Origin: an uncultured Anaerobiospirillum sp.
GTDB lineage: Bacteria > Pseudomonadota > Gammaproteobacteria > Enterobacterales > Succinivibrionaceae
DNA: 64,000 nt
Direction of reading: 5' to 3'
Assembly (NCBI GenBank): GCA_944389785.1
Contig: CALXNP010000001.1
Span: 5,270 to 69,269, forward strand
Program-made: the position numbers and the translations under genes
Notes under the pieces: model-generated
Told to the model about the DNA's origin: nothing
The model's input: the letters and a program-made list of their open reading frames with translations, nothing else
Databases searched by the model: none
In this document: piece after piece, positions 1 through 64,000 of the stretch
Numbering within the stretch: position 1 is the first letter of the stretch
How the letters are laid out: the number at the start of each line of letters is the position of its first letter

Positions 1-287
1 ACTACATCCAAAGGATATTTAACATATTCAAATGAGCGTGAATCTGTAAACTGCTCCTTGATTATTTCCTGAGCATTGGCAATAGCCTCTATAGCATCTT
101 CATTACATTTTTTCAGCTCTAAGGCCAACCTGTAAACCCCAAGGTACTCTCTAATACGGTCTTCATCATAGTCTAAATTTTTCAGATAATTTTCGATATT
201 ATCAGGTGTTATTTCAGATGATTTTGGTATACTGCAGGCAGGTTTAATTTTATCAACAAGTTCTTTTGCTGCTTTAAAATCAGACAT
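1..287 (-). CDS. hypothetical protein, N-terminal part (the ORF runs off the left edge of the window)
   Basis: Open minus-strand frame from an ATG (complement of 285-287), with GAGGAT 6 nt upstream (complement of 294-299). Translation is MSDFKAAKELVDKIKPACSIPKSSEITPDNIENYLKNLDYDEDRIREYLGVYRLALELKK... I recognise no family. It is absent from the ORF track because no stop codon lies inside the window. Confidence 0.4.
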   Translation of the reverse strand, partial: MSDFKAAKELVDKIKPACSIPKSSEITPDNIENYLKNLDYDEDRIREYLGVYRLALELKKCNEDAIEAIANAQEIIKEQFTDSRSFEYVKYPLDV

Positions 288-635
288 GATGTATATCCTC
301 ATTAGTGTTGTATTCTTAAGGAATATATCATGTTAGCTTTATTTCTGATATAAATTACATAATTTTTAAGGTCTTTAGAAAAAATGTGATCTTAAACGGA
401 CTTATCCAAAGGCCATATAATATAATTAAGAATCAATATATTAACATACTTCAAATACTCTTATTGACATTAACTCTTAATAAATAAATGTTTATAACAT
501 TAATATATATATTTATTTATAAAAATATGTACTCATATTTTTTAATAACAATATAAAAAATATAAAAATTTTCTTAACTTCATAAACAAAATTGTTTATA
601 ATTATTGTAACTTAATAATAAGGGGCAATAAGACA

Positions 636-833
636 ATGAAATATCAAAATTTCATTTCTGAGCTAAAAGATCTTGGTGTTAAGGTGGAAAATGGAACAGG
701 TCATTTGAAACTTTATTATAAAGGCAAACAAACAACTTGTCCTAGACATCCATCTAAAGAAATTTCTAATAACTTTGCTAAGTTAATTAAAAAAACAACT
801 AGGTCTTTAAGCAAGAAAAAAGGATGGGATTGA
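636..833 (+). CDS. hicA: HicA-family mRNA interferase toxin (C-terminal tail apparently frameshifted)
   Basis: Aligns by eye along its length with E. coli HicA (GV.V.NG..HLKL...G.....PRHP..EI). An AAGGGG Shine-Dalgarno lies upstream, and hicB follows directly. The last 13 aa diverge after an A7 run at 789-795. Confidence 0.85.
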   Translation: MKYQNFISELKDLGVKVENGTGHLKLYYKGKQTTCPRHPSKEISNNFAKLIKKTTRSLSKKKGWD

Positions 834-879
834 TTAATATCTCCCCATCCATTTAAAACCCTTTAACAATGGAGATTAA

Positions 880-1317
880 TTGACTATGGAGAAATTTGAA
901 TACCCTGTAACTATTGAGCCTAATGGTGAAGGTGGTTATATAGCTTCATTTAGAGACATACCTGAAGCTTTAACAGAAGGATGGTCTTTAGACGAGGTTA
1001 GAAAAAATGCGTTGCAAGCCCTTATTACAGCGGTAGAATTTTATATAGAAGATAATAGATCTTTTCCTTTACCTTCTAAACCTGAAAAAAATGAGGAGGT
1101 TGTTGTTCTTCCTGCATCTATTATTTCTAAAATATTATTATTAAATTCTATGGCAGAACAAAAAGTAAGACCTGCTGACTTGGCTAAAAAAATGAACATA
1201 AGGCCACAGGAAGTTAATAGAATTATTAACCTAAAACATAATACAAAAATTGATACTATAGAAAAAGCACTAAATGCTTTAGGCTTGAGCTTATCTATAT
1301 CTTGTAAACCTATTTAA
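880..1317 (+). CDS. hicB: HicB-family antitoxin with C-terminal HTH domain
   Basis: Strong by-eye match to E. coli HicB: YPVTIEP..EGGY..SF.DIPEALTEG, FYIEDN..FPLPS, and a C-terminal HTH (RPQEVNRIINLKHNTKIDTIEKALNALG). The track start at 880 is TTG. The ATG at 886 (GGAG at 871-874) is an equally plausible start. Confidence 0.9.
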   Translation: MTMEKFEYPVTIEPNGEGGYIASFRDIPEALTEGWSLDEVRKNALQALITAVEFYIEDNRSFPLPSKPEKNEEVVVLPASIISKILLLNSMAEQKVRPADLAKKMNIRPQEVNRIINLKHNTKIDTIEKALNALGLSLSISCKPI

Positions 1318-1331
1318 AACATAGTAAAGAG

Positions 1332-1367
1332 GATCACCTTTAATGTATGTAAGGTGATCTTCTTTTT
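1332..1367 (+). terminator. rho-independent terminator after hicB
   Basis: Stem GATCACCTT (1332-1340) pairs with AAGGTGATC (1351-1359), followed by a T-run (TTCTTTTTT). Confidence 0.6.
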
Positions 1368-1795
1368 TATTTTCATTGTTTATATTTTCATCATCTCAAC
1401 TTTTCATATACATTTTTCTTAAAACAGAAAAGCCCCTTTCGGGTATCTTAATCTGTAATTACTTAACTTATGCTGCATATTATTAACTATGAAATTATTC
1501 ATTACATCTATTTTTGTAGTTTAATGTAATAAATTTTGTCTCTTCATAGCTTTAGTTGCAAAATTTATGTGCTATATCTTTAACTTTTGTCTTATTAATA
1601 ATTAAAAAGCAACACGTTTATATTCAATAAGACCAAATAAAATACTACGCATAATTAATTTCTTTTAAATACAAATAAATAATCTTGTAGTTGATAAAAT
1701 TTACATTTATTTAGTCATCTAACAAATTTTAATATTTAAAATATGTCATTATAAAAAACATAAAGTTACCTTGAATTTGATAAGTGAGGTGCCTA

Positions 1796-3010
1796 ATGTC
1801 AGATCTAGGAGTAAAAACAACACATAAACAAGCTACGACCGTATTTTCAATTTTATTGCTTGTAAGTTTAGGTCATTTTTTAAATGATACTATGCAGGCT
1901 GTTATTCCTGCTATATACCCTGTGATTAAAGAGAATTTTAACCTAAGTTTTTCACAAATTGGTATTATTACTTTATGTTTTCAGATGACCTCTTCAATTA
2001 TTCAACCATTTATTGGTCGTTATGCTGATAAACATCCTCGTCCTTTTTCTTTAGCTATAGCAATGATCTTTACTTTAATTGGTTTAACAATGCTTTGTTA
2101 CGCTAATAACTTTTATACTATCTTAATTTCAGTATGTATTATAGGTATGGGATCTTCTATATTTCATCCTGAAGCTTCACGTGTTGCTCAAATGGCCTCA
2201 GGAGGTAAACGAGGTCTTGCTCAATCAATTTTCCAAGTAGGAGGTAATGCAGGTACAGCTGCAGGTCCTCTGCTTGCAGCTTTAATTATTATACCATTTG
2301 GTCAAACAGCTATAGGTTTTTTTGATATTTTAGCTATAGTTGCCTTTTTTATATTTATTCGTATAGGTTTTTGGTACAAAAGACGTATTGAAGAATTTGG
2401 CAGAAGTAAAAAACCTACTTTTATTAAGACACATAGTCTAACAGAAGGTCAAGTCAAAAAAACATTATTTTTATTATTATTTTTAATGTTTTCTAAAAAC
2501 TTTTTTTCAGTGTCAATGACTAATTACTTTACATTTTATTTAATTAATAAATATGATGTAAGCATCTATCACTCACAAATGGCTTTATTTGCTTATCTAT
2601 CCGCTTGTGCTGCTGGCATCATAGCTGGTGGTTTTTTAACTGATAAGTTTGGACGTAAGCTTGTAATTTTAGGATCGATTTTTGGTGCAGCTCCATTTAC
2701 TGTAATAATGCCTTATGTAAACTCTGTTTATCTATGTCTAACATTGGCAATGTTAATTGGTATTATTATCTCATCAGCATTTTCTGCTATTTTAGTATAT
2801 GCTACAGATTTGATGCCAGATAAAGTTGGTATGATTGCAGGACTCTTTTTTGGTTTTGCTTTTGGACTTGGTGGTATTGGCTCAGCTTTCTTTGGAGCTT
2901 TAGCTGATTATACTTCAATTGATTTTGTTTTTAAGCTAAGTACATTACTGCCACTTATGGGAATATTTGCTTTAAAACTTCCTAATATTAGTTCTAAAGC
3001 TAAAAGCTAA
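1796..3010 (+). CDS. MFS transporter, Fsr (fosmidomycin-resistance)-like subfamily
   Basis: Polytopic hydrophobic profile. N-terminal motif HFLNDTMQAVIPAIYPVIK...QPFIGRYADKHPRP is typical of Fsr-type MFS_1 proteins. The ATG at 1796 is preceded by GAGG (1787-1790). The track start at 1784 is an in-frame GTG that overlaps this Shine-Dalgarno. Confidence 0.8.
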   Translation: MSDLGVKTTHKQATTVFSILLLVSLGHFLNDTMQAVIPAIYPVIKENFNLSFSQIGIITLCFQMTSSIIQPFIGRYADKHPRPFSLAIAMIFTLIGLTMLCYANNFYTILISVCIIGMGSSIFHPEASRVAQMASGGKRGLAQSIFQVGGNAGTAAGPLLAALIIIPFGQTAIGFFDILAIVAFFIFIRIGFWYKRRIEEFGRSKKPTFIKTHSLTEGQVKKTLFLLLFLMFSKNFFSVSMTNYFTFYLINKYDVSIYHSQMALFAYLSACAAGIIAGGFLTDKFGRKLVILGSIFGAAPFTVIMPYVNSVYLCLTLAMLIGIIISSAFSAILVYATDLMPDKVGMIAGLFFGFAFGLGGIGSAFFGALADYTSIDFVFKLSTLLPLMGIFALKLPNISSKAKS

Positions 3011-3017
3011 AAAAAAT

Positions 3018-3050
3018 AAACTACTAGTACCATTAAGTTGCTAGTAGTTT
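3018..3050. terminator. hairpin between the convergent MFS and acid phosphatase genes
   Basis: AAACTACTAG (3018-3027) pairs with CTAGTAGTTT (3041-3050). A-rich and T-rich flanks allow it to work in both directions. Confidence 0.55.
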
Positions 3051-3101
3051 ATTAGGAGCTAACTCTAAAACTTTAATTGCAATTTTTAATAAATATCTAA
3101 T

Positions 3102-3848
3102 CTATTTCTTATCTTTTAACTTTTTAGCAACCTCTTCTTTTGCTAAAGCTAATTGCTTATTAAAATTATCATTAGCATGCAGTCTAGCTACCACTGCAGC
3201 AGCTACAATACGGGCGGCATCCACATCAGACTGCCAATGATAACCACAGATAACACGGCTTTGTCCAATTTCATAACCACGCTTTAAAATAGCATCTTGA
3301 TTAGCTGGATTAATTTCAGCTAAAACTAAAGCTGTAGCAAAACCAATAGCAGTATGACCTGATGGATATGAGCCATTAGTTGATAACTCATTCATTTGTT
3401 TTAAATTACAAGGAGGAGTATTGTAGTAAGCATAAGGACGCTCACGCATATAATAATTCTTAGCACCACGAGTAGAGAGATCACCTGCATCTTCTGTCAT
3501 AGTTTGAATAAGTTTATATGTTTGAGGCAAATTCTTTTGAGTAATATCTAAACCAAAAGCTTTTGAGAATGAATTAACTACACCATCACCATGTAAATCA
3601 GCATCATTACTTGCTAATTTACCACGAGGAGTATCACGCAAAGTTAAACCTATCTCATATTGAGTTTTATCATTTAAAAAATCAATACTATCTAAAGCTG
3701 GTGGTGGAGGTAATAAAGCAATACTATCTGCTACCTCATTTTCTAATAAATAATATTTATCAGGATTGGTACTAGCATCCTTAGCAGCATATACATTAAA
3801 ACTTATAGCACTTGCTGCTATACATAAAAAAAGCTTACTATATTTCAT
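3102..3848 (-). CDS. secreted class A non-specific acid phosphatase (PAP2 superfamily)
   Basis: Signal peptide [21 protein letters not shown]. Tripartite PAP2 signature: KX6RP (KNYYMRERP), PSGH (YPSGHT), SRX5HX3D ([12 protein letters not shown]). Confidence 0.88.
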
Positions 3849-3931
3849 GTTTACATCCTCAACTAATAATAATCTACGTTTAATAATGTATACCTTTATA
3901 TCTGTTATTTAACATAGAAATTTAAAATATA

Positions 3932-3947
3932 TGTGACAACTATCACA
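3932..3947. promoter_or_regulatory. candidate CRP-family operator (TGTGA-N6-TCACA)
   Basis: Perfect palindromic core TGTGAcaactaTCACA in the divergent intergenic region. It lies 84-99 nt upstream of the phosphatase ATG and about 175 nt upstream of the PiT ATG. Confidence 0.4.
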
Positions 3948-4121
3948 CTTATTGCTAAATAAATTTTAATATTGATGATCATATAGATATATAAAAAACA
4001 AAGCAGGCAAAAAATTTTATATATATTCCTTTTATTTTTTCAATAATCACTATTTTTTTTGTAAAATATACATGTTGTTAATTGCACAACAACTATGTTT
4101 AATAATATGGAAAAATAACTT

Positions 4122-6524
4122 ATGGATTCAATCTTTCTTGTATTGGTAGTATTTCTACTAATTCTTGCTTGTGTTGATCTTTTTGTGGGTGTAAGTAATG
4201 ATGCTGTAAACTTCTTAAACTCAGCCGTTGGTTCACGTATTGCACCTTTACACATAATTTTAATTGTAGCCTCATTAGGCGTACTAATTGGAGCAACCTT
4301 TTCTTCTGGAATGATGGAAGTTGCAAGACAAGGCATGTTTCATCCTGATAAATTTACATTTTATGAAGTGATGATTATGTTCTTAGCTGTAATGATAGCT
4401 GATGTCTTACTTCTTAATGCATTTAACTCTCTTGGACTTCCTACCTCTACTACAGTCTCTATTGTTTTTGAATTATTTGGTGCTGCTATATGTGTGGCTG
4501 CATATAAGTTATACTCTAATGGTTTACCTATTGCAGAAATCTTTGATTATATAAAATCTGATAGAACTATGACTATCGTTTCGGCTATCTTAGTTTCTGT
4601 AGTTGTAGCCTTTGTATCTGGAATGGTAGTACAATTTGTATTGCGTATACTATTTACCTTTAATTTTAAAAATACCTATAAATATTTAGGCGGATTATTT
4701 TGTGGTTTCTCCCTTACTGCTATTATTTACTTCTTAGTTGTAAAAGGTGCAAAAGATGCTTCATTTATGAAACCTGAATATATAAATTTCATCAATGAGC
4801 ACACACAAACTATACTTTATACCACCTTTATAGTTTTAACTATAATTTCACAGATTTTTGTGCTATTCAAACTCAACGTCTTTAAACTCATTATTCTCTC
4901 AGGTACTTTTGCTCTTGCTTTTTCATTTGCTGGCAATGACCTTGTAAACTTTATTGGTGTACCTTTAGCAGCTTTAGATAGTTATGTTGATTGGCAGAAT
5001 AGTGGGCTTGGTGTTGATGAACTTATGATGACTAGTCTAAATGAAACAAGTAAAACACCAACATTTTACTTGGTTATAGCCGGTCTTATTATGGCAGTAA
5101 CCCTATTTGTATCAAAAAAGGCTCATCGTGTAATTCAAACCTCTATTAATTTATCAAGCTCAAGTCGTGGTGAGCATGAGCAATTTGGTGCTACTACTAC
5201 AGGACGTATGGTTACTCGTATGGGTCTTGGAGTTTCACGTGCTGTCTACAATGTCATGCCAGATTTTGCTTTAAAATTTATTGGCTCACGTTATCAAAAA
5301 TTACCTGTAGTTAAAGGTGAAGCTCCTCTACCTTTTGATTATGTAAGAGCTTCTGTTAATCTTGTAATAGCAGCTATTTTAATCTCATCTGCTACTTCAC
5401 TTAAATTGCCTTTATCTACTACTTATGTAACATTCATGGTAGCAATGGGCAGTTCTTTTGCTGATGGTGCTTGGGATAGAGAAAGTGCTGTTTATAGAAT
5501 TTCAGGTGTAATCACTGTTATTGCAGGTTGGTTCTTAACAGGTTTATCAGCTTTTACTTTCTGCTTTATTATCTGCTTAGTTTTATTATACTTAGGTACT
5601 ACAGCCGCCTTTGCTTTAATAGCTTTGGCTTTATTTATTGTAATAAAAAGTAATTTTACTAAGCAAAAAACTACAGAAGTAGTACAAAATGTTATTGATG
5701 CAAAAGGCGATAATGCTAAAATCTTACAAGCAGTATCAACAGCTGTACCTGCAATTTTTGAAAACAATGTAAATTGCCTAACTAAAGCTTTAACAGAATT
5801 CTTCAATGATAATGAGTTTGCTTTACGTAAGGTACGCAATAAAGCATCAAATGTAGTTGATAGTATTTCACGTCAAAGAGCTGAATACTATAATCTAGCT
5901 TTACAAAAAGATTACTCTAATAAAGAAGCTTTAGATGCTAAGCACTTTTTCTATCTTTCATTTTCAAATATGTTAGAAGGTGCCAAATCAGTACGTTATG
6001 CTGTTGATCAAGCTGTAAATCATATTGCTAACCGTCATACACTCTTTACAAGTAAAATGCAAAGCTCACTTGAAGAGCTATTAAAACGCCTTGATAAAGT
6101 GCTAATTGATATGCGAGTAATTGCAATTGATCCTAGTGCTATTAATGTAGAAAACATAGTGAAGCATGCTAAAAAACTCAATCGTGATATTGATAAATAT
6201 CAAATGGAACTTGTAAATATCATAGGTCATGAAAAAGTTTCAGTACACTCAGCTGAAATGTATCTAACATTTTTACAAGCAATACGTGATCTAGCTAATC
6301 GCTATGTAGCTGTTGCAATGCATGAGCGTGCTCTTGCTCAAATAGTAGTTGGGCATAAAGTAGATGCAAGTTTAACTCAAGCCAATATGCAATCAACTAT
6401 TGCCTCTGATGCTATCATTACAAATAATGAGGATTTAATTAAAACCCCTCAAATTATAGATGAAGATGATAGTATTGAGGATATAGAACTACCTACTAAA
6501 AAAGGTGTTATAAATAAAAAATAA
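4122..6524 (+). CDS. PiT/PHO4-family inorganic phosphate transporter with a long C-terminal soluble extension
   Basis: Two PHO4-type signatures, GVSNDAVNFLNSAVGS (N-terminal) and AGNDLVNFIGVPLAA (internal), plus multiple TM segments up to about aa 530. The last ~260 aa are hydrophilic and predicted helical. Confidence 0.7.
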   Translation: MDSIFLVLVVFLLILACVDLFVGVSNDAVNFLNSAVGSRIAPLHIILIVASLGVLIGATFSSGMMEVARQGMFHPDKFTFYEVMIMFLAVMIADVLLLNAFNSLGLPTSTTVSIVFELFGAAICVAAYKLYSNGLPIAEIFDYIKSDRTMTIVSAILVSVVVAFVSGMVVQFVLRILFTFNFKNTYKYLGGLFCGFSLTAIIYFLVVKGAKDASFMKPEYINFINEHTQTILYTTFIVLTIISQIFVLFKLNVFKLIILSGTFALAFSFAGNDLVNFIGVPLAALDSYVDWQNSGLGVDELMMTSLNETSKTPTFYLVIAGLIMAVTLFVSKKAHRVIQTSINLSSSSRGEHEQFGATTTGRMVTRMGLGVSRAVYNVMPDFALKFIGSRYQKLPVVKGEAPLPFDYVRASVNLVIAAILISSATSLKLPLSTTYVTFMVAMGSSFADGAWDRESAVYRISGVITVIAGWFLTGLSAFTFCFIICLVLLYLGTTAAFALIALALFIVIKSNFTKQKTTEVVQNVIDAKGDNAKILQAVSTAVPAIFENNVNCLTKALTEFFNDNEFALRKVRNKASNVVDSISRQRAEYYNLALQKDYSNKEALDAKHFFYLSFSNMLEGAKSVRYAVDQAVNHIANRHTLFTSKMQSSLEELLKRLDKVLIDMRVIAIDPSAINVENIVKHAKKLNRDIDKYQMELVNIIGHEKVSVHSAEMYLTFLQAIRDLANRYVAVAMHERALAQIVVGHKVDASLTQANMQSTIASDAIITNNEDLIKTPQIIDEDDSIEDIELPTKKGVINKK

Positions 6525-6587
6525 ATAAATTAAAGGCAGGTAATTTACACCTGCCTTTAATTTTATATAAAATAAATCTGTATAAAA

Positions 6588-8177
6588 TTATAAATGTAAT
6601 AAAGCTTTAATCCTTGCTAAAAACCCATTATCATCTTTATTCATAGTCAAACTACAGACATTATTAATAATACGCTGATATACACTGTCTTCTATAGTTT
6701 CATCTCCATAAACACAATTAGTTAAAATAAGCATTGCCTCTTGAACTGAATCTACAGTATAAATATGAAACTTTTTATTATCCACAGCTTTAACTACAGA
6801 AGGTCTTAAAACTAATTGACTTACACAAGAGCTTGGAATAATAACACCCTGAGTACCTGTTAAACCATGCATAGAGCATACTTTGAAAAAAGCTTCAATT
6901 TTCTCATTAACTCCACCTACTGCTTGTACATTACCAAATTGGTCAACAGCACCTGTTACAGCAATATCTTGTCTTATAGCTAAATTAGCTAAAGATGATA
7001 ATACAGCACATAAACCAGTAAGCGAGGCACTATCACCGTCAATTTCACTATAAGATTGCTCAAAAACCAAACTTGCATTTACAGGTAATGGTTGAACAGA
7101 GCCAAACTCTTTGGTTAAAAAGCCATTAATGATCATCATAGCTTTAGCATGAATTTGACCTGCTAATTCAGCCTTATGCTCAATATCAATGACATCACCC
7201 TCACCACCTGCTCTATGAGTAGCACTGATTCTAACTACTTGACCAAACTCATATAATGAACCTTGAGTTTCAAGTACACTTAAACCATTAATTTGGCCTA
7301 CACATTCACCTTTTGTTTTAATTAGCAATTGTTTATCTTGATGATAGCGAAGCTCTGCTTTAGCTATAAAATTAATTCTATAATCACTAGCAGCTATCGC
7401 TTTTAACACATCTTTTTCACTTATTAGCTCTGTTTTACAAAAACTATTAGCTTCTTGACATAAACTAATAAGCCTAAGTTCACTTATAAATAAATAGCGT
7501 CTATCATTATTTAATCTAGCTAAAAAACTAGCAATTAAGTTTAAAGCTGCCCCATCAAAATCTTTAAGCTTATATTTAATTACATAATGTTTAATTAAAG
7601 CTGCTAAACTGTAATTTTGCTCTGAAGCTCGAAACTCAAATACAAAATCTGCATGTACAGCATTTACATAATTACTCCAATATAAAGATAAAGCTGCACA
7701 ATCTGCAGCATCACCACATAGAACTAAAATTAAATTGTCATTTTGTGCTAATACTGCATCTATCATGCCCAACCATTTAGGATGAGCATTTAAATGTGCT
7801 ATAGGCATAATAATAACATCACTATTACTAACTATACCCTCTTCTTTTTCTGTACCAAAAAAATCTATTTTAGTTGGAGCATAAGCAATACTAATTTTAG
7901 TATCCTTTACACAGATATCAGCAACAAGCTCATAACTTGTTGCTATTAAATCAATACAGCTATCACCACATAAAACCACAGTTTTTGATAAATGCTTAGT
8001 AAAAACAGCTCTTAGAGCATTTTTTACTCTATGCTGCATTGAGGCAAAACTTTTAGGTTCTAAATCCTTTGTACTAAAAGATTTAGGCAAATTAAAATGT
8101 GGATATAAATCATAAGCTGATAGCTCTATTTGCATTTGTTTATTAGTCTTCGTCAAAGCAGACCTCATATAATCCAT
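6588..8177 (-). CDS. Lon-like S16 peptidase (YcbZ/LonH-like) without a recognisable P-loop
   Basis: The C-terminal half carries a Lon proteolytic domain: Ser motif DGDSASL (Lon has DGPSAG) and Lys motif GGVNEKIEAF. I see no GxxGxGK(S/T) in the N-terminal ~300 aa. The start is uncertain (8177, 8168 or 8135). Only 8135 avoids overlap with hpt. Confidence 0.7.
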   Translation of the reverse strand: MDYMRSALTKTNKQMQIELSAYDLYPHFNLPKSFSTKDLEPKSFASMQHRVKNALRAVFTKHLSKTVVLCGDSCIDLIATSYELVADICVKDTKISIAYAPTKIDFFGTEKEEGIVSNSDVIIMPIAHLNAHPKWLGMIDAVLAQNDNLILVLCGDAADCAALSLYWSNYVNAVHADFVFEFRASEQNYSLAALIKHYVIKYKLKDFDGAALNLIASFLARLNNDRRYLFISELRLISLCQEANSFCKTELISEKDVLKAIAASDYRINFIAKAELRYHQDKQLLIKTKGECVGQINGLSVLETQGSLYEFGQVVRISATHRAGGEGDVIDIEHKAELAGQIHAKAMMIINGFLTKEFGSVQPLPVNASLVFEQSYSEIDGDSASLTGLCAVLSSLANLAIRQDIAVTGAVDQFGNVQAVGGVNEKIEAFFKVCSMHGLTGTQGVIIPSSCVSQLVLRPSVVKAVDNKKFHIYTVDSVQEAMLILTNCVYGDETIEDSVYQRIINNVCSLTMNKDDNGFLARIKALLHL

Positions 8178-8679
8178 TTAAATTACGAAGCTTTTGTCCC
8201 ATATCAAGACCATAGCCAACTAAAAAGCCTTTTTCTAATTTAAATCCTGAGTAATCAACATTATAAGTACTTAAACGACGTTCTTTTTTATCAATCAAAG
8301 TACAACTTAAAACTTTTTTAGCACCTTTTGAATACATTAGCTCAACAATTTTTTCTAAAGTTAAGCCTGTATCTATGATATCATCTACTAATAAAACACA
8401 TTTATCTTTAACATCAAGCTCAATATCCTTTCTGATATCTAATTTTAATGAAGATACAGTGTTTTCACCATAGGATGAAGCTCTCATAAAATCAATTAAG
8501 ATATTATCTCCTGTTAAATAAGAAGTTAAATCAGAAAAAAAGTGATAAGCACCATTTAAAATACATACTGTAATTAATTGCTCATCACCAATATCTTTTT
8601 GTATACAGGTAGCTAGCTCCTTTACTCTTGTTTGAATTTGCTCATAGGAAATTATTTCTTTTAAATGGTAATTTTGCAT
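8143..8679 (-). CDS. hpt: hypoxanthine(-guanine) phosphoribosyltransferase
   Basis: PRPP-binding motif VLLVDDIIDTGLT and typical 6-oxopurine PRTase length. The ATG at 8679 (MQNYHLKE...) has GAGG 5 nt upstream (complement of 8685-8688). The track start at 8700 would overlap the end of tamB. Confidence 0.88.
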   Translation of the reverse strand: MQNYHLKEIISYEQIQTRVKELATCIQKDIGDEQLITVCILNGAYHFFSDLTSYLTGDNILIDFMRASSYGENTVSSLKLDIRKDIELDVKDKCVLLVDDIIDTGLTLEKIVELMYSKGAKKVLSCTLIDKKERRLSTYNVDYSGFKLEKGFLVGYGLDMGQKLRNLNGLYEVCFDED

Positions 8680-8686
8680 ATCTACC

Positions 8687-11600
8687 TCAATCAAAGTCAA
8701 AGCTATACACTATATCTACAGCTTGATTAACAGATGATATGAACTCTACGTATAAAGAACGCACTAATTCATACCTTAATTTAAACTCACCTACAGCTGA
8801 AAAAATTCCATAACCATAAGAAATTTTTATTTTACGGCTTATATTACTCTCAAGAGCAAGCTGTGTATCATCACCACTGCCTTGAGTATTAAATTGTACG
8901 CCATTAATACCTATAGCCTGTACAAAACTATTAACTAAACTTGTAGTTGAGCCAAGGCCTAGATTTAATAATAAATTAGTATTATTAGCATCTTGAGCTG
9001 TAGCTCTATTATCTAAACCATAACCATAAAGTATATATGAAAGTATTTCATTTTGCGACATAGGAGGATTAGAAAAGAATTTGATATTAGGTTTAGTAGC
9101 AAGACCATTTAATTGCACACCTACTATTACATCATCATCTAAATCATTTTTATCGACTACAACTTCAGCATCTAAAATAGGATTAGTAATGTCTCCATTA
9201 AAATTAGTGTTGGCTCGATTAACAATAAAATTATGTCCATATAAATTAGCTACCCCATCTTCTAAATAAATTCTGCCTTTACCATTTACCACTCTATCAT
9301 CTAATTCTTTTAAAACTAATAAAGAACCTCTAACTTTAGCTTTAAGTCCCATAGCATCAAGATCTATTGCATCACCTAGTGCTATATTTAAATTAATTTT
9401 AGAATTAAAAGCACTATTTTTTGGTGTATTATCTAAAGCTAAAAGACCTGCATTTGATACTAAAACCTCATCACTTGAAGTACTTACATAGCTATCTGCA
9501 ATGCTTCTAACTTTAATACTAGCACTATCAATATTAACATCACCATTAATATCTAAATAATCATCTAGCAAATTAATATTTGTATCAAAAGAGGTAAAAG
9601 CACGTCCATAACCTGCTAAGAATACAGGTGTATTATTAGTTTTAATATTGATGATGCCATTAGCGCCACGCTCCCAATTTAAATCACCTAAAATATTAAT
9701 ATCTGACTTATTTAAGCTTACTACTCCAAAAACTGCAGCTTTATTACCTTTAGGCTCAATATTTAAATCAAAATGCTCAACACTGCCAATACCATAACGA
9801 GGCTCTAAAGAACCTTTAGTTACTATAGAGCCATAGATTAGAGGGTTAGTTAAACTACCGCCTAAATCTGCATCAAGATTTAAACTGCCCTCTATACTAT
9901 TTAAACTATCTTTTAGCAAAAAGCTAAGCACTGATAAATTAAAATCATTTAACTTTAAATTGCCACGCAATCTTTTTTGTGTAGATAAATTATCTATATA
10001 TAATTTTGAATTTAAAGCTCCTTGCTTACGTTTTAATAAAATTTGTGTATTAAGAGCTAAATTATCATTATTTAAATTGAGATCTACAGCTAAATTATCA
10101 AAAGCTATAGGTAATATCAAACTTCTAAATGCAATATCATGCCCTTGAATATTAGCTTTAATTTGACGTTTTAAAGGATTAGTATCTACATCAAGCTTAA
10201 GATCTACACTGCCATACATATTTAGAGCAGCTAAATTTTTATCTAAATCCTCAAAATGTTTTATATTAAGGTTAAATACACTTAATTTTGTTTGTAATGC
10301 ACCTTGCACATAATCAAGTTTTTCAACATTGGCTTTAGCCAATTTACCATCTAAAAGTATAGGATCTAAATGAAAACTTTGAGCTTTAGCATCATAAACT
10401 AAATTAGTATGCTGCTGCATAGACAAATTGCCATTTTTTTGATTTTCAATAAAGAACTCAATAATATTACCTTGGTACAATAACTTATTTAAATCAAATC
10501 CACCTTTAAAGCTTATAAAAAATGAGTTTACACCACCACAGCCGCTTTGAAATTTATGATCAGATAAAGAACCTGTCAATTCTATAATACAACGTTTTGA
10601 TGGCAGCAATTTTTCATTAAAAATAACCGTATTAGCAAATGAGGTTAAATTAAAGCTAATATTTTCACTATTATAATTAGCATTAAATACAATATCATTT
10701 ATCTTAGTACCAAAAGCCTCAATATTAGTTGAATTAGCCTTAACATCTAAAGCATAATCACTAAAATTACCCATAAACTTTATAGAAGCTAGCAAAGGTC
10801 CACGTAAATTAGCATAAATATTTTTCAAATTATTAATATGTATACTAGCATTTAACCCTGTATTAGTAAGACTATCACCTTTAATAACAATTAAATTTTT
10901 TCTTTGTTTTAACTCAAGCAATTTTAGTTGTATATGCTCTTTACTATCTAAATATAATTCATCAATAGTAGCAGTTGCTTTATGATTATTTAAATTAAAA
11001 TCAGCTGTAAGATTTGGAATTTTAACAATATAATCTGTTTGTGTTAATTGCATATTAAGCTTAGTATTAAGCTTTAATGCACCTTTGAGTATAGGGTTAA
11101 TAAAATTAGCATCAGATAAGCTAAGTTCAATATCATCATCTAAACTTATTTGATCTTTAAAATTAAGCTTTGCTTTAGAGTTTAAAGCAACATTACTATT
11201 TTGATACTTACCTTTAATATTTAATTTATTTAAATTTAAACTCTCAAAAGAACACAAGCCATTAGCATCTATAGCAAAATTATCAAAACCATAGCCTGTA
11301 AATTTAGTTAAAATTTTAAAATCTATACTATGACTTAGCTGTCCCTCAATGTCAGCTGCTAATTTACTTAAGCTAAAGTTTTTTTGCTTACTATGCAAAG
11401 GATAGGCAAAATTATCAGCATTGATATTAGCTTTAATATAAAAATTAGGATCAAGTGGTCTAATATGTACAGCAGCATTTAATTTATTATCAGTAGTAGA
11501 ATCTAAATTTAATTTTAAATCAAGCAAATCGCCTTCTGCAGTAAGTTTTAATTTTTGATCATAAAAAAAACCATCATAAGTATTTTGTGCTTTATATGTA

Positions 11601-12511
11601 TTCTTTCCTGTTACATTAAGCATAAAATTAAGCTTATAAAAGTCTTTAAAAATCATATCTCCTTTTAAATCTAAAGCTAAAACATCATTATCTGCTATAA
11701 GTTTTAATACATTAAGCTTATCACCATTAAATAAAGCACTGAGCATCAAATTACTAACATCACTATCAAAAGCTTGCATTTGATAACGTACTTTTTGTGC
11801 ATTAAAATTTAAAATACCTACATTAAGCGGTAACACTACATTAAATAAAGGCTCTAAACTTAAACGTAAATCTTCTGTTTTTACTTGCTGAGACTCTATA
11901 TCTTTAGGCTTTGTAGGTGTAATTGTTGTAGTTTTACTTTCTTGTTCTTTTAAATGTACATAAACACCTAAAGTATCACCTTCATGTATAAAAGCAGCAT
12001 TTTTATAAGCACTTAAACGAGCATTAAACCTATTTACATATACATCAACAATATCACTGTTGTAAGCAAAATTTGAAGCTTGCAAGGCTTTAATTTGAAT
12101 ATTGATAGGAAAATTTATTTTAGTATTTTGAGATTCTTGTGGTGAAGGCTGTGTTTTGCTATTTGAACTTAATAACTGTACACGCAGATTATTAGTTTCA
12201 AGCTTATCGACAAGTAAAGCATTTTTAATTAGTACATCAAAAATTGAATAATTAAGTTTTATGTAATCAGAACTTACAGTGACAATATCAAAGACTTCTA
12301 ATCTAAAATTTTTTATGGTCAAACCATAAGCTAAAGATCCATCATTAATATCTGCGTCTATATTAAGTACATTATCTGCTAAACCATTAACTCTATTTAC
12401 AATAAATTTAGCCCCTGATGTAGTAAAACAAAGATAAGTTATTGTGCTAAATATAATAACTAACACAATAGCTAAGACATACGATGTTCTTTTTATAATT
12501 AGCTTAGCCAT
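8687..12511 (-). CDS. tamB: translocation and assembly module subunit TamB (DUF490 family)
   Basis: 1274 aa with an N-terminal signal anchor and a long Asn/Leu-rich beta-type body. The C-terminus is DUF490-like (...GYGIFSAVGEFKLRYELVRSLYVEFISS...VYSFDFD). Its start codon abuts the tamA stop (12511/12512). Confidence 0.82.
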   Translation of the reverse strand: MAKLIIKRTSYVLAIVLVIIFSTITYLCFTTSGAKFIVNRVNGLADNVLNIDADINDGSLAYGLTIKNFRLEVFDIVTVSSDYIKLNYSIFDVLIKNALLVDKLETNNLRVQLLSSNSKTQPSPQESQNTKINFPINIQIKALQASNFAYNSDIVDVYVNRFNARLSAYKNAAFIHEGDTLGVYVHLKEQESKTTTITPTKPKDIESQQVKTEDLRLSLEPLFNVVLPLNVGILNFNAQKVRYQMQAFDSDVSNLMLSALFNGDKLNVLKLIADNDVLALDLKGDMIFKDFYKLNFMLNVTGKNTYKAQNTYDGFFYDQKLKLTAEGDLLDLKLNLDSTTDNKLNAAVHIRPLDPNFYIKANINADNFAYPLHSKQKNFSLSKLAADIEGQLSHSIDFKILTKFTGYGFDNFAIDANGLCSFESLNLNKLNIKGKYQNSNVALNSKAKLNFKDQISLDDDIELSLSDANFINPILKGALKLNTKLNMQLTQTDYIVKIPNLTADFNLNNHKATATIDELYLDSKEHIQLKLLELKQRKNLIVIKGDSLTNTGLNASIHINNLKNIYANLRGPLLASIKFMGNFSDYALDVKANSTNIEAFGTKINDIVFNANYNSENISFNLTSFANTVIFNEKLLPSKRCIIELTGSLSDHKFQSGCGGVNSFFISFKGGFDLNKLLYQGNIIEFFIENQKNGNLSMQQHTNLVYDAKAQSFHLDPILLDGKLAKANVEKLDYVQGALQTKLSVFNLNIKHFEDLDKNLAALNMYGSVDLKLDVDTNPLKRQIKANIQGHDIAFRSLILPIAFDNLAVDLNLNNDNLALNTQILLKRKQGALNSKLYIDNLSTQKRLRGNLKLNDFNLSVLSFLLKDSLNSIEGSLNLDADLGGSLTNPLIYGSIVTKGSLEPRYGIGSVEHFDLNIEPKGNKAAVFGVVSLNKSDINILGDLNWERGANGIINIKTNNTPVFLAGYGRAFTSFDTNINLLDDYLDINGDVNIDSASIKVRSIADSYVSTSSDEVLVSNAGLLALDNTPKNSAFNSKINLNIALGDAIDLDAMGLKAKVRGSLLVLKELDDRVVNGKGRIYLEDGVANLYGHNFIVNRANTNFNGDITNPILDAEVVVDKNDLDDDVIVGVQLNGLATKPNIKFFSNPPMSQNEILSYILYGYGLDNRATAQDANNTNLLLNLGLGSTTSLVNSFVQAIGINGVQFNTQGSGDDTQLALESNISRKIKISYGYGIFSAVGEFKLRYELVRSLYVEFISSVNQAVDIVYSFDFD

Positions 12512-14305
12512 TTACAGCTCCGGACCAAAGGCAAAATGTAAACGTATCTTAGTTGGATCTTTATCGATACCAAAGCCTAAATCTACTTTTAATACACCAT
12601 ATCTTGAAATAAAGCGATAACCAAAACCTGGGCCTAATAAAATATCATTAGCCTTACTATAATCATCTGTAGCAATACCAGCATCCATAAATAAAGCAAG
12701 ACGTGAATTATCTATACCTATTGGGAATTGATATTCAAGACTTGCAGAACTTTTATACCGTGCTCCTTTTAAGCTATTATCAGAAAAACGTTCTGACTCA
12801 TCTAAATAACCATAACCACGTATAGAGTTATCACCACCTACAAAAAAACGTAAGGATGGAGGCACATTCAATGCATCGGGTCCTAAAATAGCACCTTGAG
12901 TAAAACGCGTTATTAATCTAGTATTAGCTGTGGGACTTAAAATTGACTTTAAACTAGTTTCAATACGTAAAAAGCTATGATCAGAAAAAAGCTTACTTGC
13001 ACCTTTTACGTCTAAATTAAAGCTAATGCCTGATTTAGGATCAAAACCTCGTGAAGTTTCAATACGTGAAAGACTAAAACCTGGCATAATATCAAAACTA
13101 TAACCATCCTCTATGCCTTGTTTATAATCCTCATAATTAGCACTGATATAATAATCTCTACGCCAACTGCCTGTATTATTAGCTACATAATGCACACTAA
13201 AATTTGAAATATCTGATAGTGTATCATTAAGATCATTATGTTCTTGTGAAAGTTTTAAATAATAATAATCTAAATTTGGGTCACGCCTTGGAATCTTATA
13301 CATAAGTTGAGCATTTTGCTGCACCATAGAAACATTAGAAATTAAAGATAAAGAGTGACCATATTTATTTAATAAAGGTTTTTGCCAATCAAAAATTAAA
13401 CGCAATCCCTCATCTGTAGAAAAACCTGCACCTAAGCGCATTAAATTGTTAGGCTTACGTTCTAAATTAACATCTACAGGAATATGATAGTTATCAGCTT
13501 TTTTAGGATCTGCACTAACATCAACTACAGCATAATAATTAGTATTGCTAAGAGAGTTAATAAATCTATTAAGCTTTGTTGTTGAATAATTATCACCATC
13601 TTTAATATTAACTAAGCCTAAAGATGGGTATAAAAGCTCACTAGATTTATCGTCTGCTACAATTTTACCAAACTTATATCTAATGCCTGTATCAAAATAC
13701 AAAACTATATCTGCAATATTTTGTCCCTCATAGACATAAATATTTGATCTAATAAATTTGGCATCAAAAAAACCTAAAGCTAAAGCTCTTATCTGCAGCT
13801 TATTTTTTAAATCCTCATATAACCCATGATTTAAAATTTTATAAGGACCTAAATTACTATTCTTAATAATGTTAGCAAAAGAGCGCAAATTAGCTCCCTC
13901 ACCTAAAATAGCAACATCAAAATTCTTAATAAATAAAGCTTTACCCTTATCAACATTAACCACTAAAGTATGAGTACTGTCACTTAATTTAGGTACTTTT
14001 AACTCAATTTTAGGCTGATAATAGCCCATCGCTTTTAAAGCTTTAGTTGCACCATCTATAATATCTCGTCGAAATAATCGAACCTTTGAAGCATCAATAG
14101 CAGGACTTGAATTTAAATAATTTAAAACATTACTATACAGAGGACCATCAATACCCTCTATTTTATAATTAATCTTTGCCTCTGATGCCACAGGCTCAAG
14201 TTCATCTTTAGAACTACAAGAGCTTAAAAGCCATAAAGTTATACAGCTTACTAATAAATTTAATAGTTTATATTTTATGCTGTGAGTAAAATTGAGCTGT
14301 TTCAC
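12512..14305 (-). CDS. tamA: Omp85-family outer membrane protein TamA
   Basis: Signal/lipobox-like N-terminus (LLSSCSS), a POTRA-like region, and an Omp85 barrel with FFVGGDNSIRGYGY and a terminal ...RLHFAFGPEL. Translationally adjacent to tamB. Confidence 0.85.
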   Translation of the reverse strand: MKQLNFTHSIKYKLLNLLVSCITLWLLSSCSSKDELEPVASEAKINYKIEGIDGPLYSNVLNYLNSSPAIDASKVRLFRRDIIDGATKALKAMGYYQPKIELKVPKLSDSTHTLVVNVDKGKALFIKNFDVAILGEGANLRSFANIIKNSNLGPYKILNHGLYEDLKNKLQIRALALGFFDAKFIRSNIYVYEGQNIADIVLYFDTGIRYKFGKIVADDKSSELLYPSLGLVNIKDGDNYSTTKLNRFINSLSNTNYYAVVDVSADPKKADNYHIPVDVNLERKPNNLMRLGAGFSTDEGLRLIFDWQKPLLNKYGHSLSLISNVSMVQQNAQLMYKIPRRDPNLDYYYLKLSQEHNDLNDTLSDISNFSVHYVANNTGSWRRDYYISANYEDYKQGIEDGYSFDIMPGFSLSRIETSRGFDPKSGISFNLDVKGASKLFSDHSFLRIETSLKSILSPTANTRLITRFTQGAILGPDALNVPPSLRFFVGGDNSIRGYGYLDESERFSDNSLKGARYKSSASLEYQFPIGIDNSRLALFMDAGIATDDYSKANDILLGPGFGYRFISRYGVLKVDLGFGIDKDPTKIRLHFAFGPEL

Positions 14306-14550
14306 AATATACCTTTAATTTGCTTATAAACTCTAAGCTTAAACTTTTATTTAATCACTACCCATCACTATAATATAGCACTAAAAAAACAAATCAAGTA
14401 CTTAACTTTTATTTGTATATGCAGGCAAAATTAAAATTACTTTTTAAACTCAGCTTATAATGTAAGACAATGCACAACTATATCTACTATGCTAAAATTA
14501 GTTATACCTATTTTTAAGATTTGAAACTACTTGTATTTACTGAGGTTATT

Positions 14551-14841
14551 ATGAAATTTATAGCAGCTACAAGTCATCTATTTTTGAATAATGAATTTAG
14601 ACAAAACTTTGAAGCATGCATAAGTCTTCTAATTAAAGAAAAGGGGCATGATCAAAGTCATATAGATTTTATGCTTGAGCACTATAAACAAGATTACACA
14701 GAATATTTAGTACCTGATAAAATAAGTGCTAGTAAATTAGCTAGTTTTTATTTTGCTAAAAATGAAGACTATCTTGAAAATCATTTTTTTGATGAAATTG
14801 ATCAAGATCTTTTTGAAGTTACAGCAAGAGGACACGATTAA
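14551..14841 (+). CDS. hypothetical protein (96 aa)
   Basis: ATG at 14551 is preceded by GAGG (14542-14545). The track start at 14521 is TTG. No family recognised. Confidence 0.4.
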   Translation: MKFIAATSHLFLNNEFRQNFEACISLLIKEKGHDQSHIDFMLEHYKQDYTEYLVPDKISASKLASFYFAKNEDYLENHFFDEIDQDLFEVTARGHD

Positions 14842-14991
14842 AAATAAATATAGATTTTTAATCTAAAACATTAATCTTTACATTAAATTTATATAAAATT
14901 ATATATGCCCTAAATTGGAGCTTTTTTATGAAAGGTCTTTTATATTTTGTAAAAATATTATATGCTATATTAAAAATATAGGAGATTTTTG

Positions 14992-15039
14992 ATGACTAGA
15001 TTTACTCTAATAACAAAGTTATGGTGGAACCTCGCATAA
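14992..15039 (+). CDS. trpL: trp operon leader peptide (15 aa, tandem Trp codons)
   Basis: ATG ACT AGA TTT ACT CTA ATA ACA AAG TTA TGG TGG AAC CTC GCA TAA translates to MTRFTLITKLWWNLA. GGAG at 14981-14984 lies 7 nt upstream. The peptide is followed by alternative G/C-rich pairing segments and a terminator, all upstream of trpB. Confidence 0.72.
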   Translation: MTRFTLITKLWWNLA

Positions 15040-15100
15040 GGCGGGGCTTTGTTGTTTGTAGACATCAAAAATTAGAGACCCGCAGTAAGCGGGTTTTTTT
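15030..15100 (+). promoter_or_regulatory. trp attenuator RNA (pause hairpin, antiterminator and terminator alternatives)
   Basis: Segment 1 is CCTCGC (15030-15035), overlapping the last leader codons. Segment 2 is GCGGGG (15041-15046). Segment 3 is ACCCGC (15078-15083). Segment 4 is GCGGGT (15089-15094), followed by T7. Pairings 1:2, 2:3 and 3:4 are mutually exclusive. Confidence 0.7.
15078..15100 (+). terminator. attenuator terminator hairpin
   Basis: ACCCGC-agtaa-GCGGGT followed by TTTTTTT. These are the only G/C-rich stems in an otherwise AT-rich spacer. Confidence 0.78.
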
Positions 15101-15315
15101 ATATCTATACAATTTAAACTAACACATAGTACATATAGGAATAATCTCAGTATGAAGGTAACTAAATATATAAAATTTTACTTAATTAATCTTGGCTGCT
15201 TACGATGGCAAAGCTAAATTAACATATTGTATTAACCATACAAATTTAAATAGTTACATAAATTTCATTAATTGGGAAACTTATAATAAAAATCAAATAA
15301 ATAAAGGTTAAAATT

Positions 15316-16557
15316 ATGACAATACTAAATCCTTTTTTTGGTAAATTTGGTGGTATGTATGTACCTGAATTACTAGTACCAGCATTACTTGAGCTAGAGC
15401 AAGCTTATATTCAATTTACTCAAGATCAAAATTTACAACAAGAATACATAAGACTATTAAAAGAATATGCAGGTCGCCCTACCGCATTAACTCTCTGTCA
15501 AAATTTAACTTTAGGTACAAAAACTAAGATCTATTTAAAAAGAGAGGATTTATTACATGGTGGAGCACATAAAACTAATCAGGTAATAGGTCAAGCCCTA
15601 CTTGCACGTCTTATGGGTAAAAAGCGTGTTATAGCAGAAACAGGTGCAGGGCAACATGGTGTAGCTACTGCTTTAATCAGTGCATTAATGGGCTTTAAAT
15701 GTACTATTTATATGGGAGCTAAAGATGCTGCTCGTCAAAGACCTAATGTATTTAGAATGCGTCTTATGGGCGCTGATGTTATTGAAGTACAAGATGGTGC
15801 TTGCTCACTAAAAGAAGCATGTAATGCTGCTATTAGAGATTATGCACAAAATTTTGAAGACACTCACTATTTATTAGGCACAGCAGCAGGTCCCCATCCT
15901 TTTCCAACTATTGTTAGAGAGTTTCAAAAAGTTATAGGACAAGAAGCTCATCAACAAATTTTAGAGCGTGAGGGTAAAGAGCCTGATGCCGTAATTGCTT
16001 GTGTGGGTGGTGGTTCAAATGCTATTGGTATGTTTACTGACTTTTTAGAGACTAAAGTTCCTTTAATTGGTGTAGAGCCAGCAGGACATGGTCTTGATAC
16101 AAAAGAACATGGAGCTGTATTAAATCTAGGAACTGAAGGTATTTTCTTTGGAGCATATTCTTTAAATATGCAAACTAATGATGGTCAAATTGAAGAATCA
16201 TACTCTATCTCTGCTGGACTTGATTTTCCATCAATTGGCCCCCAACATGCTTATTTACAAGAAATTGGCAGAGTTAAATATGAAACAGCAACAGATGATG
16301 AAGCTCTTGAGGCTTTTGTCTTATTATCACAAAAAGAAGGTATTATTCCTGCTATGGAGTCATCTCATGCTCTAGCTTATGCTATTAAACTTGCTCGCAT
16401 GAATAAAGATAAAGAACAAGTTTTACTTGTAAATTTATCTGGCAGAGGTGATAAAGATATCTTTAATGTTGATAAAATTTTACATGAAAAAGGTTTATTT
16501 GATGCTAAGGGTCATATTTTAGTAGATAACATTAATCAAAATAAGCCTAAGGAGTAA
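15316..16557 (+). CDS. trpB: tryptophan synthase beta chain
   Basis: Highly conserved TrpB: PLP-lysine motif [26 protein letters not shown]. Confidence 0.96.
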
Positions 16558-16561
16558 AAAA

Positions 16562-17344
16562 ATGACAAACAGATTTGATAGCTTATTTAAAAATTTACAG
16601 ACCAATAAACGCAAAGGTTTTATTGCTAGCTTAACTTTATGTGATCCAAATTATGACTTAAATCTTGAGATATTGAAAATACTAAGTCAAAAAGCAGATG
16701 CTTTAAGTTTAAATTTAGCTTTTAGTGATCCTTCTGCCTTAACTATAGATATTTTAGAATCTCAGCATCGAGCAATTGCAAACGGAGCTTCTGTTAATAA
16801 AAGTTTTGCTTTAATTAAAGTTTTACGTCGTGAATTTGATTTACCTATAATCCTAAATGTTCATGCTAATATGGTTAAAGCTAGAGGTACACAACGTTTT
16901 TATCATGATGCCAAAGTAAGTGGTGTAGATGCTATATTCTTAGTAGATGTTCCATGTCAAATGTTATCTCAATCTGAAGACTTTGCTCAAACTGCACATA
17001 ATGAAAATTTAGATATTGTTTTAAATCTACCTTTTGCAAGTACACAAAAAATGCTGCAAGATATCTACAGCAAAGCTAATATTGTACAAATAGATAGATT
17101 AAATGTAGCTAAACTTGACAATAAGTCTTTAGAGCTTGCTAAATTAAAGCCTCTATCTTGCCATGTAATTGAAACTGTAGATGGTGATACCTTAAATACT
17201 GATTTAACTATTGAGGATCCTATTTTGGCACTTGTCATTCACTCAAGCTTCGATAGATTAATTAAAAAGTATGCAAGCAATCAAGCACAACTACTTGAAC
17301 AAATTGACAAACTAGCAGCAAATTATAGAAATTATCTAAAATAA
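16562..17344 (+). CDS. trpA: tryptophan synthase alpha chain homologue (divergent, catalytic motifs not conserved)
   Basis: Colinear with E. coli TrpA (RFDSLF, GFIASLTLCDP, ADALSLNLAFSDP, GVDAIFLVDVP) and located 4 nt after trpB. The positions of the catalytic Glu and Asp and the Gly-rich phosphate loops are substituted (see findings). Confidence 0.8.
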   Translation: MTNRFDSLFKNLQTNKRKGFIASLTLCDPNYDLNLEILKILSQKADALSLNLAFSDPSALTIDILESQHRAIANGASVNKSFALIKVLRREFDLPIILNVHANMVKARGTQRFYHDAKVSGVDAIFLVDVPCQMLSQSEDFAQTAHNENLDIVLNLPFASTQKMLQDIYSKANIVQIDRLNVAKLDNKSLELAKLKPLSCHVIETVDGDTLNTDLTIEDPILALVIHSSFDRLIKKYASNQAQLLEQIDKLAANYRNYLK

Positions 17345-17352
17345 ACCAAATA

Positions 17353-17377
17353 AAAGCCTCTATCTGAGGCTTTTTTC
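17353..17377 (+). terminator. rho-independent terminator after trpA
   Basis: AAAGCCTC (17353-17360) pairs with GAGGCTTT (17366-17373), running into TTTTTT. Confidence 0.8.
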
Positions 17378-17398
17378 ATAATTTTTATCTCTATACTA

Positions 17399-18424
17399 TT
17401 AATCTTCAACAAAAATTTTATCATTTTTTAATTGAATAATAGTTCTAACAATCAAATAATAAATAACTATATTCAACAAAACAAATACTATAGTATAAAA
17501 AATATTTGCTACATAAGTATATGGGGTTTGATTTAAAAAGAGTTTAACTACAGTTGATGTAGCAATACTAAAAGCTGCTAGAGGGAATGAAAAAGCCCAT
17601 GCAGACAAGAAAAAAGGAGCTTTAGCTAAACGCTTAAAATTTAACAACAATAGTAAAAAAATAAATACAGCCATAGAATATAAAGCTATAGCCATAAGAT
17701 CAATGCTATTTTGAGTAATTGCTAAATAGGATACAAAACCTACTGATGGTGGTGCTAATAAAATACATAACATTGGAGTAAGTTTTGCTGGTAATGGCTC
17801 ATGAAAAAACAATCTATATAAAATAATAGTAAATAATATTACCCAAAATATAAAACCAATACTAAAAAATGCACTAGCTGTCAGCACATGATTATATTGC
17901 ATAGCTGCTAATGGCACTATAATATTACCAACAACAGGAATAAACCAAGCAGGATTAGTACTTTCAATCTTATAATGTGAATGATTTAACCAACTATTGA
18001 ATGTGAATAAGGTTAAGGCAAAATGTAAAATACTACCTACAATAAAAATTGTATAAGCTAGCTTGTATAAAAATACTTGGGCAAAAATTAAATTGTGAGA
18101 TAAAAATAAAAACAAATTAGAAATTAAAATTAAAGAAACACTAATCGCAGCAAAAAAATTAAGCTTGATTGGATGTTTTAAATCCTTCTTAACCTCTTCT
18201 CTACAAGAAATTATCCTTAAAATTAATAATATTAATAAAACAGTAAATAAAATAATTACTAAAACTGAAAAACAAATACTAATATAGATTGTAATTTTAT
18301 CAAGGCTTTTTGGTAAGAGCATATGCCACGGGTTTTGTACCCAAGCTAAACAAAAACCACTTAAGCCCATAATAATGGCAAATAAAGCCATAGGAAAATG
18401 TACAACATATTTACTTTTACTCAT
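17399..18424 (-). CDS. TehA/Mae1 (TDT) family anion/dicarboxylate transporter
   Basis: 341 aa with about 10 TM segments and N-terminal FPMALFAIIMGLSGFCLAW, typical of TehA/SLAC1-type channels. Confidence 0.6.
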   Translation of the reverse strand: MSKSKYVVHFPMALFAIIMGLSGFCLAWVQNPWHMLLPKSLDKITIYISICFSVLVIILFTVLLILLILRIISCREEVKKDLKHPIKLNFFAAISVSLILISNLFLFLSHNLIFAQVFLYKLAYTIFIVGSILHFALTLFTFNSWLNHSHYKIESTNPAWFIPVVGNIIVPLAAMQYNHVLTASAFFSIGFIFWVILFTIILYRLFFHEPLPAKLTPMLCILLAPPSVGFVSYLAITQNSIDLMAIALYSMAVFIFLLLLLNFKRLAKAPFFLSAWAFSFPLAAFSIATSTVVKLFLNQTPYTYVANIFYTIVFVLLNIVIYYLIVRTIIQLKNDKIFVED

Positions 18425-18441
18425 ATTCTATCCTTTAGGAT

Positions 18442-19380
18442 CTAAAAGATAGGCATACCATCCTCATCTATTTGCATAGGTGTAGCTGTACCCATACTTT
18501 CTTCACTCTTTGTGTTTTCCTCTTCATTATCATTAACACCTACAGGCAAACCGTCAGGACCTATTGAACTAATTGAACCATCTGGCTTAAAATCGTGAAT
18601 TATTGGTTCTGTCTTTGTTGTATCCTCATTATTTACATTATTACTTATTTGTGTTTCTAAGCCCATACCTGGATTATCTATAGTATTTTGATCTTTTAAG
18701 CTATAGTCTGCAGGAGCAACATTTTTTGGCTCTGCTGTTACATAATCAGGCAATAAAGGTGCCTTTTGATTATATTGTGATAATAGTTTGCAGTCATCTA
18801 TAATATTTTTAGATAAAGCACTAAAACCCGCTAAATTAATATCATAGATTTTAGGCATACTATTTTCACCTTGAAGCAAAGCTATTTGCAGTTTACCACC
18901 TTCATTTAACTGCAAAAGCAAACTTGATAATTTTTGTTCTTGTTCTTTTGTTAAAGGTAAAAATACTAAACGCCCTGAGCTTCTAATCTCACCTCTTAAT
19001 GCAATTTCATCATTTTGATCAACTAAAAATCTAGCAAATACACGTCCATTCAATGTTGACTGCATAGGAATATCTAAAGCATTAACCCTAAGATTTAAAG
19101 TAGGTGTAGCTGAATATTGTGTACAGCCTAAAGAAAAACTATAGCTGTCAATCATACCATTATTGACGCGATAAATAAGTTCACGATGTGGTATACGCTC
19201 TTTTATTTTTAAATAATTGGATGATGAGTCCTTTGCATTACTATAAAAATTATCCTCCTCTAAAGTCCAACGATTAAGTTCATCTACGCCCCATACATTA
19301 GCATTAGCACTGACATTACATATTCCACTAAAACACAAAGCTATAGCCAAACTTTTATATATTGCTTTTAGTTTTAACAT
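18442..19380 (-). CDS. secreted hypothetical protein
   Basis: Signal peptide (MLKLKAIYKSLAIALCFSGICNVSANA) and an acidic low-complexity C-terminal third. No family recognised. Confidence 0.5.
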   Translation of the reverse strand: MLKLKAIYKSLAIALCFSGICNVSANANVWGVDELNRWTLEEDNFYSNAKDSSSNYLKIKERIPHRELIYRVNNGMIDSYSFSLGCTQYSATPTLNLRVNALDIPMQSTLNGRVFARFLVDQNDEIALRGEIRSSGRLVFLPLTKEQEQKLSSLLLQLNEGGKLQIALLQGENSMPKIYDINLAGFSALSKNIIDDCKLLSQYNQKAPLLPDYVTAEPKNVAPADYSLKDQNTIDNPGMGLETQISNNVNNEDTTKTEPIIHDFKPDGSISSIGPDGLPVGVNDNEEENTKSEESMGTATPMQIDEDGMPIF

Positions 19381-19451
19381 TTACCATCATCCTGTAATTT
19401 AAATCTTTGTCAAATTATAATTTTATCATAGCTAAAAGCAAGTTAGGTGCC

Positions 19452-19481
19452 AAAAAAAATCCCAAGACTTAGCTTGGGATT
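19452..19481 (-). terminator. rho-independent terminator after serA
   Basis: ATCCCAAG (19459-19466) pairs with CTTGGGAT (19473-19480). The A8 run at 19452-19459 reads as a T-run on the minus strand. Confidence 0.8.
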
Positions 19482-19496
19482 TAATCTCGATATAAT

Positions 19497-20729
19497 TTAG
19501 TACAAGATACGGCACTTTAAAGTACCTTTAATAGCCTTAAGCTCTGCTAAAAATTGATGAGGATCATCTGAGAAAATATCCATAACAACATAACCTACAT
19601 CATCTTGAGTTTGTAAGTATTGAGCTGCTACATTAATATTGTACTTAGCAAAAACATCATTAATTTGACGCATAATACCAGGTACAGAAGTATGTATATG
19701 CAATAAACGTGAAACTCCTTGACGCTTTTGAGGTAAAGATACTTCAGGAAAGTTTACTGCTGTTAAAGTTGAGCCATTATCTGAATATAAAGCTAACTTT
19801 TGAGCAACCTCAATACCAATATTACATTGAGCCTCTTGTGTTGAAGCACCTATGTGTGGAGTTAAAATCACATTATCAAATTGACGCAATGGACTTACAA
19901 ATTCCTCACCATTAGCAGCTGGCTCTTTAGGGAATACATCACAAGCTGCTCCTGCTACCTTTTTGCTTTGTAATGCACTAGCTAAGGCATCAATATCAAC
20001 TACAGTACCACGTGAAGCATTGATAAAGAAAACACCATCTTTCATCTTCTCAAAGGCATTAGCATTGATCATATTCATAGTATCTGCAGTTTGTGGCACA
20101 TGCATTGAAATAATATCAGAATTAGCTAAGAGTTCATCTAAGCTCTCAACTTGATGAGCATTACCTAAAGATAATTTATTTTCAATATCATAAAAAATTA
20201 CCTTAAGACCTAAGCTTTCTGCAATAATACCAACCTGAGTACCAATATGGCCATAACCCACAATACCTAAAGTTTTACCACGAGCTTCATAACAACCTGT
20301 TGCAGCTTTTTTCCAACCACCTCTATGTAATAGAGCATTACGTGCAGGAACATCACGCAATAATTGTAAATATTCACCTGTTACTAATTCAGCTACAGAG
20401 CGAGTATTAGAAAAAGGAGCATTAAAAACAGGAATACCTAAAGCAGAGGCAGCTGTTAAGTCTACTTGATTAGTACCTATACAAAAACAGCCTATGCCAA
20501 CTAATTTTTTAGCATGAGCTAAAACTTCTTTAGTTAGAAAAGTACGTGATCTTATGCCAATAAAGTGCACATCAGCAATAGCATCAAGTAATTCTTGACC
20601 ATCTAAAGCCTTCTTTTCATAGGTAACATTAGTGTAACCTGACTTTTTAAAGGTATCTATGGCACTTGTATCAACACCTTCTAATAATAAAATCTTAATT
20701 TTGTCCTTTTCTAAAGATAAAGCTGGCAT
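19497..20729 (-). CDS. serA: D-3-phosphoglycerate dehydrogenase with C-terminal ACT domain
   Basis: 410 aa, the same size as E. coli SerA. NAD fold GIVGYGHIGTQVG, a D-isomer 2-hydroxyacid dehydrogenase core, and an ACT-like C-terminus. Confidence 0.9.
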   Translation of the reverse strand: MPALSLEKDKIKILLLEGVDTSAIDTFKKSGYTNVTYEKKALDGQELLDAIADVHFIGIRSRTFLTKEVLAHAKKLVGIGCFCIGTNQVDLTAASALGIPVFNAPFSNTRSVAELVTGEYLQLLRDVPARNALLHRGGWKKAATGCYEARGKTLGIVGYGHIGTQVGIIAESLGLKVIFYDIENKLSLGNAHQVESLDELLANSDIISMHVPQTADTMNMINANAFEKMKDGVFFINASRGTVVDIDALASALQSKKVAGAACDVFPKEPAANGEEFVSPLRQFDNVILTPHIGASTQEAQCNIGIEVAQKLALYSDNGSTLTAVNFPEVSLPQKRQGVSRLLHIHTSVPGIMRQINDVFAKYNINVAAQYLQTQDDVGYVVMDIFSDDPHQFLAELKAIKGTLKCRILY

Positions 20730-20750
20730 AATTTCCCCTTTTTGTTTGTA

Positions 20751-21857
20751 CTATTTATTATTTAAACGACGCTGTTCTACAGCTTCATTTAACATTTCAA
20801 TTGCTCTTACAGTATCATCAAAACCAATACATGCATCAGTAATACTTTGACCATATACAAGATCATCTAAATTCTCGCATAGATCTTGTCTACCTTCAAC
20901 AAGATTACTTTCGATCATTACACCAAAGATTCTTGTGTCGCCTGCACTGATCTGCTCTGCTACATTTTCACATACTTCCATTTGCTTTTTAAATTGCTTT
21001 GAACTATTTGAGTGTGAAAAATCAATCATAACCTTCTTTAAAAGATTACTCTTAGCTAAAACTTCACAAGCAGCATCAACATCTGTCTTTTTATAATTTG
21101 GTACCTTTCCGCCACGCAAAATTATATGACAATCATCATTACCTTTAGTATGAGCAATAGCAACTTGACCTAGCTTAGTAACTGTCATAAAGGTATGCTC
21201 ATTAGCAGCAGCCACTACTGCATCAACAGCTACCTTTACAGAACCATCAGTTGCATTTTTAAAACCAACAGGACAAGATAGACCTGAAGCCAATTGTCTA
21301 TGCACTTGAGATTCTGTAGTTCTTGCACCAATAGCACCCCATGAAATAAGTTCATCAATGTATTGAGGGGTAATTAAATCTAAATATTCAGTTGCAGCTG
21401 GTATTCCCATCTCATTGATTTGACATAAAAGCTTTCTGCCAATACGCAAGCCATTATTAATATCAAATGATGAATTTAGATCAGGATCATTAACCAAACC
21501 TTTCCAACCAACAGTAGTACGTGGTTTTTCAAAATATACACGCATGATTATTTCAAGGTTTTGAGCATAACGCTTACGTAAATCTAATAATCTTGCAGCA
21601 TAATCTAAAGCAGCTTTAGGATCATGTATTGAACATGGACCTGTGATCACAACTAATCTATCATCTTTATCATTTAAGATGTCATGTATATTGTCTCTTG
21701 TTTGTGTAACAAGACCATCTATAAAATCAGAAGTTGGAAACTTCTCTATAACCGCAACAGGAGGTAACAATTGGAAAATATCCTTTATTCTTGTGTCGAC
21801 GATACCATGCCGCGATGTTGGCGGCGGAGGGATCATCCTATTGTTTCTTAGGTTCAT
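20751..21857 (-). CDS. class I (AroG/F/H-type) 3-deoxy-7-phosphoheptulonate (DAHP) synthase
   Basis: Colinear with E. coli AroG: LLPPVAVIEKFP, GPCSIHD, RVYFEKPRTTVGWKGL, IGARTTESQVHR, GFKNATDG, IDFSHSNS. The ATG at 21857 has AAGGGCGG upstream. The track start at 21878 is TTG. Confidence 0.9.
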   Translation of the reverse strand: MNLRNNRMIPPPPTSRHGIVDTRIKDIFQLLPPVAVIEKFPTSDFIDGLVTQTRDNIHDILNDKDDRLVVITGPCSIHDPKAALDYAARLLDLRKRYAQNLEIIMRVYFEKPRTTVGWKGLVNDPDLNSSFDINNGLRIGRKLLCQINEMGIPAATEYLDLITPQYIDELISWGAIGARTTESQVHRQLASGLSCPVGFKNATDGSVKVAVDAVVAAANEHTFMTVTKLGQVAIAHTKGNDDCHIILRGGKVPNYKKTDVDAACEVLAKSNLLKKVMIDFSHSNSSKQFKKQMEVCENVAEQISAGDTRIFGVMIESNLVEGRQDLCENLDDLVYGQSITDACIGFDDTVRAIEMLNEAVEQRRLNNK

Positions 21858-22248
21858 AAAAACCGCCCTTAATATCAAAAATTAAAATGAAAGATTAGAG
21901 ATAATAATATGAGTAGCTAAAGCTATTATGGCTAAATAGATTAGAAGAAAATAAGAAATGATTTGATAAGTTTTGGCTTTTAGTCGCAACTAGAAGCAAC
22001 TTAGGTTTCAATTTTTTATTACAACTACACATATTTTTACCTTACAATAAATAAAGCTAATTTAAGCTTGTGTAACATTACCTATAATTTAATTATAAGC
22101 TGATCGTTTATTAAAAAGTTAATAACTAAATAATAAACTACTCTCTATTATATTCATATATACAAGTCATACAAGTAATGCCCTTGTTTTGAACAATAAA
22201 AAGGGCATATTTTATGTACTTTTATTTAAATTGCTATATTTTTGTGCA

Positions 22249-23055
22249 CTAAAATTCTAAAACTAAACCAACAGGACAGTGATCAGAGCCATACACATCA
22301 TTTTCAATATAAGCATCTTTAATATTAGACTTTAGTTCTTCTGATACAAAAAAGTAATCAATACGCCATCCAACATTCTTTTCTCTAGCACGAGTCTTAT
22401 AAGACCACCAAGTATAATGTCCCTCTTGCCCTTCGTGTAAATGTCTAAAAGTATCAATATAACCTGCAGCTACAAATTTATCCAAAAAAGCACGCTCTAT
22501 AGGTAAAAAACCAGTGTTTTTAGTATTAGTTTTAGGACGAGCTAAATCTATAGCTTGATGAGCTATATTAAAATCACCACAAACAACAATAGGCTTACTT
22601 TGTCTTAGTTTTTGGGCATAATTAAAAAATGATTCAAAAAATCCCATTTTATAAGGTACACGCTTAAACTCACCTGTAGCTTTACCATTTTCATCTAGAA
22701 CCTCACCTCCTCCATTAGGAAAATATCCATTAAAGAAGTGAAATTGCTCAAACTCCAAATGAACAATTCTACCCTCTCCTTGAAATTGCTCATCAGGCAA
22801 CTCTATTTCATGACTAAGTGGTTTAATTTTTGAAAAAACAGCTGTACCAGAATAACCTTTTTTAACCACAGATGAGGCAAAATATGAATAATACCCTTCA
22901 GGCTCTGCTAAACTTTTATCTAATTGCTTTACATCAGCCTTGGTCTCTTGTAAAGAAATAACATCATAGCCACGAGAACCAAACCATTTCCAATCTTCTT
23001 TTGCGCTAACAGCTCTAATGCCATTTACATTCCATGAGGCTAATTTTATTTGCAT
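22249..23055 (-). CDS. xth: exodeoxyribonuclease III / AP endonuclease
   Basis: ExoIII family: N-terminal SWNVNG, QETK, CGDFNIAH, C-terminal GSDHCPV. Confidence 0.9.
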   Translation of the reverse strand: MQIKLASWNVNGIRAVSAKEDWKWFGSRGYDVISLQETKADVKQLDKSLAEPEGYYSYFASSVVKKGYSGTAVFSKIKPLSHEIELPDEQFQGEGRIVHLEFEQFHFFNGYFPNGGGEVLDENGKATGEFKRVPYKMGFFESFFNYAQKLRQSKPIVVCGDFNIAHQAIDLARPKTNTKNTGFLPIERAFLDKFVAAGYIDTFRHLHEGQEGHYTWWSYKTRAREKNVGWRIDYFFVSEELKSNIKDAYIENDVYGSDHCPVGLVLEF

Positions 23056-23262
23056 ACTCCACCTTTTTATAAAAAATCTTAAAAACTTATTTAAATTGAA
23101 TGAGATTTTAACAAAAAAGCTTAATCTATGATGAACTAGTAAAAAAATATTGCAAATTTATTTTGTTAAATATTTTGCCGACTAAAAGTACTAATAAAAA
23201 TGTCTATAAATACAAATAGTTGCAAAAAATACTCATTTTTACACATATATTCTTATAAAATT

Positions 23263-23279
23263 TGTGAATTGTATTACAA
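23263..23279. promoter_or_regulatory. candidate operator upstream of lctP (CRP-like TGTGA-N6-TTACA overlapping a GntR-type TTGTATTACAA palindrome)
   Basis: TGTGAattgtaTTACA (23263-23278) has one mismatch to the CRP core. The overlapping TTGTATTACAA (23269-23279) fits the FadR/GntR pattern TnGTnnnACnA. The site lies about 145 nt upstream of the lctP ATG. Confidence 0.3.
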
Positions 23280-23419
23280 TATTAAAAATGTTTATTTGAA
23301 AAAAAATAATATCTTTTAATACAATTGCAAAAATCTAAGCTAAAATGTAATTTTGACAGAAAAAATTTGTGTTTTTGCTAAAAAACTAATTTTTAAATAA
23401 AAATTATAAGGAGTATCAT

Positions 23420-25081
23420 ATGTGGACACAAGTTTATGATCCGCTTAATAATATTATGCTCAGCTCACTGATTGCATTCATACCTATTATTTGCTTTTTA
23501 GTGTGCTTAGTAGCTTTAAAACTCAAAGGCTATCAAGCTGCTTTTATCACCGTAGTATTGACAGCTATTTTAGCAATTTTTGTTTATGGTATGCCTGCTC
23601 AACTTGTTGGTGCATCTTTTGTACAAGGCTTTACTCAAGGTATGTGGCCAATTGCATGGATTATTATTGCAGCTATATTCCTATACAAACTTACTGTTAA
23701 AGCAGGTGCTTTTGATATTATTAAAGCTTCAGTAATGTCTATTACTCCAGATCACCGTATTCAAGTTATCTTAATTGGTTTTTGCTTTGGCTCTTTCTTA
23801 GAAGGTGCCATTGGTTTTGGTGGTCCTGTAGCAATTACAGCTGCTTTACTTGTAGGTTTAGGTATTGATCCTCTAAAAGCTGCAGGTTTATGCTTAATTG
23901 CAAATACTGCTCCTGTAGCTTTTGGTGCTGTAGGTATTCCTATTACTGCTATGTGCAGCACTGTAGGTGTAGATCCAGGTCCTGTTTCTGCAATGATTGG
24001 TCGTATGTTAGTGCCATTTAGCTTTGTTGTACCATTTTTTGTAGTATTTTTAATGGATGGTTTTAGAGGTTTACGTGAAACCTTCCCTGCAATTTTTGTA
24101 GCATCATTAAGCTTTGTGGCAACACAATTTTATAGTTCTAACTTCCTAGGTCCTGAACTTCCTGATATTGCTTCTGCTGTAGTATCTATTATATGTACCA
24201 CAGTATTTTTAAAGGTTTGGAAGCCAAAGCATATCTTTAGATTTGATGGTGAGACTAATTTTGACAATAAGATGCCATATACAAGCTCACAAATCTTTAT
24301 TGCTTGGACACCTTTTATCCTTCTAATTGCTTTTATTATTCTATGGACTTCACCTATCTTCAAGAGCCTATTTGCTAAAGGTGCAATCTTAGAATTTACT
24401 CAAGTAACCTTAGTCTTTAACAATTCTGTAGGTTCAATTATTAGCCCAAGTATTGTTGATCCAACTGTTACATCACAAGTACCTGTTTCTCAAGTTATTA
24501 ACCTAATTGCAGCTCAAGCTGGTACTGCTATTTTATTTGCTGCTTTACTTTCTATGCTTATCCTAAAAGTAAAGCGTACTGATGCTCTAGATTGTTTCTG
24601 GGATACCTTAAAAGAAATGGCTATCCCTATAGTAACAATTGGTCTTGTAGTAGCTTTTGCCTTTATTTCTAAAAATAGTGGTATGTCTACAACCTTAGGC
24701 TTAGCATTTTCAAACTCACAAGAAGCGTTCGCTTTCTTCTCACCAGTTATTGGTTGGGTTGGTGTATTCCTAACTGGTTCAGATACAAGCTCAAATCTAC
24801 TCTTTGGTGTACTGCAACAAGTTACAGCTCATAAATTAGGCATTGAAGAAACCTTATTCTTAGCTGCTAACTCTGTAGGTGGTGTAGTAGGTAAGATGAT
24901 TTCTCCTCAATCTATAGCTGTAGCTTGCGCTGCTGTGGGGCTAGTAGGCCGTGAATCTGACCTATTTAAGTACACATTAAAATATTCACTAGCATTTATT
25001 ATATTACTTGGTGTATGGTCATGGGTTATAGCCTATATGCTACCTGGTATTATTCCAGAGTCAATTTTAATTCATAAATAA
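23420..25081 (+). CDS. lctP: L-lactate permease
   Basis: 553-aa polytopic LctP-family protein (LCLIANTAPVAFGAVGIP, GSDTSSNLLFG). AAGGAG lies upstream. It is followed by lutABC. Confidence 0.9.
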   Translation: MWTQVYDPLNNIMLSSLIAFIPIICFLVCLVALKLKGYQAAFITVVLTAILAIFVYGMPAQLVGASFVQGFTQGMWPIAWIIIAAIFLYKLTVKAGAFDIIKASVMSITPDHRIQVILIGFCFGSFLEGAIGFGGPVAITAALLVGLGIDPLKAAGLCLIANTAPVAFGAVGIPITAMCSTVGVDPGPVSAMIGRMLVPFSFVVPFFVVFLMDGFRGLRETFPAIFVASLSFVATQFYSSNFLGPELPDIASAVVSIICTTVFLKVWKPKHIFRFDGETNFDNKMPYTSSQIFIAWTPFILLIAFIILWTSPIFKSLFAKGAILEFTQVTLVFNNSVGSIISPSIVDPTVTSQVPVSQVINLIAAQAGTAILFAALLSMLILKVKRTDALDCFWDTLKEMAIPIVTIGLVVAFAFISKNSGMSTTLGLAFSNSQEAFAFFSPVIGWVGVFLTGSDTSSNLLFGVLQQVTAHKLGIEETLFLAANSVGGVVGKMISPQSIAVACAAVGLVGRESDLFKYTLKYSLAFIILLGVWSWVIAYMLPGIIPESILIHK

Positions 25082-25092
25082 ATTGATTTTAT

Positions 25093-25119
25093 AAGCAGCC
25101 TTTTTGTATGGGGCTGCTT
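25093..25119 (+). other. intercistronic hairpin between lctP and lutA (no T-run)
   Basis: AAGCAGCC (25093-25100) pairs with GGCTGCTT (25112-25119). No U-tract follows, so it is more likely a processing or stability element than a full terminator. Confidence 0.4.
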
Positions 25120-25145
25120 TGTAACTTAATTCAACGAGGTTTTTT

Positions 25146-25898
25146 GTGAATAAAAAAGTATATCTATTCTCCACATGTGTTTGTTCTAGTGCTATGCCAC
25201 AAACAGTAATAAATGCTATTGAGCTTTTACGCCTAGCTAATGTGGATGTTATTTATAAAAAAAATCAAACCTGCTGTTCACAACCATCATATAACTCAGG
25301 TTATTTTGAAGAAAGCAAAAAAATTGTTTTACATAATGTAGCTTTATTTGAAGAGGATGAAAGCTTACCTATAGTAGTGCCAGCTGGCTCTTGTGCAGGC
25401 ATGTTTTCACATGACATATTAGAACTATTTAAAGGTGATAAAGAGTTTGAGCGTATCAAAAGATTTAGTGAGCGTGTTTATGACCTGAGCCAATATCTTC
25501 ATAAAGTTTGTCAGGTAAATTATGAAGATAAAGGTGCTCCACTTACTATTACTTGGCATACCTCATGTCATGCTTTCCGTATCCAAAAATGTGTTGATAG
25601 TCAAAAAGCTTTGTTATCTCAGTTTAAAAACGTTACTTTAGCACCTTTACAATATGAAGAAGAATGTTGTGGCTTTGGTGGTACTTTCTCTATAAAGGAA
25701 CCTGAAATTTCTAATGCTATTGTGTCTGCTAAAATTGATGATATTAAACATACTGGTGCTAAATACGTAGTAGCTGGAGACAGTGCTTGCATACTCAATA
25801 TTCAAGGTGCACTTAAACGTCAAAATAGCGATATTCAAGTAGTACATCTTTATGATTTCTTACTTGATAGAATAAAAGGAGCTAACGCTTATGTCTAA
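25146..25898 (+). CDS. lutA: lactate utilization protein A (Fe-S oxidoreductase, CCG domains)
   Basis: GTG start with GAGG 6 nt upstream. Cys-rich CCG motifs (CCSQP, EECCGFGG). Overlaps lutB by 8 nt. Confidence 0.85.
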   Translation: MNKKVYLFSTCVCSSAMPQTVINAIELLRLANVDVIYKKNQTCCSQPSYNSGYFEESKKIVLHNVALFEEDESLPIVVPAGSCAGMFSHDILELFKGDKEFERIKRFSERVYDLSQYLHKVCQVNYEDKGAPLTITWHTSCHAFRIQKCVDSQKALLSQFKNVTLAPLQYEEECCGFGGTFSIKEPEISNAIVSAKIDDIKHTGAKYVVAGDSACILNIQGALKRQNSDIQVVHLYDFLLDRIKGANAYV

Positions 25899-27333
25899 TA
25901 GTGCTAAGATGCCTCATGAGCAGATTGTAAAAATTAAACTTAATGATAAGCAAATGCGTGAAAATTTACGCACAGCTATGCATACTTTGCAAAAAAATCG
26001 TCTAAATCTAGTTGAAAATAAATTCAATGATTGGCAAGGTCTACGCCAAAGAGCAAAACAAGCTAAAAACAATGCTATACAATCTTTAGGTGAGCGTTTA
26101 GTTGAATTTGAAAAAAACGCTACTAAAAATGGTATTAAAGTACATTGGGCTGATACAGATGTTGATGCTTGTAATATTATTTATGAATTAATTAAAAAAA
26201 ATAATGTTACTAAAATCCTCAAAGGTAAGTCGATGGCCTCTGAAGAAATTGGTCTTAATCACTTTTTACAAGAAAAAGGTGTTGAAGCTATCGAATCTGA
26301 CTTAGGTGAGCTCATTATTCAATTAAATCATGAGCCTCCTGTACATATTGTAGTACCAGCCATTCATAAAAATCGCTATGAAGTAGCTCAAATCTTTAAA
26401 GATAAACTTAATGCTCCTTATGAAGAAGAAATTGAAAAACTCAATAGCATAGCAAGAACTCATTTACGTGATCAATTTGAAGGTCTTAAAATGGGTCTGT
26501 CAGGTGTAAACTTTGCTATGTCAAAAGAAGGTGCTTTTTGGCTAATTGAAAATGAAGGTAATGGCAGAATGTGTACCACAGCACCTGATATTCATGTGGC
26601 TTTATGTGGTATTGAAAAAGTTTTAGAAACATTTGAAGATGCTGCTACTATGGTACACCTTTTAACACCATCAGCTACAGGACAATTTATCCCAACTTAT
26701 AATAATATTATTAGTGGTCCTCGTAAAAATGGAGATAAAGATGGTCCTAAAGAAGTACATGTAGTTTTATTCAACCATAATCGCACTAATATGTTAGCTC
26801 ATGAGGATTATCATGAAGCTTTGCGTTGTATACGCTGTGGCTCTTGTATGAACTTCTGTCCTGTATATGATAAAATTGGTGGACATGCTTATCAAACAAT
26901 TTATCCAGGTCCTATAGGTGAGGTTATTTCCCCTAATTTATTTGGTATGGATCAAAACTCAGATATCTTAAGTTTCTGCTCTTTGTGTGGCAGATGCTCT
27001 GAGGTATGCCCAGTTAAAATACCTTTAGCTAGTTTAATTCGTAAATTACGTGCTAATAAAGTAGGACAAGGTGAAAATAAAGCTTTTGGCAGTGATAAGC
27101 TAGAACATAGCAAAACAGAACAAATAGCCTTTAAACTCTTTGTTAAAGCTGCAACAAGTGGTGGTATTTGGCGTTTTAATATCTCAAGTGCTCATACCTT
27201 TAATTTTGTTTTAAAAACTTTTTCACATCAACTACCTGTAATAAAAAATTGGACTAAATACAAAGAATTACCTGATATTAAAGGCACCTTGTATGATAAG
27301 CTAAAAAATATGGAAGGAGTAAGCTATGAGTAA
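25891..27333 (+). CDS. lutB: lactate utilization protein B (4Fe-4S, LUD domain)
   Basis: Two ferredoxin-type motifs, CIRCGSCMNFCP and CSLCGRCSEVCP, after an N-terminal LUD/DUF162 region. Overlaps both lutA and lutC. Confidence 0.87.
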   Translation: MSNSAKMPHEQIVKIKLNDKQMRENLRTAMHTLQKNRLNLVENKFNDWQGLRQRAKQAKNNAIQSLGERLVEFEKNATKNGIKVHWADTDVDACNIIYELIKKNNVTKILKGKSMASEEIGLNHFLQEKGVEAIESDLGELIIQLNHEPPVHIVVPAIHKNRYEVAQIFKDKLNAPYEEEIEKLNSIARTHLRDQFEGLKMGLSGVNFAMSKEGAFWLIENEGNGRMCTTAPDIHVALCGIEKVLETFEDAATMVHLLTPSATGQFIPTYNNIISGPRKNGDKDGPKEVHVVLFNHNRTNMLAHEDYHEALRCIRCGSCMNFCPVYDKIGGHAYQTIYPGPIGEVISPNLFGMDQNSDILSFCSLCGRCSEVCPVKIPLASLIRKLRANKVGQGENKAFGSDKLEHSKTEQIAFKLFVKAATSGGIWRFNISSAHTFNFVLKTFSHQLPVIKNWTKYKELPDIKGTLYDKLKNMEGVSYE

Positions 27334-27994
27334 TGTTATTGAAGAAATCTCTAAGCGCTCACGTGAAGCTATACTTAATAAGGTAGCTGGTGGTTACAAA
27401 GAAAGTGATTTTTGCCGTAAAGAAACTCAAAATCCTGTAGTGCATATTAAAACTACAGATAATCCTCTTAACGATATGATCACAAGAATGACTGAAAACA
27501 AGTATATTGTTGAACAATGCAGTAAAGATCAATTAGAGGAAACTATCAATAAAATTGTAGCTTCTTATCAGCTAAATAGCATGATGTATCCAAGCGATAT
27601 AGATGGCGTAATTGATATTAATAAAATACAAGCAAGCTCTAAACTGTGTTTTGATAAGCCAATTGAAGATATAAGACATGAAGTCTTCCATACTGACTTT
27701 TCTATAATACAAGCAAGAGCAGGTGTTGCATCTCATGGTGTATGTTTAGTTACTTCATCTGATAAACAACCCCGCATGCTCTCATTAGCACCTACTTTAT
27801 GTATTATGCTATTAAAAAAAGAAGATGTAGTACCATCACTTGTAGATGCACTGCATCTTGTAAAAAAAGAGCATCCTGATTGTTTACCGACTAATATTCT
27901 ATTTATTGCAGGACCTTCACGTACCTCAGATATTGAGCTTGTAACTGTCTTTGGTGTACATGGCTCACAAAAAGTACATGTAATTATTTACTAA
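27326..27994 (+). CDS. lutC: lactate utilization protein C
   Basis: LUD-domain-sized protein (222 aa) in the third position of the lutABC arrangement. Confidence 0.8.
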   Translation: MSNVIEEISKRSREAILNKVAGGYKESDFCRKETQNPVVHIKTTDNPLNDMITRMTENKYIVEQCSKDQLEETINKIVASYQLNSMMYPSDIDGVIDINKIQASSKLCFDKPIEDIRHEVFHTDFSIIQARAGVASHGVCLVTSSDKQPRMLSLAPTLCIMLLKKEDVVPSLVDALHLVKKEHPDCLPTNILFIAGPSRTSDIELVTVFGVHGSQKVHVIIY

Positions 27995-27999
27995 AAAAA

Positions 28000-28036
28000 T
28001 TAAGATCCTAAGACTTAAATATATCTTAGGATCTTA
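28000..28036. terminator. bidirectional hairpin between lutC and the accessory operon
   Basis: TAAGATCCTAAGA (28000-28012) pairs with TCTTAGGATCTTA (28024-28036), a 13-bp perfect stem. Confidence 0.7.
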
Positions 28037-28060
28037 AGTTAAAAATATACTTTATTAAAT

Positions 28061-30448
28061 TTACTTAATTAAAAAGCCATATTCATAAACTTTAGGTTTT
28101 ATTTCTTCACCTAATAGTCTATGTTTTTCCTTTAAAATATTTAATAGTCTTGTATATTCCTTATCCTCAGATGATACATTTAATCTGCCTTTATCATTTT
28201 TTCCTTGAAAATATGCCCTTATATCGTAATAAGATGCATTAGGATTTGAGTCATTTTGAGAGTGATAGTATATGTATAAATCTCTTGCACTATCTAAAAC
28301 ATCTTGTGCTATAACAGATAAAGTCAAATTTTTTAAAAAATCTGACATGAAATGAGACTCTATCACATCTTTTGTATTTATTTGCGACTCTCTAAAAGGA
28401 ATCCAATGATTTACACAATTTAATACTGATATTTTATTTTGTCCATGAAATAAAATATAAATCAAACAATTGTAACAAAACTTTTTATCAGTCAAAACAT
28501 CATCTTTTGGATATAAAAAATTTTCCCTATCATTATACCAACTTGCAGGTAAACACAATCTAACTGCAAGATATACGCAACTTACTAGCAAATTATCTTT
28601 TGTTATTTGCCAATTATGATTATCTGCTTTAACTATTTGATATGGTTGCTCTATGCGTACAGTTCTTTGATGTTGGAAATCACTTGCAATGGCAATAGCC
28701 GTACCAATTGAATTAGGCTCTTTTTTATGACCTCTATAAATTTTTATCCAATCATTAATTAATTTATAATAATCATAACAAATTAATTGTAATTTACCTA
28801 TATTACTAGCATTCTCATCTAAAATATCAACAAGTGGAAGATACTTATAATTATCTTGACTATCTGCATCAGCTTTCCAGAGTTGAAAAGCTATAGGAAA
28901 ACTACCTTTAACATTATCAAAGGTATAAGCAGGAACCATAAATATTGAACATAATCTTGATTTAAAATTATATCTAAAATCTTTAAAACGAGGTGCTTGA
29001 ATATGCTTTAATGTTGAAAATAATCCAAGTATACAATTTGGAACCTCATTATAAATACGAGCTAGAAACTGAATATATACCTCTCTTTTTGAATATCCCA
29101 TAAAATCAGAGTATTTATTTTGTATTTCAGATATAGCAACATCACTCCGTCCTGTTCCTTTTCGATTATCTGCTTCAGCATATGGAGGATTAATATAAAT
29201 AACTAGCTTTTTACGTTTTTCCTCTGAATTTATAATTTCTTTAAGACCCTCTGGTAAATTATCAAAAGAATCATTTAAGAAATCAAATCTAAACACATGA
29301 GATTCTAATAAATTAGCACCATTTTTGATACGATCTTTCATCACATCAACATCTGCTTGATCAATAGTAGATGCCCAAATATTATATTTATTAGTTAGAC
29401 CATTTAAAAGATTACCAGTGCCCGCACAACAGTCCCAAATAAAATATTCATCCTGCCAATTTTCCCCTAATTCTTTCATTAAATATTCTTGAGATTTTTC
29501 TACCCATATTTGTGGAGTAAAGTAAGAACCCTTTCTTTCTCTAATATCTTGAGGTACAAGCAAATCACGACGATCAATAATATATTGCCAAAAATCTTTG
29601 CGTGGAGGTCGTTTATATATATTCCAAAATTTTTTATGAGCTAACTGATCATCATTAAAGGATGCTTTTGTTACAGCTTCTAACCCATACTCATCAACTT
29701 TTCTGCCAAACTCATAATGATCTGTCTTTAAAAGCACAAATAAAGCATCTTTTAATGTCTCATCCTTTTTAGATAACAAATCAGCTAAATAAAAATCAGC
29801 ATCAATTAAACCTGCTTTTTTAACTAAATCCCACTTTATATTAATAGTAGGTTTTACTTCTTTTAACCATTTAAAATATACTGAAGTAAAATTATTCTTA
29901 GTTATTTCAATCTTTCTAACATTATTTCTGCCTACTATAAAATTATTTTTAATAAAGGCTCTTAATTCTTGATCTTGCGTCTCATAGTTAAAAATTAAAG
30001 AACTACTTTCTAGTTCTTCTTTAACTAAGCCTAGTAAATATTTAAACTCTCTAGTCTTGTGATTAGATGGAGTTACCTGCCAATTAAAATCATTTTTAAT
30101 TAGAACATTTGCTATTAAAGAATAATCAACAAAAGCTATCTTTTCAGCATCAAAAGCCCCTATGAATATAGGTGGTAAAAACTTTTCAAATGTTCTTTCT
30201 CTACCTATTGTTAAAATTAATTGTACAAATGATTCATAGATATCGTGATTAGTACCTTTTTTGGCTTCTGCCCACAAAAAATATTGATCAAAATTATCAA
30301 ATAAATCAACTATACCACCTTTAGTATTAGATTTTAAAATAGCAAAATCAATTCTACCTACCTGTGCCATTCTAAAATCAGCAAAATAATCATCTCTAAC
30401 TTGAATTTTAAGAGTTTCTTCAAGCATTGTGCTACTATATTTTGACAT
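28061..30448 (-). CDS. Type IIG/IIL-like fusion protein: N-terminal PD-ExK-like nuclease motif plus gamma-class N6-adenine methyltransferase plus C-terminal putative target-recognition region
   Basis: MTase motifs occur in gamma order: motif X GSYFTPQIWV, motif I IWDCCAGTGNLL, motif IV VIYINPPYAE, then REVYIQFLARIY. The N-terminus has D34/D48...E61-A-K63 (IDFAIL...VDLFDNFDQYFLWAEAKKG). AAGGA lies 7 nt before the ATG. It sits 33 nt downstream of the preceding ORF with no hairpin between them. Confidence 0.6.
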   Translation of the reverse strand: MSKYSSTMLEETLKIQVRDDYFADFRMAQVGRIDFAILKSNTKGGIVDLFDNFDQYFLWAEAKKGTNHDIYESFVQLILTIGRERTFEKFLPPIFIGAFDAEKIAFVDYSLIANVLIKNDFNWQVTPSNHKTREFKYLLGLVKEELESSSLIFNYETQDQELRAFIKNNFIVGRNNVRKIEITKNNFTSVYFKWLKEVKPTINIKWDLVKKAGLIDADFYLADLLSKKDETLKDALFVLLKTDHYEFGRKVDEYGLEAVTKASFNDDQLAHKKFWNIYKRPPRKDFWQYIIDRRDLLVPQDIRERKGSYFTPQIWVEKSQEYLMKELGENWQDEYFIWDCCAGTGNLLNGLTNKYNIWASTIDQADVDVMKDRIKNGANLLESHVFRFDFLNDSFDNLPEGLKEIINSEEKRKKLVIYINPPYAEADNRKGTGRSDVAISEIQNKYSDFMGYSKREVYIQFLARIYNEVPNCILGLFSTLKHIQAPRFKDFRYNFKSRLCSIFMVPAYTFDNVKGSFPIAFQLWKADADSQDNYKYLPLVDILDENASNIGKLQLICYDYYKLINDWIKIYRGHKKEPNSIGTAIAIASDFQHQRTVRIEQPYQIVKADNHNWQITKDNLLVSCVYLAVRLCLPASWYNDRENFLYPKDDVLTDKKFCYNCLIYILFHGQNKISVLNCVNHWIPFRESQINTKDVIESHFMSDFLKNLTLSVIAQDVLDSARDLYIYYHSQNDSNPNASYYDIRAYFQGKNDKGRLNVSSEDKEYTRLLNILKEKHRLLGEEIKPKVYEYGFLIK

Positions 30449-30481
30449 TAAAAATTCCTTTATATGTTAGCTTTTAAGTAA

Positions 30482-31234
30482 CTATTTAATGATACTAAGC
30501 TCTTTACTAAAGAGCTTTTCATAGAGTTTGATATCATCTACACTATCACACTCAAGCCATAAATCATTAGTTGGCAACACAGTTATCTGTTGTTTAGCTG
30601 CTATAAGTTTTTGTAATAAACTTGTACAATCAAGCTTTAATATTTGCTCATCGGTCATAGTATCAAGTATTTTTTGAGTATTAGCCCAAGAGTTTGGAGT
30701 AAATTTAATAATACCCATGAATTGACCTTGAATACGATCTTTTGTAGTAACTCTTTGACCTATATCAGTAAGCAGCATATTGCTATCAAATTCAAAAGAC
30801 TCTAAATCTTCAAAAGGATTATCACAACGCTGTTCCCATAACTCCCAAAAATGAGCATAAGATGGCAATACTAAATCTTGTGTTGTATTTAATACTTTGG
30901 TAATGACATTAGCTGAAAATACTATATCTGAGTATACAACTAAACAAGTTTCATTTATTAAATATTGTTTAGCTTCAAGTAAAGATCTAACCATATTGCC
31001 TTGATTCCACATGGCATTATGTAATGTTTTTACTTTAACTTTTTGCTCTATTTGTTCTTTTTTATAACCTGTAACTATAACAATATCTTCTTGTTTTATA
31101 TTAGCTTGCTCTAAACTATATAAACATCTATCAAGCAAGCTATGATTTGCAAGTGATACTAAGCACTTTGGTATACTATCTGTTAAATGTAATAACCTAC
31201 TGCCTCTGCCTGCTGCTAAAATAATGATCTTCAT
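30482..31234 (-). CDS. nucleotidyltransferase, Cj1416-like (candidate CTP:phosphoglutamine cytidylyltransferase)
   Basis: N-terminal NTP-transferase signature MKIIILAAGRGSRL...PKCL. 250 aa. Overlaps the upstream amidotransferase-like gene by 4 nt. The functional call rests on operon context. Confidence 0.65.
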   Translation of the reverse strand: MKIIILAAGRGSRLLHLTDSIPKCLVSLANHSLLDRCLYSLEQANIKQEDIVIVTGYKKEQIEQKVKVKTLHNAMWNQGNMVRSLLEAKQYLINETCLVVYSDIVFSANVITKVLNTTQDLVLPSYAHFWELWEQRCDNPFEDLESFEFDSNMLLTDIGQRVTTKDRIQGQFMGIIKFTPNSWANTQKILDTMTDEQILKLDCTSLLQKLIAAKQQITVLPTNDLWLECDSVDDIKLYEKLFSKELSIIK

Positions 31235-31827
31235 AGCTCAAAATGATCCTTAATTAATTTAACATCCAAACAATTACCTAATAATTCACGCTCTGGATGC
31301 CACATTACAGCTTTTAGATTTTCATGACCTATACAAGTTATAGCTTCAATTACCTTATCCTCATTTGAGTGTTTTAAAGCTACTAAAGGAGATTTTAACT
31401 CATATGCACCATAGTTATGATAACTATTAACTACACTGCCATCATCAAGTTCATGACACACACGTACATGATTAATCACAGGATATAAATCAACATTAAA
31501 ATGATCTAAAATTACCTGCATGCCTCGACATACACCTAAAAGCTTAAGATTATGCTCTAAAGCATAATCTATTAAAAAATGCTCTAACTCATCCCTATCT
31601 TTAGTATCACCACCATATTTATATAAGGTATTACCACCTGATAAGATAATACCATCTATCTTAATTTGAGCTAAAAGCTCCTTAGTTAAGATAAGATTAT
31701 TAGGTGCCATAAGAGGTAAAAAGCCACAACGTAATGCTAACTTATACCAATCATGAGCTAAAACATCACGTACCTCTTGTATATCTTTTTTACACTCAAC
31801 TTTTTGTGTAATTAAAATCTTTTTCAT
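31231..31827 (-). CDS. class I glutamine amidotransferase / peptidase C26-like hydrolase, Cj1417-like (candidate gamma-glutamyl-CDP-amidate hydrolase)
   Basis: Nucleophile elbow LLGVCRGMQVI and His-x-Glu MWHPE. 198 aa. 4-nt overlaps on both sides. Confidence 0.7.
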   Translation of the reverse strand: MKKILITQKVECKKDIQEVRDVLAHDWYKLALRCGFLPLMAPNNLILTKELLAQIKIDGIILSGGNTLYKYGGDTKDRDELEHFLIDYALEHNLKLLGVCRGMQVILDHFNVDLYPVINHVRVCHELDDGSVVNSYHNYGAYELKSPLVALKHSNEDKVIEAITCIGHENLKAVMWHPERELLGNCLDVKLIKDHFEL

Positions 31828-34115
31828 AACAGGCTAATTTGCTTATTTCTGCAATCAATTTTTAATGCTTTAGCATTTTTATATTTATTAAATAATTTCT
31901 CGCCCACACCAATAACAGCTGGCAATTCAAATTCTGCAGCCCTAATAGACATATGCGAGTTAGCACCACCATAAGCTGTAATTAAACCAGCGATGTTATG
32001 TGCAAAAATCCAATCATAACCAGGATCTGCTCCATTTATTAAAGCAATCTTGCCACTAATATCACTACATGGCAGCAGTGCAATAGGTGCAGTGACACTT
32101 TTTTGCGTAATGAAATTTGGACTATCATCTTGTAAACTAAAACTATAAACTTGATCGCTGCTATAAATTAAAGGAGGCAAACATATACTAGTTAAAATCT
32201 TATCCTGAGCTTTACCTTGTGCTATAGATTCAAGCAAACATTGCTTAATATCACATATTGAAGAGTTAGTATCTAATAAAGCTCTAATATCAACATAGCT
32301 TAATTCTTCACGACTTAAACCATACTCCTCACCTAATTGAGCTATAAGCTCAATCACATCTGATAAAGTTTTTGTAAAGACAAATTTGGCTAACTCTCTG
32401 CCTTCTATTGCTCCTTTAATAAAATTAAATAAAGATAAAACATCTGTATCTAAATGATGCTCATTAATTAATCTATCTAAAGATGCAATCTGTTCTAAAC
32501 TAAGCTTAAACTTAGTTGTATTTTTTATACTGCTTTCAATACTATTAGCAAAATACTCATCTCCCTTATGATCATAGCGCATTGAACATATATCATAAGT
32601 ACCAGGACGTAAATGACCATACTTCTTATAAAAACTTTGTTTGCTCAAAGTGCTATAATCATGCGACATGTTTTTAGCTACAGTAGATAATTCCCCCATA
32701 AAAGCATCTTTATCAGATTCTGATAAAATACCCACACATACAAGTGAACGAAGCAGTTCAACAGCTATAAAAGCAGCTCTAGCTAAACCTGCAAAAGGTA
32801 AAGTACCATAGCGCTTACAATATTCAAGCAGCCAATAGATTTTTTCACTTACAGGCAAACTACTTTGTAATATACTTAAAGCTTTATTTGAAAGTAACTC
32901 AACCTTACTTCTATCTACAGTCCATAGACCATTACTTTTTATAATAGAATTAGTAAGCTTAAGCAAAGATTGCTTCAAATTAGCTAAATCATCGTGAGTA
33001 AAACTTTTATCTAATCTTTGTAACTTGCTATCAATATCAAAACTATAACAGGTAATAGCAATTTCAAACTCAATTTTATCATGCAGATGGGGATTACTCT
33101 TTAATCTGTCTAAATAAAAATTAACTAATTTTTGTGATAAATCATCAGGTAAATTTTTTGGTACAAAAGAATTAAAGCTAATCCTTGCATCTATATACGG
33201 CATACCATAAAAATCTAACATTAAAGCAAATGAGCGTAAATTTTGATAACCATAATTATCTCTTTGATATGCCCAAACACCATTTGTTATGATTTCTTTA
33301 TATAAACTCAAAGCTAAAGGTTTAGGTCTAATACCTATCATCTCAGCTGGATTCCAATCTGGCATAACACCATAAATAGCATAAGAGCCATATAAATTAG
33401 GATGGGGTTGTGATTGTTGTTTTATCTTATTCTCAATATGACCTAAAATCTTAGTTTGTGTATTAAGATCAAAGATCTTTTGACGCATAACTAAAGGTCT
33501 TACCTGCAACAAATATAACTTTGAGCCCACATAAGCAAATTCAATATCTAAATTAGCTATTTCATACAAAGACTCAAGCTCAGCACAAAGTTTAAGTAAA
33601 GATGAAAATGGCTCACAAATATCTATAGGACTTTGTTTATAATGGTATAAAGTTTTTAAATTACGCCCACTTCCATCAGTTACAGAGCTTGTTGAACCTG
33701 TAGTGTCATCATAATTTAAAACATAATAATTACCACCAGTATTTGGTTCAAGAGTAAAAACTACACCACAAATATCTACATTATTTAGGTAAGGCTGTAT
33801 AAAAAGATAATTCTCTCCTTTAATATCCATAGATTGCTTAACTTGCTCAATAGCTTCATAAAGCTCATCTTTGCTCTGCACATTAGCAATTGATAAAAAC
33901 TTACCTGCATTTGAACAATTTGCTGTATCCTCATTACAAGATGAACTTCTAACTATATAAGGACCACAACCTAACTTATTTATTGTTTGTACATAAATTT
34001 GCTCACAATCGAATTTATCGTTTGTGTTTAAAACAAGCATAGGTAAAACAGTAGCACTTGTTAATTTATCTTGAAGCTCAAGTAGAGTTAAAGCTTTTGA
34101 TTTAAAGGAGAGCAT
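31824..34115 (-). CDS. PEP-utilising/PPDK-type phosphotransferase, Cj1418-like (candidate L-glutamine kinase)
   Basis: 763 aa. N-terminal ATP-grasp-like PPDK_N region (FKSKALTLLEL...) and a C-terminal mobile phospho-His domain (GGANSHMSIRAAEFELPAVIGVG, His at about 721). Confidence 0.7.
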   Translation of the reverse strand: MLSFKSKALTLLELQDKLTSATVLPMLVLNTNDKFDCEQIYVQTINKLGCGPYIVRSSSCNEDTANCSNAGKFLSIANVQSKDELYEAIEQVKQSMDIKGENYLFIQPYLNNVDICGVVFTLEPNTGGNYYVLNYDDTTGSTSSVTDGSGRNLKTLYHYKQSPIDICEPFSSLLKLCAELESLYEIANLDIEFAYVGSKLYLLQVRPLVMRQKIFDLNTQTKILGHIENKIKQQSQPHPNLYGSYAIYGVMPDWNPAEMIGIRPKPLALSLYKEIITNGVWAYQRDNYGYQNLRSFALMLDFYGMPYIDARISFNSFVPKNLPDDLSQKLVNFYLDRLKSNPHLHDKIEFEIAITCYSFDIDSKLQRLDKSFTHDDLANLKQSLLKLTNSIIKSNGLWTVDRSKVELLSNKALSILQSSLPVSEKIYWLLEYCKRYGTLPFAGLARAAFIAVELLRSLVCVGILSESDKDAFMGELSTVAKNMSHDYSTLSKQSFYKKYGHLRPGTYDICSMRYDHKGDEYFANSIESSIKNTTKFKLSLEQIASLDRLINEHHLDTDVLSLFNFIKGAIEGRELAKFVFTKTLSDVIELIAQLGEEYGLSREELSYVDIRALLDTNSSICDIKQCLLESIAQGKAQDKILTSICLPPLIYSSDQVYSFSLQDDSPNFITQKSVTAPIALLPCSDISGKIALINGADPGYDWIFAHNIAGLITAYGGANSHMSIRAAEFELPAVIGVGEKLFNKYKNAKALKIDCRNKQISLL

Positions 34116-34120
34116 TACAC

Positions 34121-34873
34121 TTAGTCCTTCTTTCTTGCAAAATATACTCTAGTAGTGTAAGGCACATCTACAGTATCTTGATAAGATTTATGAATTAAAG
34201 CTGAAATTTGATTGATAATTGAGTTAAATAACTCTGGAGACTGACGGTATAAAGTGCCATGAGACTTCCATCCTTCAATAAAACTATCAACTGCAACCTT
34301 ATGAACTACATGTCCCTCAAGATAACCTACATTATCAAAAAGATTTGAACTTTCAATAACCTTAGTTTGATCTTCACGGCGACTGCCATAATCATAATCT
34401 TTAATATTACTTTTAATAATATCCTCAATTGCTTTTTGTAGTGGATCATCTAAATCTCTATGATTCCACATACATGCAAAATAACCATGACTTTTTAAAA
34501 TACGACTAGATTCTTTAAGTGCAAGTAAACGATCACAAACATTAAAAGATGAGCCAAAAGTTACTAAAGAAAAGGCATTAGACTCCATCTTAGTATCTTC
34601 ACCTACACCTTCAAACCATTGTACATTTTTAAATTCTTTAGTACGCTCTTGACCATTAGCACGCATTGCATCATTTGGCTCAATAGCACAAACTTGTAAA
34701 TCACGTTTTGCTAATTCTAAAGTTAAATGTGCAGCACCTGCACCAACATCACATACCTTATCACCAGCTTTAATTTGTGCAATATCTAAAAGCTTATCTA
34801 TAGCCTCGCTAGCATAATCTGGACGATGTAAATAAGCTTGTGCTAAATTGGTATAATCCCAAACTGTTTTCAT
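34121..34873 (-). CDS. class I SAM-dependent methyltransferase (Cj1419/Cj1420-like)
   Basis: Motif I VCDVGAGAAHLT and post-I acidic CAIEPND. 250 aa. 5-nt gap to the next gene. Confidence 0.75.
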   Translation of the reverse strand: MKTVWDYTNLAQAYLHRPDYASEAIDKLLDIAQIKAGDKVCDVGAGAAHLTLELAKRDLQVCAIEPNDAMRANGQERTKEFKNVQWFEGVGEDTKMESNAFSLVTFGSSFNVCDRLLALKESSRILKSHGYFACMWNHRDLDDPLQKAIEDIIKSNIKDYDYGSRREDQTKVIESSNLFDNVGYLEGHVVHKVAVDSFIEGWKSHGTLYRQSPELFNSIINQISALIHKSYQDTVDVPYTTRVYFARKKD

Positions 34874-34885
34874 TTTAATACCTTT

Positions 34886-35386
34886 TTATTTGCTATTACT
34901 ATAAGTTAAAATTTGAGCAACTAATTGCTCTAATGTATATACCCCATCATTCTCAAGAATAATATCAGGATGTTGAGGCAATTCTACAGCTACATCTATT
35001 CCTGCAACAGAAGCATTTGTAGTACTGTATAAATTTTTTTGATTTCTTTGATATAGAACTTCTCTGCTTACTTTAACATAAATTTCTATATAATTATCAA
35101 TATTAGCTCTGTTCCATGCTCTAACAGCATCAAACATAGAGATAGTACAACAAACAACAATTTGACCTTGACTTGCTAAAAGTTTACATAATCTTGCATT
35201 ACACATAGCTACTTTATATCTATCTTCTTTAGTGTAACCAAAATTATCACCATAAACCTCTCGCAAAGTATCACCATCTAAGAACACTATATTATTATGC
35301 TCTTGCTGCAAGTGTGTATATAACCTATGACCTATGCTGCTTTTACCAGCACCTGCTAAACCTGTAATCCAAAAAACTTGTGCCAT
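34886..35386 (-). CDS. adenylylsulfate-kinase-fold kinase, Cj1415-like (candidate cytidine diphosphoramidate kinase)
   Basis: P-loop GLAGAGKSS and an APS-kinase-like LDGDTLR...GYTKEDR. 166 aa. First gene of the operon. No other sulfate-assimilation gene lies nearby. Confidence 0.72.
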   Translation of the reverse strand: MAQVFWITGLAGAGKSSIGHRLYTHLQQEHNNIVFLDGDTLREVYGDNFGYTKEDRYKVAMCNARLCKLLASQGQIVVCCTISMFDAVRAWNRANIDNYIEIYVKVSREVLYQRNQKNLYSTTNASVAGIDVAVELPQHPDIILENDGVYTLEQLVAQILTYSNSK

Positions 35387-35567
35387 ACTTTTTCTTCTTA
35401 GTTAAAACTATACATATATTACATTGTTATGCTTTTACATACAAGTAAAGCATTTATTATTAATATTTTAAAATCATTTAATATTAAAATAAAATTAACT
35501 AGTTATATACTATGTAAATCTTAGATATAATTAGAACCGTTATTTAAAATGATATATGGAGTCATTT

Positions 35568-35951
35568 ATGAAGATTAAAGCACGTTTTGATCACTTTAAT
35601 ATTAATGTTACAAACCTAGAAAAAAGTATTGAATTTTATCAAAAAGCTCTTGGTTTGCATGAAGCTAAAAGAAAAGAAGCACAAGATGGTTCTTTTACAC
35701 TAGTTTATTTACAAGATGACTATTGCCACTTTATGTTAGAACTTACTTATTTAAAAGATAGAACTGAACCTTATAATTTAGGTGATAATGAAAGTCATAT
35801 TTGCTTTAGAGTTGAAAATGATTATGAAGAGTGCTTTAAATATCATCAACAAATGGGTTGTGTTTGCTATGTAAATGAAAAAATGGGACTTTACTTTATT
35901 CACGATCCTGATGATTATTGGATTGAAATTTTAAAAGTAAAACATGATTAA
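35568..35951 (+). CDS. VOC-family protein (glyoxalase I-like)
   Basis: FDHFNINVTNLEKSIEFYQKALGL resembles the GloA N-terminus, with a C-terminal DPDDYWIEIL. The ATG at 35568 has TGGAG 6 nt upstream. The track start at 35556 overlaps that Shine-Dalgarno. Confidence 0.7.
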   Translation: MKIKARFDHFNINVTNLEKSIEFYQKALGLHEAKRKEAQDGSFTLVYLQDDYCHFMLELTYLKDRTEPYNLGDNESHICFRVENDYEECFKYHQQMGCVCYVNEKMGLYFIHDPDDYWIEILKVKHD

Positions 35952-35975
35952 TTAAGTTAAAAAAGTGACACAAAG

Positions 35976-36018
35976 CGTCCTAGCCTCAGCAGTTTATTCA
36001 ACTTACTGAGGTCAGGAC
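35976..36018. terminator. hairpin between the convergent VOC gene and rbfA
   Basis: GTCCTAGCCTCAG pairs with CTGAGGTCAGGAC (two internal mismatches). A T-run (CCTTTTTT) follows on the plus strand. Confidence 0.5.
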
Positions 36019-36032
36019 AAACTTCACCTTTT

Positions 36033-36398
36033 TTAATCTTTAGCTAAACCTTTAGCTATTAAAGCATCAAGGCGCATACTCTCAGATAAGAGCGCATCAA
36101 AGATAAAATGAATCTCAGGCATATAGCGCATTTTTAAATGTGCGGCTAATTGTGAGCGTACAAAACCTTTGGCTCTTTGTAAAGCTGCCATAGCATCTTT
36201 TACTGCTTGTTCATCATCTGTTAAAAAAGACACATAGATACGTGCATTTTTTAAGTCAGGGCTAACATTTACCTCAGTAACTGTGGCAAATTTAACACGA
36301 GGATCTTTAACCTCATTATTGATGATGTCAGCAGCTTCACGACGTATAGAAGCTGCTACACGCTCTTGTCTTCCAAAACTTTTTTTATTATTTGGCAT
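36033..36398 (-). CDS. rbfA: ribosome-binding factor A
   Basis: Conserved RbfA sequence (RVAASIRREAADIINNEVKDPR) immediately after infB. Confidence 0.9.
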   Translation of the reverse strand: MPNNKKSFGRQERVAASIRREAADIINNEVKDPRVKFATVTEVNVSPDLKNARIYVSFLTDDEQAVKDAMAALQRAKGFVRSQLAAHLKMRYMPEIHFIFDALLSESMRLDALIAKGLAKD

Positions 36399-36402
36399 AA
36401 AC

Positions 36403-38961
36403 TTAATCTAAAGTACGTTTAACTTCAATATTCTCAAAGACTTCGATCTGATCACCAGCTCTTACATCTTGATAATTCTTCACACCAACACCACACTCTG
36501 TACCTGCTTTAACTTCAGCTACATCATCTTTGAAACGACGTAAAGAATCAAGCTCACCTTCGAAAATTACTACATTATCACGCAATACACGAATAGGAGC
36601 AGAGCGTTTGATTACACCTTCTGTTACCATACAACCTGCAATTGCACCAAACTTAGGATGACGGAAGACCTCACGTACCTCTGCAAGACCAATAATCTCT
36701 TGACGTACCTCAGATTTAAGCATACCTGACATAGCTTTCTTTACATCATCAATTAAGTCATAAATTACACTGTAATAATGTAAATCCACACCATCAGCAT
36801 CAATAACACGACGAGCTGGAGCGTCAGCACGAACATTAAAGCCTACAATAATTGCTGATGAAGCAGAAGCTAAAGTTGCATCAGTTTCAGTGATACCACC
36901 AACACCTGAACCCACAATATTTACCTTAACCTCATCTGTTGCAAGCTTATTAAGTGCATCTGAAATTGCTTCAACAGAGCCTTGAGTATCAGCTTTAAGT
37001 ACCACATTAAGCTCTGATGCTTGATTATCCTTAAACATATTCTCAAGCTTAGCTTTTTGCTGCTTAGCAATCTTAAGCTCACGGAACTTACCTTGACGGA
37101 ATAGTGCTACTTCACGAGCTTTTTTCTCATCACGTACCACTGTCATCTCGTCACCTGCATCAGGCACACCAGATAGACCGTATAGCTCTACAGGAATAGA
37201 AGGACCTGCTTCTGTTAAATTTTGACCAATTTCGTTACGCATAGCACGAACACGGCCATACTCAAGACCACAAAGTACTACATCACCTTTGTGCAGAGTA
37301 CCTTCAGTAACTAATACTGAAGCTACAGGACCACGACCTTTATCAAGACGAGACTCAATAACAACACCAGCTGCCATACCTTCTGATACAGCTTTAAGCT
37401 CTAAAACCTCAGCTTGTAATAATATTGCCTCTAAAAGCTCATCAACACCTTGACCAGTTTTAGCAGATACTTCAACAAATTGAGTTTCACCACCCATGCT
37501 CTCTGGAATAACAGAGTGTTGAATTAATTCTTGAGTTACACGCATTGGTTCAGCACCTGGCTTATCTATCTTATTAATAGCTACAATTAAAGGTACCTTA
37601 GCAGCTTGAGCGTGTTGAATAGCTTCAACAGTTTGAGGCATTACACCATCATCTGCAGCTACTACTAAAACTACAATATCAGTAACTTGAGCACCACGAG
37701 CACGCATTGCAGTAAAAGCAGCGTGACCTGGAGTATCTAAGAAAGTAATACCAGTGCCACGTGTATTAACATGATATGCACCGATTCTTTGAGTAATACC
37801 ACCTGCTTCTCCTGCAGCTACTTTTGATTTTCTAATATAATCAAGCAGTGAAGTCTTACCATGATCAACGTGACCCATAATAGTCACAACCGGAGCACGT
37901 TCTACAGCCTTTCGAGTATCATTTTCTCTATCAGCCAATAAAGACTCTTCTAACTCATTTTCTTTACGTAATACAACCTTGTGCCCCATTTCCTCAACCA
38001 CAATAGAAGCAGTTGATTGATCAATAACTTGATTTATAGTTACCATTTCACCAAGTTTCATTAAGGTTTTAATTACTTCTATACCTTTAACAGCCATCTT
38101 AGCAGCAAGATCGGCTACTGTAATAGTTTCGCCAATTACAACCTCACGGCTAACAGGAGCTACAGGACGATTAAAACCATGCTGCTGCTGATTAAGTTTA
38201 GCTGCACCCTTGGCATTTTTACCATTACGACGGTTAGAATTTTTCTTGTTATGATGCATCATGCCTTGAGTGTCTTCTTCTCTTTTTTTAGAAGTACTTT
38301 GACGACGCTCAGAACCAGAACCTCTATGACGGCCTCTATTTTCAGCTTCACGCTCTTCACGAGCTTCAGCCTCACGTACATAGGCTGAAGCAAAAGATGA
38401 AAAATCATCATTATCTAAACGACGACGCTCTTCTTCTTCAGCTTCCCATCTTGCAGCATTTTCTTCTGCTAAACGACGAGCATTTTCAGCCTGCTTAGCT
38501 TCTTGCTCTTCAAATTTTTTTCTACGTTGAGCCTCTTGCTCATCATCGAACTTAGCCTGAGCCCTCTTAGCTTCTAAATCTTCTTTCTTAGAAGTACTAG
38601 CTTTTTTATAAGCCATCTGTTGCTCCTTTTGACGCTTAGCCTCAGCATTCTTTTGCTCTTGCTTTAGCTTTTCCTCTTTAGCTTTTTGCTCTTTAGCTAA
38701 GGCTTCAAGACGAGCTTTTTCCTCTTGCTCTTTACGCTCACGCTCTTCGCGTTCTTTTTGCTCTTGTAATGCTTTTTTCTTTTCTAAAGCCTCTTGCTGC
38801 TTGCGAGCCTCAATTTCCTTTGGATCAAAACGCTTGCGCTTTACTTCAACTTGCACTTGTTTTTGCTTGTTGCCTATACCAGTGGTAACTGTTGATGAGG
38901 CTTTTTTAGTGTTAAGCGACATACGTTGCTTTGGGGTATTATCTTTATTTAAATCACTCAT
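36403..38961 (-). CDS. infB: translation initiation factor IF-2
   Basis: Lys/Glu-rich N-terminus, then a GTPase domain ([25 protein letters not shown]) and the conserved C-terminal domains. Confidence 0.96.
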
Positions 38962-38978
38962 ATACTTACTATCCCCTC

Positions 38979-40457
38979 TTACTTGGCATCTTTAAACCAG
39001 CACTCATTACGGGCTGCCATAATAATCTTACCAGCAGTTGCCTCATCTAAGCCTTCAATATCCACTAAATCATCTGTAGCAAGCTCTGCTAGGGCATCTG
39101 CACTCTTAATATCATGCTCAATTAATTTTTGAGCTAAATCATTATCAATACCTTCAAGGCTGGTTAATACCTCAAGAGCTTTTTGGTTTTCTAATTCAGC
39201 ACGTTTTTCTAAACTATGTTTAGCATTATTTTGAAGAGCTTCTACCATGTCCATATCTAAGCCTTCAATTTGTAAAAGCTCATCAGGCACAACATAAGCA
39301 ATTTCTTCTAAATTAGTAAAACCATAATCAATTAAAGTTTGAGCAAAATCCTCATCAATATTTAAACCTTCAACAAAATCAGCTAATAAAGCTCCTTGTT
39401 CTTTTTGTAAGGTATCTTTTAATGAGGTCTCGGTCATCACTTTTAAATTCCAACCTATTAAATTTGAAGCTAACTTTACATTTTGACCGTTACGTCCAAT
39501 TGCTAAAGCTAAATTATCATCAGCTACAGCAATATCAATACTATGAGTTTCTTCATTGATAATGATGCGAGATACTTCAGCAGGTTCCATAGCATTAGTT
39601 ACATATTGAGCTAAATTCTCATCATATAACACAACATCAATCTTCTCACCTGCTAATTCATTAGATACAGCCATAACACGTGCACCACGCATACCAATAC
39701 AAGCACCACGTGGATCTATACGTCTATCCTTAGTTCTTACAGAAATCTTAGCACGAGAACCAGGATCACGGGCTACACCCATAATTTCAATAATATCTTC
39801 ACCAATTTCAGGAACTTCAATCTTAAATAATTCCTTTAAAAATTGAGGAGATGTTCTTGAACATACTATTTGAGGATTTTTATTATCATTTTTTATTTCT
39901 GATAATAAAACTTTAATTCTATCACCACGACCAAAAGTTTCATGTGGTATTAACTGCTCTTTTTTCAATACAGCTTCTGCGTTATTACCAAGATCTAAAA
40001 CTAAAAAATCACGACCTTGTTTTTTAACTGTAGCATTGATAACTTGACCTACTCTTTGTCTTTGCTCAGCTAATAATTGATCTCTTTCAGCATCTTTTAC
40101 CTTTTGAGATAGAACTTGCTTAGCTGTTTGTATAGTAATTCTATCAAAAGCTACAGATTCAATTTCTTCTTCAACTACATCCCCTACATTGATTTCAGGG
40201 TAATCAAGTCTTGCAGCTTCAAGAGAAATCTCAGAAGCTGGATGATCAAGCTCTGAAGAACCTACTACAGTCCAACGTCTAAAGGTTCTATAACTACCCT
40301 CTTTTTTATCAATAGTAACTCTTACTGCAATATCTACAGGATATTTTTTCTTAGTAGCAGTTGCTAAAGCTGTTTCTAAAGCTTCAAAAATTTTATCGCG
40401 AGGAATAGCACGCTCATTAGAGAGAGCCTCAGCTATTGCAATAATTTCCTTTCCCAT
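38979..40457 (-). CDS. nusA: transcription termination/antitermination factor NusA
   Basis: S1, KH and KH domains plus C-terminal acidic repeats. Canonical rimP-nusA-infB order. Confidence 0.96.
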
Positions 40458-40484
40458 TTACTTCATACTCCTTTAATGATGTGC

Positions 40485-40967
40485 CTACTTTTTCTTAGCT
40501 GTTTTATTAAATTCAGGAACCACACGCATTAGCGCAATATTACTAAAAGCAAGTGTTACATTACCACTTAATTTATCATCTAAAACTAAAGTATCTTCGT
40601 CTATTGATACTAAAGTACCTTCAAATTTACGACGTGATTGTAAAGCTAAAGTAAGTTCAAGCTTTACTTTCTTACCTACATACAAAAGAGCTTGTTCTTT
40701 TGTAAATAAAATTCTATCTAAACCTGGTGAAGAAACCTCTAAGGTATAAGCAGGGTTAATAATATCAGCAGCATCAAGAGCAGGTGAGATCATATTAGTC
40801 ACATCGCCACAGATATCAGCATTAATACCCTCTTGACTCTCTATAAAAATTTGTAAAATAGCGTGATCTCTGCCACCTCTGTATCTTACACCCCATAATT
40901 GCAAATCCATTGAGGTAATCAAAGGTTCAACAAGTTCTCTAACTCTTTGTTCTATTGTTCCTGACAT
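40485..40967 (-). CDS. rimP: ribosome maturation factor RimP
   Basis: Conserved position upstream of nusA and RimP-like sequence (LEVSSPGLDR). The ATG at 40967 is preferred over the TTG at 40979. Confidence 0.85.
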   Translation of the reverse strand: MSGTIEQRVRELVEPLITSMDLQLWGVRYRGGRDHAILQIFIESQEGINADICGDVTNMISPALDAADIINPAYTLEVSSPGLDRILFTKEQALLYVGKKVKLELTLALQSRRKFEGTLVSIDEDTLVLDDKLSGNVTLAFSNIALMRVVPEFNKTAKKK

Positions 40968-40980
40968 TGTTTTTCCCAAA

Positions 40981-41005
40981 AAAAAAGCCCCTTATATTTT
41001 GGGGC
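40981..41005 (-). terminator. rho-independent terminator after the TerC/CBS gene
   Basis: GCCCC (40987-40991) pairs with GGGGC (41001-41005). The A-run at 40981-40986 reads as a T-run on the minus strand. Confidence 0.55.
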
Positions 41006-41154
41006 CTCCTGATAGTTCCACCTAATTTTTAGCATATTTTAAACAAATTCTTTGCTTAAAATAAGCTTGACTTAACTTACTTTAAAGTCCTTAGCATTAT
41101 ATTAAAATACTTATTTAAAGTAAAGACTTTTATCCTTAAGCCCCATAAATTTTA

Positions 41155-42771
41155 TCATTTGGTGTCACTATGTTCTTGTGAATTTTGCTTTTTAAGATGT
41201 AAATTAGTAATTTTTAATAAATTAATACTTATACTATCTACCTCAAGCACTTCAATTTCATAGTTTTCATAAACTATTTTTTCACCTACATGCGGCAATC
41301 TTTGTAAATTATCAAGTACATAGCCTGCTATAGTATGATAATGTTCACTAATTGGTACATTAAGTCCTACTATACGTTCTAAGTCCTTCAAAATTACATC
41401 ACCACGTACTTGATATTCATAATCACTAATTTTAGTAATTTCTTCTTTTTCATTTAGATCAGGCAGCTCTCCTGCAATTTCCTCCATGATGTCATGTAAG
41501 GTGGCAACACCCTCAAAGTTACCAAATTCATCATAAATAAAGGCAAAATTTTTCTTAAAACGTCTAAACTCTTCTAACGCTTTAATAATACTTACAGTCT
41601 CTGCTAAATACACTGGTTCACGCACAATTTGATTAACATCAAATTTATCATCAGTAAGACCTAAAGCTAATAGATCAGACTTTTTAATGTAACCTATAGG
41701 CTGATCTTTTGCTCCATCTTTATAAGCTACTAAACGTGAATATTTAAAACTTTTAACTTGATACAATAAATCTACTTTACTTATAGAAATATTGAGCATT
41801 TCAAGATCAGCACGTGATGTCATCACTGCTTTAACAGGTAATGAAGATAATTGTAAGACACGTGATACCATCTCTTTTTCTTCATTATTAAAAACACTAG
41901 GACCTGTTGTTGAAACAATAGCCTCTTTTAAAGTTTGTACTTGATTTTTATTTGAACCTAAAAGACGCAAAACTAAATTAGCAGCTACCTCACGACTTTG
42001 CATTGCATTAGCATTGCCAAGTTTTAAGGTGTTTTTACGTGCTATTTGATTGAAAAACTCAATTAAAATTGAAAAACCAATAGCAGCATATAAATAACCT
42101 TTTGGTACATGGAAGTGTAAAGCTTCCATAATTAGACTAAAACCAATTAATAATAAAAAGCCTAAACACAAGATTACTAAAGTTGGATGATGGCTTACAA
42201 AATCTGTAATTGCTTTTGAAGCTAAAATCATCACACACATTGCAATAATTACGGCAAACATCATGATGAAGACATGATCTATCATACCTACAGCTGTAAT
42301 AATTGAGTCAATAGAAAATACAGCATCTAAAACCATAATTTGCAAAACAACCATACCAAAAGCACTACCTGCTGCCTTTGATGCAGAAATTTCCTCATCA
42401 AAGCCTTCAAGCTTTGAGTGTAATTCATGTGTTGCTTTATACAATAAGAACAGACCACCTATCATAAGTACAATATCACGGCCTGAAACACCAAAGCTAC
42501 CTATATGGAAAAGTGGCACAACCATACCCATAATTATAGCTATGGTCGATAGGAAAAATAAACGTATAACTAAAGCACCACCTAAACCTATATAACGTGC
42601 TTTATTTCTTTGTTTGGCTGGCAACTTAGCTGTTAAAATAGCAATAAATACTAAGTTATCAATACCTAATACAATTTCAATTATAACTAATGTTAAAAGA
42701 CCTAACCAAGCAGTTGGATCATTGATCCAAGCCATATCAAATAAAATTTGCGGAGTAGCTACAGGATCCAT
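41155..42771 (-). CDS. TerC-family membrane protein fused to a CBS pair and a CorC/HlyC domain (YoaE/YegH-like)
   Basis: N-terminal TerC-type TM region (GIDNLVFIAIL), then a CBS pair and a C-terminal transporter-associated domain. Confidence 0.8.
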   Translation of the reverse strand: MDPVATPQILFDMAWINDPTAWLGLLTLVIIEIVLGIDNLVFIAILTAKLPAKQRNKARYIGLGGALVIRLFFLSTIAIIMGMVVPLFHIGSFGVSGRDIVLMIGGLFLLYKATHELHSKLEGFDEEISASKAAGSAFGMVVLQIMVLDAVFSIDSIITAVGMIDHVFIMMFAVIIAMCVMILASKAITDFVSHHPTLVILCLGFLLLIGFSLIMEALHFHVPKGYLYAAIGFSILIEFFNQIARKNTLKLGNANAMQSREVAANLVLRLLGSNKNQVQTLKEAIVSTTGPSVFNNEEKEMVSRVLQLSSLPVKAVMTSRADLEMLNISISKVDLLYQVKSFKYSRLVAYKDGAKDQPIGYIKKSDLLALGLTDDKFDVNQIVREPVYLAETVSIIKALEEFRRFKKNFAFIYDEFGNFEGVATLHDIMEEIAGELPDLNEKEEITKISDYEYQVRGDVILKDLERIVGLNVPISEHYHTIAGYVLDNLQRLPHVGEKIVYENYEIEVLEVDSISINLLKITNLHLKKQNSQEHSDTK

Positions 42772-43077
42772 AAACTATCTCCTTTATTTGTATATGTTAA
42801 AAAATTATAAAAAATATTAGGTAAGAAGTTTAAACTTCTTTGGGGATAATCAATTTTATTAGAATTATTATTTTTCACTTTATTATTTCACTTATATCAA
42901 AAGCCTCATGGCCTATATTAATATAAACAAAAGATAAGACGTTTTAAAGTACCTTGATAAGTTTTTTTACATAGCTTAAATATAATTAATTATTTTACTT
43001 AATATTTTATAAAAAACCATATCTAAGGTTTTTGTATATATTTTATATATCTATTATCAATTATATATAAAAAACTA

Positions 43078-43130
43078 AAAACCTACACTCTTATTTAAAT
43101 TTTTAAACTTTAAACTAAAGTGTAGGTTAT
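43078..43130 (-). terminator. hairpin downstream of rluB
   Basis: ACCTACACT (43081-43089) pairs with AGTGTAGGT (43119-43127) around a large loop. T-rich sequence follows on the minus strand. Confidence 0.45.
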
Positions 43131-43165
43131 TTTTTATTGTGTTTTTATATTTAAACTAAGATTAA

Positions 43166-44245
43166 TTAAAAATTATGTTTTTTAACAATATTATGCCTTA
43201 GTTTAAAATTCCTTCTTTTTGTTTGATCTTGTGTACTTGAAATCACCACAAAACTTTTTTTTGCTGACCTATGTTTATTATCACCATCTAAAGCTCTATG
43301 TTTACTATCATTACCTAAAGCTCTATCTTTAAATCTATCTGTTTTAACAATAACTTGAGATTGATAAGAACGTTTAGTTTTTTGAGGTTTTCCTTGTAAG
43401 CTTACATTCTTACCCTTATCAAAATTAAATTTATTTCTATGCTTGTTATGCTTATTTTTCTCTAAATAGCTATCAAATGCTTCATGAGCTATTTCATCAC
43501 TAGTTAAAGCTTTAAGCTTAACTTTTGCCCTTAAATTATTAATTTCAGATAAAGTAAGCTCTCTATAATGGCCTTGTTTAAGTTTTGGATCTAACTCTAA
43601 ATTAGCATACTTAATACGTATTAATCTGCTTACCTTTAAATCTACAGCTTCAAATAAACGACGAACTTCACGATTACGTCCTTCTTTTAAAGAGACATGG
43701 TACCAACGATTAATACCCTCACCACCTGCAAAAACTATTTTATCAAATTTGGCCATGCCATCTTCTAACATGACTCCAGTTTGTAGTTTTTGTATATGCT
43801 CATCAGTGATCTGACCAAAGACACGCACAGCATAAACACGCTCTACTTCACCTCTAGGATGCATAAGAGCATTAGCTAAATCTCCATCTGTAGTTAGTAG
43901 TAATAAACCTGAAGTATTTAAATCAAGTCTACCAACATAAATCCATCTGCCAAAGTCAGGACGAGGTAAATGATCAAAAACAGTTGGCCTATCTTCAGGA
44001 TCTTTTAAAGTAGTAAGCTCACCTTCTTTTTTATGATACATAATAACCCGACACTTTGGTTTTTGTGTTTTAGGTGTAGCTACTACCTTACCATCAATTT
44101 TTACGATAATGTCATCATCGACACGATCACCAACATTGGCTATTTTGCCATTAACTTCTACACGCTTTTGAGCAATTAAAGAGTCAAGTTGACGTCTTGA
44201 GCCCAAACCTAAGCGTGCTAAAACTTTTTGTAGCTTCTCGCTCAC
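43166..44245 (-). CDS. rluB: 23S rRNA pseudouridine synthase RluB
   Basis: Near-colinear with E. coli RluB: MSEKLQKVLAR.G.GSRR, GRLD.NT.GLLL.TTDG, GRNREVRRL. It has a long basic C-terminal tail. Confidence 0.9.
   Translation of the reverse strand: MSEKLQKVLARLGLGSRRQLDSLIAQKRVEVNGKIANVGDRVDDDIIVKIDGKVVATPKTQKPKCRVIMYHKKEGELTTLKDPEDRPTVFDHLPRPDFGRWIYVGRLDLNTSGLLLLTTDGDLANALMHPRGEVERVYAVRVFGQITDEHIQKLQTGVMLEDGMAKFDKIVFAGGEGINRWYHVSLKEGRNREVRRLFEAVDLKVSRLIRIKYANLELDPKLKQGHYRELTLSEINNLRAKVKLKALTSDEIAHEAFDSYLEKNKHNKHRNKFNFDKGKNVSLQGKPQKTKRSYQSQVIVKTDRFKDRALGNDSKHRALDGDNKHRSAKKSFVVISSTQDQTKRRNFKLRHNIVKKHNF
43269..43327. repeat. 27-nt tandem duplication (about 2.2 copies) inside the rluB tail
   Basis: CTATGTTTATTATCACCATCTAAAGCT (43269-43295) and CTATGTTTACTATCATTACCTAAAGCT (43296-43322), then CTATC. 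They encode repeated KHRALxxDx units. Confidence 0.7.
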
Positions 44246-44933
44246 TATTCACCTTTAATTTATAGTCACTTAAATTCCTCATCATCATGAGGTTAGAGCT
44301 TAATCAAAAAATATAATTGAATATGTATCAATGAGTTATAATCTGTATAAAAGTAACTTAGACAAACACTAAACAATTTAAGATATTAAGGTTTGTCTGC
44401 ATACTAATTAATAATTTAGTTAAGCTATTGTTACTTTACAAATCTTACTCATTCTTAATACAGCTAAAAAGTTATTTATATCGGTTAACACAACAACCGC
44501 TTAAAAAAGTCCTTTTACAAGAACATTTCTTAAATCCTTTTTAATGATGCTTAGGCTAGCATTGAATATATATAAAATCAAGATAGACCTACATAATTTT
44601 TAAATACTAAATTTTAAAATCTTAGCCCCTAAACTAAACTGTTTTACTCATAAAGTGATAAAAATTTTTTATACCTATAGCTTAGGTTTAAACTCAATAC
44701 TTGTTATAATTTGAGCTAATTTTGAAGACTGTAATACTAAGTCTTAATAACAAATTAATTTAAATGTAACAAATAGATAAATACTAAAAACTTTATAAAT
44801 TAAAATAAGCTATCTATATCAAAAAGCTTATTGATAAATTTCAAAAATTTGACGGTAGTTGTTCACAAGTAAGTTATAATACTATACTATAAGTACTTGC
44901 TATAAACTTTATATCAGCTATGCGGAGATCTTT

Positions 44934-45251
44934 ATGAGCGAGCCCCAAAATCAAGACTATGAGATGATTAATGTGCAATTTTCTATCTTAGGGCAAGATT
45001 TTATCCTAAATTGTAAAAAAGAAGATGAGGAATCCTTGCTTGACTCTATTGATACAGTAAAAAACTCTGTAGCTAAAATTTTAAGAAACAACCCTAATGT
45101 AACTCCACAGCAGGCTTGTATCTTAGCTGCTTTATCTTGTCAGGATGAGCTTAATAGTTATTTACGTGCAAAAAGTCCTTTTATAAAGAGGGCTGAAGCA
45201 AAAATGGAAGAAATAGAAAAATTAGCAGAGTTGTTAGGCAGCAATGGATAA
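44934..45251 (+). CDS. zapA: cell division protein ZapA
   Basis: 105 aa with the ZapA pattern (VQFSILGQDFILNC...ILAALSCQDEL). Followed by the 5-FTHF cyclo-ligase gene, as in enterobacteria. Confidence 0.8.
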   Translation: MSEPQNQDYEMINVQFSILGQDFILNCKKEDEESLLDSIDTVKNSVAKILRNNPNVTPQQACILAALSCQDELNSYLRAKSPFIKRAEAKMEEIEKLAELLGSNG

Positions 45252-45837
45252 TAAAAAATTAAAACAAGAACAAAGAGCTTTAATTAAAAATAAAAGACAA
45301 GCTTTAAATAAAGGTTATATACAACAAGCAGCCACTGCTTGTATGCACTTTTTGTCTCAACATGTTTTGCTCAAAGATAAATTAAATATTGCCTCATATG
45401 TAAGTCATAAAGGTGAACTTGATACTTATAATATAAATAATATGTTATTAGCACAAGGACATAATCTTAGTCTGCCTTTGATCTCAACAACTACAAAAGG
45501 TAAGATGAGTTTTTATCAAATTAACGATTATTATCTACTTAAACACAATCAATATGGTATTTTAGAACCTGATGCTCTTATACATAAAAAAATTGATATA
45601 GGCTGTCTTAATGTAATATTAGTACCACTAATTGGTTTTGATAAACAAGGAAATAGATTGGGTATGGGTGGTGGCTATTATGATAGATTATTAAAAAAAT
45701 TAAGTTATAATTGCGTAACTATTGGCCTTGCTTATGATTTTCAAGAGTTTGATACAATTCAATACGAAAGATGGGATATGCCCCTTGATGAGATCATAAC
45801 CCCATGTAAACATTTAAAAATTACTCAAAAATATTAA
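45244..45837 (+). CDS. ygfA: 5-formyltetrahydrofolate cyclo-ligase
   Basis: Signature GMGGGYYDR and the expected family size. Overlaps zapA by 8 nt. Confidence 0.82.
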   Translation: MDNKKLKQEQRALIKNKRQALNKGYIQQAATACMHFLSQHVLLKDKLNIASYVSHKGELDTYNINNMLLAQGHNLSLPLISTTTKGKMSFYQINDYYLLKHNQYGILEPDALIHKKIDIGCLNVILVPLIGFDKQGNRLGMGGGYYDRLLKKLSYNCVTIGLAYDFQEFDTIQYERWDMPLDEIITPCKHLKITQKY

Positions 45838-46663
45838 GATCATTAATTAATTTTAAAACCTTGAGACTGAGTGTAAATTCATCATTACTATTTGCTTGTG
45901 CTTGTATGAGTTTAGCTTGATCGCTAAGCAATAAGCTATAACTATTAATTACAATGTTAAATTCTTTTTGATTAAAAATACTTAAATTAGCTTGACTTGG
46001 ATTATGAATATCAGCAAAAGTCTCAAGTACATCATTAAAATAATAATTCTCAGCTTTAAATTTAAAATAATTACCTTCTGTACTCTTGTTTAGAGTAATT
46101 TCAACTTTTTTATTAAAGACATTTATATAATAAGCATCTTGCTCTTTATGTATAGTATTACAAGCTACAAGTTTTAAGACAGTAGTTAACATCAAATAAC
46201 AACACTCAAGATCTTGAGCATAAAGCTCAAGTTTCAACTTTTGAGCATTATCTTGAATAATAGCCTTCTTTAATTGATTAAAATATTGCTCACTATAATG
46301 ATAATCTATTTGTGTAATTACAGTATGCGTTTGTCTGCTTAACTTGTGCAAGTCTTGTAATAGAGCATAATCTAAACTAAAAGGAGCTTGACAAATAATA
46401 TTACAGTTTAAATTTAAGCCTATCTTTATATAAGAGTAATGCGTATTTACTGGTGAGCAAATTAATAATGCTTGTATCTGCTCATTTTTTACCATTTCCT
46501 CTATATCTAAATAACCATTTAAATTATAGCTTTGACAAAATTCTTGTAAACGCATACGAGTATGGTTACAAGCTGCTACTAATTTAAATTCTTTTTGTAA
46601 AGTTAAAGCCTGTGCGCATACATTAGCAAGCTTTCCTACACCAACTATAGCTAAATTGATCAT
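45821..46663 (-). CDS. hypothetical protein with an N-terminal Rossmann-like (Gfo/Idh/MocA-type) motif
   Basis: MINLAIVGVGKLANVCAQAL is followed by an oxidoreductase-like N-terminal domain. The C-terminal half is not recognisable. Confidence 0.4.
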   Translation of the reverse strand: MINLAIVGVGKLANVCAQALTLQKEFKLVAACNHTRMRLQEFCQSYNLNGYLDIEEMVKNEQIQALLICSPVNTHYSYIKIGLNLNCNIICQAPFSLDYALLQDLHKLSRQTHTVITQIDYHYSEQYFNQLKKAIIQDNAQKLKLELYAQDLECCYLMLTTVLKLVACNTIHKEQDAYYINVFNKKVEITLNKSTEGNYFKFKAENYYFNDVLETFADIHNPSQANLSIFNQKEFNIVINSYSLLLSDQAKLIQAQANSNDEFTLSLKVLKLINDLNIFE

Positions 46664-46909
46664 ATATCACCTTCATTATCCTAAACTTATCTTAACAAAA
46701 AATTATGTATATGAAAAATGCTTATATAAAAAATGAAAAAAGCTTGCAGTTATAAACTAATATAACAATTTTTAAATTTAATTTTTATAGATAATACATA
46801 AAGATAAGTACTTTTGTTTTAAAATTAAATAAAAGCATTTATAAATGTATTTTTATGGAACAACTATTGATGTGAATTTAAAAGTTTGATATGAGATATG
46901 ACACATTCA

Positions 46910-46955
46910 TATCCTTACCTAAACTATTTATATAAATTTACTTTAGGTAAGGATC
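46910..46955 (-). terminator. hairpin downstream of secG
   Basis: ATCCTTACCTAAA pairs with TTTAGGTAAGGAT (13-bp stem, large AT loop), just after the secG stop. Confidence 0.5.
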
Positions 46956-46980
46956 AAATTGATTAAATTAGCAAAACTTA

Positions 46981-47484
46981 TTATTGAGCTTCAGCAGGAG
47001 CTGCAACATCAGTTTCTGTAACTACAGGAGCTTCTGTTATACTTTCTTCTACAGCAGGAGCTTGTGCTTCTTTATTATCTGCAGCAGGAACTTGAGTCTC
47101 CTTATTGTCTACAGCAGGAGTCTGTACTTCACTTGCCTTGTTCTCTTCTACTTGAGGAACATCAGCAGCATTGCTGTCAATTATAGGCACATCAGCTGCA
47201 TTGGTACTTTGTGTTATAGGAGTAATATTCTCAAAAGAACTTGTCTCTACAGTTTTATCTTTTTGTAACCAGCCAATAAAAAGACAGATAGCAAAAAATA
47301 AAATAGCTAAAGTCCAAGTACTTTTAGTTAGAAAATTACCAGAACCTACAGAGCCAAAAACAGTATTAGAAGCACCTGCACCAAAGGAAGCTCCCATACC
47401 AGCTCCCTTACCTTGCTGCACTAAAATTAAAGCAATAATAGCAATTGCAACAATCAAAAATAAAACTATAACTATTTCGTACAT
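46981..47484 (-). CDS. secG: preprotein translocase subunit SecG with an extended repetitive C-terminal tail
   Basis: The N-terminal ~75 aa are typical SecG (two TM segments, GKGAGMGASFGAGASNTVFG), and it lies in the conserved position after glmM. About 90 extra residues of Ala/Val/Glu/Pro-rich repeats follow. Confidence 0.82.
   Translation of the reverse strand: MYEIVIVLFLIVAIAIIALILVQQGKGAGMGASFGAGASNTVFGSVGSGNFLTKSTWTLAILFFAICLFIGWLQKDKTVETSSFENITPITQSTNAADVPIIDSNAADVPQVEENKASEVQTPAVDNKETQVPAADNKEAQAPAVEESITEAPVVTETDVAAPAEAQ
47049..47215. repeat. imperfect ~30-nt tandem repeats encoding the SecG tail
   Basis: Recurrent CTACAGCAGGAG / CTGCAGCAGGAA units and a duplicated ACATCAGC(A/T)GCATTG. 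They encode PAVDNKETQV / PAADNKEAQA and NAADVP x2. Confidence 0.55.
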
Positions 47485-47548
47485 TTTAAGTGACCAAAAA
47501 AAATAAAATATTGTGCATGATACATTGATCGTTATAGAAAATCAAGCT

Positions 47549-48889
47549 CTAAACACCCTCACATTGCACTCTAATCACATCATAAATGCGATGAGCCATC
47601 TTGTGAGTAAGTTCACTATTTTCACCCTCAACCATAATTCTAATTAAAGGCTCAGTACCTGATTTACGTAATAAAACACGACCTGTAGTACCTAATTCTG
47701 CTTCAACTTTTCTAACTTCATTGACTACATGCTCATCCTCAAGAGGATCAAAGTTAGATTGTGTTCTTACATTAATTAATTCTTGAGGGAATAATTTAAG
47801 ATCACAAACTAGATCACTTAAAGCACATTTATTTCTTTGCATTGCTTTAAGTACTTGTAAAGCAGATACGATACCATCACCAGTTGAGACATAATCAAGA
47901 CAAATAATATGCCCTGAATTTTCACCGCCTAGGCGCCAATTGTTATTTAAAAGCTCTTCCATAACATATCTATCACCTACAGCACTACGTTTAAAGTCAA
48001 TACCTAGGTCTTTTAAAGCAAGCTCTAAACCTAAGTTAGTCATCAAGGTGCCTACGATACCTCCACGTAATTTATTTTGCATCATTCTATCTTTAGCTAT
48101 GATGTATAACAAAGCATCGCCATCTAATAAATTACCTTGATTATCTACCATTAAAACGCGATCACCATCACCATCAAAAGCAATACCAACATCTGCACTA
48201 TTAGCAAGTACTGCATCAATTAAAGCTTGAGGATGAGTTGAGCCTACGTTATCATTGATATTAATACCATTTGGATTAGTACCAATTGCTATAACATTAG
48301 CACCTAATTCTTTAAATACACTAGGAGCAACATGATAAGTAGCACCATTAGCACAATCTACGACAATCTTTAAGTTATCAAGTGATAAGTAACTTGTAAA
48401 TGTTGACTTACAAAATTCAATATAGCGACCTGGAGCATCATCTTTTCTGTAAGCACGACCTAGAGCATTTGAAGGAGCTAAACTTAACTCTTGATCTAAC
48501 ATAGCCTCAATTTCAAGCTCTACTTCATCAGGAAGTTTAGTACCCTCTTTAGAAAAGAATTTAATGCCATTATCATAAAAAGGATTGTGTGAAGCTGAAA
48601 TTACAACTCCAAGATCAGCTCTAAAAGCTCTTGTTAAATATGAAATAGCAGGTGTTGGCATAGGACCTAAAAGAGTAGTTGAGACACCAGCTGCACTAAA
48701 CCCCGCCTCTAGGGCAGATTCAAGCATATAACCTGATAGGCGGGTATCCTTACCTATAATAACTCTGCCATTATCTTTAGCTAGTACCTTACCAGCTGCC
48801 ATGCCCAACTTCATAACAAAATCAGGGGTAATAGGAAATTGTCCTGTTTTGCCTCTAATACCATCAGTACCAAAATATTTTCTTTTCAT
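47549..48889 (-). CDS. glmM: phosphoglucosamine mutase
   Basis: Phosphoserine loop SASHNP, Mg site FDGDGDR, and the conserved GlmM N-terminus [13 protein letters not shown]. Confidence 0.96.
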
Positions 48890-48914
48890 GAACTAAAAAG
48901 ACTTATGTCTTCCC

Positions 48915-49757
48915 CTATTGCTTTTTCTTTTTTAAAAAACGTTTTGCTATTGCTTTTGTTAACCTAAATGGTCTATTTGCTCTTCTTAAAGCCTCAAAAG
49001 TCTCAAGACCTAAAGCTAAATCAGCAAATTGCTTAGTACGAATAATATGAATACCTTGTGTTTGCAAATAAATTGCTAAACTCAAAGTAATTGGAAGATT
49101 ATCTTCTAAAAATTTATCTTCATGAGGAATAGAACGTGGAATTTGTATGCTTATTGGTAAACCAAAACTCTTAAAAGTATTGAGTCTTCCTGCCATCTTT
49201 AATCTACATTCTAAAGCTGTGTTTATACCTAAAGATGGATCAATTAAAATCCTTGAGCGCTTGATATTAGCATTTAAACAAGCGTCAATACGCTCATATA
49301 AAAACTCAGAAACACTACTCATCGGATCTTGCTTATCTAAAGAATCAAACTCTATATTTTGATCAAATACTAAACATACAGGCACGTCTAGCTCTTTAAC
49401 AGTAGCTAAAGCATTAGGTGCTCTTAAAGAATTATTATCTATAATCATGCAAGCACCTGCTGCTACTGCATCTTGCATAGTTTTAGGATTTGGGGTGTTA
49501 ATAGCTATATACAAAGAACAATTTTGCTTAAGTGCCTTAATTATAGGCACTACAATCTCTTGTTCTAAAATTTCATTAGCTTCATTATTAGCAAAGACTA
49601 CAGCAAGCTCAACAAAACTAGCTCCATCTTCTTGCATAGATTTTGCACAATTTATATAGTAATCAATATCTTGCACATTATCTGTATGAATATCAATTAC
49701 ACCCATAATTTGTGTAGAGTTTAAATCAACTACCTTATGCGCTAATTTTAATTTCAT
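48915..49757 (-). CDS. folP: dihydropteroate synthase homologue (pterin-binding fold, canonical active-site motifs degraded)
   Basis: Same length and position (ftsH-folP-glmM) as E. coli FolP, and colinear with it (MKL...DL....IMGV, DVPVCL, LIDPS, HIIR). The NVTPDSFSDGG, GGESTRPG, DPGFGFGK and RVHD signatures are not conserved. Confidence 0.7.
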   Translation of the reverse strand: MKLKLAHKVVDLNSTQIMGVIDIHTDNVQDIDYYINCAKSMQEDGASFVELAVVFANNEANEILEQEIVVPIIKALKQNCSLYIAINTPNPKTMQDAVAAGACMIIDNNSLRAPNALATVKELDVPVCLVFDQNIEFDSLDKQDPMSSVSEFLYERIDACLNANIKRSRILIDPSLGINTALECRLKMAGRLNTFKSFGLPISIQIPRSIPHEDKFLEDNLPITLSLAIYLQTQGIHIIRTKQFADLALGLETFEALRRANRPFRLTKAIAKRFLKKKKQ

Positions 49758-49789
49758 CTTAACACCCTAAATATAATGAGATTAAATCC

Positions 49790-51787
49790 TTATTTTTTAT
49801 CAGACTCATCAGGTTTATCACTAGCTTCTTGCGGAGCTTGTGCAACCTTATCCTTATCATCTACATTATTAGCATTATCTTGCAAACTTGTGTCTTTAGT
49901 CTCACTATCTTTAGTTTCAGCTTTAACCTCAGCATTATTACTTGAGTTATTGTCTGTATCTTGTTTCTCAACATATCCCTCAGGAGCACGACAAGGACGT
50001 CTTTGCATCAAATCATCAATTTGATTAGCATCTAAGGTTTCATACTTTAATAAAGCATCTTTCATAGCCTCAAGAATATCAATATTATCTTGTAATAAAC
50101 CCTTAGCCTTAGCATAACAACTATTGATAATCTCGCTTACTTCCTCATCAATGATGTTAGCTGTTTTGTCTGAAATAGACATAGTTTGAGTGCTACCGCC
50201 ACCTAAATACATTGAACCATTAGCATCTTGATCATACTGCATTGGTGCCAAACGTTTACTCATACCCCAGCGAGTAACCATACGACGAGCGATATCTGTT
50301 GCTCTTTCAATGTCATTTGAAGCTCCTGTAGTTACGGCAGCCTCACCAAACATTAAATCCTCAGCAATACGGCCTGCAAATAAAGTACAAATATTTGATA
50401 ATAGATACTGTTTAGATTGAGAATATCTATCTTGTTCAGGCAAATACATAGTTACACCTAGGGCTCTGCCTCTTGGAATAATAGAAACTTTATATACAGG
50501 ATCATGTTCAGGTACCAAACGACCAACAATAGTATGACCTGCCTCATGATAAGCAGTATTAATCTTCTCGTGCTCACTCATAGCCATAGAACGACGCTCA
50601 GCACCCATTAATAATTTATCTTTTGCAAGTTCAAACTCACGCATACCCACAGTGCGTAAATTAGAACGAGCAGCAGCTAAAGCGGCCTCATTAACTAAAT
50701 TAGCAAGTTCTGCACCTGAAAAACCTGGAGTACCACGAGCAAGTACTGCTGCATCAACATCCTTATCAAGAGGTACTTTACGCATATGTACTTTTAAAAT
50801 TTGCTCACGACCTCTAACATCTGGTAAACCCACAGTAACTTGTCTATCAAAACGACCAGGACGTAAAAGTGCAGGATCCAAAACATCAGGTCTATTAGTT
50901 GCTGCAATGATAATTACAGCTTCAAAACCCTCAAAACCATCCATCTCAACTAGTAATTGATTTAAGGTTTGCTCTCTTTCATCATGGCCACCACCTAAGC
51001 CTACACCACGCTTACGACCTACAGCATCAATTTCATCAATAAAGATGATACATGGAGCATTTTTCTTAGCTTGAGCAAACATGTCTCTTACACGTGAAGC
51101 ACCAACACCTACAAAAACTTCCACAAAATCAGAACCTGATATTGAGAAAAATGGCACTTTAGCTTCACCAGCTATAGCTCTTGCTAATAAAGTTTTACCA
51201 GTACCAGGAGGACCAACCATTAATACACCACGTGGAATTCTGCCACCTAGTTTTGAGTACTTAGTAGGATCTTTTAGAAAATCTACAAGCTCTTCTACAT
51301 CTTCTTTAGCTTCATCACAACCTGCAACATCAGCAAAAGTAGTTTTTACCTGATTTTCAGATAAAAGTTTGGCCTTGCTTTTACCAAAAGCCATTGGATT
51401 TCCTTTTGAACCACCATTCATTTGACGCATAAAGAAGATCCAAACACCTATTAGTAACAACATTGGGAACCATGAAATTAAAATTGACATTAAAAGGCTT
51501 GGTTCCTCAGGCTTTGTTCCTGATGTTCTAACATTATGTGAAATTAAACTATTTAAAAGCTCAGAGTCATGTAAAGGCATTACAGTTACAAATTTATCTC
51601 CATTGCGTTTAACACCATTAATGACATTGCCATCAAAAACAACTTCTTGTACTTGATCTTGTGAAACATCACGAACAAAAGTTGTATAATCAGTCATGCG
51701 TCCTGTGTTGTCATTTGAACTAAAAGACTCAAATAACGACATTAAAACTATAGCAATAACTATCCACAGTAATAAATTCTTAGTCAT
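49790..51787 (-). CDS. ftsH: ATP-dependent zinc metalloprotease FtsH
   Basis: Walker A GPPGTGKT, an SRH region, Zn motif HEAGH, two N-terminal TM segments, and an acidic low-complexity C-terminal tail. Confidence 0.97.
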
Positions 51788-51813
51788 ATTTCTCCATTTA
51801 TCTTAAGTTTTAT

Positions 51814-52479
51814 TTAATTATCATTTAAACTTGGTGCTACACCATTATCTGCATGGCCTTTAAAACCAGTTGCAACCATATAAACCTCACGTGATCTATC
51901 ACGAGAAGCTTGAGGCTTTCTAACTTTAACTAAATCAAACTCTTGTTTTAATTGAGCTAAAAACTCTTGTGAGCCTACCCCAGTAAAAACTTTAACTACA
52001 AAAGTTCCACCTACTTTTAAAACCCTATGAGCCATATCTAAAGCTAATTCAGATAAAAGCATAGCTCGAGGTTGATCTATAGCACTATTACCTGACATAT
52101 TAGGAGCCATATCAGATAAAACAACATCAGCTCCTAGACCTATTTTTTCATAAAGTGTGCAAAATACTTTGTCGTCTCTAAAGTCTCCTTGCATAAAATC
52201 AACACCACGTATAGGTCTCATGTCTAAAATATCAAGAGCAAAAACCTTACCACTATCTCCAACACACTTTATAGCGTATTCAGACCAACCTCCAGGGGCG
52301 GCACCTAAATCAACTACAATGTTGCCTGTTTTAATTAGACGATCTTTTTGTTGTAACTCCTCTAATTTAAAGCTAGCACGTGAGCGCAAACCTCTTTTAT
52401 GAGCTTCCTTTACAAAAGGATCATTAAAATGTTCCTTAAGCCATCTTGACTGACTTGCTGTCCTTTTTTTTGCAGGCAT
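51814..52479 (-). CDS. rlmE: 23S rRNA 2'-O-ribose U2552 methyltransferase RlmE (FtsJ)
   Basis: FtsJ motifs ([17 protein letters not shown]) immediately upstream of ftsH. Confidence 0.92.
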
Positions 52480-52610
52480 TATTTAAATCCATTATAATAA
52501 GTTATAAATAACTAAATTTATTCAAATATTATCACATAAACTTAAAAAATATAAGAAGTAGCTACTTGAAGTAAAATAACTTCTCATATTTTTATTAAAA
52601 TGGTGTATAT

Positions 52611-52901
52611 ATGATCTTAAACTCACGTCAAAAACAGTTTTTAAAAGCTCAAGCTCACAGTCTTAACCCTGTTGTTATGCTCGGAGATAATGGTCTATCT
52701 GAAGCTGTAATTAAAGAAATAGACAATTCAATTGAGCATCATGAGCTTATCAAAATTAAATTAAACGCAGGAGAGACAAGAAAAGAGCAAGCTCAACAAG
52801 CTGCAGATGCTGTAAATGCTTGTTTAGTTGCTACTGTAGGTCGTATTGCTATTTTGTTTAGACAAAAAAAGCAAGACTCAAGATTTATCTTACCTCGTTA
52901 A
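52611..52901 (+). CDS. yhbY: CRM-domain RNA-binding protein YhbY
   Basis: LNSRQKQFLKAQAHSLNPVVMLG.NGLSEAV..EI...EHHELIKIK matches YhbY. Divergent from rlmE, as in E. coli. Confidence 0.88.
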   Translation: MILNSRQKQFLKAQAHSLNPVVMLGDNGLSEAVIKEIDNSIEHHELIKIKLNAGETRKEQAQQAADAVNACLVATVGRIAILFRQKKQDSRFILPR

Positions 52902-52919
52902 TATAATTTTATAAAAACT

Positions 52920-52950
52920 AAAGCCCAAAATTATCTAATCTTGGGCTTTT
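52920..52950. terminator. bidirectional terminator between yhbY and greA
   Basis: AGCCCAA (52922-52928) pairs with TTGGGCT (52941-52947), flanked by an A-run and a T-run. Confidence 0.65.
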
Positions 52951-52955
52951 ATAAA

Positions 52956-53444
52956 TTATTCGTATCGTATATCAACAATTGCGTAAGTTACAGTGCCTCT
53001 TGGTATGTTAATAACTACCTCATCATCAATAACCTTACCTAAAAGACCTTTTGCTATAGGTGTTTTGTATGACATTAAATTATTTTCAATATCAGCCTCA
53101 TCCTCACCTACAATCTTATAAGTAATTTCTTTATCAGTATCTACATCTAACAAAGTTACTGTAGCACCGAAAACTACTTTTAAAGGAGCATTAGAAGCTG
53201 GTTTTAATTTAGTTACATCAATAATATTAGCACCTGCAAGCTTAGCTTCGATATCTTTGATTCTAGCTTCACATAGACCTTGATCTTCTTTAGCTGCATC
53301 ATATTCTGCATTTTCACTTAAATCACCATGTGATCTAGCTTCTGCGATAGCTGCTGTAATTTTTGGTCTTTCTACTGTTTTTAATCTTTCTAATTCTGCA
53401 CGTAGTAATTGCTCACCACGTGGTGTCATTGGTGTTTGTTCCAT
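52956..53444 (-). CDS. greA: transcription elongation factor GreA
   Basis: Conserved GreA coiled-coil and C-terminal domain ([18 protein letters not shown] pattern). Confidence 0.92.
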
Positions 53445-53480
53445 AATTTAATTCACTTCAATTTATGCTTGTTTAAATAT

Positions 53481-53516
53481 TAAAAAATTGCCAAGAAATA
53501 AAACTTGGCAATTTTC
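53481..53516 (-). terminator. rho-independent terminator after dnaJ
   Basis: ATTGCCAAG (53487-53495) pairs with CTTGGCAAT (53504-53512). The A-run at 53481-53486 reads as a T-run on the minus strand. Confidence 0.75.
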
Positions 53517-53559
53517 CTTGATTAAAAGTATAAGCAAATCTAAAACAATTGCAAATAAC

Positions 53560-54771
53560 TTACTTATTTGATTTTAAATCATCAATAAATTTTCTTAGAT
53601 TATTAAAAAATCCATCACGCTTAGGGCTATGTTTCTTTAAAGCCTCTTTATTTATATTAGAGCTTATATCATCACTTTTTATTTTGCTATCTTCAGTTGA
53701 ATTTAAACTCTGACCATTTAATGAAGCCTCTAATTTTTGCAATAGCTCTTTTTGCTCATAAGTTAAATTTACAGGTGTTTCAACAATAATCTTACAGTAT
53801 AAGTTACCCTTAGATACAGAATTATAAGAACGTACACCCTTACCAGGTATTCGTAATACAGTACCTGTTTGAGTCTCAGGTTTTACAGTAACATTAATTT
53901 TACCATCTAAAGTAGGCACTTCTACTTGACCGCCTAAGGCTGCTGTAGCAAATGAAATTGGAACATCACAATATAGATCATTACCATCACGAGTGAAAAT
54001 AGGATGATCTTTTACTTCAAAAATACCAATAACATCACCACTAGGAGCACCATTTAAGCCTGCTTCGCCTTGTCCTGATAATCTGATCCTATCACCAGTA
54101 TCAACACCGGCTGGTACCTCAACGACAAGCTGCTTAGTACTTTCAATACGACCTGAACCACCGCATTTTTTACAAGGATTTTCAATAGTATAGCCAGTAC
54201 CATTACAGTAGCTACATGTTTGAGCAAAAGTCATAAAACCATTGCGTACATGTGTCTCACCAGTACCATTACAATGAGGACAAACCTTTTTGCCACTACC
54301 TGACTTAGAGCCTGAACCATGACAAGTAGGACAGGTAACATAAGTTTTAATATTAACTTTTTTGGTAGTGCCACGTACAGCTTCTTCTAAAGTTAAAACT
54401 AAACGTATTCTTAAATCATGTCCGCGTATCTCACGTGGTCCTTGAGAACGTCTTGAACCTTGACCAAAGATATCTCCAAAAATATCTCCAAAGATATCAT
54501 TAAAATCAGCACCACCACCAAATGGATTGCCACCAGCTTGTGCTCCATTTACACCGTCAAAGCCAAATTGATCATATGCACGACGCTTTTGCTCATCAGA
54601 TAAAACCTGATAAGCCTCATTTATCTCACGAAATTTTTCTCCAGCATCTGCATCTTTATTATGATCTGGGTGATATTTTATAGCAAGACGTTTAAAGGCA
54701 CGTTTGATAGCTTGCTGATCAGCATCCTTAGCAACGCCTAAGACCTCATAATAATCTCTTTTAGCAGCCAT
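53560..54771 (-). CDS. dnaJ: molecular chaperone DnaJ
   Basis: J domain with HPD, a Gly/Phe-rich linker, and four CxxCxGxG zinc-finger repeats. Confidence 0.96.
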   Translation of the reverse strand: MAAKRDYYEVLGVAKDADQQAIKRAFKRLAIKYHPDHNKDADAGEKFREINEAYQVLSDEQKRRAYDQFGFDGVNGAQAGGNPFGGGADFNDIFGDIFGDIFGQGSRRSQGPREIRGHDLRIRLVLTLEEAVRGTTKKVNIKTYVTCPTCHGSGSKSGSGKKVCPHCNGTGETHVRNGFMTFAQTCSYCNGTGYTIENPCKKCGGSGRIESTKQLVVEVPAGVDTGDRIRLSGQGEAGLNGAPSGDVIGIFEVKDHPIFTRDGNDLYCDVPISFATAALGGQVEVPTLDGKINVTVKPETQTGTVLRIPGKGVRSYNSVSKGNLYCKIIVETPVNLTYEQKELLQKLEASLNGQSLNSTEDSKIKSDDISSNINKEALKKHSPKRDGFFNNLRKFIDDLKSNK

Positions 54772-54791
54772 TTACTATCCTTTTTACACAA

Positions 54792-54820
54792 AAAGGATGG
54801 GAGCAAATACCCCATCCTTT
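54792..54820 (-). other. intercistronic hairpin between dnaK and dnaJ
   Basis: AAAGGATGGG (54792-54801) pairs with CCCATCCTTT (54811-54820), a 10-bp stem. It is a possible partial terminator setting the dnaK:dnaJ ratio. Confidence 0.55.
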
Positions 54821-54848
54821 CCTTATCAAAACTAACTATGCTTTACAA

Positions 54849-56777
54849 TTATTTCTTGTCGTCTTTTACTTCTTCAAACTCAGCATCAACTACATCATCT
54901 TCTTTCTTTGATTGTGTACTCTCTTGCTTTGCTTGTGCACCTTGAGCTTGTTGAGCTTGAGCTTGGGCTTGAGCAGCTGTCATTAGGCTTTGAGCAGCTT
55001 CCATTACACCCTTTTCTGCAGCTTCAATTCTATCCTTATCATCACCACGTACAGCAAGCTCTAAGTCTGCTAAAGCTTTCTCAACCTTAGCCTTATCAGC
55101 ATCACTAACCTTGTCTTTTAGATCATTTAATTGTTTACGTATGCTGTGTGCTGTAGCATCAGCTCTATTTCTAGCAGAAGCTAATTCCTCAAACTTCTTA
55201 TCCTCAGCTGAATGCTCCTCAGCTTCTCTTACCATACGCTCAATTTCATCATCTGATAGACCTGATGAAGATTGAATAGTAATCTTTTGCTCTTTACCAG
55301 TGTTCTTATCTTTTGCTGATACGTGAATTAAACCATCAGCATCGATATCAAAGGTAACTTCAATTTGTGGAATACCACGTGGAGCAGCAGCAATACCCTC
55401 AAGGTTAAATTGACCTAATGACTTATTATCACTTGCTCTTTTTCTCTCACCTTGAAGCACATGAATAGTAACAGCTGATTGATTATCCTCAGCAGTTGAG
55501 AATACCTGTGACTTCTTAGTAGGAATAGTTGTGTTCTTCTCAATTAATGGAGTCATAACACCACCTAAGGTCTCAATACCTAATGATAATGGAGTTACGT
55601 CAAGTAAGAGCACATCTTTCTTTGAGCCTGATAATACACCACCTTGAATAGCAGCACCCATAGCTACAGCCTCATCAGGATTTACATCCTTACGTGGCTC
55701 CTTACCAAAGAACTCTGCTACTAAGCTTTGTACCATTGGCATACGGGTTTGACCACCAACTAAGATAACATCATCAATATCACTTACACTTAAACCTGCA
55801 TCATCTAAAGCAGTCTTTACAGGAGCTAATGTCTTTTGAACTAAGTCCTCAACTAATGACTCAAGCTTAGATCTTGTAATCTTAATGTTTAAGTGCTTAG
55901 GACCTGTAGCATCAGCTGTGATATATGGAAGATTTACATCAGTTTGTTGTGATGATGATAACTCAATCTTAGCTTTTTCAGCAGCTTCTTTTAAACGTTG
56001 TAGAGCTAATTGATCTTGACGTAAATCAACACCTTGCTCATTCTTAAATTCATCTACTAAATAGTTAATAATACGGTTATCAAAATCTTCACCACCTAAG
56101 TGTGTATCACCGTTAGTAGCTAACACTTCAAAAGTCTTTTCACCATCTAACTCATCAATATCAATAATTGAGATATCAAAAGTACCACCACCTAAGTCAT
56201 AAACAGCAATCTTTTGCTCACCTTTAGCTTTATCTTCACCATAAGCAATAGAAGCAGCTGTTGGCTCATTAATAATTCTCTTAACTTCTAAACCTGCAAT
56301 ACGACCAGCATCCTTAGTAGCTTGACGTTGTGCATCATTAAAGTAAGCAGGACATGTAATAACAGCCTCTGTTACTTCCTCACCTAAAATATCTTCAGCA
56401 GTCTTCTTCATTTTCTTTAAAACTTCTGCTGAAATTTGAGGTGGAGCTAATTTCTTATCCTTTACATCTACCCAAGCATCACCATTGTCAGCCTTTATAA
56501 TCTTAAATGGCATGATTGAGATATCACGTTGAACTTCGCTATCATCATAACGACGACCAATTAAACGCTTAATAGCAAATAAAGTATTCTTTGGATTAGT
56601 TACTGCTTGACGCTTTGCTGCATCACCTACAAGAATTTCACCATCATCTGTATAAGCAACAATTGATGGAGTTGTACGACGACCTTCTGAATTTTCTAGT
56701 ACACGAACCTTATCACCATCTAATACTGCAACACATGAATTAGTTGTACCTAAGTCAATACCTATAATTTTACCCAT
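54849..56777 (-). CDS. dnaK: molecular chaperone DnaK (Hsp70)
   Basis: Full-length Hsp70 ([28 protein letters not shown]). Confidence 0.98.
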
Positions 56778-56837
56778 AATTTTATTTCTCCAAATTAAAA
56801 ATCTTTGTTTTAGATCTCATTTTTACCATCTACATCT

Positions 56838-56867
56838 AAAATGGTATTGCTTTTTAAAATTTCAAGA
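56838..56867 (-). promoter_or_regulatory. sigma-32-like promoter for dnaK
   Basis: The minus strand reads CTTGAA-N14-taCCATtT, with -35 at the complement of 56861-56866. It lies directly after the grpE stop and about 60 nt before the dnaK ATG. The -10 has two mismatches to CCCCATnT. Confidence 0.5.
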
Positions 56868-56868
56868 T

Positions 56869-57516
56869 CTAAGCCTTAATATTTATTGTTTGCTCTTCAT
56901 TATTTTGTGGCAAAGCCTTAGCTATCATTACCATAGCAGGACGAACCACACGACCATTTAATACAAAACCTTTTTGCATAACACTAAGTACACAATTTGG
57001 CTTAACCTCATCAGTAGGAACCATTGAGATAGCTTGATGGAAATTTGGATCAAAAGCTTCACCTACTGGATCTAGTCTCTCTACACCAAAGCTCTTTAAT
57101 TCCTTTAAAAATAAATTTAAAGTATTTTCAACACCATCAATGGTAGCCTTAGTAGCAGGATCTTCTCTATTAGTCATGCTCAAAGCCATATCTAAAGAAT
57201 CCACTACAGGAATTAAAGCCTTAACAAATTTTTCAATACCATATTTTTTTTCTTTTTCAATATCAGCTAAGGCCATACGTTTAGCATTTTGAGCTTCAGC
57301 TATAGTGCGCATTAAAACATCTTTTTCTTGTGCACTTTGTGCCTTTAGTGCTTCAAGTTCTTGCTTTAAAGCCTCTATTTGCTGATCTTTTTCATCTACA
57401 CAATTTTCTGTGTTATTTTTCTCACATTCGCATGTCTGTGTTTGAGCTTGTTGCTCAGCTGCATTCACTTCTTGAGTGTTTAATGCATTTTGTAATTCAT
57501 TTTCTTGTGTCTGCAT
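56869..57516 (-). CDS. grpE: nucleotide exchange factor GrpE
   Basis: GrpE coiled-coil and C-terminal beta domain (GYVLNGRVVRPAMV pattern). Located upstream of dnaK. Confidence 0.92.
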   Translation of the reverse strand: MQTQENELQNALNTQEVNAAEQQAQTQTCECEKNNTENCVDEKDQQIEALKQELEALKAQSAQEKDVLMRTIAEAQNAKRMALADIEKEKKYGIEKFVKALIPVVDSLDMALSMTNREDPATKATIDGVENTLNLFLKELKSFGVERLDPVGEAFDPNFHQAISMVPTDEVKPNCVLSVMQKGFVLNGRVVRPAMVMIAKALPQNNEEQTINIKA

Positions 57517-57561
57517 ATTTTTTAGTACTCAAAATTTGTTAATTAAAAAAGCACATACTTA

Positions 57562-57590
57562 AAATGGGGCTAATTAATTTTTTTTCAAGA
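57562..57590 (-). promoter_or_regulatory. sigma-32 (RpoH) heat-shock promoter for grpE
   Basis: The minus strand reads tCTTGAAAaaaaattaattagCCCCATtTt. The -35 CTTGAA is the complement of 57584-57589 and the -10 CCCCAT is the complement of 57564-57569. The 14-nt spacer equals that of E. coli dnaK P1. Confidence 0.75.
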
Positions 57591-57854
57591 ACTATTAAAA
57601 TTTTTTACTTTATTTTTTTATAACAATTTGATAAATAAAAATTTTTTCATTTAATTTAATTAAATTTATAAACATAGTAATTAATTTCACTATTACATAC
57701 AATATAAGAAAACAAAATAAAAACTAACTAATAGTAATAAACATTGTAATGTTATAACAAAACTTGTACCCTATCTTGATTTTCTATGTATTCAATGGTA
57801 GCCTAAACATCATTAATAAATAATTAAAAATTAACAATATCATTAGAGTTTGCT

Positions 57855-58205
57855 ATGAAAGTTATAAATGTACTTACTAAAACAACTTTAGCCTTTGCTG
57901 TAGCTATAGCTTTAAGTTCATGTGCCTATAGAGCAGATCTTGCTCAAGGTAACTTTGTTGAGCAAGATAAGATAGATACTTTACGTTATGGTATGTCATA
58001 TGAGCAAGTACAATTTATCATGGGTACTCCAATGCTCACAGATCCTTTTGATCAAAATAAATGGTATTATGTGCACTATCTGCGTCAAGGTTGGTCAGAT
58101 CCTGAAATAAAAAATTTAGTCCTAGTTTTCTCTAACAACAGACTAATTGATATACAAGGTGACTTTAATAAACCTAACGATTTTGAGCAAAGTCTTAATT
58201 ATTAA
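57855..58205 (+). CDS. bamE: outer membrane protein assembly factor BamE (SmpA/OmlA lipoprotein)
   Basis: Lipobox ALSSC and the SmpA/OmlA motif (QGNFVEQDKIDTLRYGMSYEQVQFIMGTP). Confidence 0.82.
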   Translation: MKVINVLTKTTLAFAVAIALSSCAYRADLAQGNFVEQDKIDTLRYGMSYEQVQFIMGTPMLTDPFDQNKWYYVHYLRQGWSDPEIKNLVLVFSNNRLIDIQGDFNKPNDFEQSLNY

Positions 58206-58217
58206 TTGTAATAAACT

Positions 58218-58814
58218 ATGAAATATCTGACACTAGCTTGCTGTATATTTGCCATTCTAGGCTTAAATGCCTGTGCTAGTGTAGACGAATTAGCAGCTCA
58301 GCAAAAATCTCAAAATATTACTCAACCTAATCAAGATTACATTGATAAGCTAAAACTATGTATTCAAGGTGATCTTAGTAACTTTGATGAATTAGCCTCT
58401 GCTTATAGACAAAGTTATATTGAACGTAATTTTAAATTACATGATCATAAAATCTCTATTTTATTTGCTCATTGTCAAGCTAAAGCAGAAGCTTTAGGAT
58501 ATAAGCATGATATAAACTTAAAATTTATACAAAGAGCTAATGCTAATGCTATAATAGCTCGTCATTTTTATGCCAATAATGATAGTGTCAATGGTCAATA
58601 TTATCTTGATAAAGTAATAGCTCTTGAAGGTCCTAGTAATGGTTACTATCGAGCTGCAAATGTTTTTTTACAAGAGCCTAAAACTTTAGGTATTGCTGCA
58701 AACTTAATGCTTCAAGCAGCAATATTAGGTAATGTACAAGCTCAACAAGATCTTATTGATCTATCAAATCCTGCTTCATTTAAGTTTAGACGCTTAATAG
58801 GTCTTGATAATTAA
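58218..58814 (+). CDS. hypothetical lipoprotein (possible Sel1-like repeat)
   Basis: Lipobox LGLNAC. The C-terminal AANVFLQEP...AANLMLQAAILGNVQAQQDL is reminiscent of an SLR motif, but the match is weak. Confidence 0.45.
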   Translation: MKYLTLACCIFAILGLNACASVDELAAQQKSQNITQPNQDYIDKLKLCIQGDLSNFDELASAYRQSYIERNFKLHDHKISILFAHCQAKAEALGYKHDINLKFIQRANANAIIARHFYANNDSVNGQYYLDKVIALEGPSNGYYRAANVFLQEPKTLGIAANLMLQAAILGNVQAQQDLIDLSNPASFKFRRLIGLDN

Positions 58815-58837
58815 TTTTTTTACTTTTTATTACAACT

Positions 58838-60046
58838 ATGTCTGATATTACACTTAATAAAATTCCTTTGGAAAATAAACAGCATTCTTATAAAGATAAT
58901 TATTTAATCATGCTAGGTCATATGGCAGATGATCTCTGTCAAGGGTCGTTACCAGCTATTTTAGCTTTTATGTATAAAGATGGCGTTTTAACTAGTTACT
59001 CACAAATTGCTCTTTTAATTATGGTCTCAACTATTGTAAATGCTGTAGCTCAACCTCTTGTAGGTTTTTTATCAGATAAAAAACCTAGACCTTATCTTAT
59101 GACATTAGGTATGTGTGGTGCTGCTTTAGGTATTATGTTTTTAGGTGTTGTAGATAACTTTTACTTAATGCTAATTTTAGTTTCCATAAATGGTATCGGT
59201 GTAGCAACTTTTCACCCTGTTGCAGGTAAACTTGCTAATGTTTTTGCAGGAGAGCGTGTAGGTAAGGGTATGAGCATTTTTTCAGTAGGTGGTAATATAG
59301 GATATGCTATAGGTGCACTCTACTTTACATTTTTCTATAATTTTATAGGACTTACAGCTAGTTTGACTATAATTCTGCCAGCTTTAATAATGAGCTTTAT
59401 TTTTATCAAAAAAAATCGCTATTATTTAGTACACTTAAAAAAGCGTGAACGCAAAATTCAAAAGAAAGTTTTAAATAAAGAACTAGAAGATAATTATCTT
59501 GGTACCTTTATCCTTTTAATTTTAATCTTTTTTAGATCAGCTGCTATGTTTGGTATTACAACTTTCTTACCTCTATACTACTTAAACTATCTACAACAAG
59601 ATGAAAACTTCTCTAATATTACTATCAGTATAGTAGGTATTTGTGGTGCATTTGCAACTTTCTTTGGTGGCCCTTTAGCTGATAAATTTGGTTTTACTCA
59701 ATTTGTAAGAATTTGTAGTCTTTTATGCTTACCTTTTATATGCTTATTTTTAATTATTGATAATCCATATCTAGCCTTAATTGCACTTATGCCTTTTGCT
59801 TTCTTTTATTATGCGGCAATGTCACCTACTGTAGTTATTGGTCAAAAATTACTACCAAAACATATTGGTATGGCAACAGGTATTACTATAGGTTTGGGTA
59901 TTAGTTTTGGGGGTGTAGCATCACCTTTTTTAGGTTATCTTGGGCAAAACTACAATTTACATGTAACAATGATAGCCATTTCTATTTTTGTACTAGGTGC
60001 TTTTTTAATAAGCTTAATTGTACCTATTGTTAATAAACATAAATAA
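58838..60046 (+). CDS. MFS transporter, Fsr-like subfamily (paralogue of 1796-3010)
   Basis: It shares the family motif with the first MFS protein (QPLVGFLSDKKPRP versus QPFIGRYADKHPRP; FHPVAGK versus FHPEASR). 402 aa, polytopic. Confidence 0.8.
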   Translation: MSDITLNKIPLENKQHSYKDNYLIMLGHMADDLCQGSLPAILAFMYKDGVLTSYSQIALLIMVSTIVNAVAQPLVGFLSDKKPRPYLMTLGMCGAALGIMFLGVVDNFYLMLILVSINGIGVATFHPVAGKLANVFAGERVGKGMSIFSVGGNIGYAIGALYFTFFYNFIGLTASLTIILPALIMSFIFIKKNRYYLVHLKKRERKIQKKVLNKELEDNYLGTFILLILIFFRSAAMFGITTFLPLYYLNYLQQDENFSNITISIVGICGAFATFFGGPLADKFGFTQFVRICSLLCLPFICLFLIIDNPYLALIALMPFAFFYYAAMSPTVVIGQKLLPKHIGMATGITIGLGISFGGVASPFLGYLGQNYNLHVTMIAISIFVLGAFLISLIVPIVNKHK

Positions 60047-60109
60047 ATTTAAGAATAATTAAAGATATTTGAAACTTACTGCAAATGTGATATTTTAATT
60101 CTAATAAAA

Positions 60110-60138
60110 AAGGAAAGCTCTATTGTCTTTCCTTTTTT
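60110..60138. terminator. terminator between the convergent MFS gene and rpoD
   Basis: AAGGAAAG (60110-60117) pairs with CTTTCCTT (60127-60134), running into TTTTTT. Confidence 0.75.
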
Positions 60139-60161
60139 ATGTATATAGATTAAGTTAATAA

Positions 60162-62057
60162 TTAGTCTAGAAAGCCCTTTAACCCTTGTGATCTACATGG
60201 GTGACGTAACTTTCTTAAAGCTTTAGCTTCAATTTGACGTATTCTTTCACGTGTAACACCAAATTGTCTGCCAACTTCCTCTAAAGTATGATCAGATGAC
60301 ATTCCAATACCAAAGCGCATACGTAACACTTGAGCTTCACGTGGTGGCATTTCATCAAGCACACTATTAATAGCATGCTTTAGACTTTCAGATGTTGCAG
60401 CCTCTGCTGGTACTATAATTGAGCTATCTTCAATAAAATCTCCTAAATGAGAATCATCATCATCACCTACAGGAGTCTCAAGTGAAATAGGCTCTTTTGC
60501 TATCTTCATGACCTTACGAATTTTATCTTCAGGTAAGCCCATCTTAATAGCAAGTTCCTCTGGTGTTGGCTCGCGTCCTTTTTCCTGAAGCATTTGACGT
60601 GAAATACGATTGAGCTTGTTAATAGTTTCAATCATATGTACAGGAATACGAATAGTTCTTGCCTGATCAGCAATAGAGCGAGTAATAGCTTGACGTATCC
60701 ACCATGTAGCATAAGTTGAGAACTTATAACCACGACGATACTCAAACTTATCCACTGCCTTCATCAAGCCAATATTACCTTCTTGTATCAAATCTAAGAA
60801 TTGTAAACCACGATTGGTGTATTTTTTAGCTATAGAAATTACTAAACGTAAATTAGCCTCAACCATTTCCTTTTTAGCTTTTTTAGCCATGGCGTCACCC
60901 ATCATAACTCGACGAGATAACTCACGTAAGCGTGAAATGCTAAGACCAGTCTCATCTTCAATAACTAAAAGTGAATTAATACACTCTTCAATTTCAGGTC
61001 TACAAGCTTTAAATTTATTAACATATGGTTTTTTACTCTTTAAAGCCTTTTCATACCAACCTATATTAGATTCTTGATTTGAGTCTGTATAATAAGCTTT
61101 AAGCTCATCAATTCTCATACCACAACGATTAACAGCAATTTCACGAATGCGTCTATCTTGTCTCTTAACTCTATCCATCATATCTTGCATATGATGTAAT
61201 AAAGCTTCAAGCATTTGTGGTGTTAATCTAAAGGTTGAAAAAATATCTGCTAATTTTTCTAATTCAGACTTATACTTACGTTCACCTACAGCGCCTTTTT
61301 TCTTTTTTGCTGCTAAAACTTTGTCAAATTGTACTCTTAGCTCTGTGAACTTTTGAGCTACAAGCTCAGGATCAGGACCAGATTCACTATCATCCTCACT
61401 GCTACCATTACCATCTTCATCGTCATCTAAATCGTCAAGATTGACCTCAGTATTATCAGCATCTAAAGCATCTTCGTCTTTTATATCAACATCACTTAGC
61501 TCATCACTTTCTTCTAGTTGAGAGTCATCTTTTTTGCTGTCATGAGGATCAGAAAAACCAGATACAATATCTGATATCTTTATATCACTTTCTTCTTCTT
61601 GTGTTAAAGCGTAGCGTCTAAATAATTCCTCCATAGCTAAAGGATATTCTACTACACACAATTGTACATCAGCAGTGCCCCTTTCTATGCGTTTTGAGAT
61701 TTCAATCTCATCTTTTCGGGTTAATAGTGCAACATTACCCATTTCACGCATATACATACGCACTGGATCTGTAGTACGACCAATTTCAACACTACTATCT
61801 AATTGATTTGCTACAGTTTCAACATCTTCTTCTGCAGTTTGTGAGGCTTCATTAAGAAGAATATCATCAGGATCAGGAGGTGTCTCACAAACATTAATAC
61901 CCATATCTATAAAGGTTTGTATGAAGATTGATAATTGATCACCACTGATAATATCAGGTGGAATAAAATCATTTATCTCCTCAATAGTGAGATAACCTCT
62001 TTCTTTTCCTCTGGCTATTAATTGCTTAAATTCGGTACTAGCTGAACTATTATCCAT
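60162..62057 (-). CDS. rpoD: RNA polymerase primary sigma factor RpoD
   Basis: Regions 1.1 to 4.2 are present, including [27 protein letters not shown] and a C-terminal 4.2 HTH. It also has the acidic non-conserved insert. Confidence 0.97.
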
Positions 62058-62125
62058 ATTAAAAAGATATCCGCTTAGTTAAAAAAATAAAGTTGCAGTG
62101 TTATATTATAACCTTTATAGACAAA

Positions 62126-62156
62126 AAGAGTAAGGGCCTGCCTTACTCTTTTTTTC
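62126..62156 (-). terminator. terminator after yebC
   Basis: AAGAGTAAGG (62126-62135) pairs with CCTTACTCTT (62141-62150), a 10-bp stem with T-runs on both strands. Confidence 0.75.
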
Positions 62157-62167
62157 TGATATAATTT

Positions 62168-62926
62168 TTAGTCTATTTTAACATCATCAGCTATAGATGC
62201 ATTATGATACACTTCCTGCACATCATCTAAATCTTCAAGTAAATCTATCATGCGCATAAATTTAACCGCATTATCACCATCTAATGCAGTCTCTGTAGAA
62301 GCAATTTGAGTAACTTGAGCGTTGCTAGGCTTGATATTAGCATCTTCAAAAGCTTGTGCTACATCTGCAAAAGCCTCAACTGAAGTGTAAATATCAATAG
62401 AACCATCATCATTAACAATGATATCATCAGCACCAGCTTCAAGACCAATTTCCATAGCTTGTTCTTCTGTAAGTATTGGCTTACCATTATCATCTACTAA
62501 AAAATTTAATACACCTCTTTTAGTAAATAAATATGATACAGAACCTGTAGTACCTAAATTACCACCAAATTTAGTAAAGCCATGTCTTACATCAGAAGCA
62601 GTGCGGTTTCTATTGTCTGTCATGCACTCAACCATAACAGCAACACCACCTACGCCATAACCCTCATACACAATGGTTTCAAGATCACTGCCTTCACCAC
62701 CGCCTACACCTCTATCAATAGCACGCTTAATAGTATCACGTGTCATATTTTGAGCTAAAGCTGATACTACTGCAGAACGCAAACGTGGATTTGAGCTTTC
62801 ATCTCCACCACCCATACGTGCTGCTGTTGTTATTTCTCTAATTAATTTAGTAAAAATCTTACCACGCTTGGCATCTTGTGCTGCTTTTCTAAAACGAATA
62901 TTAGCCCACTTAGAATGTCCTGCCAT
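62168..62926 (-). CDS. yebC: YebC/PmpR-family transcriptional regulator
   Basis: Canonical N-terminus [31 protein letters not shown] Shine-Dalgarno upstream. Confidence 0.92.
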
Positions 62927-62941
62927 CTTTTACTCCCAAAA

Positions 62942-64000
62942 TTATTTCTCAAAATCATTACATGTAATTGCAAGTTCAGCTAAAGCTTCAGGACTTGCAA
63001 AGCTTGGTGCATCTGTCATTAAACAAGCTGCAGCTGTTGTCTTAGGGAAAGCAATTACATCACGTATATTATCTGTACCATTCAATAACATAGTTAGTCT
63101 ATCAAGACCAAAAGCTAAACCTGCATGTGGTGGAGCACCATAAGATAAAGCATCTAATAAGAAGCCAAATTTTTGTCTTTGCTCTTGCTCGCTAATACCT
63201 AAAACCTTAAATACAGCAGCTTGCATATTGCTATCAAAAATACGTACAGAACCACCACCAGATTCATAACCATTAACTACGATGTCATAAGCATCAGCAT
63301 ATACTGATAATGGATCTTGTACTAATTGCTCAGGTGTTACATTAGCAGGTGCAGTAAATGGATGGTGCATAGCACTTAAACCAGTTTCTTCTGTAACTTC
63401 AAACATAGGGAAGTTAATAACCCATAATGCACGATAGCCAGAATTTACTAAACCCATATCTTTAGCTGTTTGTAAGCGTAAAGCACCCATTACAGTTGAA
63501 ATCTTAGTAAATTCACCTGCTCCAATAAAGATAATATCTCCATCATTTGCACCAGTAAGCTCAATAGTCTTAAAGATTTCAGCCTCACCAACATGTTTAG
63601 CTATTGATGATTGTATACCTTCAAGTCCTTTACTCTTATCATTTACTTTAATATAGATAAGACCTGAAGCTCCTAGTTTTTTTACATAATCTGTATAGCC
63701 ATCAATCTCACGACGAGTGCACTTAGCACCACCAGCTACACATAAAGCTACAACTCTTTGACCTTTTGTAGTAGCAGGTTCACTTAAAACTTTAAAATTA
63801 CTATTAGCAAAAGCTTCACATACTGTAATAAGCTTGTTATCAATACGTAAATCTGGTTTATCAGAACCATAATTTAACATGGCTTCATCATAGCTTAATA
63901 CAGGTATCTCACCTAAATCATAATCTACAATTTCTTTAAATAAACCACGTAGTAACTGTTCCATAAGCTCACGTATATCTTGAGAACTCATAAATGAAGT
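62942..64000 (-). CDS. aspS: aspartate--tRNA ligase, C-terminal part (continues beyond the right edge)
   Basis: Class II aaRS motifs (FHHPFTAP-like [20 protein letters not shown]). The reading frame stays open to position 64000, so the M at 63991 in the track is internal. Confidence 0.93.

What the first reader, a model, noticed from the sequence alone, without database searches (positions are those of the whole stretch)
28061..35386. Campylobacter-type phosphoramidate (MeOPN) donor pathway in one operon with a Type IIG-like nuclease/N6-methyltransferase, and no capsule context
**Seen in the sequence**
- Six minus-strand ORFs are packed with 4-nt overlaps (31824/31827 and 31231/31234) and gaps of 5, 12 and 33 nt.
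- I can find no hairpin or T-run in any junction.
- The last ORF has its own AAGGA Shine-Dalgarno but no visible promoter or terminator in the 33-nt spacer at 30449-30481.

**Motifs identifying the products**
- APS-kinase fold (GLAGAGKSS, LDGDTLR), 166 aa.
- Class I SAM methyltransferase (VCDVGAGA), 250 aa.
- PEP-utilising phospho-His enzyme (GGANSHMSIRAAEFELPAVIG), 763 aa.
- Class I amidotransferase triad (CRGMQ, HPE), 198 aa.
- Nucleotidyltransferase (LAAGRGSRL), 250 aa.

**Established knowledge.** In C. jejuni NCTC 11168 this same family set makes 3'-phospho-cytidine-5'-diphosphoramidate. Cj1418 is the L-glutamine kinase. Cj1416 is the CTP:phosphoglutamine cytidylyltransferase. Cj1417 is the gamma-glutamyl-CDP-amidate hydrolase. 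Cj1415 is the cytidine diphosphoramidate kinase. Cj1419/Cj1420 are methyltransferases. Dedicated transferases (Cj1421/Cj1422) then decorate capsular sugars inside the kps locus.

**Inference.** This window carries the complete donor pathway but no glycosyltransferase, no kps gene and no Cj1421/1422-like gene. The only remaining operon member is a 795-aa NPPY/PD-ExK protein.

NPPY pockets bind planar NH2 groups: adenine N6, cytosine N4, and the glutamine amide in PrmC/HemK. That leaves three possibilities:
- (a) The phosphoramidate donor, or its methylated product, is used in a nucleic-acid or other non-glycan modification linked to a restriction-like enzyme.
- (b) The NPPY protein acts on the P-NH2 or glutamine-amide chemistry itself.
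- (c) A surface-modification module and an R-M gene were simply co-acquired as an anti-phage island. MeOPN is a known phage receptor determinant in Campylobacter.

I do not know of any of these arrangements being described.
Basis: partly seen in the sequence, partly recalled or inferred. Interest (0 to 1): 0.86.

Follow-up and report, generated by a model that had tools for sequence, protein, structure and literature searches.

The report
Phosphoramidate operon beside mobile restriction-like gene
A gut bacterium carries the five genes that make the rare phosphoramidate sugar-decoration donor directly upstream of a restriction-modification-like gene, but everywhere else the two occur separately, so this looks like two mobile modules that landed side by side rather than a new DNA chemistry.

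Summary
Six tightly packed minus-strand genes lie at 28061-35386. The only terminator-like hairpin follows the last gene. The rest of the 64-kb window is housekeeping genes of a Succinivibrionaceae gut bacterium.

Five genes form a Campylobacter-type phosphoramidate (MeOPN) donor cassette. The same gene order recurs in five unrelated contigs. There it comes with a 550-670-aa putative transferase family and a PHP 3',5'-bisphosphate phosphatase. Both are absent from this window.

The 795-aa protein has gamma-class N6-adenine DNA methyltransferase motifs and a Type IIG/IIL-like fold (BpuSI, DrdV, MmeI). It belongs to a very large family that Pfam does not cover.
- In 97 other loci it never sits near any pathway gene and has no recurrent neighbour.
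- Its closest outside relative (69%) is the passenger of an IS1595 transposon.
- Other relatives sit in phage-like contigs and on small plasmids.
- Within this species, residues 426-684 have been swapped as a cassette while the flanks stay about 99.7% identical. That is typical recognition-domain exchange.

Verdict: probably incidental juxtaposition, possibly co-transcribed, of two horizontally acquired modules. There is no evidence for phosphoramidate chemistry on nucleic acids. Interest is modest.

The parts
35387..35555 (-). AT-rich intergenic region upstream of the first gene, shared with the divergent glyoxalase-family gene at 35556-35951. It is the presumed promoter region of the six-gene unit.
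   Evidence: It is the only sizeable non-coding gap upstream of the cluster. No specific promoter was established.
34886..35386 (-). 166-aa APS-kinase-fold protein. Inferred to be a cytidine diphosphoramidate 3'-kinase (Cj1415-type).
   Evidence: - Pfam APS_kinase 1.2e-28; NCBIfam PRK05541 at 178 bits, above its cutoff of 127.
- It is the first gene of the homologous cassettes in L029, L031, L033 and L118, at 54-58% identity.
34121..34873 (-). 250-aa class I SAM methyltransferase. Inferred to be the O-methyltransferase of the phosphoramidate pathway (the Cj1419/Cj1420 role).
   Evidence: - Methyltransf_11/25 and Ubie_methyltran hits.
- 64-66% identical to the gene at the same position in L029, L031 and L118.
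- Its substrate was not tested.
31824..34115 (-). 763-aa PEP-utilising phospho-histidine enzyme. Inferred to be an L-glutamine kinase (Cj1418-type).
   Evidence: - NCBIfam PRK05849 at 946 bits over its full length (cutoff 501).
- Pfam PPDK_N plus PEP-utilizers.
- 6771 relatives found, the nearest outside the species at 59% identity.
31231..31827 (-). 198-aa class I amidotransferase / peptidase C26. Inferred to be a gamma-glutamyl-CDP-amidate hydrolase (Cj1417-type).
   Evidence: - The best NCBIfam model is NF045546 (E 5.4e-31, 108 bits, below its cutoff of 250). The next best is PuuD at 1.4e-10.
- 44-48% identical to the gene at the same position in all five other cassettes.
30482..31234 (-). 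250-aa nucleotidyltransferase. Inferred to be a CTP:phosphoglutamine cytidylyltransferase (Cj1416-type).
   Evidence: - NTP_transf_3 6e-14.
- The closest solved relative is CTP:phosphocholine cytidylyltransferase, 1.9e-08.
- 43-46% identical to the last cassette gene in all five other loci.
30449..30481 (-). 33-nt spacer with an AAGGA ribosome-binding site ahead of the 795-aa gene. It has no terminator. It marks the junction between the two modules.
   Evidence: Nucleotide similarity to the IS1595-borne homologue begins 1 nt before the ATG, so the spacer is not shared with that element.
29174..30448 (-). Residues 1-425 of the 795-aa protein:
- a putative PD-(D/E)XK nuclease domain (D34, E61, K63);
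- a helical/beta linker;
- the first half of a gamma-class N6-adenine methyltransferase domain, with motif X GSYFTP at 307-312, motif I DCCAGTGN at 339-346 and motif IV NPPY at 420-423.
   Evidence: - These residues are invariant in 29 homologues.
- AlphaFold2 model with pLDDT 82.5.
- Foldseek against PDB: BpuSI 1.5e-10, then DrdV, CamA, HsdM, LlaBIII, MmeI and M.BseCI.
- The N-terminal domain alone gives only weak matches, E>=0.08, and nucleases are prominent among them.
28397..29173 (-). Residues 426-684 of the 795-aa protein. This is a hypervariable cassette covering the second half of the methyltransferase fold and a beta-rich putative target-recognition domain. It has been exchanged between strains of the same species.
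   Evidence: - Window against L021: about 387 differences in 28250-29249, against 0-3 per 250 nt in the flanks.
- At protein level, residues 1-425 and 685-795 are nearly identical and 426-684 are highly divergent.
- The IS-borne homologue shares nucleotide similarity only outside this segment.
28061..28396 (-). Residues 685-795 of the 795-aa protein plus the stop codon. This is a conserved C-terminal helical domain.
   Evidence: pLDDT is at least 86. It is identical between alleles.
28000..28037 (-). Terminator-like hairpin with a 15-bp stem followed by TTTTTTT. It lies between the convergent 795-aa gene and lutC, and probably ends the six-gene transcript.

Best explanation
Two unrelated, horizontally acquired modules lie head to tail between rbfA/glyoxalase and lutC in an uncultured, low-GC Succinivibrionaceae gut bacterium.

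**Module 1 (30482-35386).** This is a five-gene cassette for the activated phosphoramidate donor of the Campylobacter MeOPN pathway. The inferred steps are:
1. Glutamine kinase phosphorylates L-glutamine.
2. A cytidylyltransferase makes CDP-glutamine.
3. A C26 hydrolase releases cytidine diphosphoramidate.
4. An APS-kinase-like enzyme adds the 3'-phosphate.
5. A SAM methyltransferase supplies the O-methyl group.

The cassette's usual partners are not in this window. These are a 550-670-aa putative phosphoramidate transferase and a PHP-type 3',5'-bisphosphate phosphatase that would recycle pCp. The acceptor-side enzymes must therefore be elsewhere in the genome, or the cassette is an incomplete remnant.

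**Module 2 (28061-30448).** This is a stand-alone, single-polypeptide DNA N6-adenine methyltransferase of Type IIG/IIL architecture. It has a putative PD-(D/E)XK nuclease domain, then a gamma-class methyltransferase domain, an exchangeable recognition domain and a helical C-terminus. It uses SAM and acts on DNA, like its relatives. It moves on IS1595 transposons, on plasmids and probably on phages. Its specificity domain is swapped between strains.

**Relationship.** The gene landed downstream of the cassette, ahead of the only terminator, so it is probably read through from the cassette promoter. That co-transcription is a consequence of where it inserted, not of shared chemistry.

**Shown:** gene identities at family level, fold, independence of the two families elsewhere, mobility, and the allelic cassette swap.

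**Inferred:** the individual enzyme reactions, nuclease activity, co-transcription, and the absence of a biochemical link.
For: **Module 1 is a donor cassette.**
- Family assignments come: PRK05849 946 bits, PRK05541 178 bits, NF045546 as best hit, NTP_transf_3 and Methyltransf_11.
- The order APS-kinase, methyltransferase, PEP-utiliser, GATase, nucleotidyltransferase recurs in L029, L031 and L118. L033 has it without the methyltransferase, and L117 shows only the last three genes at a contig end. Identities are 43-66%.
- A member of one 550-670-aa family with no Pfam domain accompanies it in 4 of the 5 loci.
- A PHP protein accompanies it in 4 of the 5. One of these PHP proteins (L029) was scanned and matches NCBIfam 3',5'-nucleoside bisphosphate phosphatase at 199 bits, below its cutoff of 400.
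- Neither partner is in the window (tblastn E<=1; HMM E<1).
- Cj1415-1418 make CDP-phosphoramidate 3'-phosphate, and Cj1421/Cj1422 are needed for its transfer (PMC11800397, read).

**Module 2 is a DNA-modification enzyme.**
- Motif X, motif I and motif IV are invariant and in gamma-class order.
- The best Foldseek matches are all DNA N6-adenine methyltransferases or Type IIG/IIL/ISP/I enzymes, with E 1.5e-10 to about 1e-6.

**The two families are independent elsewhere.**
- None of 17 genome loci and none of 80 metagenome loci (924 kb) has any pathway gene, transferase or PHP gene.
- No neighbour family recurs across the 97 loci.
- The 69% homologue lies inside a 3596-bp IS1595 element with 26-bp inverted repeats and 8-bp target duplications, at two different insertion sites.
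- The 60% homologue lies beside T4-like capsid and tail genes.
- More distant copies (27-29% identity) lie on small plasmids, annotated 'hypothetical protein'.

**The 795-aa gene evolves separately from the cassette.**
- Residues 426-684 are replaced between strains whose flanks are about 99.7% identical.
- SNP density in the conserved N-terminal part is about six times that of the pathway genes.
- The window protein keeps every one of the roughly 180 family-invariant residues, so there is no sign of a change of cofactor or substrate.
Against: - In every contig of this species recovered (L018-L024, L119-L121) the six genes stay together. The 33-nt junction has no terminator, so the 795-aa gene is probably co-expressed with the pathway.
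- The cassette lacks its usual transferase and phosphatase exactly where the 795-aa gene sits. In L031, L033/34 and L118 the PHP gene follows the nucleotidyltransferase. This leaves room for the idea that the newcomer replaced something functionally.
- The pathway genes look maintained, with 11 synonymous against 2 non-synonymous codon changes between strains. That is odd for a remnant with no transferase.
- I could not search the rest of this genome for the transferase.
- I could not compare directly with C. jejuni Cj1415-Cj1422 sequences.
Confidence: 0.75

Rival explanations
1. The six genes are a co-selected anti-phage island. The cassette supplies MeOPN to mask or vary a surface glycan that phages use as a receptor, with the transferase encoded elsewhere. 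The co-transcribed restriction-modification enzyme gives a second, intracellular barrier. The link is regulatory and ecological, not chemical.
For: - The arrangement is fixed in all strains seen, with no terminator between the modules.
- Allelic turnover of the recognition domain suggests phage-driven selection.
- MeOPN transferase phase variation alters phage sensitivity in C. jejuni, according to the titles and abstracts of PMC3417653 and PMC5808241 listed.
- Defence genes commonly cluster (general knowledge).
Against: - The pairing is seen in one species only: 0 of 97 loci for the 795-aa family and 0 of 5 cassettes.
- No other defence gene is nearby. PADLOC gives no hit for the 795-aa protein.
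- No transferase is present in the window to put MeOPN on anything.
Confidence: 0.18
2. The 795-aa enzyme has been recruited as the missing transferase. It would place a phosphoramidate or methyl-phosphoramidate group on DNA or RNA, or read such a mark with its nuclease domain. That would be a new nucleic-acid modification system, the first reader's reading (a).
For: - The usual transferase and pCp phosphatase are missing, and the 795-aa gene occupies the slot after the nucleotidyltransferase.
- Co-transcription is likely.
- The pathway genes appear to be under purifying selection.
Against: - The window protein is an ordinary member of a family that is stand-alone in 97 of 97 other loci. It keeps all invariant SAM-binding and NPPY motifs.
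- Parts of the gene are 74-84% identical at nucleotide level to an IS1595 passenger gene with no pathway nearby.
- Only the recognition-domain segment varies between strains, as in ordinary restriction-modification systems.
- It has no similarity to the putative transferase family.
- I know of no natural phosphoramidate modification of DNA (own knowledge).
Confidence: 0.03
3. The NPPY protein works on the pathway's own chemistry, methylating the glutamine amide or the P-NH2 group as PrmC/HemK methylates glutamine.
For: NPPY pockets can accept a glutamine amide (established for PrmC). There is a weak TIGR03534 match over residues 324-429 (E 0.0075).
Against: - 15.7 bits against a cutoff of 199.
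- The fold matches are to DNA enzymes with recognition domains, not to PrmC.
- The family is nearly always found without the pathway.
- A dedicated small methyltransferase is already conserved inside the cassette.
Confidence: 0.01
4. The cassette is a decaying remnant. The 795-aa gene, or the event that brought it, displaced the transferase and phosphatase, and the donor pathway no longer has an output.
For: Both usual partners are absent from 64 kb. The cassette sits among housekeeping genes.
Against: - All five ORFs are intact and of the same length in every strain.
- The ratio of 11 synonymous to 2 non-synonymous changes suggests constraint, although the numbers are small.
Confidence: 0.1

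Closest known systems
Campylobacter jejuni NCTC 11168 MeOPN locus (Cj1415-Cj1422) within the kps capsule cluster
   Same: - It has the same set of enzyme families for the donor: a PEP-utilising glutamine kinase, a nucleotidyltransferase, a C26 amidohydrolase, an APS-kinase-like kinase and a small SAM methyltransferase.
- In C. jejuni, Cj1415-1418 make CDP-phosphoramidate 3'-phosphate (PMC11800397).
   Different: - There is no Cj1421/1422-type transferase candidate, no kps or glycosyltransferase genes, and a housekeeping neighbourhood.
- The host is a Succinivibrionaceae gammaproteobacterium.
- No direct sequence comparison with the Cj proteins could be made.
MeOPN-type cassettes in contigs of other bacteria (L031 assembly named Clostridiales; L029, L033, L117 and L118 hosts unnamed)
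   Same: The five genes are in identical order at 43-66% protein identity.
   Different: - Those cassettes carry one to three paralogues of a 550-670-aa family with no Pfam domain. Most also carry a PHP bisphosphate phosphatase.
- They sit among flagellin/FliB, glycosyltransferase or sugar-nucleotide genes.
- The window has none of these and has the 795-aa gene instead.
Type IIG / IIL single-chain restriction-modification enzymes (BpuSI, DrdV, MmeI)
   Same: - The domain order is N-terminal nuclease-like domain, helical linker, gamma-class N6-adenine methyltransferase, recognition domain and C-terminal helices.
- These enzymes are the best fold matches.
- The gene is stand-alone.
- The recognition region is exchangeable.
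   Different: - It is shorter, at 795 aa against 870-1016 aa.
- It has no Pfam match to MmeI_*, Eco57I or N6_Mtase.
- Sequence identity to the solved structures is only 9-15%.
- The nuclease domain is only weakly supported.
- The family is unusually conserved outside the variable segment, with 59% mean column identity across phyla.
- No activity or recognition site is known.
IS1595-family insertion sequences with passenger genes
   Same: The 69%-identical homologue is carried with a DDE_Tnp_IS1595 transposase between 26-bp inverted repeats, with 8-bp target duplications.
   Different: The window copy has no transposase and no inverted-repeat remnant. It is fixed at one chromosomal site in this species.

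Membership tests
Campylobacter-type phosphoramidate (MeOPN) donor pathway | L-glutamine kinase: a PEP-utilising phospho-His enzyme of the Cj1418 type | tested here: met
   - NCBIfam PRK05849 at 946 bits over its full length (cutoff 501).
- Pfam PPDK_N plus PEP-utilizers.
- That PRK05849 represents Cj1418 is from my own recollection; it was not verified here (one search found no paper naming it).
Campylobacter-type phosphoramidate (MeOPN) donor pathway | Gamma-glutamyl-CDP-amidate hydrolase (Cj1417 type) | tested here: inconclusive
   NF045546 is the best hit by 20 orders of magnitude (E 5.4e-31). At 108 bits it is below the curated cutoff of 250.
Campylobacter-type phosphoramidate (MeOPN) donor pathway | CTP:phosphoglutamine cytidylyltransferase (Cj1416 type) | tested here: inconclusive
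   Only generic NTP_transf_3 and sugar-phosphate nucleotidyltransferase matches were found. The gene's position in the cassette is conserved in five other loci.
Campylobacter-type phosphoramidate (MeOPN) donor pathway | Cytidine diphosphoramidate 3'-kinase (Cj1415 type, APS-kinase fold) | tested here: met
   PRK05541 subfamily at 178 bits (cutoff 127), scoring higher than the CysC equivalog TIGR00455 (102 bits, below its cutoff of 139). No sulfate-activation genes are nearby.
Campylobacter-type phosphoramidate (MeOPN) donor pathway | Direct homology to C. jejuni Cj1415-Cj1420 sequences | not tested
   No C. jejuni sequence could be retrieved with the tools. No Cj1415-1418 structure is in the PDB.
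Campylobacter-type phosphoramidate (MeOPN) donor pathway | Linked phosphoramidate transferase (Cj1421/1422 role) | tested here: not met
   The 550-670-aa family that accompanies 4 of the 5 other cassettes is absent from the window (tblastn E<=1, HMM E<1). That this family equals Cj1421/1422 is an inference from size, paralogy and linkage.
Campylobacter-type phosphoramidate (MeOPN) donor pathway | Location in a capsule or glycan locus | tested here: not met
   All other genes of the 64-kb window are housekeeping.
Type IIG/IIL restriction-modification enzymes | Gamma-class N6-adenine methyltransferase motifs in the order X, I, IV | tested here: met
   GSYFTP at 307-312, DCCAGTGN at 339-346 and NPPY at 420-423 are invariant in 29 homologues.
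Type IIG/IIL restriction-modification enzymes | Overall fold like solved members | tested here: met
   Foldseek: BpuSI 1.5e-10, DrdV 1e-9, MmeI 1.3e-7, and also CamA, HsdM, LlaBIII, M.BseCI and BsaXI. TM-scores are low (0.2-0.3), as expected for multi-domain chains.
Type IIG/IIL restriction-modification enzymes | Fused PD-(D/E)XK endonuclease domain | tested here: inconclusive
   - D34, E61 and K63 are invariant and lie on adjacent beta-strands.
- The N-terminal model (pLDDT 83.8) matches only weakly (E 0.08-2). The matches include the SPARDA complex, HincII, BpuSI, RecU and a Cas4-like protein.
Type IIG/IIL restriction-modification enzymes | Variable target-recognition domain after the methyltransferase core | tested here: met
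   Residues 426-684 are replaced between strains with about 99.7% identical flanks. This is also the least conserved stretch across the family.
Type IIG/IIL restriction-modification enzymes | Membership of a curated sequence family (Pfam MmeI_*, Eco57I, N6_Mtase; PADLOC) | tested here: not met
   No Pfam hit at E<=10 for the window protein. One homologue gives N6_Mtase at E 0.016. PADLOC gives none.
Type IIG/IIL restriction-modification enzymes | Sequence-specific DNA methylation and cleavage | not testable with these tools
   This needs a methylome and in-vitro cleavage assays.
PrmC/HemK glutamine N5-methyltransferases | Match to the PrmC equivalog model | tested here: not met
   TIGR03534 scores 15.7 bits against a cutoff of 199, with no stretch passing on its own.
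Putative phosphoramidate transferase family (550-670 aa, cassette-linked) | Sequence similarity of the 795-aa protein to this family | tested here: not met
   BLASTP finds no hit better than E 0.08, with none to this family better than E 2. A family HMM finds nothing in the window.

The most novel reading that the evidence does not exclude
In this Succinivibrionaceae lineage the restriction-modification-like enzyme has replaced the missing transferase. It would use, or read, the phosphoramidate donor on nucleic acid, which would be the first natural P-N modification of DNA or RNA coupled to a restriction-type nuclease.
Probability: 0.03. Interest if true: 0.9.

Novelty: new member of a known kind. 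Interest (0 to 1): 0.3.

Why it matters
If the link were real it would be a new nucleic-acid modification chemistry. The evidence says it is not. Three smaller points remain.

1. **The donor cassette is widespread.** MeOPN sugars have been described only from Campylobacter (PMC6429109). The cassette is nevertheless common in gut bacteria, with 6771 glutamine-kinase relatives. It has a recurrent, uncharacterised transferase family and a PHP pCp phosphatase as partners. In one case it lies next to flagellin genes.

2. **This Succinivibrionaceae species keeps an intact donor cassette with no transferase nearby.** That raises the question of what it decorates.

3. **The 795-aa protein belongs to a very large family with no curated description.** More than 8000 clusters were found, none covered by Pfam or PADLOC, and the copies seen in RefSeq plasmid records are annotated 'hypothetical protein'. 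These are single-chain DNA methyltransferase or restriction-like enzymes. They travel as IS1595 cargo, on plasmids and in phage-like contigs, and they exchange recognition cassettes. The family is worth a REBASE-style characterisation.

Tried and rejected
- **Retrieving Cj1421/Cj1422 for direct comparison.** No tool gave C. jejuni sequences. Literature searches gave functions only, and the key Raushel manuscripts are not held. I used the cassette-linked 550-670-aa family as a proxy.
- **Profile search of the 795-aa family against PDB sequences.** It gave only Rab/Ras GTPase matches over residues about 497-631 (E 2e-6). I regard these as spurious resemblance around an 'IWDT'-like strand, because the fold search gives methyltransferases.
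- **PADLOC and PHROGs on the 795-aa protein.** Nothing useful was found.
- **Rfam and tRNA scans of the window.** Nothing was found, so there is no integration-site clue.
- **Search for an IS1595 inverted-repeat remnant in the window.** None was found.
- **Search for silent recognition-domain cassettes, paralogues or phase-variable repeats.** None was found, so the allelic variation is by recombination between strains, not by an in-genome switch.
- **Fold search of the N-terminal domain alone.** It was too weak to settle nuclease identity.
- **dN/dS between strains.** There are too few substitutions for more than a hint.
- **PrmC-like reading.** I rejected it on score.

Full report
**1. The observation**

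The six minus-strand ORFs, their 4-nt overlaps and the 5-, 12- and 33-nt gaps are exactly as described. The 33-nt spacer before the last gene carries an AAGGA ribosome-binding site. A scan of 27800-35800 finds no terminator-like site at any junction. The only strong one on the minus strand is a 15-bp-stem hairpin with a T-run at 28037-28000, just after the 795-aa gene and facing the convergent lutC. Promoter-like matches are no more frequent than in shuffled sequence, so they carry no information. A single six-gene transcript is therefore plausible but not shown.

**2. Where the cluster sits**

Pfam annotation of the same contig recovered from public assemblies shows the rest of the window to be housekeeping:
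- tamA-tamB, a Lon-like protease, PHO4, PAP2, trpB-trpA
- SLAC1, serA, a DAHP synthase, lactate permease-lutABC
- the six genes
- a glyoxalase-family gene, rbfA-infB-nusA-rimP
- glmM-folP-ftsH-ftsJ, greA, dnaK-grpE, bamE and rpoD

There are no capsule, LPS or glycosyltransferase genes, no tRNA and no Rfam match. DnaK is 88% identical to that of Succinatimonas hippei, and the next named hits are Succinatimonas and Succinivibrio MAGs. The host is therefore an uncultured, low-GC (about 31%) member of the Succinivibrionaceae, which are gut anaerobes.

**3. The five-enzyme cassette**

Family assignments:
- The 763-aa protein matches NCBIfam PRK05849 over its full length (946 bits, cutoff 501). It has PPDK_N and PEP-utilizers domains.
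- The 198-aa protein's best model by far is NF045546, gamma-glutamyl-CDP-amidate hydrolase (E 5e-31), though it scores below the curated cutoff.
- The 166-aa protein passes the PRK05541 APS-kinase subfamily cutoff.
- The two 250-aa proteins are an NTP_transf_3 nucleotidyltransferase and a Methyltransf_11 enzyme.

In C. jejuni, Cj1415-Cj1418 make CDP-phosphoramidate 3'-phosphate, and Cj1421/Cj1422 are required to place MeOPN on GalfNAc and heptose (PMC11800397).

The glutamine-kinase family is large, with 6771 hits. The nearest relatives outside this species are 59% identical, and those that carry names are from Oscillibacter and Clostridiales.

I examined five independent contexts (L029/30, L031/32, L033/34, L117, L118):
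- The gene order APS-kinase, methyltransferase, kinase, hydrolase, nucleotidyltransferase is conserved wherever the contig reaches. Identities to the window proteins are 43-66%.
- Four of the five carry one or more members of a 550-670-aa family with no Pfam or NCBIfam match.
- Four of the five carry a PHP-domain protein. The one I scanned (from L029) matches 3',5'-nucleoside bisphosphate phosphatase best (199 bits, below its cutoff of 400). That is the activity needed to dispose of pCp after the phosphoramidate is transferred from the 3'-phosphorylated donor (my inference).
- The surroundings are flagellin/FliB, glycosyltransferases or sugar-nucleotide genes.

I take the 550-670-aa family to be the transferase, the role of Cj1421/Cj1422. 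I could not confirm this against the C. jejuni sequences.

Neither that family nor the PHP protein is present anywhere in the 64-kb window (tblastn E<=1; family HMM E<1). The window therefore holds the donor half of the pathway only. The five genes are intact in every strain recovered. Between strains they show 11 synonymous against 2 non-synonymous codon changes, a weak hint that they are maintained.

**4. The 795-aa protein**

*Sequence and fold.*
- It has no Pfam hit even at E<=10, no PADLOC hit and no meaningful PHROGs hit.
- It belongs to a very large family. Members are about 800 aa long and 50-55% identical across Bacteroidota, Fibrobacter, Treponema and Methylophilaceae.
- In an alignment of 29 members about 180 positions are invariant. 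They include GS(F/Y)FTP (motif X), DCCAGTGN (motif I) and NPPY (motif IV) in the gamma-class order, and an N-terminal D34...E61-A-K63.
- An AlphaFold2 model (pLDDT 82.5) matches, by Foldseek against the PDB, only DNA N6-adenine methyltransferases and single-chain restriction-modification enzymes: BpuSI (1.5e-10), DrdV, CamA, a Type I HsdM, LlaBIII, MmeI, M.BseCI and BsaXI.
- The N-terminal 296 residues modelled alone (pLDDT 83.8) give only weak matches (E>=0.08). PD-(D/E)XK nucleases are prominent among them: HincII, BpuSI and RecU, together with a SPARDA complex chain and a Cas4-family protein, which I take to be of the same fold from general knowledge. The nuclease assignment is therefore plausible, not proven.
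- A profile search of PDB sequences gave only Rab GTPase matches over residues about 497-631. I treat these as spurious.

- Among 17 loci from species-representative genomes and 80 loci from metagenomes (924 kb), each with up to 10 kb on either side, none contains any of the five pathway enzymes, the putative transferase, the PHP protein or an IS1595 transposase.
- Clustering all flanking ORFs shows no recurrent neighbour at all. The gene is a stand-alone unit, and in some loci it is split by frameshifts.
- Conversely, none of the five other cassettes has a relative of the 795-aa protein.

*Mobility.*
- The closest relative outside this species (P0008, 69%) lies 14 nt downstream of an IS1595-family transposase.
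- Comparing two insertion sites defines a 3596-bp element. It is bounded by 26-bp inverted repeats and flanked by 8-bp direct repeats, ATTAAATT between lptF and lptG and AATAGAAA at the other site.
- Its gene is 84% identical at nucleotide level to the first 1278 nt of the window gene and 74% identical to the last 350 nt. It shows no nucleotide similarity in between.
- Another relative (P0021, 60%) lies in phage-like contigs beside Gp23-type capsid, T4 gp15 and tail-tube genes and other DNA methyltransferases.
- More distant copies (27-42% identity) sit on small plasmids of Acinetobacter, Fluviibacter and Helicobacter, annotated 'hypothetical protein' where a gene is called.
- There is no inverted-repeat remnant in the window.

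*Variation within the species.*
- Contigs of the same species have the same six genes at the same site (L018-L024, L119-L121). Their flanks are about 99.7% identical.
- In the P0003 allele, window 28397-29173 (residues 426-684) is replaced by a sequence differing at roughly 45% of nucleotides. Residues 1-425 and 685-795 remain nearly identical.
- That segment starts right after NPPY. It covers the rest of the methyltransferase fold and a beta-rich domain, which is where gamma-class enzymes carry their recognition domain.
- Such cassette exchange is what is seen in restriction-modification specificity genes (general knowledge).
- Even the conserved N-terminal part has about six times the SNP density of the pathway genes. 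The 795-aa gene therefore has its own recombination history.
- No silent cassettes, paralogues or phase-variable repeats are present.

**5. Explanation**

The simplest account is that two horizontally acquired modules sit next to each other. Module 1 is a MeOPN-donor cassette. Its transferase and phosphatase are elsewhere or lost. Module 2 is a mobile, SAM-dependent, Type IIG/IIL-like DNA adenine methyltransferase, probably with nuclease activity, that inserted ahead of the cassette's terminator and is probably read through.

Three observations argue against any change of chemistry:
- The window protein keeps every family-invariant residue.
- Its nearest relatives work without the pathway.
- Only its recognition segment varies.

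I put this explanation at about 0.75. A co-selected 'surface masking plus restriction' island is possible (about 0.18) but rests on one species. A remnant cassette overlaps with the main reading (about 0.1). Phosphoramidate modification of nucleic acid (about 0.03) and PrmC-like action on the amide (about 0.01; 15.7 bits against a cutoff of 199) are not excluded by experiment, but nothing positive supports them beyond adjacency and the missing transferase.

**6. Comparison and novelty**

The cassette is a new member of the Campylobacter-type donor pathway, in an unusual transferase-less, non-glycan context. The 795-aa protein has the architecture of Type IIG/IIL enzymes but fails membership of any curated sequence family. 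It is best described as a member of an uncurated family of a known kind.

The combination is, as far as my survey goes, unique to this species and most likely incidental. Interest is modest (0.3). It rests on three things:
- the orphan donor cassette;
- the wide, largely unremarked spread of MeOPN-type cassettes with a PHP phosphatase and a candidate transferase family;
- the uncharacterised mobile methyltransferase family.

Noticed in passing
L025 8867-12462 and L026 8867-12462: A 3596-bp IS1595-family element carries the transposase and a 796-aa homologue of the 795-aa gene as passenger. It has 26-bp terminal inverted repeats (GCT(T/C)TGTTGTAAAAGTGTATTGATTT) and 8-bp target duplications. One copy is inserted between lptF and lptG. 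The other lies between a UDG gene and a gene with no Pfam match.
   Followed up: yes
L124 4348-6738 and neighbours; L126: A 60%-identical homologue (P0021) lies in phage-like contigs next to Gp23-type capsid, T4 gp15 and tail-tube genes and other DNA methyltransferases (N6_N4_Mtase, EcoRI_methylase). The curated phage collection gave no match.
   Followed up: partly
L029 6150-8737; L031 4896-8740, 13643-16289; L117 5058-6914; L118 4961-6658, 13643-14473: MeOPN-type donor cassettes in other bacteria are accompanied by a 550-670-aa family with no Pfam or NCBIfam match, often in 2-3 paralogues. Most also have a PHP protein resembling 3',5'-nucleoside bisphosphate phosphatase. These are probably the transferase and the pCp-recycling enzyme.
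   Followed up: partly
L031 1795-4877: One donor cassette sits directly after flagellin and FliB-like genes in a Clostridiales MAG. This suggests phosphoramidate decoration of a flagellin glycan rather than a capsule.
   Followed up: no
window 28397-29173: At least three alleles of the 795-aa gene circulate in this species: the window allele, P0001 (97%) and P0003 (79%). P0002 (81%, host not checked) may be a fourth. Nearly all the difference lies in one internal cassette.
   Followed up: yes
795-aa protein residues about 497-631 (window about 28556-28960): The family profile gives weak but repeated matches to Rab/Ras small GTPases in PDB (E 2e-6). Two homologues carry a precomputed PF00071 hit. 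This is probably spurious, but it is unexplained.
   Followed up: partly
L006 9929-12439; L016 9995-12416; plasmid NZ_KM583817.1 3213-6097: Several homologues of the 795-aa gene are split into two or three pieces. They are apparent pseudogenes, as is common for restriction-modification genes.
   Followed up: no
window 35556-35951: A 131-aa glyoxalase/VOC-family gene is divergently transcribed from the cassette's upstream region and is present in all strains. Whether it belongs to the acquired island is unknown.
   Followed up: no
window about 880-1317 (L035 21195-21626): A HicB-like antitoxin gene and several small ORFs with no Pfam match lie near the start of the window, next to an MFS transporter gene.
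   Followed up: no
window 28061-35386 compared with the flanks: The nearest relatives of both modules come from other gut lineages: Bacteroidota, Fibrobacter and Treponema for the 795-aa gene, and Oscillibacter and Clostridiales for the cassette. This is consistent with horizontal acquisition within the gut community. GC content of the island (0.26-0.32) is only slightly below that of the flanks.
   Followed up: partly
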